Shown here: one piece after another, positions 1-64,000 of the stretch
Layout of the letters: every line of letters starts with the position of its first letter
Position numbering within the stretch: position 1 is the first letter of the stretch
Translations under genes and position numbers: made by a program
Notes under the pieces: model-generated
The model's input: the letters and a program-made list of their open reading frames with translations, nothing else
Databases searched by the model: none
What the model was told of the DNA's origin: nothing
Origin: an uncultured Pelagibacteraceae bacterium
GTDB taxonomy: Bacteria; Pseudomonadota; Alphaproteobacteria; Pelagibacterales; Pelagibacteraceae
Reading direction: 5' to 3'
DNA length: 64,000 nucleotides
NCBI GenBank assembly: GCA_902594655.1
Contig: CACJMW010000003.1
Coordinates: forward strand, 12,403-76,402

Positions 1-2
1 AC

Positions 3-1229
<1,227 letters not shown>

Positions 1230-2510
1230 ATGGAATTTTTAAATAATTCTAAAAATTATTCTTTAAATAGAAAAACTTATATAAACCTAAGATGGATAGC
1301 AATAATTGGCCAATTTATAGCTATAAACTTAGCAGCATTCTTTTTTGAGTACGAATTTTCATACATAAAATCAAATATAGTTGTATTGATTGGCGCAATA
1401 AGCAATATTTACTTGGTAAGTTTTTATGTCAAAAATTTATTATCCAACAGAACTGCTTTTAATTTTTTGATAATTGACATTTCACAACTTACTTTACTTT
1501 TTTATTTTACTGGAGGGATTTTAAATCCATTTATAATTTTTTTGATTATTCCAAGTGTGTTTGCATCCTTAAGTTTGGAAAAGAAAACTAATTATATATT
1601 AATTCTAATTACAATAGTTAGCATAATAATACTCACCTTTCTCTATCAAGAAACTTCTTTACCATTACCAACAAAATCATCAATCGATTTTTATTTTTAT
1701 TATTCTATTCCTATTTCATTAGTAATCGCTTTATTTTTTTTAAATTTTTTTGCAATTACTTTTGCCCATGAATCTAGTTTGCGTAAAGATGCTTTAGATA
1801 AAATTCAGCAATTAATTGCAAAAGAACACGAACTTGTATCCCTTGGAGGCCAAGCGGCTGCGGCAGCTCATTCTTTAGCTACTCCATTATCAACAATTAA
1901 GCTAATTACCCAGGAGTTATCAAAATCTTTAAAAGGTAATAAAGATATAGAAAAAGATATAGTTTTATTAGCAGAACAGGTTGAAAGATGTAATCAAATA
2001 TTAAAAAAACTTTCAATTAATCCAGATATTAATGATGAATTTATTGATTACGATCTTACTATCTCTAATTATCTTAAAGAAATTATAAAATCGTTTGAAA
2101 GCATAAGTAAGAAAAAATTTTTTTTTCATGATAATCAAAATATCAATCCTATTAAATTTAAGCGATCGATCGAAGTTATTTATGGTCTGAGGAACTTTAT
2201 AGGAAATGCCAATAAATTCGCCAAAGAAAAAATATTTATAACTGTAAATTCAGATAGTGAAAACACTGAAGTAATCATTGAAGACGATGGACATGGTTTT
2301 CCAAAAGATATTTTAGATAAGATTGGAGAGCCATACATAAGATCAAAAGAACGAAATGAAATAAAAAAAGCAGGTTTAGGACTTGGTATTTTTATTGGTG
2401 GAACATTACTTGAAAGGAACTATGCAAAAGTTATTTGTCGTAATTCAATTACTAGAAATGGAGCTGAAGTAATTATTAAATGGAATAATAAAGATTTAAT
2501 TGGACTTTAA
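1230..2510 (+). CDS. regB: RegB/PrrB/ActS-family redox sensor histidine kinase
   Basis: N-terminal [11 protein letters not shown] segments with GGILNPF quinone-binding motif, H-box [12 protein letters not shown], HATPase DDGHGF and GLGLG. Confidence 0.9.
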
Positions 2511-4306
2511 TTTAGTAATTTATTGTTTTTAAATAGGTTGCTTAATTCTGAAATCATTACATCACCCAATTCTTGAACATCAGTTATTTTTATTGCACGA
2601 CTATAATATCTAGATACATCATGACCGATACCTATAGCTAATATCTCTACATCATCTTTACTCTCAACAAACTTAACGACTTTTTTTAGATGTTTTTCCA
2701 AATAATCACCAGAATTTACTGATAAGGTTGAGTCATCAACGGGCGCGCCATCAGATATAACCATTAAGATTTTTCTTTCTTCTTTCCTTTTTTTCAATCT
2801 ATTGAATGCCCACATTATAGCTTCGCCATCAATATTCTCTTTAAGTATTCCTTCCTTTAACATTAGACCTAAATTTTTTTTTGATTGTCTCCATTGACTA
2901 TCTGCACTTTTATAAATTATATGCCTTAAATCATTCAAACGTCCTGGATTTTTTAATTTACCTTTTTTATTCCAGTCTTCTCTGGATTTACCACCTTTCC
3001 AATTCTTTGTAGTAAACCCAAGAATTTCGACTTTTACTGAACACCTCTCTAAGGTTCTAGAGAGTATATCCGCACAGAGTGCAGCAATTGTAATTGGCCT
3101 ACCTCTCATTGAACCAGAGTTATCAATTAAAAGACTTACAACAGTATCTTTAAATTCTAGATCTTTTTCTTTTTTAAATGATAAAGAGTTATAAGGATCA
3201 ATAATAATTCTTGGCAATTTAGAACTATCTAATAATCCCTCTTCTAAATCAAAATCCCATGAACGATTTTGTTTCGCCATAAGTTGTCTCTGCAATTTAT
3301 TTGCTAATTTAATAATCAAATCTTTAAAGTTTATTAGTTGATGATCAAGATTTCTTCTTAATTTTAATATTTCATCAGCATCCTCTAAATTTTCTGCCTT
3401 TTCTATTTCATCAAACTCTTTTGAAAAGACTTTGTATTCATTTTTACTTTTTGAATTATTAAGTTTTTGAACAATTTGTTCTGAGCTTTGTTGATCGCTT
3501 TCAGTATCAAAGAGCTGTTCTTCCATTCTAAATTCATTCATTTCAAGCTCTGTTTCAGATATTGATTGATTTTCTGCCTCACTTTGATTTTGATTTTCAT
3601 TTGTCTCACTATCTGGCTCTGAGCTTTGTTGATTATTTTGATCAGAATCTTGTTGGTTCTCCTGTTTATTTTCTTCCTCATCTCTCTCTAAAAAATCTAA
3701 TTCTTTCAAAATTTCAATAAATTTTGAGGAATATAATTCTTGATTTTCTAAATTTTGTTTTAAAAAATTTAGGTGTTTTCCAAAACTCTTTTTAAAATCA
3801 TCTTCCCAAAAACTTAGAATTTTCTCGCAAATTGCGTTAGTTTTAATATTAAAAAAGTTCTTTAGCATATAAATCTCAAAAGCTTCAGTAATTGTTGTAT
3901 CTTCTTTCGATTTAAGCTGATCTTTTCTTTTTAAACTAATTTTATAATTATAATTTTCAAATATATTTTTATTAATTCCTTTTAACATTTGAGTCCCCAG
4001 TTTTTCGTATCGAATTTTTTCTGATATATTGTATAAATTTTTATAAGTAGGTTTTGATGGTAAATTTTTTAAATATATTGATTTATTTGAAAACTTTCTT
4101 TTTAATGCCTCCGAGTCTGTTTCGGCTCTAAATTTTAAAAAATCATACTTATTATTTAAATTATCTAGCTCGAAAAAATTATAATTCTTTGAGCTGCTAT
4201 TTTTTTCATTGAATTTTTGAGTATCTTTAATGTCTTCAGATATTGCTCGAACCGTAGATATTAACGCTTGTTTAAATTTTTCTTTTAAATTCTCGTCTTT
4301 TTTCAT
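2507..4306 (-). CDS. cobT: CobT-family VWA protein
   Basis: Acidic linker, [52 protein letters not shown]. Confidence 0.9.
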
Positions 4307-5281
4307 CTAAATCTGAATATTTACCAAGGATTCCGGCAGGTCTTCCCCAAAACACCTCTGATAATATTCAGCTATAGTATTTTTTTCTACATCGTCACAT
4401 TTATTTAAGAAAGTAACTCTAAATGAATAGCCTATATCCTTAAAAATTTGACTGTTCTCAGCCCAATGAATTACAGTCCTCGGGCTCATTACAGTAGATA
4501 TATCTCCCGCAATAAATCCCTTTCTTGTTAATGATGCAACTTTAATCATATTGGCAACTACATCTTTACCTTTGGTATTATTCATGTGTTTATTTTTTGA
4601 TAAAACTATTTCCATTTCTTTCTCAAGTTCTAGATAGTTAAGAGTTGTAACAATATTCCATCTATCCATTTGTCCCTGATTAATCTGTTGAGTTCCATGA
4701 TAGAGACCACTTGTATCTCCTAACCCAATAGTATTCGAGGTTGCAAATAATCTAAAAAATTTATTTTGTTTTAAAACTTTATTTTTATCTAATAAAGTAA
4801 AACTTCCTTCTGACTCCAAAACTCTTTGAATCACAAACATAACATCAGGTCTACCAGCGTCATATTCATCAAAAACTAATGCAACTGGGTTTTGAATTGA
4901 CCATGGCAAAATACCTTCTTTAAATTCAGTAACTTGCTTTCCATCCTTAATTACTATTGCATCTTTACCTATTAAATCTATCCTACTTATATGACTATCC
5001 AAATTAACTCGTATGCAAGGCCAATTAAGTCTTGCAGCAATTTGTTCTATATGAGTAGATTTTCCAGTTCCATGATATCCTTGGACCAAAACCCTTTTAT
5101 TAAAAGAAAACCCAGATAAAATAGCTAAGGTAGTGTCTCTATCAAATTTATAGCCTTTATCTAACTCTGGAACAAATTCATTTTTTTTTGAGAAACCTTC
5201 AACTTCCATATCACTTTCAATTCCAAAGGTTTGTTTAACTGAAAGTTTAATGTCAGGTGTTTGTTCAATATTTGGTATCAA
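4307..5281 (-). CDS. cobS: CobS-family AAA+ ATPase
   Basis: Walker [46 protein letters not shown]. Confidence 0.92.
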
Positions 5282-5798
5282 TTTTTCCTCTATAAGTATT
5301 TTTAAGTTGAGTGTAAGCTAAAGTAATTATTTTTAGCTTTTCCTCAAATTTTTTATTTCCAGCATTCATATCAGGGTGAAATTTTTTGACAAGCTTTTTA
5401 AACTTTTCTTGTATTTTTTTCCATTCTATACCGGCTGGCACATCTAAAATTGTAAAAGCTTGAAAATCTTGACCACTAAATCTAAATTTTTTCATATAAT
5501 CCATATTTTCAAAATTTTTAAATTTTGATACTTCGTCTTTTAATGCATTATTCCAAAGTATTTTAAAAAAGTTATCAGATGAGCTGAAACTTTGCGTCGG
5601 CTTATGCCATATCATATCCGATTTAATAAAGTCTATAATTTGCTGATCATTCATTCCTGAAAAATAGTTCCAATTTTTATTAAATTCTTTTACGTGATAT
5701 AAACAAAGCATTCTATATTTTTTACTATTATCTTTTTCAACTGGAGCTTTAAACTCACCTAAATTATTACAATTATTCCACTCACAAATTGTTTTCAT
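5265..5798 (-). CDS. J-domain (DnaJ-like) protein
   Basis: N-terminal C-x4-C...[14 protein letters not shown]-terminal J-domain with HPD; typical neighbour of cobS. Confidence 0.85.
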
Positions 5799-5822
5799 AA
5801 TTATTTTATTTATAATATTAAT

Positions 5823-6083
5823 ATGGATATAGAAAATTTAATTAAAAATATCAAAGTAAAATTATTAAAAAATAACTTAATTGAAAATGTAAAAATTGAA
5901 GACAAAACTTATCTTCATTTAAAGCATGCTTCTCACGATAAAAATAAGTTTCATATAAAATTAACCATATACTCAAAGAATTTAAAAGAAATAAACAAAA
6001 TAGAAGCAACAAAAGTAGTAAATAAAATTCTAAAGGATGAAATAAAGTATTATATTCATTCTTTACAAATTTTATTTGGTTAA
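5823..6083 (+). CDS. bolA: BolA family protein
   Basis: ED.T..H..H...KFH...IHSLQI pattern; divergent from the J-domain gene as in other alphaproteobacteria. Confidence 0.75.
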   Translation: MDIENLIKNIKVKLLKNNLIENVKIEDKTYLHLKHASHDKNKFHIKLTIYSKNLKEINKIEATKVVNKILKDEIKYYIHSLQILFG

Positions 6084-7169
6084 TTCTATTTTTAAAAATT
6101 GCTTAATTTTAGGTGGACTAATTTGATTTTTTGTATTAACGCTCCCAATTTTATTTATAGTAATAAAATTTATTTTTTTTGATATATTTTTTTTATCTAA
6201 AATCATAAATTTTATTATTCTATTTAAATCTTTAGTTTTAAAGAATTTATTTAAATTATCAAAATTCAATTTGGATAAGTGCGATACTATTAAATCATAA
6301 TCATTATTTTTTAATGACCTAATTTTTTTACTCAGCTTAGCAGCAGATAATATACCATATAAAACTGCCTCTCCATGGTTAAGTTTTTTTGAATAATTCA
6401 ATGCTGCTTCATACGCATGTCCAAAAGTATGACCCAAATTTAAACTTTTTCTTAGATTGCTTTCCTTTTCATCTTTTTCCACAATTTCTTTTTTAATTTT
6501 ACAGCTTTCTAAAATCGCTTTCTCAATAAATTTTTTTTTTAACTTAACTATTTTTTCCAAGTTCTTATCTAAAAAAAAGAATAACTTTTTATCTTTAATT
6601 AATGAATGTTTAAAGATTTCAGCATAACCACAAATGATTTCTCTTCTTGGCAAACTTTCCAATAGCTTTGTATCGGAAATAACCAAATCAGGCTGATAAA
6701 ATGATCCTATCAAATTTTTACCAAATTTATTATTTATTCCAGTTTTGCCACCTATAGAGGAGTCTACTTGAGATAAAAGTGTTGAAGGAATATTAATAAA
6801 TTTTAATCCTCTTTTATATATACTTGCTGCAAAACCAGAAACATCTCCTGTTATTCCTCCGCCCAAACAGATTATTACATCATTTCGTGTAAAATTATTT
6901 TTCAATAAAATTTTAAGTATTGAATTTATTGAGGACAAATTCTTGTTTTTTTCTGAAGCATTAAATAAATAAATAAATTTTTTTTCAGAAAATATTTTAG
7001 ATTTTATTTTTTTTATAATCGAATTTGGAACGTTTCTATCAATTATGAATAATGATTTTTCAAAATTAATATTTTCCTTTTTAGTTATTTTATCAATTTG
7101 ATTAACAATATTGTTTCCAATATATATTTTATAATGTTTACTTTTTGTTTTAATAGGTAAAACTTTCAT
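6072..7169 (-). CDS. aroB: 3-dehydroquinate synthase
   Basis: GGGITGDVSGF, QVDSSIGGKTGIN, LNLGHTFGHA, HGEAV. Confidence 0.95.
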   Translation of the reverse strand: MKVLPIKTKSKHYKIYIGNNIVNQIDKITKKENINFEKSLFIIDRNVPNSIIKKIKSKIFSEKKFIYLFNASEKNKNLSSINSILKILLKNNFTRNDVIICLGGGITGDVSGFAASIYKRGLKFINIPSTLLSQVDSSIGGKTGINNKFGKNLIGSFYQPDLVISDTKLLESLPRREIICGYAEIFKHSLIKDKKLFFFLDKNLEKIVKLKKKFIEKAILESCKIKKEIVEKDEKESNLRKSLNLGHTFGHAYEAALNYSKKLNHGEAVLYGILSAAKLSKKIRSLKNNDYDLIVSHLSKLNFDNLNKFFKTKDLNRIIKFMILDKKNISKKINFITINKIGSVNTKNQISPPKIKQFLKIELTK

Positions 7170-7671
7170 TTTTTACAATCTTAGTTATTTCATTTATTAT
7201 TTCATTTTTACTTTTATTTTCACAGTTTATTTTAAAATCAGACAATTTATAAATTTTAACTCTTTTTCTGTAAAGGTTAGCCATTTCTTTTTTATTCAAT
7301 TGTAAAGCTAAGGGTCGCCTCATATTTTTTTTAATTCTTATCAATATAGTTTTAATTTTCCAGTTTAACCAAAAAGAATGACTGTACTTATTTATTTTTT
7401 TTCTAATTTTACTATTTAGAAAAGCACCACCACCAATAGAAATAACACTTTTAGTCTTATCCAAGCAAGATAATGTTATTTTTTCTTCTATTTTTCTAAA
7501 ATATGACTCACCTTTGTTTTGAAAAATTTTTGTTATCTTTTCGTTCTCTAATTTTTCTATTTTTACATCAATATCAACGAAATGATAATTTAATTTTCTA
7601 GATAGTCCGTAACCAATGGTAGATTTACCAGCACCCATCATCCCAATTAATACTATATTTTTTTTTAACAT
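7150..7671 (-). CDS. aroK: Shikimate kinase
   Basis: GMMGAGKST, GESYFR, GGGAF, RPL. Confidence 0.93.
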   Translation of the reverse strand: MLKKNIVLIGMMGAGKSTIGYGLSRKLNYHFVDIDVKIEKLENEKITKIFQNKGESYFRKIEEKITLSCLDKTKSVISIGGGAFLNSKIRKKINKYSHSFWLNWKIKTILIRIKKNMRRPLALQLNKKEMANLYRKRVKIYKLSDFKINCENKSKNEIINEITKIVKNESFTY

Positions 7672-7726
7672 TTATTAATATTGAAAAAACATAAATATGT
7701 CTTATTTCTAAACTAATTAAACATTT

Positions 7727-7912
7727 ATGGAATTTCAAAGAAAAAATAATAACTCAATTATTGGGAAGTTACGAGGCCCTCTTATAAAATTGTCACTTAT
7801 ACTTATAATTTTGATAGGTTTTATATATGCTTTAGGCTCAATAGATTTTCCAGCGCCTAACAAGAAAATTGAAAAGATTATATCTAATGAAAATTTCAAA
7901 ATTGTTAAATAA
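7727..7912 (+). CDS. Small single-TM hypothetical protein
   Basis: 61-aa ORF with one hydrophobic helix, overlapping the start of the next gene. Confidence 0.6.
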   Translation: MEFQRKNNNSIIGKLRGPLIKLSLILIILIGFIYALGSIDFPAPNKKIEKIISNENFKIVK

Positions 7913-9653
7913 AAAAAATTTTTTATTTTTTGTATTTATCTTTATTTACTTTGATAACTCAATTGCCAACGAACCTGAAGATATATGGAATATTGATAAA
8001 ACTAATACTCAAGTAAAGGAAAACGATCAAAATAATTCTATAGTATCAGACGAAATTACCGAGGAGGTAATTTCTGTATATGATTTAAACAGTCAAGAAA
8101 ATAAAAGTGAAAATCAAATTCTTTTAGAAAATAATCTTGAAAAAAAAATAACCTTATATGGCCTATACGACCCAGTTGAATATAATTTATCAATTGATAT
8201 GTGGAATAAGTCCGAAGGCGAGGAAATTAAAAAAATATTTGATAAAATTTTTTCTCAGAATTTATCTAATGATGCTTTGGATATACTTGATATTGCTCTC
8301 TTAACAAATTCGAATGCACCAAAACAAAATATAACGAAAATTGATTTTTATAAAATTCAAAAAAATTTTTTATTAAAAAAAAATGATTTAGAATTAATTA
8401 AATTATTTTTGCAAAGAAACCCTGATTTCCCTTTTAAAGATGATTTAATAAATTACTATTCAAATTATTATCTTGCTGAAGCTAATATTGAAAAAAGTTG
8501 TGAAATATTCAACTACATCGGGGAAGTGCCTTTAATAAATGACTATACATCGAAACTTAAAATTTATTGTTTAATAAATTCAAATAAAATAGATCAAGCA
8601 TTATTGATTTATGATTTGAAAAAAGAAATAGGATTTAAAGATGAGTTTTTTGAAAAAAAATTATTTAAACTTATTGGATTTGAAAAAGAGAGTAACCAAA
8701 TATCAGATAAAAATTTACTAGAATTACATCTTTCTCATAGAGTTGTTGAAAACTTTGAATATATTCCTGATGATAAGACTTCTAAGGATGTATGGAAATA
8801 TTTAGCTTCAGCTAATTTACTTGAAAAAGTAGAAAACATAGATTTAGAAGATATAGAAAAAATAAATTTAATTGAAAAAGCAGTTCATGATGGAAATTAC
8901 GATGAGAATGATCTATTTAATTTATACACAAGATACCAGTTTAATTTTAATCAGCTTCTATCTGCTAAGGAAAATTATAAAACCCTAGATAGCTCGAGTC
9001 AAAGGGCCTTAATATACCAAAAAATGCTTTTAACTGTTGAACAAAGCGAAAAATTATATTTAGCAAAATTACTAAAAAGCTTATTTGATGCTGATGAGAT
9101 AGGAAATGCTTTCAATTCTGAACTTTCCAGCATATTACAATCTGTTGATGAAACAACCGTAAAACCAGATCTACTCTCATTTTACCAAAGCAATATCATC
9201 AATGAGGATGCATCAAATAGAAAAATAAAATTTAATAATAAAATTATCCACCAGTCTAAATTACTAAACTATTTTATTGAAAAAAAAGAATTATCAAAAA
9301 TAGAAAAAGAGACTAATGATTTGTTAAAAAGTATTTTAAAAGATAAAAAATATATAATCACTACAAATGATGAAATTCTGTTAGAGTCTCTAAAATATGA
9401 TGGAGTAAAAATTTCCAAAAAATATTCCGACAGATATTCATCCACAGCCAACATACCTCCTGATATTCAAGTAAAAATTAATAATAGAGATTTAGGACTT
9501 ATTTTACTAAGAATAGTTGAAATAATTGGAGAAGATAAATTGGAAAATCTTGGCTCAGAAACATTAAATTTCATATTAATTACTTTAAATCAACTAGATC
9601 TTGATAATATTAGAGATAAAATTATTTTAAAAACTTTACCAATAAGGGTATAA
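7887..9653 (+). CDS. Hypothetical exported protein (probable signal peptide)
   Basis: Long ORF; ATG at 7887 precedes a hydrophobic signal-like stretch ending SIA-NEPEDIW. Confidence 0.75.
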   Translation: MKISKLLNKKNFLFFVFIFIYFDNSIANEPEDIWNIDKTNTQVKENDQNNSIVSDEITEEVISVYDLNSQENKSENQILLENNLEKKITLYGLYDPVEYNLSIDMWNKSEGEEIKKIFDKIFSQNLSNDALDILDIALLTNSNAPKQNITKIDFYKIQKNFLLKKNDLELIKLFLQRNPDFPFKDDLINYYSNYYLAEANIEKSCEIFNYIGEVPLINDYTSKLKIYCLINSNKIDQALLIYDLKKEIGFKDEFFEKKLFKLIGFEKESNQISDKNLLELHLSHRVVENFEYIPDDKTSKDVWKYLASANLLEKVENIDLEDIEKINLIEKAVHDGNYDENDLFNLYTRYQFNFNQLLSAKENYKTLDSSSQRALIYQKMLLTVEQSEKLYLAKLLKSLFDADEIGNAFNSELSSILQSVDETTVKPDLLSFYQSNIINEDASNRKIKFNNKIIHQSKLLNYFIEKKELSKIEKETNDLLKSILKDKKYIITTNDEILLESLKYDGVKISKKYSDRYSSTANIPPDIQVKINNRDLGLILLRIVEIIGEDKLENLGSETLNFILITLNQLDLDNIRDKIILKTLPIRV

Positions 9654-9664
9654 ATTTATAAACT

Positions 9665-10189
9665 ATGGCCATAAAAGAAATACTTACTGAACCAAATAAA
9701 ATTTTACGACAGGTATCAAAACCGGTAGAAAGAGTAACAAAAGATGAGCAACATTTGATGGATGATATGTTGGAGACGATGTATCATGCAAATGGCATAG
9801 GATTAGCTGCGATTCAAATAGGAATTCCAAAAAGAATAATAGTCATGGATATTGAAAAAAATGAAGATAAGAAAAATCCAATGTACTTTGTGAACCCAAT
9901 TATTAAGAATAAGAATAAAGATTTTTCTACTTACGAGGAAGGGTGTTTATCGGTACCAAATCAGTTTGCAGAAGTAGATAGACCAGCAACATGTGAAGTT
10001 GAATATTTAGATTATAATGGAGAAAAAAAAATACTCAAAGCAAATGGATTACTAGCAACTTGTATACAGCATGAAATGGATCATTTGGAGGGAATATTAT
10101 TTATTGATTATTTATCAAAATTAAAAAAATCAATGATAATTAAAAAACTGTCGAAACAGAAAAAAAGTTCTGAAGCACTAGTAATTTAA
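9665..10189 (+). CDS. def: Peptide deformylase
   Basis: GIGLAAIQIG, EGCLS, QHEMDHL. Confidence 0.97.
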   Translation: MAIKEILTEPNKILRQVSKPVERVTKDEQHLMDDMLETMYHANGIGLAAIQIGIPKRIIVMDIEKNEDKKNPMYFVNPIIKNKNKDFSTYEEGCLSVPNQFAEVDRPATCEVEYLDYNGEKKILKANGLLATCIQHEMDHLEGILFIDYLSKLKKSMIIKKLSKQKKSSEALVI

Positions 10190-10192
10190 TTA

Positions 10193-11122
10193 ATGCAAAA
10201 AAAAATTGCCTTTATGGGAACGCCATTTTTTGCTGTTCCAATTTTAAAAAAAATGTATCAAAATGGTTATGAGGTATCAGTTGTTTATACTCAACCACCT
10301 AGAAAATCAAATAGAGGCCAAAAGTTTGAAAAATCTCCAGTACATTCTTTTGCTGAAACAATTAGTTTTGATGTAAGAACTCCTTACCAGTTAAAAAATA
10401 ATAAATCTGAATATGAATACTTTAAAAATCTAGACTTAGATCTTGTAATTATAGTCGCCTATGGAATAATCATCCCAAAAGAATTCTTATCATTAAGCAA
10501 AGAGGGATTTATTAATCTTCACGCATCAATACTTCCAAATTGGAGAGGCGCGGCACCAATCCAAAGGTCAATAATGAACAAAGACAAAGAAACAGGCATC
10601 AGTGTGATGAAAATAAATGAAAAACTAGATGAAGGTGATATTTCACACATTTTTAAAATAAATATTAGGGAAAACGAAAATGCTCAAACTTTATCTGATA
10701 GACTTTCTAATTTAGCATCTGAAAAAATTTCAGAGGTAATTGATAGCATTATGGATAAGGAAGTAGAATTTACACAACAAGATCACACAAAAGCTACATA
10801 TGCAAAAAAAATAAAAAAAACCGAAGGTTTAATTGATTGGAATGATAAAGCTGAAAATATTATTGGGAAAATAAATGGATTATTTCCCTATCCCGGGGGG
10901 TATTTTATTTTTAGAGGAGAAAGATATAAAATTTTAAATGCACAAATATCATTTAATAAAGATCAACCAGGAAAAGTTATATCGAATGATCTTGAAATTA
11001 GTTGTGGTCAAAATTCAATTAAAATTTTAGAAATCCAACGTGAGGGGAAAAAGCCACAAAAAATAAATGAGTTTATGCTTGGTTCTCAACTAGGAAAAGG
11101 AACCAATTTATTAAATGTTTAG
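10193..11122 (+). CDS. fmt: Methionyl-tRNA formyltransferase
   Basis: FMGTP, VAYG, NLHASILPNWRGAAPIQR. Confidence 0.96.
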   Translation: MQKKIAFMGTPFFAVPILKKMYQNGYEVSVVYTQPPRKSNRGQKFEKSPVHSFAETISFDVRTPYQLKNNKSEYEYFKNLDLDLVIIVAYGIIIPKEFLSLSKEGFINLHASILPNWRGAAPIQRSIMNKDKETGISVMKINEKLDEGDISHIFKINIRENENAQTLSDRLSNLASEKISEVIDSIMDKEVEFTQQDHTKATYAKKIKKTEGLIDWNDKAENIIGKINGLFPYPGGYFIFRGERYKILNAQISFNKDQPGKVISNDLEISCGQNSIKILEIQREGKKPQKINEFMLGSQLGKGTNLLNV

Positions 11123-11855
11123 ATTTCAAATTATAATCGAATATGATGGAACAAAATATTCTGGATGGCAATCACAAAAAAATGCAAAATCAATCCAAAA
11201 AGAGATTGAAAAAGTTTTATCTAGGATCTTGAAATCAAAAGTGAATATCAGTGGCTCAGGAAGAACCGACGCTGGTGTCCACTCTTATAACCAATCTGCT
11301 CATTTCGATCATAAAATATTGATAATGAATAAAAATAAATTTATTTCATCAGTAAATTATTTTTTAAATAAAAAAAATATTTCAATAAAAAAAATTATTA
11401 AAAAAAAAATGAATTTTCATGCAAGATATTCTGCAAAAGAAAGAGAATACGAGTATATTATCCTCAATAGAGATGCACCTCCCATATTAGATAAAAAAAA
11501 AGTTTGGTATTTAAGATCTAAATTGGATATTAAAATATTGAAAAAAGCAGCAAAGAAATTGGTTGGAACTCATAACTTTAATGCATTTAGATCTACTAAC
11601 TGTCAGGCAAAATCTCCAATAAGAACCTTAAAAAGAATAAAAATTACAAAGAAAAAGGAAAAAATAATTTTTATTTTAAGATCAAAGTCATTTCTTAAAA
11701 ATCAAGTAAGATCAATAATAGGGTGTTTAAAATATGTTGGTGAACAAAAATGGACAATTAAAGATCTTGAAAAAGTTCTGAAGTCAAAAAATAGAAATAA
11801 TTGCGCTCCACCTGCACCTGCACATGGGTTGTATTTATCTAGGATTATTTATTAA
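11115..11855 (+). CDS. truA: tRNA pseudouridine(38-40) synthase
   Basis: EYDGT.YSGWQ, GRTDAGVH, APAHGLYL. Confidence 0.96.
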   Translation: MFRFQIIIEYDGTKYSGWQSQKNAKSIQKEIEKVLSRILKSKVNISGSGRTDAGVHSYNQSAHFDHKILIMNKNKFISSVNYFLNKKNISIKKIIKKKMNFHARYSAKEREYEYIILNRDAPPILDKKKVWYLRSKLDIKILKKAAKKLVGTHNFNAFRSTNCQAKSPIRTLKRIKITKKKEKIIFILRSKSFLKNQVRSIIGCLKYVGEQKWTIKDLEKVLKSKNRNNCAPPAPAHGLYLSRIIY

Positions 11856-12303
11856 GCCCAAGTGTTTTTTTGATTCTCCATCTAGAAGCTTGTTTTACAA
11901 TATACCCACAACAGTTTTTTGAATTACATTTGCATGGATAATCTTTAAAATCTTGATCAAAACTAAAACCATAATCGTACGATAGTTCATCGCCTTTTTT
12001 AATATCTTTAATTGACTCAATCCATAATTTTAAACCTTTCCCAACTACTTCACAATTTGGATTACAAGAATGGTTTATAAGTCTTGCTGTATTAAAAATG
12101 AAATCTCCATCTAGATCAAATTTTTTATTAATTTCAAAAAGATAAATCCTTTTTGAATTATCAAATTTAGGGTTATCTTCACTTTCTTTTTTAGAGATTA
12201 ACTTTCCCTTATATTCAATAATTTTTGTTCCTTTTTTAATATCTTTGGCAGCGATTAACCCTTTGTTATCAATATTTGATTTTTTTATTTTATATAATTT
12301 CAT
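11845..12303 (-). CDS. SET-domain protein (putative lysine methyltransferase) with post-SET Cys cluster
   Basis: ARLINHSCNPN, ELSYDYG, CKCNSKNCCG. Confidence 0.9.
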   Translation of the reverse strand: MKLYKIKKSNIDNKGLIAAKDIKKGTKIIEYKGKLISKKESEDNPKFDNSKRIYLFEINKKFDLDGDFIFNTARLINHSCNPNCEVVGKGLKLWIESIKDIKKGDELSYDYGFSFDQDFKDYPCKCNSKNCCGYIVKQASRWRIKKTLGLNK

Positions 12304-12333
12304 GAAGTCTATTTATGATAATTTTTAAGAAAC

Positions 12334-13257
12334 TCAATTGAATTCTAGGAGTGCGTTAACATGTTCATTTGCACTTTCAGCAAGAGCTTTAAGATCATAA
12401 CCGCCTTCAAGAATAGATACTACTTTTCCATTACAGAACTGTTTAGTAGTTTCCAAAACTCTTCTGGTTATCTCATAATAGTCTCTAGACTCTAAATTTA
12501 ATTGACACAAAGGATCATCTTTGTGAGCATCGAAACCTGCAGACATTAATATGAATTCAGGTTGAAATTCTTTTAGTCTTTTTAGCATATACTCATATGC
12601 ATCAAAATATTCTCTAGAACTCGTGCCTGCAGGCAATGGAATATTCAAAGCATTATTATGATCTCCCTTTTCATGCTCAGTACCTCCTCCTGGATAATAT
12701 GGATATTGATGCAAGCTAGAAAAAAAAACATTCTTATTTGACTTAAGAATATCGTAGGTTCCATTTCCAAAGTGACAATCCCAATCTAGCACGGCAATTT
12801 TTTCATATTTATATTTAGAAATCAAATAGTTTGCAGCAACACCAATATTATTAATTACACAAAAACCCATAGCTTTGCTTTTTTCAGCGTGATGACCTGG
12901 AGGTCTAGTAACACAATGAGCAGCTTCAAATTCTTTATTTTCTACACCATCGATTGCAGCTATTATTGAACCAACCGCATCAAATGTTGCAGCCTTGCTA
13001 CCCGGCGACACTACTGTGTCACCATCTAAAAAAACTAAACCTTTTTCGGGGAAAGCATTTTCAACTGTATCAACATAACTGGATGAATGTGCTTGTTTAA
13101 TAATATTTTTATCGAAACTAACTGGATTTTTCCAAATTAATTTTTTATTTTTTCTTAATGTTTCAACTATTGATGTCACTCTTGAGATACTTTCTGGGTG
13201 TCCAGAACCGGTATTGTGATTTAAAGAAGATTTAGAGTTAATTATTGCCGTTTTCAT
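12334..13257 (-). CDS. Histone deacetylase-family amidohydrolase
   Basis: HPES..R, RPPGHHA, GFC, DWDCHFGNGT, SAGFDAH..DPL, LEGGY. Confidence 0.92.
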   Translation of the reverse strand: MKTAIINSKSSLNHNTGSGHPESISRVTSIVETLRKNKKLIWKNPVSFDKNIIKQAHSSSYVDTVENAFPEKGLVFLDGDTVVSPGSKAATFDAVGSIIAAIDGVENKEFEAAHCVTRPPGHHAEKSKAMGFCVINNIGVAANYLISKYKYEKIAVLDWDCHFGNGTYDILKSNKNVFFSSLHQYPYYPGGGTEHEKGDHNNALNIPLPAGTSSREYFDAYEYMLKRLKEFQPEFILMSAGFDAHKDDPLCQLNLESRDYYEITRRVLETTKQFCNGKVVSILEGGYDLKALAESANEHVNALLEFN

Positions 13258-14395
13258 CAAAATAATTTTCTAAAATATTATAATAAATTTTAGTTAATTT
13301 TTTTAAATCTGAAATTGGTGATCTTTCATCAACCATATGTATTGTAGTATTTCTTAATCCCAGTTCCAATCTTGGAATTGGGCCTAAAAATCTACTATCA
13401 CTGGTACCACCTCTACAATTTAACTTCGCTGAATTGCCTGTAACCTTTTTAACAATTTTTTTGACCATATAAATTTCTTTATTTGGTTTAGTATAAAAAG
13501 CCTCACCACTTACTCTATATTCTATTTTTGTTTTACATTTTTCTTTTCTAGCAACTGAATTGATAATTTTACTTAACTTTTTCTTAAGGGAAGATGATTT
13601 ATGTTTAGAGTTAAATCTAACATTAAACTTTGCACTAGCAGCTTGAGGGACTACATTTTCAGATAAATTATCTACATTAATTTTTGTAAACTCTAGATTA
13701 GATGGAGGCATGAATCTAGTGCCACTGTCCAAAGTCGAACTTTTTAATTTTGAAATTACTTTAGCTAATGCTGTACATGGGTTGATGTAAGATCCAGCAA
13801 ATGCTGAGTGACCACTTTTACCATATACAGTTATTACTCCATTCATCGAACCACGTCTTCCAATTCTAATTTCATCTCCAACAGATCTATTTGAAGATGG
13901 TTCACCTACTATTGAGAAATCTATTTTTTCACCTCTTCTTTTGATATATTTCATAACCGCTGGACATCCATAGCCTGTGGTTTCTTCGTCTGCTGAAATA
14001 ATAATTGAGATAGATCCTTTAAAATTATTTTTTTTGATATAATTACTAACCGCGCTGATCCAACAAGCTATACCACCTTTCATATCTTGAGACCCTCTGC
14101 CATTTAAATATCCTTTTTTTACAACTGCTTTAAAAGGAGGAATCTTCCAATTATTAAGATTGGCCACTACATCTGTGTGTCCTAAAAAATTTATAAGAGG
14201 CTTTGATTTGCCAAATCTTGCATATAAGTTTAGCGCTGGTTTCGACCCAGTTCCTTTCGATTTTATTATTGTGCATTTAAATCCAATAGCATTAAGTTTT
14301 TTTGATAAGAAATTCATTATTCCTTTATCTTCAGTTTTAACTGTTGGAAATCTTATTAGCTCTTGAGCTAATTTTATTTCATTATAAGTTTTCAT
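13238..14395 (-). CDS. dapE: Succinyl-diaminopimelate desuccinylase
   Basis: GHTDVV, GRG..DMKGG, DEE, GEP, GRRGS, GGTSD; adjacent to dapD. Confidence 0.9.
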   Translation of the reverse strand: MKTYNEIKLAQELIRFPTVKTEDKGIMNFLSKKLNAIGFKCTIIKSKGTGSKPALNLYARFGKSKPLINFLGHTDVVANLNNWKIPPFKAVVKKGYLNGRGSQDMKGGIACWISAVSNYIKKNNFKGSISIIISADEETTGYGCPAVMKYIKRRGEKIDFSIVGEPSSNRSVGDEIRIGRRGSMNGVITVYGKSGHSAFAGSYINPCTALAKVISKLKSSTLDSGTRFMPPSNLEFTKINVDNLSENVVPQAASAKFNVRFNSKHKSSSLKKKLSKIINSVARKEKCKTKIEYRVSGEAFYTKPNKEIYMVKKIVKKVTGNSAKLNCRGGTSDSRFLGPIPRLELGLRNTTIHMVDERSPISDLKKLTKIYYNILENYFDENGNN

Positions 14396-14399
14396 TAAT

Positions 14400-15230
14400 T
14401 TATTCTCTTAAAAGATCGTTAATTGAAGTTTTTGATCTAGTTTTTTCATCAACTTGCTTAATTATTACCGCACAGCTTAATGACGGAGAAGATGGATTTT
14501 TCTTATCAGGTAAAGTACCTGGTACAATAACCGAATATGGCGGAATTTTTCCATATGTTACTTCACCTGTTGATCTATTAACAATTTTAGTAGATTGACC
14601 AATATACATTCCCATACTTAGCACTGACCCTTCTCCTACTATAACTCCTTCCACAACTTCAGACATAGCGCCTAGAAAAACGTTATCTTCAATTATTGTT
14701 GGAAGTGCTTGCGCTGGTTCTAGCACACCGCCCACGCCACTTCCTGCTGATATATGACAATTTTTTCCAATTTGGCAACAACTCCCAGCTCTTGCGAAAG
14801 TATCAATCATTGTACCTTCATCTATATAAGCACCAATGTTAACATAACATGGCATTAAAACCGCATTTTTTCCTACAAAAGATCCTTTTCTTACAGGGGA
14901 ATTAGGAACCATTCTAAACCCAGCTTTCTCATGATCGTTCTTTGTCCATCCTGCTGTTTTCCCTTTAAGTAGGTGAGCTTTATCGTACCAACTACTATAA
15001 GGACCATTTAAATTTTCCATAGGATAAATTCTAAAACTTAACATTATAGCTTTTTTTAGATACTGATGAGTTACCCATTCACCATTAATTTTTTCAGCAA
15101 CTCTAGATTTACCACTATCAAGATCTTCAATAACTTGATTAATCGCATCTTTTATTGATTTGTCAGAATTTTGATTAATTTTATCTTTTATTTCCCAAGC
15201 ATCATTTATGATTTTTTCTATATTGCCCAT
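14400..15230 (-). CDS. dapD: Tetrahydrodipicolinate N-succinyltransferase
   Basis: [37 protein letters not shown]. Confidence 0.96.
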
Positions 15231-15234
15231 ATTT

Positions 15235-15924
15235 TTATTGTTCTTTTAATAACCTTATTTTTTTTAAAAATAAAGCAAGATTATCAATTTTATAATCTAC
15301 TACATCTTTATATTTATCAATATCATTTATTGGCTCATTATTGCTAAACCAAACTTTGATCATATTTTTTGCTGTTTCAGAAGTAAGATTTTTACAAATA
15401 TCCTCTACGTAAACAGTTTCTTCGTTAGTGGGTATTTGAAATTTATCACATAATAACTTAAGAGATTCTGGGTTTGGTTTTGGTTTGAAGTTAAAATCAA
15501 CAATATCCATTACTTTTCCTTCAAACAAATCTTCTATTCCTATTTTTGTCATACAGTTTAGCGCATGTTCCCTACTTCCATTTGTCGCACAATATGCCTT
15601 TACATCAAGTTTCAACAATTCATCTCTTAACTCTATATCTTTATCAAGACAGTCATAATTTATTTTATGAACAAACTTTAAAAATTCATGAGCATCAATT
15701 TTATCTGGGTGATTAATCAGAAGTCCATTTAATGAAGTATCATGTTTATAAAAATAGTCTGATTGAATTTCTTTCGCTTTAACTTTATCAATTCCAAGTT
15801 TTAACGCTATAAACTCTGTCATTCTAGCCGATACTTGACCAAATAAAGTTTTTAAAAATTTAGGATGATATACACAACCATCCATATCAAGAATTAGATA
15901 TTTTACTTTTTTTAGATCTTTCAT
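15235..15924 (-). CDS. HAD-family pyrimidine 5'-nucleotidase-like hydrolase
   Basis: DMDGC motif I, TNGS..HA, KPKP, VED..KNL; usual position between argB and dapD. Confidence 0.8.
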
Positions 15925-16766
15925 TTTCTGATCAATGTTCCAGCACCCTTATCAGAAAAAATCTCAAATAAAATTGAATGAGGTTTTCTTCCATCAACAA
16001 TTACTACGCCTGTAACTCCGTTATTTACAGCATCAAGGCATGTATTAATTTTAGGTATCATGCCTCCTGTTATAGTTTCATCTTCAATCATTTTTAATAT
16101 TTCCGATGATGTAACTTCTTCTATTAATTTTTTTTGTTTATCTAATACTCCTTCTATATTTGTCATTAAAATTAATCTCCTTGCTTTTAATGATTTTGCT
16201 ATAGAACCTGCTGCCGTATCTCCATTTATATTATATGTTTGATTACCTTTTAGTCCCAAGGGAGAGATAATAGGAACTATATTTTTGTCTAATAAATTTA
16301 ATATTATATCATTATTGATTTTATTTGGTTTTCCAACAAATCCAAGTTCTTCAGACTCTGGAATAATTTCTATAATACTATTTTTTTTAGTGTGAATTGA
16401 AATTGCATCTGTATTTTTTTTTTTCAAGGAGTCTACAATATCATTATTAAAATCGATTAAAACATCTTCAACTACATTTATAATTTTTTCGTCAGTAACT
16501 CTTAGACCTCTTATAAATTTAGATTGTATATTTGATTTATCTAATTCTCTTTTAATTCTTGGTCCACCTCCGTGAATTACTACGATTGATAAACCTAATT
16601 TATTTAATACACTTATATCCTCGATAAAATTATTGAATATATCTCTATCTATAAAAACGTTTCCTCCATATTTAATAACTATTAAGTCGTTTTTATATTT
16701 ATCAATGTATTTATTTACTTCATTGATGGATGGACCATCTATGGGCAACAAATCTTCTATTTTCAT
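15921..16766 (-). CDS. argB: Acetylglutamate kinase
   Basis: VIKYGGN, HGGGP, GLRVTD, NINGD, GGMIPK. Confidence 0.96.
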   Translation of the reverse strand: MKIEDLLPIDGPSINEVNKYIDKYKNDLIVIKYGGNVFIDRDIFNNFIEDISVLNKLGLSIVVIHGGGPRIKRELDKSNIQSKFIRGLRVTDEKIINVVEDVLIDFNNDIVDSLKKKNTDAISIHTKKNSIIEIIPESEELGFVGKPNKINNDIILNLLDKNIVPIISPLGLKGNQTYNINGDTAAGSIAKSLKARRLILMTNIEGVLDKQKKLIEEVTSSEILKMIEDETITGGMIPKINTCLDAVNNGVTGVVIVDGRKPHSILFEIFSDKGAGTLIRK

Positions 16767-16769
16767 CTT

Positions 16770-18455
16770 TTATACTTGAGTTTTAACAGTTGTTTTTCTC
16801 ATAATAACAACTTGCTGCATCATTGTGAAAATATTATTAAATGTCCAATATATAACTAATCCACTCGGGAATGGAGCCAATATTACAGTTAGGAATAATG
16901 GGAAAAACATAAATATCTTTGCTTGAATTGGATCGGGCGGTGCTGGGTTTAATTTTTGTTGTAGATACATCGTAAGACCCATCAAGCACGGCCAGGCACC
17001 AATAACCAAAAAGTTTGGCACGTCAAATGGTATCAATCCAAATACATTAAAAATGCTAGTAGGATCTCTTTCACTCAAGTCATTTATCCATCCAAAAAAT
17101 GGCTGATGTCTCATTTCAATTGTTACAAATAACATCTTATAAATTGCAAAGAAAAATGGGATCTGAAGCAAGATTGGAAAACACCCACTCAAAGGATTCA
17201 CTTTTTCTCTTCGGTACAAAGCCATCATTTCTTGTTGCAACTTTACCTTATCCTCTTTGTGAAGTTCTTTAAGTCTTGCCATTTCAGGCTGTAATAATTT
17301 CATACGCGCCATTGATTTAAATGACATATTTGCAAGCGGAAAAAACGCAATTCTTATGCAAATAGTGATTAAAATAATTGCTATTCCAAAATTTCCTGAA
17401 AGTTCAAAAAAATAATCTATTGCAAAAAATAGGGGCTTTACTAACCAATAAAACCATCCCCAATCAATTACTAAGTCGAATTTACTTATATTTTGATTTT
17501 CTGCATATCCATCGATTATACTGACCTCTTTTGCAGCTACTATAACTTTAAATTTATTTGTTTTAGTTTCATTTGCACCAACAATAGTTGGTTTTTTTTC
17601 TATAAAGCTTGCTTTAAATTTATTTTTGTAGTCAAAGTCAGCTCTAAATGATTTATTTTGCTCAGGTATAATACTTGCTACCCAGTACTTATCTACAATT
17701 GCAACATATCCTTCTTCAGCATTTTTTGAAAATGATTTTTCTTCAATATCGTCATAGTCTTCTTCGACTAAATTTCCATCAAGAACACCAAGCAAACCTT
17801 CATGCAAAATGTAAAAGTTTGTTACCTCTGGAGCAGTATTTCTTATTACTTGTCCGTAAGGATAAAAATTGTATGTTTTTTCAGAATTATTAATTATTTT
17901 TTGTTCGATGTTGAATAAAAATTTATCATCAAGTTTTATAACTTTTTCAAATATAATATTATTGTTATTCGTCCATCTTAATTTTACCGGAGTATTTGGA
18001 GTAAGTTTATTGTTTCCATCAATACTCCAAATTGTATTACTATTTGGTGTTTCAATTTCATTGTTGTTAATAGCCCATCCAGAGTCTATATAATAACCAG
18101 TTTTAATTTCTTTTGGATTTAATAAGGTAACCTTTTCTTTTCCTTTAACAGAGGTTGTGTAATTTTTAAATGTTAAATCGTCTATAATTGCTCCGTTTAA
18201 TGAAATAGATCCAATTATATTTTCATTTTCAAAAATAATTCTTTCACTTTCGTTAATCGCATTTTCTCTAGTTATTACTTTTATTTCTTCGTTTTCAATT
18301 AATTTTGGAGCATCTTCGTTTTGCACAAGTTCATTACTGTCTATTTCTAGCTGATCTTCTTTTGCTTGTTGAGGATCTGGTGCAAAAAACAAACCCCAAA
18401 GTACTATTATCGCAGCACTTAAGGACACAGCAGCTAAAGTATTTTTCAAATCCAC
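16770..18455 (-). CDS. yidC: Membrane protein insertase YidC
   Basis: IDWGWF, GNFGIAII, NPLSGCFPILLQIP, GLVIYW. Confidence 0.97.
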   Translation of the reverse strand: MDLKNTLAAVSLSAAIIVLWGLFFAPDPQQAKEDQLEIDSNELVQNEDAPKLIENEEIKVITRENAINESERIIFENENIIGSISLNGAIIDDLTFKNYTTSVKGKEKVTLLNPKEIKTGYYIDSGWAINNNEIETPNSNTIWSIDGNNKLTPNTPVKLRWTNNNNIIFEKVIKLDDKFLFNIEQKIINNSEKTYNFYPYGQVIRNTAPEVTNFYILHEGLLGVLDGNLVEEDYDDIEEKSFSKNAEEGYVAIVDKYWVASIIPEQNKSFRADFDYKNKFKASFIEKKPTIVGANETKTNKFKVIVAAKEVSIIDGYAENQNISKFDLVIDWGWFYWLVKPLFFAIDYFFELSGNFGIAIILITICIRIAFFPLANMSFKSMARMKLLQPEMARLKELHKEDKVKLQQEMMALYRREKVNPLSGCFPILLQIPFFFAIYKMLFVTIEMRHQPFFGWINDLSERDPTSIFNVFGLIPFDVPNFLVIGAWPCLMGLTMYLQQKLNPAPPDPIQAKIFMFFPLFLTVILAPFPSGLVIYWTFNNIFTMMQQVVIMRKTTVKTQV

Positions 18456-18679
18456 TAATTTTTACCTTTCTTTACAGGATCATAGCCATGTCCTCCAAAT
18501 GGATGACAAGAAAATATTCTTTTCAAACCTTTTACAGAACCTTTAATAACGCCATATTCATTTAAGCAATCAATAAAATATTCTGAGCATGTTGGAAGAT
18601 ATCTACAAGTTGGACCTATAATTGGAGATAAAATTATTTTATAAATTTTAATTAAAAAAATTAATATAGTTTTAATCAT
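18455..18679 (-). CDS. yidD: Membrane protein insertion efficiency factor YidD
   Basis: CRYLPTCSEY, RI..CHPF.GHGYDPV. Confidence 0.93.
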   Translation of the reverse strand: MIKTILIFLIKIYKIILSPIIGPTCRYLPTCSEYFIDCLNEYGVIKGSVKGLKRIFSCHPFGGHGYDPVKKGKN

Positions 18680-19017
18680 CTTACTTTTGTTAAATCCTTA
18701 AAAATTGAGTCTTTTATAATTTTATAATTAGCATCATAGATATTTTTTTTTGCAATAAATAAATAAGAATAATTTAAGTTCATATTTATGTTTTTTACTG
18801 CATCCCTCATAATATTTCTTAATCTTCTTTTAATTTTATTTCTTTTAACAGCGTTTCCAATTTTTCTCTTAGTTACAAAACTAACATTTAGCAACTTATT
18901 ATTTTTAGAGGAAATTTTTTTAAAAAAAATTGTAGAGTATGTATTTGTTATCTTTCTACCTTTTAATAAATTTTTAAAATCTTCACTCTTTGAAAGGCTT
19001 AAGATTTTACTCTTCAT
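18676..19017 (-). CDS. rnpA: RNase P protein component
   Basis: RNR-type motif KIGNAVKRNKIKRRLR; position in the rpmH-rnpA-yidD-yidC operon. Confidence 0.93.
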   Translation of the reverse strand: MKSKILSLSKSEDFKNLLKGRKITNTYSTIFFKKISSKNNKLLNVSFVTKRKIGNAVKRNKIKRRLRNIMRDAVKNINMNLNYSYLFIAKKNIYDANYKIIKDSIFKDLTKVR

Positions 19018-19151
19018 TAAACTGAAAGTTTTTTTCTTCCTTTTTTTCTTCTATTTTTTAGAACCTTTTGCCTTTTTTTAGTAGACATTCTAGATCTAAA
19101 ACCATGTTTTCTTTTTCTTTTTACTCTACTTGGATGCCAGGTTCTTTTCAT
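19017..19151 (-). CDS. rpmH: 50S ribosomal protein L34 (44 aa; below the ORF-track cutoff)
   Basis: Hand translation [44 protein letters not shown]; stop overlaps the rnpA ATG (TAATG). Confidence 0.95.
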
Positions 19152-19233
19152 AGGTCATTATTTTATTGTTAAAATTTCGTTCTTATAGAAAATAAAACTA
19201 TATAAGTACAGGTATTTTTAATAAATTATTACA

Positions 19234-19956
19234 ATGAACAATACAAAAAATATCAAATTAATTATAGGAATTACATACTTGTTGATAATTTCAATTTTTT
19301 TATGGTTTTTTTTTAAAAATTTCTCAATTCAGGATTTCACAAGTTATGAGCTAATAAAAACTAACAGAGATATTTTAGAGGGAGTAAAAGAGCGTAATAT
19401 TTTCTTATCAAGTTTATTGTTCTTATTAGGAACAATTATTTGGGTATTACTTTTAGGATTTGGATCTCCTATATTTCTTGTAGGTGGATTTGTATTTGGA
19501 AAATGGTTAGGAGCATTTTTAGTGATATTTGGTTTATCTACTGGTGCAACTTTTTTATATCTTTTTGCAAATTATTTTTTTAAAGATTTAATTGAGGATA
19601 AGTTTTCACATCGATTTAATAACTTAACAAGTAAATTTAAAAAAAATGAGTTTATATTTTTTTTAATTTATAGATTTGTTGGTGGAATTCCATTTTTTAT
19701 TTCAAATATTTTGCCTACTTTATTTAATATAAAAGTTAAAAATTTTTTCTTTGGATCGCTAATAGGAATGGCCCCCCAGCTTTTTGTTGGCGTATCACTG
19801 GGCGCAGGAATAAATAAAATATTAGAAGAAAACAACAATCCTCCAACAATAATAGAATTAATTTTGTCTTCTGATATATATATTCCAATTTTAGCTTTTT
19901 TATTTTTAATAATACTAGCAATTCTTTTAAGAAAAAAATTTATAAATGACCTCTAA
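19234..19956 (+). CDS. TVP38/TMEM64 (DedA/SNARE-associated) membrane protein
   Basis: Multi-TM; GG.VFG..LG, YRFVGGIPF..SN motifs. Confidence 0.8.
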   Translation: MNNTKNIKLIIGITYLLIISIFLWFFFKNFSIQDFTSYELIKTNRDILEGVKERNIFLSSLLFLLGTIIWVLLLGFGSPIFLVGGFVFGKWLGAFLVIFGLSTGATFLYLFANYFFKDLIEDKFSHRFNNLTSKFKKNEFIFFLIYRFVGGIPFFISNILPTLFNIKVKNFFFGSLIGMAPQLFVGVSLGAGINKILEENNNPPTIIELILSSDIYIPILAFLFLIILAILLRKKFINDL

Positions 19957-21136
19957 TAAAATAACTTAGAGTTTTATAGGGAATTCGATATCCTGGAAAT
20001 GAAGCAACATCTCCAGTTATAGATGTTTTCTGATTCCAGCCAAAGCAAAACAAAATAAACAAAACTATAAAAAATTTTTTGTTAATTTTATTTAAGAAAT
20101 GATTGTTTAATCTTGAATTAAGTTTAATGAGATCGTTTCTGAATAAGTAAAAGTAAAAAATTGCTGTAAATACATACGAAATATTAACCCATCTTCCCCA
20201 ATCATATCCCATGGCAAATAAAATTATTACTGGACTTAAACATAGCAAAACAGGAGATAATAAGTTTTTAAATTTTTTTAAGAAAAAGATATTTTGATTT
20301 GTAGCAATTGAATTTTTTAATAATAAAAAAATTGGAAAAAAACCAATAATTATAATTAAGATATATCTAAAAGTAGTTTCAAAAGTGTATACTTTATATT
20401 GTTCGAATTGCTGCAAAATTGTTGATTTAGATTTTAATAATGCGCATGACATATAGCAGTTTTCATTGAATTCGTTTTTTAAAGCTAACCGCATCACATC
20501 ATGACCTTCAGCAGAAATTGGGTTAAAAACAAAATGTAAACCAATTAAAATACCTGGTATTAACATAGAGATTTTAAGTAAAATAAGATTTATCTGTTTT
20601 ATATTATTTTCTATTATTTCTAATAACAAAATAATTGGTACAAAAAAAACTGTAGGTTCCCATATTAATATAGCAAGTAAAAAAAACATCATTAGAGAAA
20701 AGTTTTTTAAAACACTATCTTTTGGAATAAATAAATAAGAAATATAAATAGAAAAAATTATTATTTCCTTTCTTGCCAAAACCTCGATTTCAGCCACTGG
20801 ATATAAAATAAATATTGGTGTGAATATTGCGAACAACATTATACGATTGTAATATTTATTTTTAAATAAATTAAAAAGAAGAACAAAGTATATTGAGCAG
20901 GCAGAAACTTGCAGTAAATAAATAACAAATCTTAATTCAGCATCAAATAATCTCGAAAAATAAATTGCAATTTGGCCAATTAAACCACGCTTAGTAAAGC
21001 CTCCTTCATAGTTTATGAACCACTCTGAAATAGTTGAGTCATTTGCAACTGGGTATTTTATATAAAGAAAAAAAAATGAGAAAAATAATAAAGAAGTTAA
21101 ATATAATATAAGTTTGTTGTTAATATTTTTTTCCAT
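19940..21136 (-). CDS. Polytopic membrane protein, possibly a GT-C-like surface-glycan transferase
   Basis: Many TM helices; WFINYEGGFTKRGLIG, RKE and DWGRW motifs; beside sugar-nucleotide genes. Function is inferred. Confidence 0.55.
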   Translation of the reverse strand: MEKNINNKLILYLTSLLFFSFFFLYIKYPVANDSTISEWFINYEGGFTKRGLIGQIAIYFSRLFDAELRFVIYLLQVSACSIYFVLLFNLFKNKYYNRIMLFAIFTPIFILYPVAEIEVLARKEIIIFSIYISYLFIPKDSVLKNFSLMMFFLLAILIWEPTVFFVPIILLLEIIENNIKQINLILLKISMLIPGILIGLHFVFNPISAEGHDVMRLALKNEFNENCYMSCALLKSKSTILQQFEQYKVYTFETTFRYILIIIIGFFPIFLLLKNSIATNQNIFFLKKFKNLLSPVLLCLSPVIILFAMGYDWGRWVNISYVFTAIFYFYLFRNDLIKLNSRLNNHFLNKINKKFFIVLFILFCFGWNQKTSITGDVASFPGYRIPYKTLSYFIRGHL

Positions 21137-22079
21137 GTAAGTAAAACTTGATTAATCTTATTATAATTTTTTTTCCATAAATTAAATAGTTATGTGTAAT
21201 TTTATTTGATTTAAAAGATTTTATAGCATTTGATTTTTTAATTTTAAAATCATCTGGTCTTAAATAGTTTCGGCTTTTCACAACATAATTTTTATAATCT
21301 AAATGAAAATAACTAAAAGCAAAATTAAGCATATCTTTAGCAGTAAATAACTTTTGATTTGATAATATAAAATCCTGTGGTTTTTTTGTTAAAAATTTCA
21401 AAATATTTTTTACTTGCTCTTCACACCAATTCCACTCTCTTGCAACATTTAAATTTCCAAAATTTGTTTTTAAATCATTTTTATACGCTCTTATAGCTGC
21501 TAGACAAATTTTTGGTATTAGATAATTTTTATTTCTAAGGTATGACTCTGTATTAAAAATAATTGCGTTATAGGATTTAATTTTATATTTCTCTCGATAT
21601 TTTTTAGTTATGTTTAATGATAGTAATTTAGATTTTCCATATGGGCTAATCGGTTTTTTTCTTGAGTAAATATCTATTTTCTTATTTGTTTTTGCAAATA
21701 TTTCACTTGAACTTGAATTTAAAAATTTACAGTTTAATTTTTTAATTCGAATGAGCTCTAAAAAATTTTTGCAGCCTACAAAATTACTTAAGTAGGTTTC
21801 TTTGACCGTTTTAAAAGATAATCCAGGTGAACTTTGACCAGCAAAATAAAATATAAAGTTTGGTTTAAATTTAGAAAGAATTTTATTTATCTGATCAGTT
21901 TTAAGAACATCTAATTTAACAATTTTAAGATTTTTATTTATTATATTAATTTTTTTTTTTGCTCTATTAATATTTCTAGTAGTTACTATTACCTGATGTT
22001 TTTTTTTAATAAGTAGCCTAGATAAAGTCACTCCAAATTGGCCTGAACCGCCGACTATAATTGATATTTTTTTTTTCAA
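21120..22079 (-). CDS. GDP-mannose 4,6-dehydratase-like NAD-dependent epimerase/dehydratase
   Basis: GGSGQFG, AGQSS...SF, SSSEIF, PISPYGKSK, FN.ES..R, GNL...REW. Confidence 0.8.
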   Translation of the reverse strand: MKKKISIIVGGSGQFGVTLSRLLIKKKHQVIVTTRNINRAKKKINIINKNLKIVKLDVLKTDQINKILSKFKPNFIFYFAGQSSPGLSFKTVKETYLSNFVGCKNFLELIRIKKLNCKFLNSSSSEIFAKTNKKIDIYSRKKPISPYGKSKLLSLNITKKYREKYKIKSYNAIIFNTESYLRNKNYLIPKICLAAIRAYKNDLKTNFGNLNVAREWNWCEEQVKNILKFLTKKPQDFILSNQKLFTAKDMLNFAFSYFHLDYKNYVVKSRNYLRPDDFKIKKSNAIKSFKSNKITHNYLIYGKKIIIRLIKFYLHGKKY

Positions 22080-22094
22080 AGCTATATTCCTGTT

Positions 22095-22805
22095 GTGAAT
22101 AAAGATAAAAAAATATTAGTTTTTACTGCAACTTACAATGAAAAAGAGAACATTGAAAAATTAATTTTAAATATAAATAGCAATTTACCCGCAGCCTCAA
22201 TACTCATAATAGATGATAATTCACCTGACGGAACAGGTATTGTTGTAAAAAAAATACAAGATCAAATTAACAAACTATTTCTTATATCTAGAAATAAAAA
22301 GTTAGGTTTAGATAGTGCGCATAAATTAGCTTATAAATATTCTCTAGATAATGGATTTGACTATCTAATAACTATGGATGCAGATTTTTCTCATGATCCA
22401 TCAGAACTTCCTAACATTGTAAATCATTTAAATCTTCATCCTTTTGTTTTAGGCTCAAGGTATATTAGAGGTGGAAAATGTTTAATGAAAGGGAGTAGAT
22501 TGTTCATGAGTTTTCTTGGTAATAAATTAATTAAGATTATTTCAGGCATTAATTCTAATGAATTTACCACTTCTTTTAGAGGCTTTAATTTAAAGAGTTT
22601 AGGAAATTTCAATTTAAATAATGTTGAATATAAGGGATATAGTTTTTTTATGGGTACGATTTTTGAATTATATAACTCTAAGATTAATATAAAAGAAATC
22701 CCTATAATATTTAAAGATAGAGAAAAAGGTATTTCTAAAATTCCAAAATTAGAAATACTTAGAACACTAAAAAATTTAGGAATTTTTTATTTAAAGAAAT
22801 TTTAA
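22095..22805 (+). CDS. GT2 polyprenol-phosphate mannosyltransferase-like glycosyltransferase
   Basis: TYNEKENI, DDNSPDGT, MDADFSHDP, GSRY, EIPI.F.DR..G.SK. Confidence 0.88.
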   Translation: MNKDKKILVFTATYNEKENIEKLILNINSNLPAASILIIDDNSPDGTGIVVKKIQDQINKLFLISRNKKLGLDSAHKLAYKYSLDNGFDYLITMDADFSHDPSELPNIVNHLNLHPFVLGSRYIRGGKCLMKGSRLFMSFLGNKLIKIISGINSNEFTTSFRGFNLKSLGNFNLNNVEYKGYSFFMGTIFELYNSKINIKEIPIIFKDREKGISKIPKLEILRTLKNLGIFYLKKF

Positions 22806-22810
22806 TTTAT

Positions 22811-22887
22811 TGGTGCCCTGACCCAGAATCGAACTGGGAACTGACCCTTACCAAGGGCCTGTTTTAACCATTAGAAACTATCAGGGC
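22811..22887 (-). tRNA. tRNA-Thr(GGT)
   Basis: Reverse complement GCCCTGA...GGCCC-TTGGTAA-GGGTC...CCCAG-TTCGATT-CTGGG-TCAGGGC-A-CCA; cloverleaf with encoded CCA. Confidence 0.93.
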
Positions 22888-22971
22888 CTTAATTCTTAAT
22901 ATTATATAAAACTAAATTTGACAAACTATTGACTTAATTTATAAGTAATAGTTATCTAAAGGAATGATGCC

Positions 22972-23184
22972 ATGGGAATACACTATGATTACAAAAGCAC
23001 CAGAGGTGCTAAAGCTATGGAAAAACAAGCCAAGAGAGAGAAAAAGCTTGCCGAGAAAAGAGCCAAGAAACAAGCAAAAGCTCAAGAAAAAGGTTTAGTA
23101 GAAAAAGCAAAAAAAGAAGACCAAACAATTCCTTTAGATACGATAATCACTCTAGACCATTTAACAAATCCAGAAAAAAAATAA
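22972..23184 (+). CDS. Small Lys/Glu/Ala-rich hypothetical protein
   Basis: 70-aa ORF preceded by AAGGA SD and TTGACA/TTGACT -35-like boxes (22918, 22929). Confidence 0.7.
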   Translation: MGIHYDYKSTRGAKAMEKQAKREKKLAEKRAKKQAKAQEKGLVEKAKKEDQTIPLDTIITLDHLTNPEKK

Positions 23185-23191
23185 GTATTTC

Positions 23192-23308
23192 ATGAAAAAA
23201 AAAAGAAAGCCTTCAAAGCTTGATCTTGAGAACGCGCTGAGGAAGAATCTCCGAAAAAGAAAAATTTTACAAAAAAAAATTAGTAATAAAGATGATACTA
23301 AGCGATAA
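23192..23308 (+). CDS. Small basic protein (38 aa; not in the ORF track)
   Basis: MKKKRKPSKLDLENALRKNLRKRKILQKKISNKDDTKR*; fills the gap before dcd and overlaps its start; ALRxNLRxRK motif. Confidence 0.55.
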   Translation: MKKKRKPSKLDLENALRKNLRKRKILQKKISNKDDTKR

Positions 23309-23843
23309 GCAAATAACAAAACTTTCAGAAGATCAAGAAATGATAAGTCCATTTGTAAGCAAAAGTATTTCGAAGGGAATAAGTCATGGACTTAATTCTT
23401 TTGGATATGATCTGAGATGTGGATCAGAGTTCAAAATATTTACAAATATTAAAGGCGCAACAGCAGATCCCAAAAATTTTAGTGAAGATAATTTTATTAC
23501 AGTTAAAGGTGAAGATTCTATATTAATCCCACCAAATTCTTTCGCACTTGCTAGTAGTCTTGAATATTTTAAGATGCCACGTAATGTTACTGGACTTGTA
23601 ACTGCCAAATCTACTTATGCACGATGCGGATTAGGTACGCCACCGACTGTTCTTGAGGCAGGATGGCATGGTAACTTAGTACTTGAGTTTTCTAACCACA
23701 CCAGCAATTCAATAAGATTATACGCAAATAGTGGTGCTGCACAAATCTTATTTTTTCAAGGAGAACAACCTCAAATTTCTTATGCAGATAGAGATGGAAA
23801 ATATCAAGGGCAAACTGGAATCACTTTAGCAAAATCAAAATAA
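23292..23843 (+). CDS. dcd: dCTP deaminase
   Basis: IS.GL.SFGYDLR, IPPNSFAL, KSTYARCG, LEAGWHG, Y.DRDGKYQGQ.GITL. Confidence 0.95.
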   Translation: MILSDKQITKLSEDQEMISPFVSKSISKGISHGLNSFGYDLRCGSEFKIFTNIKGATADPKNFSEDNFITVKGEDSILIPPNSFALASSLEYFKMPRNVTGLVTAKSTYARCGLGTPPTVLEAGWHGNLVLEFSNHTSNSIRLYANSGAAQILFFQGEQPQISYADRDGKYQGQTGITLAKSK

Positions 23844-23847
23844 GATA

Positions 23848-25116
23848 ATGAAGAAATTTATAATTAAGGGCCCTAATAAAGCTATAAAGGGAGAAGTAAA
23901 TATAAGTGGAGCAAAAAATTCTTGCCTCCCATTGATGGCAGCATCTATTTTATTCAAAAATAAAATAACTTTAAAAAATGTTCCTTTTGTAAAAGACGTT
24001 TTTACAATGAAAGATCTTTTAGTTTCTTTAGGTGCAAAAGTTTATTTTTCTGAGTCCAAAAAAATTATGATTATTAGTAATAAAAATAATCATAAATTAA
24101 CAGTGCCTTACAACTTAGTTTCAACTATGAGAGCGGGAGTTCTAACAATGGGTCCATTGCTGGCAAGATATCCACAAAAAAGAATTAAAGTTGCTTTAGG
24201 CGGCGGTTGTGCTTTAGGTGTGAGGGACACCAACTGGCACTTGGCGGGCTTTAAAAGCTTGGGTGCAAAGAATAGTTTAAATAGTGGATATGTTAATATT
24301 ACAACTAATCGAGGTTTAATTGGAAATAAGTATAAATTTCCCAAAGTAACTGTTACGGGTACCTCAAATCTTATAATGGCTTCTATATTCATTAAGGGAA
24401 CACATTATCTGAAAAATATTTCTATTGAGCCAGAAGTTATAGATTTAATTAATTTCTTAAACAATTCTGGAGCAAAAATTAAATTTTTAGGGAAAAGATC
24501 AATTAAAATAAAAGGAGTGAAAGAACTTCTTAGCGGTTCGCATACAATTATAGGTGATAGAATCGAAGCTTTTAGCTATTTATGTGTTGGAGCTATCACA
24601 AATGGAAAAATTAAAATTAACAATATTAATCCAAATCATCTTTTATCAGAAATTAATATATTAAAAAAAATTGGATATAATATCGAAACAAAAATTAATT
24701 CTATAAAAATATCATCTAAAAATAAATTGAAAGCTATAAATTTAAGAACTGGGCCTTTTCCTAATTTCGCTACAGATAATATGCCTTTATTATTAGCTGT
24801 ACTGACAACTGTAAAAGGCAAAAGTCAAATTGAAGAAACTATATTTTCAAATCGATTTATGGCTGCACCAGAATTAAATAGGATGGGAGCTAATATCAGT
24901 ATAAAAAAAAATAAGGCAATAATTATTGGTCAAAAAAAACTTAACGCTGCCGATTGTATTTCTTCCGATCTTAGAACAACCTTTTCAATTATTTTAGGCG
25001 CTATAGCCGCCTCTGGTTCATCAACAATATCAAGAATATATCACGGCTTAAGAGGGTATTATAATCTTGAATTAAAATTAAAAAAAATTGGTATTCAAAT
25101 TACATCAAAATCTTAA
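23848..25116 (+). CDS. murA: UDP-N-acetylglucosamine 1-carboxyvinyltransferase
   Basis: SGAKNS.LP, MRA, GGC.LG.R, DRIEA, FATD, ETIF.NRF, SDLR, RGY. Confidence 0.93.
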   Translation: MKKFIIKGPNKAIKGEVNISGAKNSCLPLMAASILFKNKITLKNVPFVKDVFTMKDLLVSLGAKVYFSESKKIMIISNKNNHKLTVPYNLVSTMRAGVLTMGPLLARYPQKRIKVALGGGCALGVRDTNWHLAGFKSLGAKNSLNSGYVNITTNRGLIGNKYKFPKVTVTGTSNLIMASIFIKGTHYLKNISIEPEVIDLINFLNNSGAKIKFLGKRSIKIKGVKELLSGSHTIIGDRIEAFSYLCVGAITNGKIKINNINPNHLLSEINILKKIGYNIETKINSIKISSKNKLKAINLRTGPFPNFATDNMPLLLAVLTTVKGKSQIEETIFSNRFMAAPELNRMGANISIKKNKAIIIGQKKLNAADCISSDLRTTFSIILGAIAASGSSTISRIYHGLRGYYNLELKLKKIGIQITSKS

Positions 25117-25521
25117 ATGACTAAGAAATTCTTAAAAAAAATAATAGCACAAAATCAAGAAGATCTAAGGGTTATTTCAGCCCTTTGTTCTGAGTCAAAA
25201 GTTAAACAATCTGAGATTAAATTTTTAAAAGATAACAAAATTTTTTTAATATCTCTTGAAAGAGAAAATAAAGAAAACCTAAATAATAAAAAAAAAATAA
25301 ATAGTATTTTAAAATTTGAATTTATTGAAAAATCTAAGGCAAAAAATATAAATCAACATGATGAAGAAAATATTCTTGAGCTGCTAGCAATAGATCTATT
25401 TAAAAAAGAAAAAAATTATGAAATAATTCTGTTATTTTCTAATAATGGGATTATAACCCTCGAGGCCGAAGTGGTAGAAATTGAACTAGATAATGTAGAA
25501 AAGATAAATGATAAAAATTAA
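25117..25521 (+). CDS. DUF2948-like protein
   Basis: EDLRVISAL...LELLAI...LLFS..GII.L.AE; conserved position between murA and hisD in alphaproteobacteria. Confidence 0.75.
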   Translation: MTKKFLKKIIAQNQEDLRVISALCSESKVKQSEIKFLKDNKIFLISLERENKENLNNKKKINSILKFEFIEKSKAKNINQHDEENILELLAIDLFKKEKNYEIILLFSNNGIITLEAEVVEIELDNVEKINDKN

Positions 25522-26773
25522 AAAATTCATAGGTCCGAGGGGTTTAAGAATACTTGAACAAAAATTAGACAAAAGGAGATTTTATCAAAATAATAGTATA
25601 CCTATTGTTTCAAGAATACTTAAGGATATTAAGAAAAAAAAAACTAAAGCATTATTAAAGTATGAAAAAAAGTTTAGTAATAACAAAAAAATTAAACCCT
25701 CTCAAAAAGAAATTAATGAGGCGGTAATTAATTTAAGTCCAAAAATTAAAAAAGCAATTGATTTTGCATATGGTAGAATTTTTAAGTACCACTTACTTCA
25801 AAAACCAAAAGATACTGTCTTTAAAGACAATCTCAATAACAGTCTAGGATATAAATCTGTCCCAATAAATAAAGTTGGAATTTACGTTCCAGCAAATTTA
25901 CCATCTACACTATTGATGAATGCAATTCCTGCAAAAGTTGCGGGTGTTAAGAAAATTATTTTAGCTAGCCCAAGGTATAATAATAAATTAAATCCAGCAG
26001 TAATGTACGCTGCAAGAAAACTTGGAATTAAAGAAATTCTTTCTATTGGTGGCGCGCAGGCGATAGGCAGTTTAACATACATTCAAAAAGTTGATAAGAT
26101 AGTCGGACCTGGAAATATATACGTTGCAAAAGCAAAAAAAGAAGTTTTTGGAGATGTTGGAGTTGAGGGAATGATAGCAGGACCATCAGAAATAACAATA
26201 TTAGCTGATAAGAAATCAGAAATCAAAAGTGTTATTACTTCTTTAATTGGACAAGCAGAACATGATGTAAATTCACAATGTATTATCATTTCAAAAGATA
26301 TTAAAATGTTAAAAAGTATAAATAAATTAATCAAATTAAATTTGAAAAGTTTGTCCAGAAAACAAATTGCTGAAAAAAGTTTAAAAAAAAATGGATTATT
26401 AATTCACGCTCAAAATGATAAAAATATAATTGATTTAATAAATCTTATAGCACCTGAACATCTAGAATTAAATGTATCACAACCAAAAAAATATTTAAAA
26501 AAAATTTCAAATGCTGGAAGCGTATGTATTGGTAAGTTTTCTGCTATGGCTGTAACAGATTATAACGCCGGCACCAATCATGTTTTGCCTACTATGGGGT
26601 CTGCAAGATTTTCATCTGGTTTAAATGTTGGGGATTTTTGTAAAAAAATTAGCTACATAAATTTAACAAAAAAGGGTATTGAAGTAATTGGCAAGCAAGC
26701 TATAACACTTGCCGAGTATGAAAATTTAGAAGGTCATGCTCAAAGTATTAAATCAAGAATTAGGAGTAATTAA
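25508..26773 (+). CDS. hisD: Histidinol dehydrogenase
   Basis: [47 protein letters not shown]. Confidence 0.95.
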
Positions 26774-26775
26774 AC

Positions 26776-26991
26776 TTGGCAAAACAAGATACTTTAACTT
26801 TCGATGGTGTAGTAAAAGATTTGCTACCAAACGCAATGTTTAGAGTAGAGCTGTCAAATGGACATATGATAACGGCACATACAGCCGGAAAATTAAGAAA
26901 AAATCGTATAAGAGTCCTACAAGGAGATAAAGTTACAGTTGAGATGACTCCTTATGATTTAACTAAAGGTCGAATAATATTTCGGTCTTAA
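26776..26991 (+). CDS. infA: Translation initiation factor IF-1
   Basis: [40 protein letters not shown]. Confidence 0.97.
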
Positions 26992-26995
26992 TTAT

Positions 26996-27071
26996 GGAAC
27001 CCTGGTGTAGCTGGTGCGCACGAACGCCTGAAAAGCGTTAGGACCTGGTTCGTTTCCAGGGGGTTCCACCA
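26996..27071 (+). tRNA. tRNA-Phe(GAA)
   Basis: GGAACCC/GGGTTCC acceptor stem, AACGC-CTGAAAA-GCGTT anticodon arm, CCTGG/CCAGG T-stem, ACCA end. Confidence 0.92.
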
Positions 27072-27163
27072 CAAAATAATTTCTTGAATAAATTTTAAAA
27101 ATACATTAACAAACACCCAAGCTAAAATTTAGCTTAATTAATAACAACGAAGAAAGAGTAAAA

Positions 27164-27373
27164 ATGAGTCTAAAAGGTAAAATAAAATGGTACAACTCGA
27201 AGAAGGGTTACGGGTTTATCGAAAGAGAAGATAAAGAAAAAGATGTGTTCGTACATGCGAGCGCAGTTAGGGATGCAGGATTAAAATTCTTGAACGAAGG
27301 TGATGAACTTACTTTCGATGTCGAGGATGCAGACAAAGGTCCTTCGGCAGTCAACTTACAAAAAACGTCGTAA
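27164..27373 (+). CDS. Cold-shock protein (CspA family)
   Basis: KWYN..KGYGFI, DVFVHAS, KGPSAVNL. Confidence 0.95.
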   Translation: MSLKGKIKWYNSKKGYGFIEREDKEKDVFVHASAVRDAGLKFLNEGDELTFDVEDADKGPSAVNLQKTS

Positions 27374-27391
27374 ATCTTAATCATCAACATT

Positions 27392-27442
27392 ATTGTATAG
27401 GGATGTATTAGTAAAAATTTACTAAAACTATTCCTATACAAT
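27392..27442 (+). terminator. Long imperfect hairpin after csp (terminator or 3' stabiliser)
   Basis: ATTGTATAGG (27392-27401) pairs with CCTATACAAT (27433-27442); inner TTAGTAAA/TTTACTAA. No clean U-tract. Confidence 0.5.
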
Positions 27443-27483
27443 TCATCCTTGAATTTTTAAATTTTAATGCTATTTAATTACCA

Positions 27484-27558
27484 ATGATTAATAAAATTAG
27501 TACTTTCAGATCTACTCACAGACATCATTTTCATGCTGGCTGCACGCTAGCTATTTAA
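27484..27558 (+). CDS. His-rich leader peptide (24 aa), candidate his attenuator
   Basis: MINKISTFRSTHRHHFHAGCTLAI*: 4 His in 6 codons, directly upstream of tRNA-His/hisS-hisZ-hisG; preceded by TTGAAT...TGcTATTTA promoter-like sequence. Confidence 0.75.
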   Translation: MINKISTFRSTHRHHFHAGCTLAI

Positions 27559-27610
27559 TCATTTTAAAAATTTAAATTTAACAATTATTAGTATAAAACA
27601 GTGAAAGGAA

Positions 27611-27685
27611 GCTGCCGTCGTATAATAGTTATTACTCCCGCCTGTGGAGCGGGCTATCTTGGTGCGATTCCAAGCGGCAGTACCA
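27611..27685 (+). tRNA. tRNA-His(GTG), alphaproteobacterial type (no G-1, G1:U72, A73)
   Basis: GCTGCCG/CGGCAGT acceptor stem, CCCGC-CTGTGGA-GCGGG anticodon arm, CTTGG/CCAAG T-stem, A-CCA end. Confidence 0.92.
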
Positions 27686-27688
27686 AAA

Positions 27689-29077
27689 ATGAAAAAAGAA
27701 AACAATTTAATACCCAGTCTTCCAAAAGGATTTAAAGACAGATGGGGCAAAGAATTAGCTTTAAAGAAAAAAATATTAAAAATAATTGAGGCTAATTTTT
27801 CAAAATATGGATTTTTACCATTGGAAACTTCTCCAATGGAAATTAGTGAAAATATAGGATCATTTCTTGCAGATGATGAGTCTAATCCTATGTCAGATGT
27901 ATTTTCATTTAAGGATGATAAGGAATCCTTAACCCTCCGTTATGATATGAGCGCACCGCTAGCAAGGTTTGTTGCTCAAAATTATAGAGACCTAACATTC
28001 CCTTACAAAAGATATACCTATGGAGATGTTTTTAGGCGAGAGAAGCCTGACAGTGCGAGATATAGATCTTTCATGCAATTTGATGCTGATATTATAGGCA
28101 ATGTTAACGAAGCACAGGCAGATACCGAAATTTGTAACATTATTGCAGATACATTTTTAAATTGTGGTCTTAAGTCAGATCAATTTACCATCAATGTCTC
28201 AAATAGGAAAATTGTTCAAGGATTAATGGCTGAATTAAAAATAACTAGCGATCAAGAACTTAAAGTAATCAGAGCAATTGATAAACTAGAAAGAATTGGA
28301 TTAGATGGTGTAAATGATCTATTACAAAAAGAGAGAAAAGATGAGAGTGGAGCCATAACTAAAGGCGCTAATTTAACTAGTGATCAAACCTCTCAGATAA
28401 TAGAATTCTTAAAAATAAAAGATATCAATTCTCTAAAATCAAATATTAAAAATGAAATCTCACAAGAAGGCATAAAAGAAATAGAGGAATTATTTAATAT
28501 TTTATTAAAAGGAAAATTTTCAAATCAAGTTAAAACGAATTTTAACATAGTTAGAGGTCTAGCGTATTATTCTGGTTTCTGTGTTGAGACAAATTTAAAT
28601 TTCAAAGGGAAAAACGCCCAAGGTAAAGAAATAGATATAGGTTCTTGTGCATCTGGAGGCAGGTACAATTCACTCATTAAAAGATTTAAGGGTGTTGACT
28701 TTAAAGGTACAGGAATGTCTATTGGAGTGGACAGGTTAGTTTTTGCTCTTGATCAATTAGATCAATTTAAAGAAGAAGATAACAATAACATTCTAGTTTG
28801 TGTTTTAGATCCAAATTATTTAGATCAATATTATAAAATTGTAAATGAGCTTAGAGAAAATAATATTAATTCTGAGATATATCTTGATCCAAGTAAAAAT
28901 TTAAAAAAACAATTAACTTATGCTGATAAAAAGGGTTGTTCTCTTGCAATAATTTGCGGCCAAGAAGAAATTGAGCAAGGCAAAATAACAATTAAGAAAT
29001 TAAAATCTAAAAAAGAAAACGATCAAATATCGATCTCATCAAAAAATTTAATAAATGAAATCAAAAAACTTATCTAA
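27689..29077 (+). CDS. hisS: Histidine--tRNA ligase
   Basis: PKGFKD, LRYD..APLAR, FRREKP...RYRSFMQFDAD, VRGLAYY.G, GGRY, SIGVDR. The ORF-track start (27644) lies inside the tRNA, so ATG 27689 is used. Confidence 0.95.
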   Translation: MKKENNLIPSLPKGFKDRWGKELALKKKILKIIEANFSKYGFLPLETSPMEISENIGSFLADDESNPMSDVFSFKDDKESLTLRYDMSAPLARFVAQNYRDLTFPYKRYTYGDVFRREKPDSARYRSFMQFDADIIGNVNEAQADTEICNIIADTFLNCGLKSDQFTINVSNRKIVQGLMAELKITSDQELKVIRAIDKLERIGLDGVNDLLQKERKDESGAITKGANLTSDQTSQIIEFLKIKDINSLKSNIKNEISQEGIKEIEELFNILLKGKFSNQVKTNFNIVRGLAYYSGFCVETNLNFKGKNAQGKEIDIGSCASGGRYNSLIKRFKGVDFKGTGMSIGVDRLVFALDQLDQFKEEDNNNILVCVLDPNYLDQYYKIVNELRENNINSEIYLDPSKNLKKQLTYADKKGCSLAIICGQEEIEQGKITIKKLKSKKENDQISISSKNLINEIKKLI

Positions 29078-30110
29078 TAAAATCCTTAGATCGATTAAAT
29101 CTAGCGGGTTTAAAAATATTGAATTAGATTCAGTAATCGAAACAAAGTACATTCTAAGAAGATCAGGCGAAAATTTTAGAAAGTTCCTTTTTTCTTTTCA
29201 AGATTTAAAAGGAAATGAATTATGTTTAAGACCCGATTTAAGTATTTCATCTGTTCTTAGATACTTAGATAATAAATCTAAAAAAAGGGAAAAGATTTTT
29301 TATAATGCAGAGGCATATAGAAAAACTTACCAAAAAAAAGATAGCATCATAAAAAATCAAATTGGATTTGAAATACTAGGTTCTAACAATAAAGAAAAAG
29401 ATGATCGTGAAATAATAAATACCTCTCTCAAAGTTTTAAAATTAAGTGGATTTAATAAAGCAACTTTAAAATTAGGGAATGTAGAATTGTTCTATCTTTT
29501 AGTTGATAAATTAGAAATGCCTCAAAGATGGAAACAAAGATTGAAAAGATATTATTGGAATGAAAATTATTTTAGCCAGTTATTAAAAAGACTTGAAACA
29601 AATTCAGACATTGACCCTGTGTTTGTAGAAACTGATAAGTCAAAATTTAAAAAAATGCAAAAAATGGACAAAAATAAAGTTATTGCTGGAAGAACTTATC
29701 AAGAAATTCTTGAAAGATTCAGTATGAAAATTAATGATCCACGAAGAAGTTCAAGGGGAAAAATAAATACAAAAATTATTAAAGAGTTTCTTAAAATAAA
29801 ATGTCCATTAGAGAAAGCGCCTAAAATCCTTAATTCTTTTTTTAAAAAGTATTCACTAAATATTATTGTTGGGAAAGATTATTTTCCTATCCAGAAAAAA
29901 AATAATAAAAACTTAAAAGTAGAATTTCTAACATCTAATGGTAGAGAACTAGAAATATATTCCTCAATTGTTTTCTCAATCGATGTCAAAATTAAATCTA
30001 AAGTTAGCAACTTTATTTTAGGAGGTCGTTATGACCGATTAACTGAAAATTTAGGTTTTAAAAAAGTTCCTGCAGTTGGAGCAGCCATTAATATGGGAGT
30101 TTATGAATAA
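29055..30110 (+). CDS. hisZ: ATP phosphoribosyltransferase regulatory subunit
   Basis: LCLRPDL, QIGFE, GGRYD.L...LG...VPAVG; between hisS and hisG. Confidence 0.88.
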   Translation: MKSKNLSNKILRSIKSSGFKNIELDSVIETKYILRRSGENFRKFLFSFQDLKGNELCLRPDLSISSVLRYLDNKSKKREKIFYNAEAYRKTYQKKDSIIKNQIGFEILGSNNKEKDDREIINTSLKVLKLSGFNKATLKLGNVELFYLLVDKLEMPQRWKQRLKRYYWNENYFSQLLKRLETNSDIDPVFVETDKSKFKKMQKMDKNKVIAGRTYQEILERFSMKINDPRRSSRGKINTKIIKEFLKIKCPLEKAPKILNSFFKKYSLNIIVGKDYFPIQKKNNKNLKVEFLTSNGRELEIYSSIVFSIDVKIKSKVSNFILGGRYDRLTENLGFKKVPAVGAAINMGVYE

Positions 30111-30792
30111 CAATATAATTAATATTGCTTTGCCTGCAAAAGGAAGATTGCGTGAAAAATCTTTAGAAATTTTTAAAAAGAAAAAACTTCAGATTTATTC
30201 TGAAAGAGGTGAAAGAGATTTATTTGGTTATGTAAAAAATCATCCTGAAATTAAAATAATTTATCTGCACGCAAGAGAAGCAATAGAATCTTTATCTCAA
30301 GGTAATATTGATATTGCTATTTCAGGATATGATCTTCTTAAAGAAAGTGAAGCAAATATACAAAGAAATATAATAATTAATAAAAGATTAAACTTTGGAA
30401 GAGCAGATTTAGTTTTAGCTATAAGTGAATTATGGATTGATGTGCAGACACTATTAGATTTAGATGAAGTAGCTTATGAATTTAAGAAGAAAAAAGGAAG
30501 ATTAATTAGAATTTCAACTAAATATCCAGCGCTCACTCAAGCATTTTTATATTCAAAAGGAATTAGCCAATTCCAAATTTTAAGAAGCTTAGGATCTACT
30601 GAGGCTGCTGTTCAAGCAGGCACAGCTGAGGTTATATCGGATATCACCTCAAGTGGTGCCACCTTAAAAGCAAACAATCTTAGAATATTAAAAGATGGTT
30701 TAATTTTAAAAACCGAAGCTTGCCTTATGAGTTCTAAACTGAGTTTGAAAAAAAAAGGCATTAATAAAATAATAAATTTACTAAAAAAATAG
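30103..30792 (+). CDS. hisG: ATP phosphoribosyltransferase (short form)
   Basis: IALPAKGRL, G.DLL.E, L.FG.ADLV, STKYP, GSTEAA, DITSSGATLKANNL; ATG 30103. Confidence 0.93.
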   Translation: MNNNIINIALPAKGRLREKSLEIFKKKKLQIYSERGERDLFGYVKNHPEIKIIYLHAREAIESLSQGNIDIAISGYDLLKESEANIQRNIIINKRLNFGRADLVLAISELWIDVQTLLDLDEVAYEFKKKKGRLIRISTKYPALTQAFLYSKGISQFQILRSLGSTEAAVQAGTAEVISDITSSGATLKANNLRILKDGLILKTEACLMSSKLSLKKKGINKIINLLKK

Positions 30793-30935
30793 AATTCACA
30801 GACTATGTTACATTCGTTTTGTTAATCCTTTTGAGCCAATAAATAAAAATAAACTAGGTTCTTCAAAAGCTTGGAAAAAGGAAAAGAAATTTGAATACTA
30901 TTGATTAATTAACTTTAGTAAAATATTAAGTAAAT

Positions 30936-31619
30936 ATGCAGTGGAATAATAAATTTAATTATCCAACCTCAACTAGAGCTCTTTATAACGGAAAAAGACT
31001 TTATGATGTAAATAATGAAAAACTTCCATCCGTGACAACAATATTAGAGGCAACCAAGCCACAAAGTGAAATCGATTCATTAAATCGTTGGAAACAAAAA
31101 GTAGGAGAAAGACAAGCTGAAATAATATCAAGAGAATCTCGTGAACGAGGTTCTTCCATGCACGATTATCTTGAAAAATTCTTACTAGGTAAGCTAAATC
31201 TTGAATTATTAGGCGATAACACCCTCGAAAAAAGAATGGCAGATGAAATAATTGAAAATGGCCTTAGAAATAAAGTAGACGAAATATGGGGGGTAGAATC
31301 AGTTGTAGCTTACCCAGGTAAATACGCCGGAGCAGCTGATTTATTTTGTGTATATGAAAAATATCAAACTTGTGTTGACTTCAAAAATGGAAACAAATTA
31401 CGCAGTGAAAGCTGGAATGATACGTATTATTTGCAATTAGCCGCATATTCCTTGGCCCACAATGTTGTTTATGGAACTAATATTAATCAAGGTGTAATTT
31501 TATTTTGTACTAAAGATATTGTTTTTCAGCGTTTTGTAATTTATGGCGATAAATTAAAAGAATATCAAAATAGATTTTTAGAAAGAGTTGAGCAATATTA
31601 TTCCAGTATAAAAAAATAA
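30936..31619 (+). CDS. PD-(D/E)XK exonuclease (phage-type, Cas4/RecB/MGME1 superfamily)
   Basis: LPSVTTIL, RGSSMH..LE, E.....YAGAADL, VDFK, Y.LQLAAY. No C-terminal Fe-S Cys cluster, so not a canonical Cas4. Confidence 0.82.
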   Translation: MQWNNKFNYPTSTRALYNGKRLYDVNNEKLPSVTTILEATKPQSEIDSLNRWKQKVGERQAEIISRESRERGSSMHDYLEKFLLGKLNLELLGDNTLEKRMADEIIENGLRNKVDEIWGVESVVAYPGKYAGAADLFCVYEKYQTCVDFKNGNKLRSESWNDTYYLQLAAYSLAHNVVYGTNINQGVILFCTKDIVFQRFVIYGDKLKEYQNRFLERVEQYYSSIKK

Positions 31620-31628
31620 AAAAAGTTA

Positions 31629-31657
31629 TTGACTTTTAAAAAACACTTTGATAAAGT
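31629..31657 (+). promoter_or_regulatory. Sigma70-type promoter with extended -10
   Basis: TTGACT (31629-34), 17 nt, TGa-TAAAGT (31649-57); predicted start ~31664. Confidence 0.65.
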
Positions 31658-31663
31658 AAAAAA

Positions 31664-31831
31664 TACTAAATAAATAAGTACTTGTTTAGATCTTGTGATG
31701 TTTAGTCCTTTCTTTTCACTCAATCTAAACAATCTAATTTATCTAGAATACGAAGGTACTAGTTTAGATCCTGAGTTGTGTTTCTTGCTTTCAACTTTCT
31801 TTCTAAACTCTGATTTAGACTAGTCTTCGTA
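31664..31831 (+). ncRNA. Candidate structured RNA or 5' leader: two tandem long hairpins (78-nt period)
   Basis: GTACT(T/A)GTTTAGATC(T/C)TG at 31678 and 31756; TCTAAAC at 31724 and 31802; each GTTTAGA/TCTAAAC pair encloses exactly 33 nt. Confidence 0.6.
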
Positions 31832-31850
31832 AATTAAATATGAGGAAAAT

Positions 31851-32747
31851 ATGTTGGAATATATAGTAATTGGAGCATTAGCAGTTGTAGTTGTTTTTGT
31901 TTTATTAATTTATCAAAAGTTAAATTCAAAAGATAAATCCGAAGATTTTGCAGATATATCAAACAAACTAGATAACATTGATAAAGCTCAATCCAACATT
32001 GAAGAATTAAATATAAAAATCACTGATTTTTCTAACTTATTTAGTGACAAAACTAGAAGAGGGAAAATGGGCAATGAGTATCTAGAAGATATTGTTAAAG
32101 ATTGCTTAATTTCAAAACATTATAATTTTGAACACACTCTTTCAAACGACAAGCGAGTTGATTGTCTTTTGACTTTTAACCAAGATGTATCAAGTGAGAT
32201 TATTTGTATAGATTCTAAATTCTCTTGGGAAAATTATAAAAATTATAACCAAGAAACAGATGAACAAAGACGAAAAAATTACCTTAAAGAATTTGAAAAA
32301 AATATCAGCAAACATGTAGATGATATTTCTGAAAAATATGTAATTACAGGTGAAACAGCCCCTTATGCAATTATGTTTGTTGCTTCAGAAGGAGTTTTTA
32401 GAGCAATAGAGGAAATTTCTGATGATTTTATCAAGGAAGCTCGTAAGAAAAATGTGATTATTACTTCTCCAAGTACACTTTGGAGTTTTCTAAGAACATA
32501 TAGATTATTAATGCAAAATAGAGAAATGTATGAACAAACACATGTTATTCAAAAAGAGGTTGATGGTTTATCTCAAATTATAGAAACTTTCAAAGATAGA
32601 TTTAAAGAGCTGGAGACAAGACATAATAACAACTCTGATACAATTGAAAAATTAAAAACATCAGTAAACAAAATAACAAAAGCTTCAGAAAGAATTCAAA
32701 ATCTTGAAATAAATGAAAATATTAAAAAGAGAGTTGGAGAAAAATAA
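31851..32747 (+). CDS. RmuC-family protein (TM anchor, coiled coil, nuclease-like domain)
   Basis: N-terminal TM; K.RRGKMGN..LE, RVDC, IDSKF, H..DISEKY, MFVASE, SPSTL...L; GAGG SD at 31842. Confidence 0.85.
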   Translation: MLEYIVIGALAVVVVFVLLIYQKLNSKDKSEDFADISNKLDNIDKAQSNIEELNIKITDFSNLFSDKTRRGKMGNEYLEDIVKDCLISKHYNFEHTLSNDKRVDCLLTFNQDVSSEIICIDSKFSWENYKNYNQETDEQRRKNYLKEFEKNISKHVDDISEKYVITGETAPYAIMFVASEGVFRAIEEISDDFIKEARKKNVIITSPSTLWSFLRTYRLLMQNREMYEQTHVIQKEVDGLSQIIETFKDRFKELETRHNNNSDTIEKLKTSVNKITKASERIQNLEINENIKKRVGEK

Positions 32748-34198
32748 TGAAATACGTATTGTATGATATTGAAACAGATCAAGCTGCAACAGATTGGGCT
32801 ACTATTATTGAATTTGGCGCCCTATTATTAGATGAAAATTTTAAAGAAATTGAGCGATTTAGTGCAAGATGTCGATTACCTCAAGACAGAGTTCCTAGCG
32901 CAGCTGCTTTATGTGTTAACCGGTCTTCAATTGATCTACTGACTAAACAAAATTTATCCCACTATCAATTAATTGGCCAGGTGGAACAAAAATTTAAAGA
33001 CTGGTCTAAAACATCGCCGCTGACCTTCATTGGTTTTTCGTCAATAAATTTTGATGAGGAGTGCGTTAGGAAGGAGTTTTTTAAATCTTTAAGAGATCCA
33101 TATTTAACAAATACAAAAGGCAATGTTCGACATGATGCACTCAATATAATTAGAGCAGCATATGCAGTTGACCCAACTGTTTTAAATACTGAATTAAATT
33201 CAAAAGGAAATGTTTCAATGAAATTAGAATCGCTTGGAAGATTAAATGGCTTTGATACAGAGGCGAGCCATTCCGCGCTATTTGATGCTGAATTAACTGG
33301 AAACGTACTTTCAATTGTAAAACAGAAACAACCAGAGTTATGGCAGACTTATTTTAATACAAGTAGCAGACAAAAAGTTGAGGAGATTATCAAAAAAGAA
33401 ACCATGATAACGGTCAATGAATATTTTTATTCTCGTAGTCGCTTGTACCTCTGTGCACCACTGCATCCAAGCAATTGTATACATCCTATTTGGAAATATG
33501 GGCAAGCAGTAGATTTACGTACAGACGTAGAACCTTTGTTTAAATTATCTTATTCAGAACTTAAAAAAGAAATGAACAAAGCCCCTAAATTTTTAAGAAC
33601 TATTCGTTCTAATAAAGCGCCAATCATAATTGATGCAAGTTATGGAATGAAAGTTGAACCTTATAATGCAATAGGCCGAGATCTATTAAAAAAAAGAGCT
33701 GAATTAGTAAAATCTAATGCAAAATTTGCTGAAGATGTGTGCAATATTTTAAGAGAAAATGCAGAAGAAAAAGCTGAAACAGATTCTCAGGTAGATTTAG
33801 AGCCTGAAGAACAGATCTACAAAGGATTTACACCTGACAAAGATAAATTTCTTTTTCCAAAATGGCATGCAGCTCCTTGGGATGAAAAATTCAAAATGTT
33901 AGATAAATTTGAAGATAAAAGAATGAAAATATTTGGTGAACAAGTCATTTTTAATGAAGCTCCAGATGTATTACCTGAACCAGTTTATAAGAAAATTAAA
34001 AAGAAAATTGCAGATAGAATTTTAAGTATGGGTAATGAAAAGTGGGGGACTATTGCAAAACTCCAAAAAGAGATTGATGATTTAAGAGAAAAAGATGACA
34101 TGATGTTTGCGTTTAAATCAAAGGATGAAAAATTAAAATTTTTAGATGAAATTGATCAATATGGAAACTTTTTAGAGGAGAAATATTCTAAGATTTAA
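32747..34198 (+). CDS. Exonuclease I (SbcB-like DEDDh 3'-5' ssDNA exonuclease)
   Basis: ExoI YDIET, ExoII NFDEE..R, S.KLE.L...NG, ExoIII HSALFD, NKAP, EEQIY.GF. Confidence 0.85.
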   Translation: MKYVLYDIETDQAATDWATIIEFGALLLDENFKEIERFSARCRLPQDRVPSAAALCVNRSSIDLLTKQNLSHYQLIGQVEQKFKDWSKTSPLTFIGFSSINFDEECVRKEFFKSLRDPYLTNTKGNVRHDALNIIRAAYAVDPTVLNTELNSKGNVSMKLESLGRLNGFDTEASHSALFDAELTGNVLSIVKQKQPELWQTYFNTSSRQKVEEIIKKETMITVNEYFYSRSRLYLCAPLHPSNCIHPIWKYGQAVDLRTDVEPLFKLSYSELKKEMNKAPKFLRTIRSNKAPIIIDASYGMKVEPYNAIGRDLLKKRAELVKSNAKFAEDVCNILRENAEEKAETDSQVDLEPEEQIYKGFTPDKDKFLFPKWHAAPWDEKFKMLDKFEDKRMKIFGEQVIFNEAPDVLPEPVYKKIKKKIADRILSMGNEKWGTIAKLQKEIDDLREKDDMMFAFKSKDEKLKFLDEIDQYGNFLEEKYSKI

Positions 34199-34200
34199 TT

Positions 34201-34641
34201 ATGATTAAAAAACTTTTTAAACTTTTTACAAAGAAAAAAAGAGTTAAGAAAAAAGAAATCAAGAAAACAGAAAAAAAAGCAGAAGTTATCAATTTCATCA
34301 ATAAGTCAAAAGATAACAATAAAATCCAAACAGAAAAAATGGAAAAGAGTAAAATGGATGATCTAGCAAAAGAACTAGTGGAGACTTATTTAAAGGCTTC
34401 TAGAAAAAGCTTTTTAGATATGGGATACTGCTTTTATATATTTTTATATAGATTGTTACAGAGAATGATATTTCAGTTTAGCTATCCTCTTTATCGTCAT
34501 TATTTAAAAGCAACAACAAAAGAAATCTTAAACAATCATAAAGAATGGCTCCATGAATTTAAAGAATGGGATGAAGCACCTAAAGAAGGTAAATTAATTG
34601 GAGAAAAAAAACCAGATAATGAAAATGATACATTGCATTAA
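34201..34641 (+). CDS. Hypothetical protein
   Basis: 146-aa ORF 2 nt after the exonuclease stop; Lys-rich N-terminus, aromatic helical core, C-terminal TLH. Confidence 0.6.
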   Translation: MIKKLFKLFTKKKRVKKKEIKKTEKKAEVINFINKSKDNNKIQTEKMEKSKMDDLAKELVETYLKASRKSFLDMGYCFYIFLYRLLQRMIFQFSYPLYRHYLKATTKEILNNHKEWLHEFKEWDEAPKEGKLIGEKKPDNENDTLH

Positions 34642-34673
34642 TTTATGATAAAGTAATTGATACTAAATAGATT

Positions 34674-35798
34674 ATGAAACAACAGATTAAATGCCCCCAT
34701 TGTAATAAAGTATTTCCAATTGAAGAAAGCTTAAAACATGAAGCACAAGAGTATCGCAAAAAACTTCAAAAAGAAGAACAATTAAAGTCTAAAAAAAGAG
34801 AGCAAGAACTAGAAAATAAACTAAATCAAAAGTTAGAAAAACAACAACAAGAGCACCAGAAACAATTAGAAAAAATAAAAATAGATGAGCAGAAAAAGAT
34901 AAAAGAAGAAGCAAAAAAACAAGCCACAGAAGAACTTAAAGAAATTAAAAAAGAAAGCCAAGAAAACGAGAAAAGAATAAAATTAGAAGTAGAGAAAAAA
35001 GCTAAAAAAGAAATTGATTCCTTAAAAGAAGAAAAAGAAAAAATAAAAAAAGCTCACCAAATTGATATTGAAAGAATGAGAAAAAAAGCAGAAGAAGCAG
35101 CTAGAGTGGCCAGTCAAAGCCCTGTTGAAAGAAAAGGTGAGGTTCAAGAAGAATTATTAGAAGAGTATCTTAAAAAAGAGTTTCCCCAGGATAAATTTGA
35201 ACCTGTTAAAAAAGGTAAACGAGGAGCAGATGTTATTCAATTTGTTCAATCCAAAAATCAAACCATTGGTAAAATGCTACATGAAAGTAAAGATGTGCTT
35301 AATTTTGATGAGAAATGGGTATCAAAATTATTAGATGATATGTCAACGGAAGACGCAATTGTTGGATTTATTTATACAAAAGTGATGCCAAAAAAATCTA
35401 ATAATTATGTGGAAGAAAGAGAAAATGGAAAAATTATAATTTGTTGTGAAAGACCTGTTTTAAGGCAATTAGTAGCCACACATAGAAAACTCATTCAACA
35501 ATTGAATAAAAATCAATTAAGCAAAAATGATGTTTCCGCAAAAGCTCAAAAACTTTATAATTATATAAATGGTAATGAATTTAGAATTCAATATAGCAAA
35601 ACCATTAATGGAATTAAAAAAGAAGGTCTACAAATTGACAAAGATGAAAGATCATACCAACTACAAATTAAGAATCGAAAAAGTAATTTTGACGAAAATA
35701 AAAAAAATATAAGATCAATTATTACATCCATTTTAATTAATAGTGACTTATCCGAAGACTTATTAGATGTGGATGAAGACAATTTAATGCTTGATTAA
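34674..35798 (+). CDS. DUF2130-like coiled-coil protein with N-terminal CxxC and restriction-endonuclease-like C-domain
   Basis: IKCPHC, long E/K/Q coiled coil, KGEVQE..LE, KG.RGADVIQ, LHESK....F...W..KL.DD. Confidence 0.8.
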
Positions 35799-35824
35799 TT
35801 TATTTTTATTTCTATAAAAAACAT

Positions 35825-36194
35825 ATGGCAACGATTAGTGTTACAGATGATAATTTTGATACAGAAGTCATTAAAGCTGGAAAACCAGTCATAGTTGACT
35901 TTTGGGCTGAATGGTGTCGATAGTCCCCTTGGTTTTTCCAGGGGGACTATCGATACAAAAAACTGAGGACCTTGTAAGATGATCGGACCGATCCTCGAGG
36001 AACTTTCAGATGAAATGTCAGCTCAAGTCACTATTGCAAAACATAACATTGATAATGAACCTAATACACCGACCAAGTACGGCGTAAGAGGAATTCCAAC
36101 TATGTTACTGTTTAAAGGCGGTGAACTTAAAGCTACAAAAGTTGGAGCAACAACTAAATCAGATTTAAAATCTTGGATAGAGCAGAATATTTAA
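35825..36194 (+). CDS. trxA: Thioredoxin, interrupted by a 49-nt insert at the active site (recoded gene or recent pseudogene)
   Basis: 35825-35917 encodes [31 protein letters not shown]; 35967-36194 encodes [12 protein letters not shown]...YGVRGIPT...NI*. Removing 35918-35966 gives a 106-aa WCGPC thioredoxin. Confidence 0.92.
35914..35966. repeat. 19-bp hairpin insert within trxA
   Basis: GTGTCGATAGTCCCCTTGG-TTTTT-CCAGGGGGACTATCGATAC (35914-35956; two G:U pairs), followed by AAAAAACTGA. Confidence 0.93.
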
Positions 36195-37459
36195 TTAAGA
36201 TTTAAAACTTCTCCAACCATATAAAGCGAACCTGCAAAAAGACAAATTGTTTCTTGATGTTTAGAGTTTATTTTAACTGCTTCTTTAATTGATTGAGATA
36301 GATTTATTTCCATTTTTAAAGCATTCAATTTATCTTTAAATTCTTCTTTTGAAATTGATCCCACCTGATTAGGTATATCAATCAAAGTTATTGATTTAAC
36401 TATACCTTTAAAATGCTTCATAAATTCATAATGTTCTTTATCTTTCATCATTCCACAGATTAAGTGAACATCTTGTTGTTGCTGTTTTATCCAATTGGAA
36501 ATAGATATACTCGAGCTTTCATTATGACCTCCATCAATAATTAATCTATTTTTGCCACAAATATTTTTTAGTTTACCAAAGTGTAATTCCTGCAATCTTC
36601 CTTTAAGTTCAATATTAGTAATACCTTTTTTTATATGTTCATCTTTAACATTAAACATCTTTCTTGATGCAGCTATAGAAGTACTGATATTATATAGTTG
36701 GTGATCTCCTAGTAAATTTGGCTCTGGTAGTATTATCTCACTAATATTATCTTGATAATGTATAAATCCATTTTCTTGCTTTGAAACATTAAAGTCTTTT
36801 CCAAAAAAATATTTGTTAGATGAGTTATTTACAAGAGCATTTTCTATTTTGTCTCTTATATTTTCATTAATTTGTCTATTTACAAATATATTTGAGTTAA
36901 GAAGCTTAGATGTTTTTTCATAAATTATACTGTCTATAGTTTTATTTTTGAGCCATTGTAAATGGTCGGTATGTATCACCCCAACTAAGCTCATAAGATT
37001 ATTTTTAAAAACATTTGTACTATCAAATTGAAAAAAAAGACCAGCCTCTATTATGTTTACATTATCTTTAAAATTTTCTGCATATTTTAAAAAAGCACAA
37101 GTTAAAATTTCAAAAATGCTTGCATTATCATCTCCTAGCACTTTTTCTATGTAACTTAATATTTCAATAAGATCTTCTTCTTTAATTTCCTCATCATTAA
37201 ATATAAATCTTTCAGTAAAAGATTGGAGGTGAGGTGAGGTATATAAATTACATTTGTACCCTGCTTTATTCAATATAGATTTGAGACTGTAAGCCATACT
37301 TGCTTTGGCATTTGTACCAACTACATTAATAACATTTCTTATTTTACCTTGTGGATTCCCAAGTTTTTTAAGGAGGTTAAATGTTCGATCTAAAGATAAA
37401 TCAATTTTACGTTTATGATGCCTCTCTAGTTTGGATATTAATATCTGAAGTTTGTTCAT
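36191..37459 (-). CDS. folC: Folylpolyglutamate synthase/dihydrofolate synthase
   Basis: VGTNAKAS (variant of GTNGKGS), YTSPHL....ER, FE.LT, IEAGL....DSTNV, DGGHN, GSLY.VG. Confidence 0.9.
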   Translation of the reverse strand: MNKLQILISKLERHHKRKIDLSLDRTFNLLKKLGNPQGKIRNVINVVGTNAKASMAYSLKSILNKAGYKCNLYTSPHLQSFTERFIFNDEEIKEEDLIEILSYIEKVLGDDNASIFEILTCAFLKYAENFKDNVNIIEAGLFFQFDSTNVFKNNLMSLVGVIHTDHLQWLKNKTIDSIIYEKTSKLLNSNIFVNRQINENIRDKIENALVNNSSNKYFFGKDFNVSKQENGFIHYQDNISEIILPEPNLLGDHQLYNISTSIAASRKMFNVKDEHIKKGITNIELKGRLQELHFGKLKNICGKNRLIIDGGHNESSSISISNWIKQQQQDVHLICGMMKDKEHYEFMKHFKGIVKSITLIDIPNQVGSISKEEFKDKLNALKMEINLSQSIKEAVKINSKHQETICLFAGSLYMVGEVLNLN

Positions 37460-38342
37460 TATTTTCTGAATTTACTTCAGAATTTTTCTTAAGCAATAAA
37501 GATAATAATAATTTTATTTCAGAGGCTAAATTCTTTCTTTCAACAATCCTATCAACAAAACCATGCTTTAATAAAAATTCTGCTGTCTGAAAATCTGGTG
37601 GCAACTCTTCCTTTACAGTTGCTTGTACTACTCTACGTCCTGCAAATGCAATTAATGCTCCTGGTTCAGAAAACTGTATATCGCCCAACATAGCAAAACT
37701 TGCAGTTATACCCCCCGCAGTTGGGTCAGTGAAGCAGACTAAGTAGGGTAAATTATTTTTTTTTAATTCATTAATTGCTAGTGTTGTTTTAGTCATTCCT
37801 GCTAGAGCAATTGGGCTTTCAAACATTCTCTGACCACCGCCACAAGGAAAAAAAACAAAGGGTGTTTTATTATCAATTGCATGTTGTACACCATAAACAA
37901 TAGCTTCTGTCTCGGCAGCACCACTTGAGCCGCCAATAAAATTAAAGTTTGTGGCTCCAATAGTAATGTCTATGCCACGTAAATTTCCTTTAGCAATAAC
38001 CACAGCACAATCTTGATTTGTTTTTTTTCTAGCATCTTTTAACCTGTCCTTATAAGATTTTGTGTCAATCCATCCTAAAGGATCATCTTTAGGTATTGGA
38101 GTTTTTAAAATTTCATAATTTGAAAATCCTAATAAATCAAATCTTTGTTTTGGACTAATTCTGTGATGTTTATTACAATGTGGGCATACAAATAAATTTT
38201 CTTCTAATTCTTTTTTTAATAAAGGTCCTTTGCAACAACTTGTCCAAGCGCTACTTTCTCTTTCAGATCTAGTAGGAAATTTTTTATTAATATTTTGTTT
38301 TATACTTTCACCGAGTTTTTTTATTTTATTTATCCAATTCAT
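37413..38342 (-). CDS. accD: Acetyl-CoA carboxylase carboxyltransferase beta subunit
   Basis: F.FIGGS.G, GGQRMFE, PTAGGITASFAMLGD, FAGRRV, FQTAEFLL.HG.VD. Confidence 0.95.
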   Translation of the reverse strand: MNWINKIKKLGESIKQNINKKFPTRSERESSAWTSCCKGPLLKKELEENLFVCPHCNKHHRISPKQRFDLLGFSNYEILKTPIPKDDPLGWIDTKSYKDRLKDARKKTNQDCAVVIAKGNLRGIDITIGATNFNFIGGSSGAAETEAIVYGVQHAIDNKTPFVFFPCGGGQRMFESPIALAGMTKTTLAINELKKNNLPYLVCFTDPTAGGITASFAMLGDIQFSEPGALIAFAGRRVVQATVKEELPPDFQTAEFLLKHGFVDRIVERKNLASEIKLLLSLLLKKNSEVNSENNEQTSDINIQTREAS

Positions 38343-39139
38343 GAAATTAACTTTTTTAACTTTATCACATTTTGGCTTACATTTGTGACAGGATTTTGTC
38401 CTTTTTTAATACTTTTTGTAATTTCCTCACAAATAGCACTTCCAACAACTAAGCCATCTGCTGATTTTAATTTACCAATTGTTTTTTTGGTTATTCCAAA
38501 ACCAATTATATAATTCTTTCTTGGATTTATTTTTTTTATTTTTTGATAGTTTTTTATAATATTCTTTGGAGAAACTTTTAATTTTCCTCCAGTTGTAGAC
38601 AACATTGAGATGTAATAAATCATATCATGTGAGTCTTTAATAATTTTTTTTGCTCTACTATTAGATGTAGTAGGTGAAATAAGTTGAACAAAACAAATAT
38701 TTTTTTTTTTGCATTTTTTTGCAAATAATTTATTTTCTGGCCAAGGTAAATCTACTACGATAATTCCATCAACGCCCGAATTTTTACACTTAATTAAAAA
38801 ATTATTTTCTCCGAATTGATATATCATATTATAATAACCCATTAAAATTAATGGTGTAGAAAATTTATTTTTTTTAAATTTTTTAACTATCTCAAAGACA
38901 TCATTGATTTTTATTCCATTTTTAATTGCTCGATAAGCACTTGTCTGGATTTGACCACCGTCAGCTATAGGTGTATTGTGTGGGAATCCAAGTTCACAAA
39001 TATCAACAATTTTGGATAATGAATTCAATATTTCAATTGATGTTTTTTTTGAATTGTCTCCAGCCACTGTATAAGTTAGTAGAGCGGGACGCTTTTTTTG
39101 TTTTGCCCTTTTAAATGCTTGGCTAATCGAATTCTGCAT
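38339..39139 (-). CDS. trpA: Tryptophan synthase alpha chain
   Basis: ELGFP...PIADG..IQ, LMGYYN, VDLP, GFGI, DGLVVGSA. Confidence 0.95.
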   Translation of the reverse strand: MQNSISQAFKRAKQKKRPALLTYTVAGDNSKKTSIEILNSLSKIVDICELGFPHNTPIADGGQIQTSAYRAIKNGIKINDVFEIVKKFKKNKFSTPLILMGYYNMIYQFGENNFLIKCKNSGVDGIIVVDLPWPENKLFAKKCKKKNICFVQLISPTTSNSRAKKIIKDSHDMIYYISMLSTTGGKLKVSPKNIIKNYQKIKKINPRKNYIIGFGITKKTIGKLKSADGLVVGSAICEEITKSIKKGQNPVTNVSQNVIKLKKLIS

Positions 39140-40367
39140 ATTTTTTACCCAATCTTACTTTTAAAATATTTTTATCTTTGTGTGCATCTCCACAACTATT
39201 AACTACGACAATTGTATTTTTGCTTAATTTTCTAGATTCTCTTATTGCAACTGAGAAAGCGTGACAAGGTTCGAGAGACGGTCTTAGATTTTCAAATTTG
39301 GTTACAAGCTTATAAGCACTTAAAGCGTCTTCATCACTTGCAGCAGTGTATCTAGCTCTTTTAGTATCCTTTAAAAAACAATGTAATGGAGATACGCCTG
39401 GATAATCTAATCCAGCTGAAATAGATTCTGTTTCCTCAATTTGACCGTCATTGTTTTGATTCACGTATTGGGATGCTCCATGAAGAATTCCAATTTTTGA
39501 TCCATAAGTTAGTGGTGCAGCATGTCTTTTACTATTTTTTGGACCACCGGCCTCTATCCCAATAAGTTCAACTTGATTTTTTGGGTAATCTATAAACTCA
39601 CTCCAAAAACCATAACTAGAAGATCCACCTCCTACACAGTTATAAAGTTTTAATTTTTTTGGAATTTTACCAAACTCGTCTTTAATTTGAACTTTTAACT
39701 CTCTAGATATTTGGCTAGTACTCCATCCACATATTTTTACAAAAATATTTGGTCCAACTGTAGAACCGACACACATAGCAGTTGTATCGCAATTTGCTAC
39801 CCAGTATCTCATACATTCTGAAACTGCATCTACAAGAGTTTGGCTGCCAGTGTATACCGGTATAACCTCTGCACCATTTTTCTTCATTGATTTAACATTT
39901 GGTTGTTGTCTTTGTATATCTTTTGCGCCCATAAAAATTTTACATTTAAGCCCGAATTTTTTTGCAGCCATACTTAGCATTTTTCCCGCATAACCAGCAC
40001 CCGTATCACCAACTATAAACTTTTTTCCAGCTTTTTTTGCCAGCAAACAATGTACTGTAGCATTATATATTTTGTGAGCACCTCCATTTGCATCTGAAAC
40101 TACTTTACTCCAAATTTCTGCTCCTTTTAAATGATTTGATAAATTTTCAAGCTTTATAAATCTGGTAGGGGATCCAATCCAACTTTTGAAATATTTATCT
40201 CTTTCACCAATAAAATTTTTATTATTTCTCAACTTAGAAAAAAGATTTTCTAAATCTTTAATAGGTTTTTTAAGTGTTTCAGGTACAAAATTTCCCCCAA
40301 ATTTTTTACCCCAGATACCAAACTTATCATGTTGATCAATCAATTGAATTTTTTTTCTAATTTTCAT
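39123..40367 (-). CDS. trpB: Tryptophan synthase beta chain (divergent motifs)
   Basis: FGG.FVPETL, GAHK (PLP Lys), CVGGGS, SISAGLDYPGV; located in trpF-trpB-trpA. Confidence 0.92.
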   Translation of the reverse strand: MKIRKKIQLIDQHDKFGIWGKKFGGNFVPETLKKPIKDLENLFSKLRNNKNFIGERDKYFKSWIGSPTRFIKLENLSNHLKGAEIWSKVVSDANGGAHKIYNATVHCLLAKKAGKKFIVGDTGAGYAGKMLSMAAKKFGLKCKIFMGAKDIQRQQPNVKSMKKNGAEVIPVYTGSQTLVDAVSECMRYWVANCDTTAMCVGSTVGPNIFVKICGWSTSQISRELKVQIKDEFGKIPKKLKLYNCVGGGSSSYGFWSEFIDYPKNQVELIGIEAGGPKNSKRHAAPLTYGSKIGILHGASQYVNQNNDGQIEETESISAGLDYPGVSPLHCFLKDTKRARYTAASDEDALSAYKLVTKFENLRPSLEPCHAFSVAIRESRKLSKNTIVVVNSCGDAHKDKNILKVRLGKKYAEFD

Positions 40368-40980
40368 ATTCTTTGATGTTCTTTAAAAAATTATCTATTT
40401 TTTGTAAATCTTTTTTTCCTTCCTCATTTTCTAATGAGCCACTTAAATCAATAAAATAATCAGTTTCTTTTATATACGGAATGCTATCAATTTTAATATT
40501 CCCAGCTATCATTTTTGTAATATTGTTAGACACATTTGATAAAAAATTATGGTCAAAACTTACTGATTTTTCATATCCCTTTCCATCAAATAGAATAATA
40601 TCAGAAATATCTTTATAAAATATATATTTTTCTACATCCTCTTGTTTTTCAATTGTTAAAGCTGAAATTATTTTTTTTTTATATTTTTTTTTTATTAATT
40701 CTGTCCTATCAGGATCAACATTATATAATTGATAGTAGTCAAAATTTAGATTCTTTATTTCCTCTAATATTTCATTATCAGGATTAACTAAAACAGAAAC
40801 AAAATTTATATTTCCTTTATTTATTTGAATTAATTCTTTTAATTTGTCTAACGGAACATAACGTTTACTTTTTTCATAATTGCATATGAAACCTATAAAT
40901 TTTGGAGGATATTGATGATTTAAAATATAGTTTAATGTTTTAGAGTCCGATATGCCGCAAATTTTTACACCTTTGATCAT
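40357..40980 (-). CDS. trpF: Phosphoribosylanthranilate isomerase
   Basis: VKICGI, GFI....SKRYV, LFD, AG.I, IDLSGSLE...G.KD. Confidence 0.88.
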   Translation of the reverse strand: MIKGVKICGISDSKTLNYILNHQYPPKFIGFICNYEKSKRYVPLDKLKELIQINKGNINFVSVLVNPDNEILEEIKNLNFDYYQLYNVDPDRTELIKKKYKKKIISALTIEKQEDVEKYIFYKDISDIILFDGKGYEKSVSFDHNFLSNVSNNITKMIAGNIKIDSIPYIKETDYFIDLSGSLENEEGKKDLQKIDNFLKNIKEYEN

Positions 40981-41669
40981 GGACTTAAATGATCAATTAA
41001 TCTTTTAATATTATTTTTTATATTTGATCTTGTTAGAGTCCTTCCAATTACTATTGCATCTGAGTTATTTTTATATAATGCATCAAAAGGAGTAACTACA
41101 CGAGCCTGTTCATCTTTCTTGTCTCCTGGTAGTCTTATTCCAGGAGTAACTACAAACAAGTTTTTATATTTTTTTTTTATAATTTTTGCTTCACGTGCAG
41201 AAGCGACTATACCATGGCATCCTGCTTTTTTTATCAGTCCAGCTTGTTTTAAAACTAGTTTATCTATATTTCTTGTATGTCCAATTTCTTTAATACTTTT
41301 ATTATTTAAACTAGTAAGAACAGTCACTCCAAGAATTAATTTATTAAATTTTCTTGCTTTTTTCACTACAGCCCTCATCATTTTTAATCCACCATGAGCA
41401 TGGACCGTAGTATATCTGCATCCTTTTAGATCTTTTATAGAATCCAAAGCTGATATCGCAGTGTTATCTACATCCATTATTTTTAAATCTAGAAAATAGT
41501 TTCCTTTAAATTTTTCCAAAAATTTTCTCCCATATTTACTATAAAAAAATTGCAAGCCAAATTTTGGAATTATTTTAAGTTTTTTTGATTTTGTTTCTTT
41601 AAGGATTTTTTTAACTTGACTAATATCAGCAGTATCGCATGCAACAAAAATTAATTTATTTTTTTTCAT
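40977..41669 (-). CDS. pyrF: Orotidine 5'-phosphate decarboxylase
   Basis: FLDLKIMD..NT, TVHA.GG, VTVLTS, VTPGIR, VIGR. Confidence 0.92.
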   Translation of the reverse strand: MKKNKLIFVACDTADISQVKKILKETKSKKLKIIPKFGLQFFYSKYGRKFLEKFKGNYFLDLKIMDVDNTAISALDSIKDLKGCRYTTVHAHGGLKMMRAVVKKARKFNKLILGVTVLTSLNNKSIKEIGHTRNIDKLVLKQAGLIKKAGCHGIVASAREAKIIKKKYKNLFVVTPGIRLPGDKKDEQARVVTPFDALYKNNSDAIVIGRTLTRSNIKNNIKRLIDHLSP

Positions 41670-41946
41670 TCAATTTATATTTCCACTCTTTAGAAGACTT
41701 AAAAATAATAGTTTTTTTTGTAGGAGTCTTGAATTTTTCCAATGTTCTCGGATTTATAGATAATCTTTCTTTCTGTACCCTTGTTTCAAACATCATTACG
41801 TCTCTTAATTCTACCCTCTCTCCGTTTGAAAGTGCCTTTGTTATTTCATATAGAAAAATATTAATTAGTCTTGTGATATCTTTCTTATAAAGGTTGGGGA
41901 AATTTTTGGAAATTTTGTTAATTATTTCTTGTCTTGAAACAGGCAA
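41656..41946 (-). CDS. ihfB: Integration host factor beta/HU-family protein
   Basis: L..GERVELR...F...NPRT....FK.SK; downstream of rpsA. TTG start at 41946 chosen because the ORF-track start overlaps rpsA. Confidence 0.8.
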   Translation of the reverse strand: MPVSRQEIINKISKNFPNLYKKDITRLINIFLYEITKALSNGERVELRDVMMFETRVQKERLSINPRTLEKFKTPTKKTIIFKSSKEWKYKLNEKK

Positions 41947-41953
41947 ACTAAAT

Positions 41954-43681
41954 TTATTTATCCTCTTTTTTCTTATTATCAAGTTTTTCAGAAAGTGAAG
42001 AAAATGGAAGATTCTTTCCACTTAGTGGGCTTGAAAACTTTGATACCGCCTCTTTATTTTGCATTTCCTCAAGTAACTTAATACTAAGAACTATTTTTCT
42101 TTTTTCAATATTGATTTCAGATATAGCAGCATCAATTCTATCTCCAGGAATAAATCTATTTGATCTCGCATCCTCCGCATTTATTGCTATTTGATTTTTT
42201 TTAATTATAATTTCTAAATCACTTCCTTCAGGACAAACTACAATCCCTTTTGAATTCGTTGATTTTACTTTTACAGTAATTATGTCATTTTCTTTTTTGC
42301 TATTTAAAATATTGAAAGGATCTTCTTGCATTTGTTTAATTCCAAATTTTATTCTTTGTTCTTTCGATTTTATTTCCAGAACTTTAACTTCTATTTCATC
42401 ATTCTTTTGATACTTTTTAATTTCTTCGTCAGGTTTTGCAGTATATGAAAGGTCATTAGCATGTAGGAAGCCATCTATTCCAAACTCATCTATATTTAAA
42501 TAAATGGAGTAATCTTTTATATTTGATATTTTACCTTTTACAGTTGATCCAACTGGATACTTATTTTCAAATGATTCAAAAGGATTTTCTTTTGCTAGTT
42601 TATGAGATATAGCAACTCTCTTTTTTTCTTTATCTATATCAGTAATTACACAATCAATTTCATCATTTACTTTTAAAAATTTATTTGGATTTACATTTTT
42701 TTTATTCCAACTAATTTCACTCGAATGAAGTAGACATGTTAAGCCAGGTTGCAGTTCACAAAAAGCTCCATAATCTACCACCTTTATAACTTTGGCTTTA
42801 TAAGATTTACCCACTGTATAATTTGCAATATTTTCAAAAGGATCTGGTGTTAGTGCTTTTATGGAACAGGAAATTTGCATTTTTTCATTATCGATAGAAA
42901 TTATTTTAAGTTTATGTTTTTCTCCGATCGTAAAAACTTCATCAGGATGATTAATTCTCGAGTAAGATATTTCTTGTAAGTGCACCAGTACGTCTATCTC
43001 GTTATTTACCTCAAAGAAACATCCAAAAGAACTGTATCCTTTAACAACCGCATTCTCTATTATATCTCCAACTTTATATTTTTCTAAAATTTTTGCTTTA
43101 TCCTCTTTTTTGAATGAACTGATCACCTCTCTTCTAGATACACAAGCATTACCTCTAAATTTATCAAGTTTGATAATTTTAAATTCTTGTTCCACTCCAA
43201 ATAAATGATCAAATGATTTTAATGGTTTCGAATCAATCTGAGATCCCGGGCAAAACATTAGTGATTTTGTATCTAGATGCTCGACAATTACTCCACCTTT
43301 ACACTTTGATACTATTTTACCTTTAACATTTTCATTAGTTTCATAAGCTTTTTCAAGTTCGTACCATCCTCTAATTTTTTTTGCTCTAGAAGCAGAAACA
43401 ATTACCTCACCATTTTTATCCTCAATTTTTTCAAGATATACTTCTAGTTTTTCATTTTCTTTAATTTGCTTATCACCATAAATAGTTTTTATTTCCCCAA
43501 TGTCTATTAATGCTTCACTTTTCATTCCAGAAATTAAAAGGTAAACATGCTTTTCAGTTATTTTTGTAATGGTTCCTACTAGCAGTTTTCCTTCCTCGAT
43601 TTTAGTTTTTGAAAAATTATCAACTAATAGTTTTTTAAACTCTTTATCTTGATTGTTCGAAATATTTTTATAAACTTCCAT
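41954..43681 (-). CDS. rpsA: 30S ribosomal protein S1
   Basis: Repeated S1 domains (F.PGSQID, YGAFCEL, GFLH..DLS); cmk-rpsA-ihfB synteny. Confidence 0.95.
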   Translation of the reverse strand: MEVYKNISNNQDKEFKKLLVDNFSKTKIEEGKLLVGTITKITEKHVYLLISGMKSEALIDIGEIKTIYGDKQIKENEKLEVYLEKIEDKNGEVIVSASRAKKIRGWYELEKAYETNENVKGKIVSKCKGGVIVEHLDTKSLMFCPGSQIDSKPLKSFDHLFGVEQEFKIIKLDKFRGNACVSRREVISSFKKEDKAKILEKYKVGDIIENAVVKGYSSFGCFFEVNNEIDVLVHLQEISYSRINHPDEVFTIGEKHKLKIISIDNEKMQISCSIKALTPDPFENIANYTVGKSYKAKVIKVVDYGAFCELQPGLTCLLHSSEISWNKKNVNPNKFLKVNDEIDCVITDIDKEKKRVAISHKLAKENPFESFENKYPVGSTVKGKISNIKDYSIYLNIDEFGIDGFLHANDLSYTAKPDEEIKKYQKNDEIEVKVLEIKSKEQRIKFGIKQMQEDPFNILNSKKENDIITVKVKSTNSKGIVVCPEGSDLEIIIKKNQIAINAEDARSNRFIPGDRIDAAISEINIEKRKIVLSIKLLEEMQNKEAVSKFSSPLSGKNLPFSSLSEKLDNKKKEDK

Positions 43682-44334
43682 TAATTATTCAGTTTCCTAT
43701 CCATAATTGCTTTTATTTTTAAAAAGCATTGGTTTCTACTAAGATTTTCTGAGTTTATCAATACACTATCTTTTGTTTTTTTTAATGGACCAAACTTTCT
43801 AGTACGATCAGATTTATCCCTATTTTTAAGGCTTTTAAGTACTTCTTTGAACGATATTTTTTTATTTTGTAGTTTATATTCCTTGTATCTTCTTCTAGCT
43901 CTAGTTTTTACGTTTGCAGTTATAAAAAACTTAAATAAAGCATCTTTTAAAATTACACTGGTTATATCCCTGCCGTCAAGAACTGATCCAGAATATTTCT
44001 TTGGTGGGTTATACGCACATCTTTGTTGAAATTTATAGACTATTTTTCTAATTTTTTTATCTTTTGCTATTAATGCAGCTGATGTTGCAACTTTGTCAGA
44101 TAATAGATCTTTATTTTTTAGATCTATAATTTTTAATAGTTTAATTTTTTTTTTAATTGTAACGTAATTAAATTTTTTTGGATTTTGTAATCTAAATTTT
44201 CCAATTAGTCTGTATATACGTCCAGTATCGAGGTGTAGGAGGTTATAATGTCTTGCAATTAATTTTGCTTGTGTACCAGCGCCTGCCGCTGCTGGCGAGT
44301 CAATGGCAACTGTTATAAATTGTCTTTTTTTCAA
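43681..44334 (-). CDS. cmk: Cytidylate kinase
   Basis: AIDSPAAAGAGT (variant P-loop), LDTG.IYR, LDGRDI, RD..D..R...PL. Confidence 0.9.
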   Translation of the reverse strand: MKKRQFITVAIDSPAAAGAGTQAKLIARHYNLLHLDTGRIYRLIGKFRLQNPKKFNYVTIKKKIKLLKIIDLKNKDLLSDKVATSAALIAKDKKIRKIVYKFQQRCAYNPPKKYSGSVLDGRDITSVILKDALFKFFITANVKTRARRRYKEYKLQNKKISFKEVLKSLKNRDKSDRTRKFGPLKKTKDSVLINSENLSRNQCFLKIKAIMDRKLNN

Positions 44335-45656
44335 TTTATTTTGGCTCCCAAGTATTTCGATATTTTTAAAAAATCTGGAAATGATGTTTTGACAGAATCC
44401 TTATCATCTACTTTCCATTTTCCTCCCAAAGTTAAAGCGGCCACTACAGACATCATAAATATTCTGTGATCTTTCAAATAATTTTTAATTCTATACTCAT
44501 TATTCAATATCAAATTAGGATTACCAAATATCTTAATATCATTTTGATTTCTTATAACTTTTACTCCTATCATTTTTAAGAAGTGAATTGCGATATCTAA
44601 TCTCGGACTTTCTTTTTGGTTTAGCTCTCCTAAATTTTTAAAGCTTGAAACCCCCCTAGCTTTTGCTGCAATTAAAAAAATTAATAAAAATTCATCAATA
44701 GCAGAACTATTTAAATTTTGAGGACATTTTATTGACTTAAATGTTTTTCTACTTATAATTTTTATATCACCAATTTGTTCACCTTTATATTTTCTTTTAT
44801 TTAAAATTTCAATTTTTGCATTCATTTTGTTTAAAATTTTTAAGATCCCAATTCTTGAAGGATTTATATTTATATCTTTAATAACTAATTTAGAATTTTT
44901 TGATAACAATGTTAATACAATAAAAAAAGAAGCTGAGCTTATATCACCAGGAATTTTATATCTAAAACTATTAAACTGTTTTAAACCTGCAATACTTATT
45001 AGATCGTAGTTTTTTTTTTTAATAACCTTAATAGGATAATCTAAATGATTTAATAATAGCTCAGTATGATTTCTAGATGTCCTCGCCTTTATTTTTGTAA
45101 TACCATGTGTATTTATTGCGCTTAAAATTATACAGGTCTTGATTTGAGCGCTACCTTTGTTTTCAATATAATTTATCGGTCTAAGTAAATTTGATCCAAT
45201 AAATTTAATAGGCAATTTATCTTTGTTATTTTTAATATTTACACCAAATAAAGATAAGGGCTTAATAACTCTTGAAAAATCTCTTTTAGATAAACTGATA
45301 TCACCTGTTAAAATTAGATTTTTATCAATTGCAGAACATAATCCTAGTATACATCTTGCAAGTGTTCCTGAATTTCCAGCATTTATTAATGTATTATTTT
45401 TAAATGAGAAACCATTAATGCCCACTCCATTAATTTCTAAGTAATTTTTTCTTTTTTTATAATTTACACCAATTTTTTTTATAATTTTTAGAGCACTAAT
45501 TACATCTTCAGAATCTAGCAAATTAAATATTTTCGATTTACCAATTGCAATTGATGCAAATAAAATACATCTTATACTTATACTTTTATCACCGGATACA
45601 GTTATAGATTTTGAAAATGGTTTAATAATTTTTTCAATTTTAATTTGATTTTTCAC
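44331..45656 (-). CDS. aroA: EPSP synthase
   Basis: GDKSIS.R, GNSGT..R, SAQIK, RNHTE, PGDISSASF, IDEF, KES.R, DHRI.M. Confidence 0.95.
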   Translation of the reverse strand: MKNQIKIEKIIKPFSKSITVSGDKSISIRCILFASIAIGKSKIFNLLDSEDVISALKIIKKIGVNYKKRKNYLEINGVGINGFSFKNNTLINAGNSGTLARCILGLCSAIDKNLILTGDISLSKRDFSRVIKPLSLFGVNIKNNKDKLPIKFIGSNLLRPINYIENKGSAQIKTCIILSAINTHGITKIKARTSRNHTELLLNHLDYPIKVIKKKNYDLISIAGLKQFNSFRYKIPGDISSASFFIVLTLLSKNSKLVIKDININPSRIGILKILNKMNAKIEILNKRKYKGEQIGDIKIISRKTFKSIKCPQNLNSSAIDEFLLIFLIAAKARGVSSFKNLGELNQKESPRLDIAIHFLKMIGVKVIRNQNDIKIFGNPNLILNNEYRIKNYLKDHRIFMMSVVAALTLGGKWKVDDKDSVKTSFPDFLKISKYLGAKIN

Positions 45657-45662
45657 TTTGGG

Positions 45663-46448
45663 TTAAAATTTAAAACCTTCACCAAAGTAAGCTTCGATTG
45701 CTTTGGTATTTTTAACAAGTTCTTGAGGAGATCCTTTGGCTACAATTTTACCCTCAGATAAAATCATTGCATTATCAACACAACTTAACAAATCTCTTGA
45801 AGAATGATCTGATATTGTTACTGATATTCTTTCGAACATTTGAAGACTTACAATAATTTGCTGGATCATTCTAACACTTTGAGGGTCCAGAGCTGCAAAA
45901 GGTTCATCTAAAATAAGAATTTTAGTATCTTTTACCATTGCCATCGCAATTGTTAATTTTCTAATTTGACCTCCAGACAGAAATTTTGATTTCAAATTTA
46001 CTACATTCTGAAGCTCAAATTTTCTTATTAAATTATTTATTTTTTGAGCCCTCTCATCTTTAATTTTAATATGGAGTTCTGCAATTGCCATAAGATTTTC
46101 GTAAACTGTCAGGTCAGACCAAGAACCACCATATTGTGGAACCCAAGATATACCAAACTCAGAACATCTTTTATAAGTTGGGATATGTGTAGCATCAATA
46201 CCATTGATTATAATTTTTCCAAAAGATGGTTTTACCAGACCAATTATCGAGTGATAGATGGAACTTTTACCTGCTCCGTTTGGTCCTAATAGGCCACATA
46301 TTTCAGATTTTTGAATCGTTAGGTTGAGTTTTTCAACAATCTGTCTATTACCATATGTAATGGTTAGGTCTTTTATTTCTATTATAGGTCTTTCCTCTTT
46401 AAAGGATTTAATTCTGAACTTTTTAATTAATAAACTCATTTCTCGCAA
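45663..46448 (-). CDS. lptB: LPS export ABC ATPase
   Basis: GLLGPNGAGKS, LSGGQ, LDEPFAALDP, SDH, YFGEGF. Confidence 0.88.
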   Translation of the reverse strand: MREMSLLIKKFRIKSFKEERPIIEIKDLTITYGNRQIVEKLNLTIQKSEICGLLGPNGAGKSSIYHSIIGLVKPSFGKIIINGIDATHIPTYKRCSEFGISWVPQYGGSWSDLTVYENLMAIAELHIKIKDERAQKINNLIRKFELQNVVNLKSKFLSGGQIRKLTIAMAMVKDTKILILDEPFAALDPQSVRMIQQIIVSLQMFERISVTISDHSSRDLLSCVDNAMILSEGKIVAKGSPQELVKNTKAIEAYFGEGFKF

Positions 46449-47031
46449 TTAATTTGACTTTATTCGTATCATTTAACATTTGAAGCTTTATATTGCCTGT
46501 CAACATATCAATAAATATTTTATCTGAATATAAACTTATGTCATTATTTTTATAAATCACATTGTTATAAATTACTGACTCTTTTTCAGAAAATTTTAAA
46601 TCTACATTTTGAGCAACAATTACATTATTTAAATATGTTATTTCTACATCATTGTAAAAAAATGTATCATGATTTAGTTTATTATAGGTTGCATTTTTAG
46701 AAGAGACAACTATTTGACCTTTATTTTTCAAAAGAATTATAGAAGTTACACCTTTCATTTGAACCTCATTTTTTTCTTTATTATCAAATTCAATAAGTGC
46801 TTTTTTCGCATTTATGTAGAAAGTATTTCCGTTACTATCTGTGGAATTATATTCAATATTTGTTAATTCATTAGAAATCTCTTCATTGATATAGATTTCT
46901 TTTTTAATTGTATTTTTGTTTTCTTTAATTATTTCTTTATTTTTTGAATAAAAAAATGAGTAATAAAAAAATATTATAATTATACCGATTATTAATACTA
47001 ATAACCCCTGAAGATAAAATTTAAATGTCAT
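46423..47031 (-). CDS. lptC: LptC-like LPS export protein
   Basis: N-terminal TM then beta-rich periplasmic domain; between kdsD and lptB. Confidence 0.7.
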   Translation of the reverse strand: MTFKFYLQGLLVLIIGIIIIFFYYSFFYSKNKEIIKENKNTIKKEIYINEEISNELTNIEYNSTDSNGNTFYINAKKALIEFDNKEKNEVQMKGVTSIILLKNKGQIVVSSKNATYNKLNHDTFFYNDVEITYLNNVIVAQNVDLKFSEKESVIYNNVIYKNNDISLYSDKIFIDMLTGNIKLQMLNDTNKVKLIARNEFIN

Positions 47032-47033
47032 AA

Positions 47034-48005
47034 TTAATTAATATTGGCGTCCAATATGTTATGCATATGTATTAAGCCTGTCGTTTTTGTTTTTTTTTTA
47101 TTAAAAACACATAATGCTGTTATTTTTTTACTATTCATGATTGAAAGTGCTTCAGCAGCCAGCATATTTTCATTAACAACTATAGGATTTTTTTTCATAA
47201 CTTTTTTAATTATCAATTTTTTTATATTTTCCGATTTTTTATTTATTCTTTTAAAGTCTCCATCAGAAATTATACCAGTTGTATTTCCATTTTTATTTTT
47301 TGCAATTAAAACACCTAGATTCTTTCTATTAAAAACTTTTAAAGCTTCTTTGATATCTGAATTTTCATTAATGAAAGGAATATTTTTTCCCTTGTACATT
47401 AATTCACCAACTGTTTTTAGTCTTTGACCAAGACTTCCACTTGGATGAAATTTTTTAAAATCATACTTAGAAAACTTTCTTCGTTTTAGAGTTGATATTG
47501 CCAAGGCATCACCAAAGCTAATTTGTACTGTTGTACTTGAGCTTGGTATGTAATTTCCTGGTCCCGCCTCCGTAATTGTTGGTAATAAAAAATTTATATC
47601 ACTAGATTTATAAAGTAATGAATTTTTTTTTGATGTAACTCCTATAAGAGTAATGTTTTTATTTCTTTTTGAGAACTGAACGATATTTTTTAATTCTGAA
47701 GTTTCTCCACTATGACTAATTAAAATTAATATATCTCCCGAACTTATCATGCCCAGATCTCCGTGAGAGCACGATCCAGCATCTACATAAAATGATGGGA
47801 TACCCAAAGAAGCAAGAGTAGATGATATTTTTTTTGAGACTATTCCAGACTTACCTACTCCAGTAAATACTACTTTGCCTTTACATTTTAATATAGCGCT
47901 TACTATTCTATTAAAATTCTTATTTAATGAATTTTTTAATTTTTTTAAGGCCTTTATCTCCGCATGTATGACTTCTTTTCCAATTGAAGTATAACTGTTT
48001 TTCAT
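47034..48005 (-). CDS. kdsD: KpsF/GutQ arabinose-5-phosphate isomerase (SIS plus CBS domains)
   Basis: GVGKSG, HGDLG, S.SGET.E, PSSST, GDALA, HPSGSLG, CBS pair. Confidence 0.92.
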   Translation of the reverse strand: MKNSYTSIGKEVIHAEIKALKKLKNSLNKNFNRIVSAILKCKGKVVFTGVGKSGIVSKKISSTLASLGIPSFYVDAGSCSHGDLGMISSGDILILISHSGETSELKNIVQFSKRNKNITLIGVTSKKNSLLYKSSDINFLLPTITEAGPGNYIPSSSTTVQISFGDALAISTLKRRKFSKYDFKKFHPSGSLGQRLKTVGELMYKGKNIPFINENSDIKEALKVFNRKNLGVLIAKNKNGNTTGIISDGDFKRINKKSENIKKLIIKKVMKKNPIVVNENMLAAEALSIMNSKKITALCVFNKKKTKTTGLIHMHNILDANIN

Positions 48006-48015
48006 AAAGTAATTT

Positions 48016-48633
48016 TTAGTGAGACCAGATATCTTCTGTAAATAATGCTAAATCTAAGTCTACTCTAGTATAAATACAATTAATTGATTTAATGTAAAGT
48101 TCATATCTATTTTCTCTTATTAAAATTTTTTTCAAGCATTCGTAGATTTTATGAAGATAAATTACATCATTAGCACAATACTTTAGTTGTTTTTCATTTA
48201 AAATACCCCCAAAATCTGAGCTTTGAAATTGCTTACTTATTTCTATACCTAGGAATTCTTTTACTAAGTCTTTTAAGCCATGCTTATCTGTATAGCTCCT
48301 TGCAAGTTTACTCATGATTTTAGTACAACTCACATTTTGTATATCAGTATTTAAGTATTTTTTTATAAACGCCATATCTGCCCTAGCGAAATGGAAAATC
48401 TTTTCGATATTTTTGTTTAAAAGTATTTTTTTTAAATTTGGTGCATCATAGTTTTCTCTATTTAATTGAATTATATGAGCATCATTGTTTCCTGTAGAAA
48501 TTTGAACTAAATAAAGCTTATCTCTACCTACATTTAATCCAGAAAACTCTGAGTCTATAGCTAAAGACTTATTGTCATCCAGCCTTATTTCATCTGGCAA
48601 ATCGTTCTTATGTAATTTAATATCAATTTGCAT
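48016..48633 (-). CDS. rnd: RNase D-like 3'-5' exonuclease
   Basis: AIDSE, LVQ, KIFHFARAD, HGLKDL, QSSDFG, Y.ANDV..L. Confidence 0.85.
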   Translation of the reverse strand: MQIDIKLHKNDLPDEIRLDDNKSLAIDSEFSGLNVGRDKLYLVQISTGNNDAHIIQLNRENYDAPNLKKILLNKNIEKIFHFARADMAFIKKYLNTDIQNVSCTKIMSKLARSYTDKHGLKDLVKEFLGIEISKQFQSSDFGGILNEKQLKYCANDVIYLHKIYECLKKILIRENRYELYIKSINCIYTRVDLDLALFTEDIWSH

Positions 48634-48647
48634 AACTTATATATAAT

Positions 48648-49619
48648 ATGAAACCTAAAGAAATTCTAGTGTTTGGCGCCTCTGGTCAAATTGGAAGAAA
48701 TCTTATCAGAAAACTAACTAAAAATAACTACAAAGTTATAGCAGTTACAAGGAATATTCATCAAAAAGGATATGTATTAAAAACCCAAGCTAACCCAGGA
48801 TATTTAGAACTTATTGAGCTACAGGCATTAAGTGAGGATAAAATAAGAGATTTATTTAAAAATTGTTCTATTTGCATAAATTTAATTGGCATCTTATATG
48901 AGCAAAGTAAAAATCAATTTAAAAATATTCATTCGATATTCCCGACTCTATTAGCAAAAATCGCTAAAGAAAAAAAAATTGATCAATTTATACATGTATC
49001 AGCTTTAGGAATTGAAAATGCCGTAGACAGTGAGTATGCAAAAAGTAAATTAGAGGGTGAAATAAGTGTTAGGAATACTTTTGAAAATTCAGTTATTTTA
49101 AAACCCTCAATTGTTTATTCTATCGATGATAATTTTACTACAAATTTTATGACATTATTTAATCGTTTACCCGTAATGCCATTATTTTACAATGGTGATA
49201 CAAAGTTCACACCTATACATGTATCAGACTTAACCGAAATTATTTTTCGATCAATTTTAACTGAAATAAAAAATGAAACAATAGAATGTGTCGGACCAGA
49301 AGAAATATCTTTTAAAGACATATTAAAAAAGTTGTTAAAAGCAATTGATAAAAAACGATTGCTAATCCCAGTTCCTTTGCCAATAGCAAAAATTGAAGCA
49401 GTATTTTTAGAATTCTTGCCGATTTTTTTGCAAGGTGGAAGAAAACAATTAACTACAGATCAATTAAAATTACTAAAATACGATAACATATCTTCTAAAA
49501 AATATAAAACCAATATAGATCTTAAAATTACTGAGAGTTTAAAACACTTTGACAATGAGATACAAAAGTACTCTTATATGTGGAAGTCAGGTGGAGAGTT
49601 TTCGAAAGAAAAAAATTAA
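48648..49619 (+). CDS. Complex I NDUFA9-family NAD(P)-dependent oxidoreductase
   Basis: VFGASGQIG, INLIGILYE, HVSALG, YAKSK..GE, PIHV.D. Confidence 0.88.
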   Translation: MKPKEILVFGASGQIGRNLIRKLTKNNYKVIAVTRNIHQKGYVLKTQANPGYLELIELQALSEDKIRDLFKNCSICINLIGILYEQSKNQFKNIHSIFPTLLAKIAKEKKIDQFIHVSALGIENAVDSEYAKSKLEGEISVRNTFENSVILKPSIVYSIDDNFTTNFMTLFNRLPVMPLFYNGDTKFTPIHVSDLTEIIFRSILTEIKNETIECVGPEEISFKDILKKLLKAIDKKRLLIPVPLPIAKIEAVFLEFLPIFLQGGRKQLTTDQLKLLKYDNISSKKYKTNIDLKITESLKHFDNEIQKYSYMWKSGGEFSKEKN

Positions 49620-49634
49620 TTTTTAATTAGAATT

Positions 49635-50129
49635 TTAGGCAGATTTTACCTTTTTTTCTAAAAAGGCTGGTACGTCGTCTTCTTTTGAAACAACCTCATC
49701 TTTTTTACTTTTGGGTTGATAAACTATCATTAGATGAAGAGGACAATAGGAAAATTTTTCAACTGTTTTTCGTCCACAAAATGTTGAGGATTTTTCATCA
49801 GGATGTCCTTCCATATACTTACAAGTATTTTCATTTAACTCTTCTAAATTAATATTTTTAGCTGCTTCAAAGTTTTTATCTAAAACTAAACTTCTAAACT
49901 TAGATCTCCTGCTAACATGGCTTACTTTTTTTTCAGATCCCTTTTCTTTTTTTAAGTAATTGAGCGGATTGCTTCTTGCCTTAATTTTAGTTGATAAATT
50001 TAAACGATGTGCTTTCCCAATTACTGCGTTTCTAGTTACACCACCTATCATTTCTGCTATTTGCGATGCGGTTTTACCTTTTCCCCATTCATTTTTGAGA
50101 ATTTCTATTTTTTTTTCATCCCAGCTCAT
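49635..50129 (-). CDS. gcrA: GcrA cell-cycle regulator
   Basis: MSW....E.LK..W..G.TASQIA...GGVTRNAVIGKAHRL.L; C-terminal C...FCG....YC..H. Confidence 0.92.
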   Translation of the reverse strand: MSWDEKKIEILKNEWGKGKTASQIAEMIGGVTRNAVIGKAHRLNLSTKIKARSNPLNYLKKEKGSEKKVSHVSRRSKFRSLVLDKNFEAAKNINLEELNENTCKYMEGHPDEKSSTFCGRKTVEKFSYCPLHLMIVYQPKSKKDEVVSKEDDVPAFLEKKVKSA

Positions 50130-50314
50130 AATTACTAAATATAGTGTACTTTAATAAATTTCATACAACATTATGTAACTCATAATTGTTTGGTATATGC
50201 AAGTTTTTTTTTGGTTTTTTTAACAATTTTTTTTAAAATAATAATATTTAACCATTGGTTGCATTTTATTTAAGTCATCGCGTTTTAAATGTGTATAACT
50301 TAAACACAAAATTT

Positions 50315-51484
50315 ATGAGCTCATTAGCAAAAAATTACAATAGAAGAAAAATTTCATTTAAATATGGTAAGGGAAGTTTTCTATATTCAACTAAGGGTAA
50401 AAAATATCTAGATTTTGTTCAAGGAATAGCCGTAAATTCGTTAGGGCACTCTAATCCATACCTTGTTAAAAAACTTAAAAAACAATCTAGCAAATTATGG
50501 CATGTATCAAATGCATTTACAATTCCAGAGGGAGAAAAATTAGCCAAAAGACTAACAAAAAATACTTTTGCAGACTCAGTTATTTTTCAAAATAGCGGAA
50601 CAGAGGCCACTGAAGTGGCAATTAAATTCGCGAGAAGATATTTTTATCATATAGGCAAACCAAACAAGAATAGAATTATTTGTATAAAAAATTCATTCCA
50701 TGGTAGAACCATAGCGGCCATAAGTGCTAGTGGCTCAAAAAAAATGACCGAAGGTTTTGGTCCAAAAGCACCAGGATTTGACCATTTTACATTTGGTGAT
50801 CACAAAAAACTTAAGAAGCTTATAAATAAAAATACTGCAGCAATAATGATAGAAACAATTATGGGAGAGGGAGGCATTAAGGTTGTGCCTAATTGGTGCA
50901 TTAGGGAGCTAAGAAAATTATGTGATAAAAGAAAAATATTATTAATCTTGGACGAGGTACAATGTGGAATAGGAAGAACAGGTAAATTTTTTGCATTTGA
51001 ACACTCAAAAGTAAAACCAGACATAGTTCCGATAGCAAAAGGTATTGGAGGAGGCTTTCCAATTGGGGCAGTTTTAATGAACAAAAAAGTTGCAAAATCG
51101 TGTGTGCCAGGATCCCATGGATCTACATTTGCCGGATCACCAATAGCTACTACTGTAGGTAACGCAGTTTTAGATCAAATTTCTAAAAAAAATTTTTTAA
51201 AAAATATTTTAAAACAATCCAAATATTTTTTTGATAAACTCAATAAAATTAAAAATACATATCCAAATATTATTAAAGAAATCAGAGGCAAAGGTTTATT
51301 AATTGGAATACAGCTTCATTTCGACCAGTCAAAATTTATTAAATCTCTAGAACAAAACTTTCTTTTAACAATTAGAGCGGCAGAAAACACTGTAAGAGTT
51401 TTGCCTCCATTGAATGTTAAAAAAAATGAAATTGATCTAGCGATAAAAATTATTAATAAAGTTTGTAAAGAATATAAATTATAA
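50315..51484 (+). CDS. argD: Acetylornithine aminotransferase
   Basis: YLDF..GIAVNSLGH, NSGTEA.E, SFHGRT, DEVQCG.GRTG, AKGIGGGFP.GA, HGSTF; ATG 50315. Confidence 0.93.
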   Translation: MSSLAKNYNRRKISFKYGKGSFLYSTKGKKYLDFVQGIAVNSLGHSNPYLVKKLKKQSSKLWHVSNAFTIPEGEKLAKRLTKNTFADSVIFQNSGTEATEVAIKFARRYFYHIGKPNKNRIICIKNSFHGRTIAAISASGSKKMTEGFGPKAPGFDHFTFGDHKKLKKLINKNTAAIMIETIMGEGGIKVVPNWCIRELRKLCDKRKILLILDEVQCGIGRTGKFFAFEHSKVKPDIVPIAKGIGGGFPIGAVLMNKKVAKSCVPGSHGSTFAGSPIATTVGNAVLDQISKKNFLKNILKQSKYFFDKLNKIKNTYPNIIKEIRGKGLLIGIQLHFDQSKFIKSLEQNFLLTIRAAENTVRVLPPLNVKKNEIDLAIKIINKVCKEYKL

Positions 51485-52413
51485 TGAGAAACTTCATTAA
51501 TCTTAAGGACATTCCAGCCAAAGATTTAAGAAAAATTTTAAATGATGCTAAGAAAAGAAAAAATAATAGAAAAGCATTTAGCACACTAGATACTGACAAG
51601 GATCAACCTCTAAAAGGTAAGTTAATTATTCAAATGTATGAAAAACAAAGCTCCAGAACTCGTCTAAGTTTTTATATTGCAATAAATCAATTAGGTGCAA
51701 ACTCTATAACAGTTAAAGCAAGCGAACTTCATTTAGGAAAAGGAGGAGAAAGTTTAGCAGATACAGCTAAAATTTTATCAACATATGGTGATGGTTTTTT
51801 ATTGAGAACAGATAGTGATAAAAAAATTGAGGATTTTAGTAAGCATTTAAAGATTCCAATTGTAAATTTATTAAGTCCTAATTCACATCCTTGTCAGGTA
51901 CTATCAGATGTATTTACTGTTGAAGAAATTAAAAAGAAATCAATATCTAAATTAAATATATGTTGGATTGGTGACTGTAATAATGTTTTAAATTCATTAA
52001 TTGCCGCATCAGTTAAGTTTAAATTTAATTTAAACATAGGATGCCCAAAGAATTATATACCACCAAAGTTTGTAATGGACTGGGTTAAAAAAAATAAAAG
52101 AAAAATTAATATATTTAACAACCCTCAAAAAGCTGCAAAGGATGCAGATGTTATTTTTTCTGACAAAGTATTTTCTCTTAATGATAAAGGTGATAAAGCA
52201 AAGAAGATTAAAGATTTTAAAAATTATAGAATTAATTCTAAATTAATGAAAGTTACCCGACCAAATTCAATATTTCTTCACTGTCTTCCCAGAGGAAATG
52301 AGGTTTCAGAGGATGTTTTTTTAGGAAAAAAATCTAAAGTATGGCAACAAGCCCTTAATAGAGTCCACGTTCAAAAAAGTATTTTGTTATATAGTTTTGG
52401 AAAATTAAGGTAG
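51484..52413 (+). CDS. argF: Ornithine carbamoyltransferase
   Basis: EK.SSRTR.SF, ESL.DT, HPCQ, GD.NNV, FLHCLP, RG.EV. Confidence 0.92.
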   Translation: MRNFINLKDIPAKDLRKILNDAKKRKNNRKAFSTLDTDKDQPLKGKLIIQMYEKQSSRTRLSFYIAINQLGANSITVKASELHLGKGGESLADTAKILSTYGDGFLLRTDSDKKIEDFSKHLKIPIVNLLSPNSHPCQVLSDVFTVEEIKKKSISKLNICWIGDCNNVLNSLIAASVKFKFNLNIGCPKNYIPPKFVMDWVKKNKRKINIFNNPQKAAKDADVIFSDKVFSLNDKGDKAKKIKDFKNYRINSKLMKVTRPNSIFLHCLPRGNEVSEDVFLGKKSKVWQQALNRVHVQKSILLYSFGKLR

Positions 52414-52950
52414 CGGAAGTGGACTATCTGAATATTTGTTTAAATAAAGAATAACTGAAGCCCTATCTCTATCTTTTCTTAAACCAGCAAAACTCATCTT
52501 AGTACCTTTTATCCACGCCTGGGGTTTTCTTAGATAGCCATTCATTTCATCAAAAGTCCATTGTTTATTATATTCAATTAAAGCCTGGGAATATTTATAA
52601 TCATCTATCGCCGCAACTTTTCTTCCTAGAACTCCGTAAAGAGCTGGTCCAATTTTGTTTGCACCACCTTTTTCAACGACATGACAAGCTGCACATTTTT
52701 TAAAAACTTTTTCTCCATGCGCCAAATCACCCAAAGCTAACAATCCTGCAATATCAACTTTTTCAACTGTTTCAGTTTTTGTTTCAGATATTTGAGTTGC
52801 ATTATCGTTCAGAGGCACCTCAACTTTATAACCAGCAATCTCAGGTTTATCTACATGAAAAACTAGATCAGATATTTTACCAATACCAATGAATAAAAGG
52901 GCAATAAGCAATATAGATGCTATAATTTTATTTATTTCAAATGAATCCAT
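52405..52950 (-). CDS. cycM: Membrane-anchored cytochrome c (CycM/cytochrome cy type)
   Basis: MDSFEINKI N-terminal TM, CAACH heme motif, KIGPALYG, GTKMSFAG. Confidence 0.9.
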   Translation of the reverse strand: MDSFEINKIIASILLIALLFIGIGKISDLVFHVDKPEIAGYKVEVPLNDNATQISETKTETVEKVDIAGLLALGDLAHGEKVFKKCAACHVVEKGGANKIGPALYGVLGRKVAAIDDYKYSQALIEYNKQWTFDEMNGYLRKPQAWIKGTKMSFAGLRKDRDRASVILYLNKYSDSPLPLP

Positions 52951-53018
52951 GATATTTATTTTTTTAAGTCGTATAACATGTAAAAGAAAAAAAATAATGT
53001 ATAATTATTTCTAATTAA

Positions 53019-53033
53019 GCGGCCGAAAGACGC
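53019..53033. promoter_or_regulatory. Candidate RegA/RegR binding box
   Basis: GCGGC-CGAAA-GACGC fits GCGGC-N5-GNCGC; isolated GC patch in the AT-rich cycM/kdsB divergent region. Confidence 0.55.
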
Positions 53034-53048
53034 ATAAATAGTTAATTT

Positions 53049-53786
53049 ATGACTAAAACTATTATTTTAATACCTTCAAGGATGGGAGCTTCGAGGTTAC
53101 CCAATAAACCTCTTCTCAAAATTAATAATAAGCCGTTAATTAGTCATGTTTATGAAAAAGGCCAATCAGCAAATATAGGAGAAGTATATGTAGCAACTGG
53201 AGATAAAGAAATTTTAGATGAAGTTGTTAAAAATAACGGCAAGGGTATACTTACAAAACAAAATCATTTAACAGGCACAGATCGTATTTGCGAGGCATTC
53301 GAGCAACTGAATTTAAATGAAGTAGATTATATTGTTAATTTACAAGGGGATGAACCGTTAATTAATAAGAATGATATTATAAACTTAAATAAAGTAGCAA
53401 TACAAAATAATTCAGACATCGCAACACTGGCCTGTAAATTAGAAAGTAAAAATATTGAAAATTTGAATGTAGTAAAAGTAGTTTGTGATGAAAATATTGA
53501 AATGAATAACTTTTCTTCTGCGAAACAATTTTTAAGGTCTGTAAAAAATGAAAATTCAGCAAATATTTATCATCATATTGGAATTTATATTTATAAAACA
53601 CCCATACTTCGTAAGTTTGTAAGATTAAATCGATCAACTAATGAGAAAAGATTAAAACTTGAGCAATTAAGAGCATTAGAAAATAATATAAGAATCGATG
53701 TAGTTTTCGCAAAATCCCAACCAATTGGAGTAGACACTAATGAAGATTATCTGGAAATAAAAAAACTTATGGAATATAAATCTTAA
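53049..53786 (+). CDS. kdsB: CMP-KDO synthetase
   Basis: IPSR..ASRLPNKPL, TGTDR, NLQGDEP, HHIGIY.Y, LEQLRALE, GVDT.ED. Confidence 0.95.
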   Translation: MTKTIILIPSRMGASRLPNKPLLKINNKPLISHVYEKGQSANIGEVYVATGDKEILDEVVKNNGKGILTKQNHLTGTDRICEAFEQLNLNEVDYIVNLQGDEPLINKNDIINLNKVAIQNNSDIATLACKLESKNIENLNVVKVVCDENIEMNNFSSAKQFLRSVKNENSANIYHHIGIYIYKTPILRKFVRLNRSTNEKRLKLEQLRALENNIRIDVVFAKSQPIGVDTNEDYLEIKKLMEYKS

Positions 53787-53789
53787 ATT

Positions 53790-54617
53790 ATGAAAATAGC
53801 TTACCAAGGTATTCCAGGCAGTTACAGCGAAAGCTGTGCAAAGAAAAATTATCCTGATTGTAAAACCATTTCATGTAAAACATTTGATGAGTGTTTTGAG
53901 ATGGCAAGCAATGACAATAATATAAAAACTATAATACCTGAGTCAAACAAAACAACAGGCAATATTGGAATTGAATACTTAATATTTAAATTTAGACTTA
54001 ATATTTATGCTGAACATTTTTACAAAATAAGTCACAATTTATTAGGCATTAAAGGAAGTAAAATTAAAGATATTAAAGATGTGTACTCTCATGCTCAGGC
54101 TTTAAGTCAATCATCTGTTTTTATAAAAAAAAATAATTTAATCGAACAAGTTAGAGCTGATACTGCCGGGTCTGCAAAATATGTTTCAGAACAAAATGAT
54201 AAAGCAAAAGCAGCAATTGCGTCTAGCCTAAGTGCAGATATTTATAATCTGGAGATTATAGAAAAAGACATTCAAGATAATAAAGAAAATTTTACAAGGT
54301 TCCTACTTATGGGCAAGGATATCTTCCAACCCGAAAATGATGATAAATCTTATGTTACATCTTTTTTATTTAAGCTTAAAAGTAAACCAGCAGCCCTTTA
54401 TAGTGCGCTTCAGGGAATGGCAATTAATGGTATTAACATGATTAAACTTCAAAGCTTCCCTGAAAAAAATTCTTTCTCTTCATATTTTTTTCTATGTGAG
54501 GTTGAGGGACATTTAAATCAACAAAAAATTAAAAATTCTTTAGAAGATTTAAATTATCACTGTGAAGATATGAGTATTTTAGGCGTTTTCGAAGCTGATA
54601 AATTAAGAAAAAAATAA
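53790..54617 (+). CDS. pheA: Prephenate dehydratase with ACT domain
   Basis: IAYQG..GSYS, SHAQAL.Q, DTAGSA, N.TRF, C-terminal ACT domain. Confidence 0.92.
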   Translation: MKIAYQGIPGSYSESCAKKNYPDCKTISCKTFDECFEMASNDNNIKTIIPESNKTTGNIGIEYLIFKFRLNIYAEHFYKISHNLLGIKGSKIKDIKDVYSHAQALSQSSVFIKKNNLIEQVRADTAGSAKYVSEQNDKAKAAIASSLSADIYNLEIIEKDIQDNKENFTRFLLMGKDIFQPENDDKSYVTSFLFKLKSKPAALYSALQGMAINGINMIKLQSFPEKNSFSSYFFLCEVEGHLNQQKIKNSLEDLNYHCEDMSILGVFEADKLRKK

Positions 54618-54661
54618 GATATCATATTGAAGATTTTAAATTATTACTGATATAATAAGAC

Positions 54662-54750
54662 GGGGGCCAGCCAGGTGAATGTACCATGAACTCCCCTAGG
54701 TCTTAACAGAAGCAAGGGTATTGAGTATTTATTCAGGTTGGTTGGTCTCC
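54662..54750 (+). ncRNA. ffs: Signal recognition particle (4.5S) RNA with UAAC tetraloop
   Basis: Terminal stem GGGGGCCAGCCA/TGGTTGGTCTCC; helix-8 core TAGG-TCT-TAAC-AGA-AGCA mirrors CAGG-TCC-GGAA-GGA-AGCA; directly upstream of dnaX. Confidence 0.85.
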
Positions 54751-54758
54751 TTAAATTT

Positions 54759-56099
54759 ATGGATATAAATAGTAAAGTATTAGCTTTAAAATATAGACCT
54801 CAAACATTTAACCAATTAGTGGGTCAACAGGTTATTGCAGAAAGTATTTTTAATTCTATTAGGAATAATAAAATACCGAATGCATACATGTTTTTAGGAA
54901 TTCGTGGATCGGGAAAAACAAGTGCAGCAAGAATTGTTGCTAAAGCTTTGAATTGCGAAAATGGAGTTGAAAATTTATGTACAAAAAATTTTTGTAATAG
55001 TTGCAAATCAATTATTGAAGGAAATAATATTGATATTTTAGAAATAGATGCAGCCAGCAAAACTAGTGTAGACGATGTTAGAGAGTTAATAGAATTTTCA
55101 AGATATAAACCTACATCAGCAAAATATAAAATTTTTATTTGTGACGAAGTGCATATGTTTTCTAAATCAGCCTTTGCTGCTTTGCTTAAAACATTAGAAG
55201 AACCACCCTCATACTTAAAATTTATATTTGCAAGCACTGAAGTTAAAAAAATACCAGTAACCATAATTTCAAGGTGTCAAAGATATGACCTGTCCAGAGT
55301 TAATTCTGAGGAATTGTTTAAGTATTTGGTAAAAATTAAGGACCTAGAAAATGGAAATATTTCTAATGAAGCTATAAAATTAATAGTAAAACTATCCGAA
55401 GGATCTGTAAGAGATTCTTTGTCTCTACTTGATAGAGCCATGTTAGCAGAAAAAGATGGAAATGAACTCGATCTTGCCGCTGCACAAAAAATATTTGGAT
55501 ATTTTGAAAAAAGTATAATCATTGATTTAATTGAGCAAATTTTAAATGGCAACGAAGATAATACACTTAAGTTGTTTAGAAGTATTTATAAATCAGGGGT
55601 AGAGCCTAAAGTTTTTCTCAATGAATTTTTAGAAACACTATATTATCTAAAAAATATTGATTTTATTAATTTAGATGGAAAAAATTTTGACTTAAATGAT
55701 AAGGAATTTGAAAAAATTAAATCATTGTCTAAAAAAATTATAAAAAAAGATCTTCTTTTGCTTTGGCAGTTTACTTTTAATAATCTTGAAAAAATAGATA
55801 TAATAACAAATCAACATCAATTTGTTGAAATGTTTTTAATTAGATCTTTATATTTAAAAAAAATTCTTAAAGGTAAAACAAATTCCAAAATTGAAGGATT
55901 TAAAAATGAATTTAATTTAGATAAAAACAAATTGGAAAACAAAGCTGAACTATATCAGGAAACAGTTGATCAACTCAAAAGAGTAGAACAAGAAGATAAA
56001 ATTGAAACTGTGCCAGAGGTTAAAAATGAAACGCAAGGTATTCAAATCAATACTTTTGAGGAACTAATACAAAATTTTAGAAAAGGCAAAAGAACTTGA
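54759..56099 (+). CDS. dnaX: DNA polymerase III gamma/tau (apparently C-terminally truncated)
   Basis: LALKYRP, G.RG.GKT, EIDAAS, DEVHM, LLKTLEEPP, SRCQ, GSVRD. ATG 54759 used because the ORF-track start lies in the SRP RNA. Confidence 0.93.
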   Translation: MDINSKVLALKYRPQTFNQLVGQQVIAESIFNSIRNNKIPNAYMFLGIRGSGKTSAARIVAKALNCENGVENLCTKNFCNSCKSIIEGNNIDILEIDAASKTSVDDVRELIEFSRYKPTSAKYKIFICDEVHMFSKSAFAALLKTLEEPPSYLKFIFASTEVKKIPVTIISRCQRYDLSRVNSEELFKYLVKIKDLENGNISNEAIKLIVKLSEGSVRDSLSLLDRAMLAEKDGNELDLAAAQKIFGYFEKSIIIDLIEQILNGNEDNTLKLFRSIYKSGVEPKVFLNEFLETLYYLKNIDFINLDGKNFDLNDKEFEKIKSLSKKIIKKDLLLLWQFTFNNLEKIDIITNQHQFVEMFLIRSLYLKKILKGKTNSKIEGFKNEFNLDKNKLENKAELYQETVDQLKRVEQEDKIETVPEVKNETQGIQINTFEELIQNFRKGKRT

Positions 56100-56106
56100 A
56101 AAAAAA

Positions 56107-56373
56107 ATGAAAGAAAGCCAAGAAGCAATTAAAAAAATTGAGGTTATCGGGAACTCGGGGGGCGATCTTGTAAAAGTTAAGCTTAACGGAGAAGGAAATA
56201 TGGTTTCAGTTGAAATTTCAGAAAAGCTTTTAAAAGAGGAAAAAAATATTGTCGAAGATTTAATTAAAGCTGCTCACAATAATGCAAAATCATCTTTAAA
56301 ATCTAAAACATCAGAAGAAATATCTAAATCGGCTGGTAATTTTGGAATACCAGGTTTTAAGTGGCCTTTATAA
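56107..56373 (+). CDS. ybaB: YbaB/EbfC nucleoid-associated protein (N-terminus apparently missing)
   Basis: G.SGG.LVKV.LNG, EDLI.AA.N.A, PGFK.P; dnaX-ybaB-recR synteny. Confidence 0.88.
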   Translation: MKESQEAIKKIEVIGNSGGDLVKVKLNGEGNMVSVEISEKLLKEEKNIVEDLIKAAHNNAKSSLKSKTSEEISKSAGNFGIPGFKWPL

Positions 56374-56378
56374 TATAA

Positions 56379-56984
56379 ATGCAAAATATTTCTGAAATAG
56401 AAGAGTTAATTAAATTAATATCTAAACTTCCTGGTTTAGGACCGAGGTCAGCAAAGAGAATAGTATTAAAGATGATTAATAATAGAGAAGAATTAATAAG
56501 ACCTATGGCAAAAAATTTAGCTGAAGTTTATAAAAACGTATCCAGATGTAAAAACTGTGGATCCTTAAAATCTAACACAATCGGTTGTAATAACTGTGAA
56601 AATAATAATCAAAAGTTTAATAAAATTTGTGTAGTTGAAAATATAGCTGACCAATGGAGCATAGAAGCATCAAGCGTCTATAAAGGATATTTTCATATTT
56701 TAGGTGGAACAATTTCCTCTAATAATTTGAATAAAGATGAACTTTTAATAGGCGCACTTGTTGAAAGAGTAAAAAGAGAAAAAATCGAAGAAGTTATTTT
56801 AGCTACTAGCGCGACAATAGAAGGTCAAACAACTGCCTTTTATATTCAAGATAGTCTCAAAAATATTAAAGTAAAAATTTCCAAACTCGCCCAAGGTTTA
56901 CCAGTAGGTGGCGAAATTGAAAGCTTAGATGATGGAACCCTAATTTATGCTTTTAAAAATAGAAACTCGTTTTCTAAAGATTAA
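56379..56984 (+). CDS. recR: Recombination protein RecR
   Basis: LPGLGPRSA.R, C..C...C..C zinc finger, ICVVE, EVILAT..TIEGQTTA, LAQGLPVGGE. Confidence 0.95.
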   Translation: MQNISEIEELIKLISKLPGLGPRSAKRIVLKMINNREELIRPMAKNLAEVYKNVSRCKNCGSLKSNTIGCNNCENNNQKFNKICVVENIADQWSIEASSVYKGYFHILGGTISSNNLNKDELLIGALVERVKREKIEEVILATSATIEGQTTAFYIQDSLKNIKVKISKLAQGLPVGGEIESLDDGTLIYAFKNRNSFSKD

Positions 56985-59131
56985 TTTTTCTTAATTAGCC
57001 TATTTAAATGTAATAGTGGTTCAGTATAGCCGGATGGCTGATCTTTGCCTTGAAATACAAGCTCGCATGCCGTTTTGAAAGCAATGGACTTATCGTATGT
57101 TGGTGACATTTTTTGGTAAAGCTTGTCGTGTTTATTTTGTTCATCGACAATTTTAGCCATTTTTTTCATTATTTCCAAAACTTGTTTTCTGCTACAAATT
57201 CCATGGTAAAGCCAATTTGTAATTTGTTGTGAGGAAATTCTTAATGTTGCTCTATCCTCCATCAGTCCAATATTATTTATATCAGGTACTTTTGAGCAAC
57301 CTACTCCTTGATCAATCCATCTTACTACATAGCCCAGTATTGTTTGAGCCGAGTTTGAGATTTCATTATTTATCTCTTCTATTGACCAATTTGGTTTCTT
57401 TATTATTGGTATACTTAATAAATCCTCTAATTTTACTTTTTTTCTGTTTTTTAGTTCTGTATGTTTTTTAAATATATTTATATCGTGATAATGAAGAGCG
57501 TGAAGAGCAGCTGCCGTAGGTGAGGGAACCCATGCACAATTTGCGCCATCTTCTAGATGTGAAATCTTTTGTTTTAACATATCTGCCATATTGTCTGGCA
57601 TAGCCCACATTCCTTTACCAATTTGTGCAACGCCTGAGAAGCCACAATGTAAACCTACATTTACGTTGTTGTTTTCATATGCCTTAATCCAGGAAGATGT
57701 TTTCATATCGCCTTTTTTTATCATTGGTCCTGCTTCCATAGATGTATGCATTTCATCTCCTGTCCTATCTAAAAAGCCAGTATTTATAAAAAAAACTCTA
57801 TCCTTCAAAGATCTGATACACTCTTTTAAATTAACAGTGGTTCTTCTTTCTTCATCCATTATCCCACATTTAATTGTAAATTCTTTTAAGCCTAAAATTT
57901 CTTCTACTTTAGAAAATAATAGATTTGTGAAAGAAGTTTCTTCTGGACCATGTTGTTTTGGCTTTACTATATAAATTGACCCAGTTCTTGAATTATTTTG
58001 ATTTTTTAAATCATGAATTGCGCACAAAGAGGTAACAAAAGCATCTAAAATTCCTTCAGGAATTTCAGATCCATCTTGTAAAAGCACGGCTGAGTTAGTC
58101 ATTAAATGTCCTACATTTCTATTTAAAAGAAGGGCTCTACCATGAAGGTTTTCTTTTTTACCACTTTTAGATATATAATTTCTATTTGGATTTAATTTTC
58201 TTATTAATTTTTTTCCATCTTTTTCAAACTCAGCGATAAGATTTTTTTTCATTAGTCCTAGCCAGTTTCTATAACCAATAATTTTATCCGCAGAATCTAC
58301 AGCGGCAACAGAGTCCTCATGATCGCATATAGTAGAAATTGCAGACTCTATTATAATATCAGAGATACCCGCAGGGTCTTCCTTAGCACTAAATGCACTT
58401 GGATTTATAATTATTTCTACATGAAGATTATTATTTTTTAGAATTATTGCTGAAATTTTATCCTTATTAATTCTATATCCAATATATTTTTCTTCATTCT
58501 CAATTTTCACCAATCCATTTTCAGTGTGTAAATTTAAATTGTGATCTTTAATAGATATCTTATCAATTTTTTCCCAAGATGAATTTTTTAGTTTAAAGTT
58601 TTTATCTAAAAACTTTTTTGTATATTTTATTACCTGCAAGCCTCTTTCAGGATCATATCTTTCACTTATAGACTCTTCAGAAGAAATTACATCCGTACCG
58701 TATAAACTATCATATAAACTCATCCACCGAGCATTAGCAGCATTTAAAGCATATCTCGCATTCATTATTGGAACAACAAGTTGTGGACCTGCTATACTTG
58801 ATATTTCTTTATCAACATTTTTTGTTTGTATTTTAAAATCAGGACCTTCTTTATTTAGATAGCCAATTTTTTCTAAATATAATTTATAGTCTTTAAAGTT
58901 AAATTCTTTTTCTAAATTATCCAAATGCCATCTATCTATGTCCATTTGTAATTTTTTTCTTTTTCTAAGCAATTCTATATTTTTTTGATTAAGCTCATGA
59001 CTAATTTTGCTTAATCCTTCCCAGAACTTATCTGGCGATATATCTGTTCCAGGAATCGCTTCATTATTAATAAATTTATAAAAATCTTCTGAAATGGATA
59101 AATTGTGAAAATTTATGTATTTTTTAGACAT
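56981..59131 (-). CDS. glcB: Malate synthase G
   Basis: AGPQLVVP, NAANARW.SLYD, RNVGHLM, KPKQHGP, MDEERRT, FINTGFLDRTGD, GCSKVPDI, MEDRATLRISSQ. Confidence 0.97.
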   Translation of the reverse strand: MSKKYINFHNLSISEDFYKFINNEAIPGTDISPDKFWEGLSKISHELNQKNIELLRKRKKLQMDIDRWHLDNLEKEFNFKDYKLYLEKIGYLNKEGPDFKIQTKNVDKEISSIAGPQLVVPIMNARYALNAANARWMSLYDSLYGTDVISSEESISERYDPERGLQVIKYTKKFLDKNFKLKNSSWEKIDKISIKDHNLNLHTENGLVKIENEEKYIGYRINKDKISAIILKNNNLHVEIIINPSAFSAKEDPAGISDIIIESAISTICDHEDSVAAVDSADKIIGYRNWLGLMKKNLIAEFEKDGKKLIRKLNPNRNYISKSGKKENLHGRALLLNRNVGHLMTNSAVLLQDGSEIPEGILDAFVTSLCAIHDLKNQNNSRTGSIYIVKPKQHGPEETSFTNLLFSKVEEILGLKEFTIKCGIMDEERRTTVNLKECIRSLKDRVFFINTGFLDRTGDEMHTSMEAGPMIKKGDMKTSSWIKAYENNNVNVGLHCGFSGVAQIGKGMWAMPDNMADMLKQKISHLEDGANCAWVPSPTAAALHALHYHDINIFKKHTELKNRKKVKLEDLLSIPIIKKPNWSIEEINNEISNSAQTILGYVVRWIDQGVGCSKVPDINNIGLMEDRATLRISSQQITNWLYHGICSRKQVLEIMKKMAKIVDEQNKHDKLYQKMSPTYDKSIAFKTACELVFQGKDQPSGYTEPLLHLNRLIKKN

Positions 59132-59230
59132 ATTTATTTTTGAGTAGTTTGTTTTAAGAAAATTTTATATATTAGTAAATTAGTAAAATTGAGCCACTTT
59201 ATTGCCTTTATTTTATAAAAGATTGTAATT

Positions 59231-60334
59231 ATGAAGAATTATCTGAATTTTGAAACTGAAGTAAAAGAGCTTGAAGCACAATTAGATGCATTAAAAGATC
59301 CTTTTAGCAACGAGGGAATTACTCAAGTAAATACCAATGAGATTGCAACTTTTGAGGAAAAAATAAATAAAAAACTTGAAAAGATATACGCTAATCTTAA
59401 TCCATGGCAGATAACACAGGTTGCAAGACATGAAGAAAGACCAAAAGCAAGATTTTTTATTGAAAATTTATTTGACGATTTCATAGAATTATCTGGAGAT
59501 AGATTTTATGGAGAAGATAAATCAGTTATCACAGGATTTGCAAAATTTAATAATAAATCTGTTTTAGTAATTGGGCAAGAAAAAGGAGAAAATTTAGAAG
59601 AAAGATTAGATCGAAATTTTGGCATGATGAGACCCGAGGGTTACAGAAAAAGCATAAGATTGATGGAACTTGCAAATAAATTCAATATTCCGATTATTAC
59701 TTTTATTGATACGCCAGGAGCATACCCAGGAGTTGGAGCAGAAGAAAGAGGGCAAGCAGAGGCGATAGCAAGATCAATAGAAAGTTGTATGAAATTAAAG
59801 GTTCCAAATATATCCATCATTATTGGGGAAGGGGGCTCGGGTGGAGCGATAGCTTTAGCCTCAGCTAGCAAAGTGCTAATGCTAGAAAATGCAATCTATT
59901 CAGTTATTTCTCCAGAGGGATGTGCAACTATACTTTGGAGAGATCCTAAAAAAACCCTTGAGGCAGCAACTGCAATGAAGCTTACATCAAAGGAACTGTA
60001 TGATTTAAATATAGTTGATGAAATAATAAAAGAACCTATTGGTGGCGCACACAGAGATAGAGAAAAAATACTATATAACGTAAGTAGTACAATTAAAAAA
60101 TATTTGGACAATTATGAAAGTTTGGATGCCGAAGAAATAATTTTACAAAGGAAGAATAAATTTTTAAAAATTGGAAGAGATAAGGGATTTTCTGTTAAAT
60201 CTGATGAAAATTCTGGACTTTCATTTAAAAAAAGTGAAATCACAATTATTTTTGATAAAATTCTTAATAATAGAAAGTATATTTTAACTGCTATAGTTTT
60301 AACTGCAATTATCTTGATATTTTATTTTTTATAA
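59231..60334 (+). CDS. accA: Acetyl-CoA carboxylase carboxyltransferase alpha subunit
   Basis: ARH.ERP, NFGM.RPEGYRK, IDTPGAYPG..AEERGQ, GEGGSGGA, YSVISPEGCA.ILW. Confidence 0.96.
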   Translation: MKNYLNFETEVKELEAQLDALKDPFSNEGITQVNTNEIATFEEKINKKLEKIYANLNPWQITQVARHEERPKARFFIENLFDDFIELSGDRFYGEDKSVITGFAKFNNKSVLVIGQEKGENLEERLDRNFGMMRPEGYRKSIRLMELANKFNIPIITFIDTPGAYPGVGAEERGQAEAIARSIESCMKLKVPNISIIIGEGGSGGAIALASASKVLMLENAIYSVISPEGCATILWRDPKKTLEAATAMKLTSKELYDLNIVDEIIKEPIGGAHRDREKILYNVSSTIKKYLDNYESLDAEEIILQRKNKFLKIGRDKGFSVKSDENSGLSFKKSEITIIFDKILNNRKYILTAIVLTAIILIFYFL

Positions 60335-62848
60335 AGCTCCACAACAATTTTTGTATTTTTTATTTGTAGCAGGGCATAACTCATTTCTTGATATTTTTTG
60401 ACCTTTCATTATTGCCAAAAGACATTTTGGATCATTTGCGGTTTCACTTTTTTTATCATTAGCAGCCATATCTGATACAATTTTAATATTTAATAATAAT
60501 GCAATTAGTTGTGTTTTCAGATTATTTAATAAATTTTCAAACAGATTAAAGGCTTCTTTTTTATATTCGATTAATGGATCTCTTTGACCGTAAGATCTTA
60601 ATCCAATAACTTGCCTTAATTGCTCTAAATATTGAATATGATTTTTCCAATTCTGGTCAATTAATTGTAAGAAAATTCTTTTTTCAATATCTTTTGCCTG
60701 CTCTTCACCTAAGGAGGATTTTCTTTCATTTCTTTTGTTATTAAATTTATTTAATATTTCTTCTTTAAAAAAAGTATCATTTTTTGATCTTAAAATATCA
60801 ATCTCCTCTTTGCTAAAGGCAGTTCCAAAGCTGGAAAGCATTTTTTTTTCTAAATCTGTATTTTTATTTTTATAATCGACAAATTCATTTATTATTTGAT
60901 CTAGAAATATATCAGCAAACTCAAATGAATTTGAACTTTCAATTACCTTGTTTCTTTGCGAGAAAATTACATGTCTTTGGTCATTTAAAACATCATCAAA
61001 TTTTAATAATGATTTTCGAATATCAAAATTTCTTGCCTCGACCTTTTGTTGAGCTCTTTCCAAAGCTTTGTTAATCCACGGATGATCAATACTTTCACCG
61101 TTTTTTAATCCAAGTTTTTCTAAAATATTATTCATAGACTCTGAGCCAAAAATTCTCATAAGATCGTCTTCTAAACTAACAAAAAAAATTGAGTTGCCCT
61201 CGTCACCTTGTCTTCCAGATCTTCCTCTAGCTTGATTGTCTACTCTCCTACTTTCCATTCTTTCTGTACCTATTACAAATAAGCCACCTAAATTTTTTAT
61301 TTCTTCTCTAAACTCACTTTCCGCGTTTTTACCTCCCAGTCTAATATCTACACCTCTTCCAGATATACTAGTTGTAATAATCACAGATTTTTTTGTGCCT
61401 GCATTTGCAATAATTTCTGCTTCTTTGTGATGGTTTTTTGCATTCAAAACGATATGGCTTATATTTTTTTTTTGAAACAATTCTGAATAATGTTCTGATT
61501 TGTTAATACTACTTGTAAATACTAAAATTGGTTGTCCCAACCCATATTTTTCATCTACCAATTTTACTATAGCCTCATCTTTTTCTTTTTCAGTTCTGTA
61601 GATTTGATCATTTAAGTCTTTTCTAATCATTTTTTTATTTGTAGGTATTGTAACTACGTTAAGATTATAAATTTCGTAAAATTCTTGTGCTTCTGTAGCG
61701 GCAGTACCTGTACAACCACATAGTTTTTCATATAACTTGAAATAATTTTGGTAAGTAATTGACGCCAAAGTTTGGTTTTCGAACTGAATGGATAAATTTT
61801 CTTTAGCTTCTAAGCTTTGATGGAGACCATCACCAAATCTTCTGCCAGGCATTTGTCTTCCTGATTGTTCGTCAATAATAATAATTTCTTTTTCCTTAAC
61901 AATATAATCTTTTCCATTCGAAAAAATATAATTTGCTCTCAAAGATTGATTAACTAAATGAACTAAGGATAAATTTTCAGGATCATAAAAATTATTATTT
62001 TTTAACAAACCCACTTCAGAAAATATTTTTTCAACATTGTCTATACCTTTATTTGTTAATAATATATTTCTATTTTTCTCATCAATTTCAAAATCATCAC
62101 TTTTCAATTTTTTAATTAATTTATTTACAATTAAATATTGATCAGTTTTATCTTCAGCTTGACCAGAAACAATTAGTGGAACTCTAGCTTCGTCAATTAA
62201 GCAAGAGTCTATTTCATCAACTATTGCAAAATGTTGTCCTCTTTGAACTTTATTTTGTTTTGAAAATTTCATATTATCTCTAAGATAATCAAAACCTAAT
62301 TCACTGTTAGTTGCATAAGTAATATCACACAAATAATTTTTTCTTCTTTCCTCATCAGTTTGTCCTGAATTTATAAATCCACATGAAATTCCTAAAAAAT
62401 TATAAATCTTTCCCATATTTTCCGAATCCCTTTTTGCAAGGTAATCATTGACAGTAACAACATGGACTCCTTTGCCGGCTAGAGAATTCAAATATGCTGC
62501 TAAAGCAATGGTTAATGTTTTTCCTTCTCCAGTCTTCATTTCGGCTATCTTATTCTGGTTAAGAACTATTCCACCTATTAATTGAACATCGAAATGTCTT
62601 TCATTATTTATTCTTTTTGATGCCTCTCTTACTAAAGCATATGCTTCTGGCAAAATATCATTTAAATTTTCCCCATTTGAAAGTAATTTTTTTAAATAAG
62701 AAGTTTTTTCAGAAAACTCATTATCTCTAAGTTTTAATATTTTGTCCTCATGGTAGTTAATTTTTTCAATTATTTTAGTAGTTTTATCCAATTCTTTTTG
62801 ATTTGAGGATTTAAAGATTTTATTTATAAAATTTAACGGATTCAGCAT
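60329..62848 (-). CDS. secA: Preprotein translocase ATPase SecA
   Basis: AEMKTGEGKT, VTVNDYLA.RD, IVDEIDS.LIDEAR, ESRRVDNQARGRSGRQGD.G, QRDPL.EYK.E. Confidence 0.97.
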   Translation of the reverse strand: MLNPLNFINKIFKSSNQKELDKTTKIIEKINYHEDKILKLRDNEFSEKTSYLKKLLSNGENLNDILPEAYALVREASKRINNERHFDVQLIGGIVLNQNKIAEMKTGEGKTLTIALAAYLNSLAGKGVHVVTVNDYLAKRDSENMGKIYNFLGISCGFINSGQTDEERRKNYLCDITYATNSELGFDYLRDNMKFSKQNKVQRGQHFAIVDEIDSCLIDEARVPLIVSGQAEDKTDQYLIVNKLIKKLKSDDFEIDEKNRNILLTNKGIDNVEKIFSEVGLLKNNNFYDPENLSLVHLVNQSLRANYIFSNGKDYIVKEKEIIIIDEQSGRQMPGRRFGDGLHQSLEAKENLSIQFENQTLASITYQNYFKLYEKLCGCTGTAATEAQEFYEIYNLNVVTIPTNKKMIRKDLNDQIYRTEKEKDEAIVKLVDEKYGLGQPILVFTSSINKSEHYSELFQKKNISHIVLNAKNHHKEAEIIANAGTKKSVIITTSISGRGVDIRLGGKNAESEFREEIKNLGGLFVIGTERMESRRVDNQARGRSGRQGDEGNSIFFVSLEDDLMRIFGSESMNNILEKLGLKNGESIDHPWINKALERAQQKVEARNFDIRKSLLKFDDVLNDQRHVIFSQRNKVIESSNSFEFADIFLDQIINEFVDYKNKNTDLEKKMLSSFGTAFSKEEIDILRSKNDTFFKEEILNKFNNKRNERKSSLGEEQAKDIEKRIFLQLIDQNWKNHIQYLEQLRQVIGLRSYGQRDPLIEYKKEAFNLFENLLNNLKTQLIALLLNIKIVSDMAANDKKSETANDPKCLLAIMKGQKISRNELCPATNKKYKNCCGAL

Positions 62849-62909
62849 TTGATCTATTTGTTATTTAACCGAATCTTATATAATCATATTATTAATTTTT
62901 TAAACATTT

Positions 62910-64000
62910 ATGGTTTTTAAACATGAAAATTATCAAATAAACTCCAATTCTATTGGGTTTTATCAGGATTTAGAGCACCTTGATGGTTTAGGAATATCTG
63001 CTGTTTCAGCTGATTTATATACTAATAAAAAAAGAGATGATTTAGTAATTTTTTATTTTAGAAAAGGTGCTTGCTTTGCATCTGTGTACACTCAATCGAA
63101 CATAAAATCTGAAAACATAAAATGGAATCTAAATAATTCTAAGGAAAAAATTTATGCACTTTTAATAAATACTAGAAATGCAAATGCATTTACAGGGAAA
63201 GATGGCTATAAATCAATAAATAATATTTCTACATTGCTTTCAGATCAATTAACTAAAAAACAAATTGAAGATGAAGAAGATCCAAAGAAAATTAAACCAA
63301 AAAACCTTTTGTTTGCCTCAACGGGAACAATTGGAGAAACATTTCCAGAAAATAAAATTTTAAATGCGGTACCAAATTTAATAACGAAAATAAAATATGT
63401 ACAAAATAAGTATGTATGGATGAAGGCTGCAATGGGTATGCTCACAACTGATACAAGGCCCAAGTTATCTATGGAGGAATGCAAGATAGCTGGTACGCCA
63501 GTAAAAATTTATGGAGTAGCAAAAGGTTCAGGCATGATATACCCCGATATGGCAACTACTCTTGGTTTTGTTTTTACAGACGCAAAAATAAACGGAAAAG
63601 TTTTAAAACAACTATTAAAAAAAAATATTCAAAATACGTTCAATGCTATAAGCTGCGATGGAGATACTAGCACAAACGATATGGTAAGTATATTTTCCAC
63701 AGGTTGCGCTAACAACAAAGAAATAAAGTCATATAAAGATAAAAATATTAACGACTTCGAAAATTCATTAAATTCAGTTTTAAAAAATTTAGCAAAAAGT
63801 GTTGCTTCTGACGGAGAAGGAGCGTCCAAATTTGTCATTATTAAAGTAGAAAAATGTAAAAATGAAAATGATGCTAAAAAAATTTGTTTTTCAATTGCTA
63901 ACTCACCTTTAGTTAAAACTGCAATTGCTGGTGAAGATCCAAACTGGGGGAGAATAATGATGGCTGTAGGTAAGGCTAAGGTAAATTTAAATTTAAAAAA
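62910..64000 (+). CDS. argJ: Ornithine acetyltransferase/N-acetylglutamate synthase (3'-partial; absent from the ORF track)
   Basis: Hand translation from ATG 62910: RDDLVIF, NTRNANAFTG, ASTGTIG, TTDT.PK, AKGSGMIYPDMAT.L, DGDTSTND, DGEGASK, NSPLVKTAI.GEDPNWGRI. Confidence 0.93.
   Translation, partial: MVFKHENYQINSNSIGFYQDLEHLDGLGISAVSADLYTNKKRDDLVIFYFRKGACFASVYTQSNIKSENIKWNLNNSKEKIYALLINTRNANAFTGKDGYKSINNISTLLSDQLTKKQIEDEEDPKKIKPKNLLFASTGTIGETFPENKILNAVPNLITKIKYVQNKYVWMKAAMGMLTTDTRPKLSMEECKIAGTPVKIYGVAKGSGMIYPDMATTLGFVFTDAKINGKVLKQLLKKNIQNTFNAISCDGDTSTNDMVSIFSTGCANNKEIKSYKDKNINDFENSLNSVLKNLAKSVASDGEGASKFVIIKVEKCKNENDAKKICFSIANSPLVKTAIAGEDPNWGRIMMAVGKAKVNLNLK

What the first reader, a model, noticed from the sequence alone, without database searches (positions are those of the whole stretch)
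35825..36194. Thioredoxin split at WC|GPC by a 49-nt stop-plus-hairpin element: candidate programmed ribosomal bypassing
Seen: both halves of trxA are full-length with no other lesions, and a promoter-like TTGATT..TATAAA lies at 35791-35818. The gene reads TGG TGT [CGA TAG TCCCCTTGG TTTTT CCAGGGGGACTATCGATAC AAAAAAC TGA] GGA CCT TGT. The 49-nt insert shifts the frame and puts an in-frame UAG one codon after the catalytic Cys. It forms a 19-bp GC-rich stem (35914-35956) whose 3' arm also pairs with the Cys codon. The flanking hexamers TGT-CGA and TGA-GGA are exactly 49 nt apart. Known: T4 gene 60 bypassing uses a take-off codon, an adjacent UAG, a stem-loop and a 50-nt gap. Magnusiomyces mitochondrial 'byps' use a take-off codon, a hungry codon, a hairpin and a matching landing codon. 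Inference: a 49-nt hop restores a 106-aa CXXC protein in either of two ways. Take-off at UGU(Cys) and landing on UGA gives WCGPC; take-off at CGA with UAG in the A site and landing on GGA gives WCRPC. Both landings match only 2 of 3 positions. This would be a chromosomal bacterial bypass element in a core redox gene, possibly Cys- or redox-responsive. Alternatives: RNA-level splicing, DNA-level excision, or a recent inactivating insertion.
Basis: partly seen in the sequence, partly recalled or inferred. Interest (0 to 1): 0.92.

Follow-up and report, generated by a model that had tools for sequence, protein, structure and literature searches.

The report
Ribosome-hop hairpin in SAR11 thioredoxin
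The one classic thioredoxin gene found in this marine SAR11 bacterium is cut inside its active-site motif by a 49-base stop-plus-hairpin insert that related SAR11 also carry while both gene halves stay conserved, so ribosomes likely hop over it, a trick so far described for phage and mitochondrial genes.

Summary
Confirmed, and not a singleton. The 49-nt insert (35918-35966) is in independent DNA runs and, unspliced, in two metatranscriptomes. Same-site inserts occur in 11 other Pelagibacteraceae genomes and 7 metagenome contigs (13 distinct elements, 48-52 nt, two frames), but only 3 of 401 genus genomes carry one. The 19-bp stem covaries (8 of 19 pairs change on both sides). The stop two codons after Cys is TAG, TAA or TGA. 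Both halves show low dN/dS, and no second classic trxA was found in 9 insert-bearing genomes. New here: all 17 alleles with a 5' flank have an upstream stem-loop ending 10 nt before the Cys codon (T4 gene 60: 9 nt), absent from 29 insert-free alleles. One genome has a second 49-nt hairpin insert in trxA between matched Gly codons (GGG/GGA). Best reading: programmed translational bypassing (0.68), most likely Cys take-off at a rare CGA codon, giving WCGPC. Against: no perfect landing codon, CGA has a cognate tRNA, no mini-SD, no linked nuclease, no protein evidence. Works like gene 60/byps but is a member of neither. Redox control is unsupported.

The parts
35825..35917 (+). trxA 5' part, 31 codons, ending DFWAEWC
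   Evidence: TIGR01068 positions 2-27
35862..35904 (+). predicted 5' stem-loop inside the coding sequence, ending 10 nt before the Cys codon; specific to insert-bearing alleles
   Evidence: same register in 17 of 17 insert alleles with a 5' flank (-11.1 to -20.1 kcal/mol); 29 insert-free alleles -1.9 to -9.9
35915..35917 (+). TGT, catalytic Cys codon; inferred take-off codon; lies in the 5' arm of the main stem
   Evidence: role inferred
35918..35966 (+). 49-nt insert (putative coding gap)
   Evidence: (absent from insert-free relatives)
35918..35923 (+). rare Arg codon CGA, then in-frame stop TAG (TAA or TGA in relatives; TGA TAG in L059)
35914..35956 (+). 19-bp covarying stem-loop
35957..35963 (+). 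A-rich, G-free unpaired spacer
35964..35966 (+). TGA, inferred landing triplet (AGT, AGC, AGA, TTT in relatives)
   Evidence: role inferred
35967..36194 (+). trxA 3' part, 75 codons GPCK...NI plus TAA; overlaps the folC stop by 4 nt
   Evidence: (PF00085, E 8e-19)
35791..35818 (+). promoter-like TTGATT-16-TATAAA, ending 6 nt before the ATG
   Evidence: seen in sequence; not called by the consensus scan

Best explanation
A 49-base stop-plus-hairpin insert splits this thioredoxin gene at WC|GPC and is present unspliced in RNA libraries, and ribosomes likely bypass it to make the full 106-residue protein. Inferred steps: the ribosome slows at the GC-rich stem with peptidyl-tRNA-Cys on UGU and the rare codon CGA in the A site (a stop in one relative); the stop one codon further would end any ribosome that reads CGA. 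The 5' stem-loop, then the main stem, would refold behind the ribosome and push it forward. It would come to rest 6-10 nt past the stem base, where the only G of the unpaired tail gives the anticodon's middle C a partner (UGA here), and resume at GGA to give WCGPC. Landing would be set more by geometry than by codon match. Within bypassing I put Cys take-off (WCGPC) at about 0.65, Arg take-off landing on GGN (WCRPC) at 0.25 and Arg landing one triplet earlier (WCRGPC) at 0.1. The element with its roughly 55-nt 5' flank has likely spread between SAR11 lineages by recombination; no mobilising nuclease was found.
For: Shown: (1) same-site inserts in 11 other Pelagibacteraceae records of 25 pattern matches in GTDB and 7 of 8 metagenome matches; 18 complete alleles, 13 distinct elements. 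(2) Stem: 99.2% of 247 cells paired, 8 of 19 pairs changed on both sides, 0 of 500 shuffles as high; slid controls 37-45% (kin are not independent). (3) Codon +2 is a stop in 13 of 13, as TAG 10, TAA 2, TGA 1, each with the matching 3' arm; codon +1 is CGA in 12 and TGA in 1. CGA is 1.5 per 1000 codons, fourth rarest. (4) Lengths 48, 49, 51, 52, so no one frameshift or readthrough fits. (5) 3'-half dN/dS within element groups 0-0.20, e.g. window vs L051 20 synonymous, 1 non-synonymous. (6) 5' stem-loop in 17 of 17 alleles, 230 of 238 cells paired vs 110 of 170 in 10 insert-free alleles, ending 10 nt before TGT; T4's ends 9 nt before take-off (10.1101/2024.12.09.627546). (7) G in the unpaired tail only at -2 in 11 of 12 elements printed. 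(8) RNA runs X17 and X19, two studies, hold the whole insert with 0 differences; no joint skipping it. (9) No second classic trxA in 9 insert-bearing genomes, one 97% complete; thioredoxin reductase intact in 4 of 4. (10) L059 has a second 49-nt hairpin insert at YGVR|GIP: GGG, rare CGC, stem, 8-nt G-free tail, GGA, a matched Gly pair. (11) 21 of 22 insert-derived protein clusters keep GPCK.
Against: No protein, profiling or reporter evidence. No element has a perfect Cys landing codon: TGA, AGT, AGC, TTT match 2 of 3 and AGA (3 of 13 elements) only 1 of 3; T4-type cassettes have pairs read by one tRNA. CGA has a cognate tRNA-Arg(UCG). No mini-SD, no UUCG-type tip, no consistent 3' structure, and most of the gap is strong stem, which bypassing ribosomes are reported to melt poorly. 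L059's tail has no G. Two protein clusters (P0010, P0021) read open in frame with the stop lost and one has GTCK. The insert is rare (3 of 401), and near-identical insert-free 3' halves exist (11 of 33 hits; some may be assembly chimeras), so low dN/dS and the 5' stem-loop could be partly inherited through recombination. The 5' stem varies mostly on one side only. The GTDB pattern demanded GPCK, so it could not show decayed alleles. RNA records are single 151-nt pieces at depth 2 and could be DNA. Glutaredoxins are present, so trxA may be dispensable.
Confidence: 0.68

Rival explanations
1. The insert inactivates or nearly silences trxA. It is a selfish or selected null allele (for example one that denies a phage a host factor or a DNA target) that spreads by recombination, with glutaredoxin covering the loss.
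For: Rare and patchy (3 of 401); on divergent backgrounds (label needs 3 changes on the distal tree); glutaredoxins in 4 of 4 genomes; poor landing matches; trxA hit twice in L059; a few decayed-looking variants. That T7 polymerase needs host thioredoxin is recalled knowledge; no link to pelagiphages was tested.
Against: A null needs no covarying stem, three alternative stops in frame, 5' stem-loop or matched Gly pair; differences close to the insert within the window's group are nearly all synonymous; none of the 18 alleles has a further lesion except L059's second hairpin insert.
Confidence: 0.16
2. The insert is cut out of the mRNA by an unknown nuclease-ligase step, as a stem-loop micro-intron.
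For: Length is free of frame; the stem brings the 5' junction near the 3' junction; RNA evidence is shallow.
Against: RNA pieces from two studies hold the insert whole, a third holds part of a variant, and no allele-specific joint was seen; no Rfam match; no conserved junction dinucleotides; an in-frame stop kept in three forms implies that ribosomes meet the insert.
Confidence: 0.08
3. The hairpin is excised from the DNA in part of the population (phase variation), and only those cells make thioredoxin.
For: Strong palindromes can be deleted during replication (general knowledge); insert-free sister alleles exist.
Against: No joint 35917 to 35967 in DNA runs X2 and X5 (contigs drop rare variants); no direct repeat that restores TGT GGA; the 2-nt TG repeat would leave a TGA stop; no recombinase gene recognised near the locus; it does not explain the 5' stem-loop.
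Confidence: 0.04
4. Another recoding route makes a usable product: readthrough or frameshift through the insert, restart at ATG 35979 as a split protein, or selenocysteine at the TGA.
For: GAGGA lies 9 nt before ATG 35979 in the window; two clusters read open in frame.
Against: Two frames among the elements; 16-17 extra residues would sit inside CXXC; many alleles have Gln in place of that Met; no selB over the cut-off in 5 of 5 genomes.
Confidence: 0.04

Closest known systems
Phage T4 gene 60 50-nt coding gap and its MobA-cassette homologues (10.1101/2022.08.31.505936, parts 1-3 of 7 read; 10.1101/2024.12.09.627546 and PMC7026636, passages)
   Same: [quoted passage not shown]
   Different: Chromosomal core gene, not phage topoisomerase; landing triplet does not match; rare codon precedes the stop; longer GC-rich stem without a UUCG tip; no mini-SD; no adjacent homing endonuclease.
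byps of Magnusiomyces capitatus mitochondria (known to me through passages of PMC5009743 and the preprint above; the primary paper was not read)
   Same: Length within 27-55 nt; hairpin insert; slow codon in the A site; imperfect take-off/landing match.
   Different: Free-living bacterium; the slow codon has a cognate tRNA and is backed by a stop; one copy per genome in one gene, not 81 in 12 genes; has a conserved 5' structure, whereas byps seem context-independent.
Streptomyces phage Hau3 terminase UUA bypass candidates (PMC10732093, passages)
   Same: A rare codon opens a gap in a conserved region of a needed gene; possible control by tRNA supply.
   Different: Phage gene, 10-nt gaps, UUA codon, has a landing codon and SD signal, and has some experimental support.

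Membership tests
T4 gene 60-type bypass cassette | Take-off and landing codons read by the same tRNA | tested here: not met
   TGT against TGA, AGT, AGC, AGA, TTT in 13 elements. Met only by the second insert of L059, GGG/GGA.
T4 gene 60-type bypass cassette | Stop or hungry codon directly after take-off | tested here: met
   CGA (1.5 per 1000) in 12, TGA in 1; stop at the next codon in 13 of 13.
T4 gene 60-type bypass cassette | Take-off codon in the 5' arm of a conserved stem-loop | tested here: met
T4 gene 60-type bypass cassette | Short stable tetraloop tip (CC-UUCG-GG or GNRA) able to fold in the A site | tested here: not met
   Loops are mostly U-rich and variable, far from the stop.
T4 gene 60-type bypass cassette | 5' stem-loop about 9 nt before take-off | tested here: met
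   Predicted, 10 nt before TGT, 17 of 17 alleles.
T4 gene 60-type bypass cassette | Mini Shine-Dalgarno 5-7 nt before landing | tested here: not met
   No G in the tail except at -2.
T4 gene 60-type bypass cassette | 3' forward-slippage stem-loop | tested here: inconclusive
   No consistent structure in the first 60 nt; z from -2.4 to +1.5.
T4 gene 60-type bypass cassette | Nascent-peptide signal | not testable with these tools
   Insert alleles share [15 protein letters not shown] residues, but these changes also build the 5' stem.
T4 gene 60-type bypass cassette | Topoisomerase host gene with an adjacent homing endonuclease | tested here: not met
   Host is trxA between sbcB-like and folC genes; the nearby PD-(D/E)XK gene is in 335 of 401 genus genomes; the one HNH gene is unlinked in 5 of 5.
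Mitochondrial byps | Unused codon without tRNA in the A site | tested here: not met
   tRNA-Arg(UCG) and tRNA-Arg(ACG) present; 355 CGA in 236,361 codons.
Mitochondrial byps | Relaxed take-off/landing match, 27-55 nt hairpin insert | tested here: met
Mitochondrial byps | Many copies across genes | tested here: not met
   One in this assembly; model R1 found full matches only at trxA in 151 genomes.
Mitochondrial byps | Retained in mRNA | tested here: inconclusive
   Whole insert in single RNA-library pieces of two studies; DNA carry-over not excluded.
Programmed translational bypassing (any) | Joined protein shown by mass spectrometry or reporter | not testable with these tools
   No proteome data available.
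Intrinsic terminator | Hairpin followed by a U run | tested here: not met
   0 found on either strand in 35700-36300.

The most novel reading that the evidence does not exclude
SAR11 bacteria run programmed ribosome bypassing on a chromosomal core gene without a matching landing codon: two RNA hairpins that refold behind the ribosome push it a set distance, a rare Arg codon backed by a stop makes thioredoxin output depend on tRNA-Arg supply, and trxA has twice taken up such self-skipping hairpins, probably born from terminator-like stems, as protection against a nuclease or phage that targets it.
Probability: 0.3. Interest if true: 0.93.

Novelty: new variant of a known kind. Interest (0 to 1): 0.82.

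Why it matters
The passages I read list programmed bypassing only for T4-like phages, Streptomyces phage candidates and yeast mitochondria, and say earlier bacterial reports were spurious or unconfirmed. A natural case in a core gene of an abundant free-living marine bacterium would extend it to bacterial chromosomes. Thirteen natural variants, plus a second insert with a matched Gly pair, give a ready series for testing whether refolding mRNA can place the ribosome without a codon match, a point the 2024 preprint argues for T4. It also means such genes are miscalled as pseudogenes or as wrong-frame proteins, as 22 database clusters show.

Tried and rejected
Assembly artefact: rejected. Linked homing nuclease: the upstream PD-(D/E)XK gene is core, 335 of 401; HNH unlinked. 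Selenocysteine: no selB over cut-off in 5 of 5. Known RNA family: one chance Rfam hit, E 2.5. Terminator: none. Mobile family in other genes: model R1 over 151 genomes gave trxA in 2 genomes and weak intergenic hairpins in 14; G522 showed no further CCCC/GGGG insert of this kind by eye (not folded). Second-site insert: 0 of 401 family genomes, which did not include G522. Other taxa: 14 of 25 GTDB matches were not Pelagibacteraceae; 4 passed my thioredoxin-flank filter and lack the element, 10 did not pass; the pattern covered only WA[EPADQH]WC...GPCK with 35-65 nt between. A 19 of 21 inverted look-alike at window 3993-4013 lies inside a gene and has E 0.65: chance. RNA runs X16 and X20 showed no insert, which proves nothing. 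Literature: five searches listed no report of this element; most subscription papers are not in the library and bioRxiv supplements were closed, so the preprints' alignments were not seen. PMC3997047 passages gave nothing on pelagiphage use of host thioredoxin. L059 was left out of dN/dS and trees; L035 is truncated; L039, L050, L053 were left out of trees as near-copies.

Full report
What is there. The window's relatives with this gene are labelled Pelagibacteraceae (SAR11) in their record titles. trxA lies between an sbcB-like/RmuC/DUF2130 stretch and the convergent folC; sbcB-like or RmuC-like genes upstream and folC downstream are also the setting in the 29 insert-free relatives fetched. 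The gene reads 31 codons to WC, a 49-nt insert starting CGA TAG, and 75 codons from GPCK; together 106 residues. The insert and the Cys codon fold into a 19-bp stem (35914-35956; z -5.8), the strongest of 8 hairpins my genome scan found. DNA runs X2 and X5 hold it with 1 and 0 differences.

Distribution. A 5'-side pattern found 8 metagenome stretches, 7 of them trxA with the element (one truncated). A two-sided pattern over the GTDB collection found 25 stretches, 11 of them Pelagibacteraceae with a hairpin insert at the same site. In a draw of 401 genus genomes 3 carry it. A protein search with the insert's +1 frame returned 33 clusters: 22 are insert-derived, with 21 keeping GPCK and the residue before Gly being Ser 19, Arg 2, Phe 1; 11 have an unbroken WCGPC with a near-identical 3' half, either sister alleles or assembly chimeras. 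These clusters include a further element type whose first gap codon ends in GC. No viral case was found, and a covariance model found no full copy outside trxA in 151 genomes.

Signs of selection. Among 13 distinct elements from 18 alleles, lengths are 48, 49, 51 and 52; codon +1 is CGA (12) or TGA (1); codon +2 is always a stop, TAG 10, TAA 2, TGA 1, with the 3' arm changed to match; the last triplet is TGA 4, AGT 3, AGA 3, AGC 2, TTT 1. On the unfitted MAFFT alignment 8 of 19 pairs change on both sides and 99.2% of cells pair, against 37-45% for slid partners; the sequences are related, so this is not a probability. Within groups sharing an element type, dN/dS of the 3' half is 0-0.20 and of the short 5' half mostly under 0.25, with two pairs near 1 on one synonymous change. 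The element differs at 2 of 49 sites between alleles whose synonymous sites differ at 32-52%, which means constraint, recent spread, or both. On a tree of the distal 3' half (24 rows) the insert label needs 3 changes, at least 2 forced by well-supported branches, while the roughly 55 nt upstream are shared: the element likely moves with its 5' flank.

That 5' flank folds into a stem-loop at 35862-35904 in the same register in 17 of 17 alleles (-11.1 to -20.1 kcal/mol; z -1.4 to -4.1 against synonymous recodings), while 29 insert-free alleles reach only -1.9 to -9.9. It ends 10 nt before TGT and 13 before CGA. The T4 gene 60 5' stem-loop lies 9 nt before take-off and is proposed to push the ribosome as it refolds (10.1101/2024.12.09.627546, passages). 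Its loop is further from take-off than in T4 (34 against 26 nt), most of its variation is one-sided, and common descent could explain part of it.

A second insert. In L059 (genome G522, a record titled as a single isolate; one record only) trxA has another 49-nt hairpin insert at YGVR|GIP: GGG, then the very rare CGC (0.22 per 1000 in this window's genome), a -29 kcal/mol stem, an 8-nt G-free tail and GGA. GGG/GGA is a pair reported for a Proteus gene 60 homologue (10.1101/2022.08.31.505936). Both inserts open with a rare CGN codon or a stop and place the inferred landing triplet 6-10 nt past the stem, which favours Cys as the take-off codon of the first. It was not found in 401 other family genomes.

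RNA and redundancy. Metatranscriptome runs X17 and X19, from two studies, each hold a 151-nt piece spanning the whole insert with no difference, X15 holds part of a variant, and no joint skipping the insert with this allele's flanks appeared in the 7 runs laid. These are single shallow pieces and could be DNA. No second classic thioredoxin was found in 9 insert-bearing genomes, one 97% complete; this assembly has two other thioredoxin-fold genes, CSTC and CAPC, with hydrophobic N-termini. Thioredoxin reductase is intact in 4 of 4, but glutaredoxins are present too.

Mechanism. Shown: position, structure by covariation, conserved stop, conserved halves, presence in RNA libraries. Inferred: pausing at TGT/CGA, take-off, pushing by two refolding stems, landing on the triplet before Gly. 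The weak point is landing. No variant offers TGY, three offer only the middle G, and there is no mini-SD. The tail has G only at -2 in 11 of 12 elements printed, which suits an anticodon with a middle C, but both tRNA-Cys and tRNA-Arg have one. The genome has tRNA-Arg(UCG), so some ribosomes should read CGA and stop, giving a 32-residue dead end; tRNA-Cys was not in the 71% complete assembly. Two database proteins have lost the stop and read through in frame, so the stop is either not always needed or those alleles are decayed or misassembled.

Comparison. It works like T4 gene 60 in layout and like byps in its loose match (PMC5009743, passages; PMC7026636, passages), but fails defining tests of both and is filed under neither. 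Earlier notes of this scan describe similar hairpin gaps in phage genes (unchecked); none matched this sequence or a chromosomal core gene by the words tried. Five literature searches listed no report of it.

Verdict. A real, recurrent, structured insert in a core bacterial gene that stays under selection; programmed bypassing 0.68, null or near-null allele 0.16, RNA excision 0.08, DNA excision 0.04, other recoding 0.04. New variant of a known kind; interest 0.82.

Noticed in passing
L059:4469-4517 (- strand; G522:C15): Second 49-nt hairpin insert in the same trxA gene at YGVR|GIP, between GGG and GGA Gly codons, opening with rare CGC.
   Followed up: partly
L256-L268, about 1501-1532 in each: Intergenic terminator-like hairpins of SAR11 genomes with a CCCC/GGGG core score weakly with the element's model; a possible origin of the stem.
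   Followed up: partly
window 35791-35825: The -10-like hexamer ends 6 nt before the ATG, with similar spacing in close relatives, so trxA may be a leaderless mRNA.
   Followed up: no
window 30936-35798: PD-(D/E)XK-like, RmuC, exonuclease I-like, unknown and DUF2130 genes between hisG and trxA; order and extra genes differ among relatives, so it is a variable, shuffled block of otherwise common genes.
   Followed up: partly
proteins P0025, P0026, P0028-P0030, P0033: 121-161 aa thioredoxins with an N-terminal extension and a 3' half almost identical to insert-bearing SAR11 alleles; a real longer form or assembly chimeras.
   Followed up: no
proteins P0012, P0015, P0017-P0020: A further element type seen only as +1-frame translation (NGAASPL...SSVTKKS-GPCK); first gap codon ends in GC; DNA not retrieved.
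   Followed up: no
G000:C1:93993-94069 and C2:24261-24337: Both tRNA-Arg(UCG) and tRNA-Arg(ACG) are present although all CGN codons together are about 3 per 1000.
   Followed up: no
L003 trxA: Insert-free allele reads WADWCGPCVSI, an unusual sequence right after the motif where the inserts sit.
   Followed up: no
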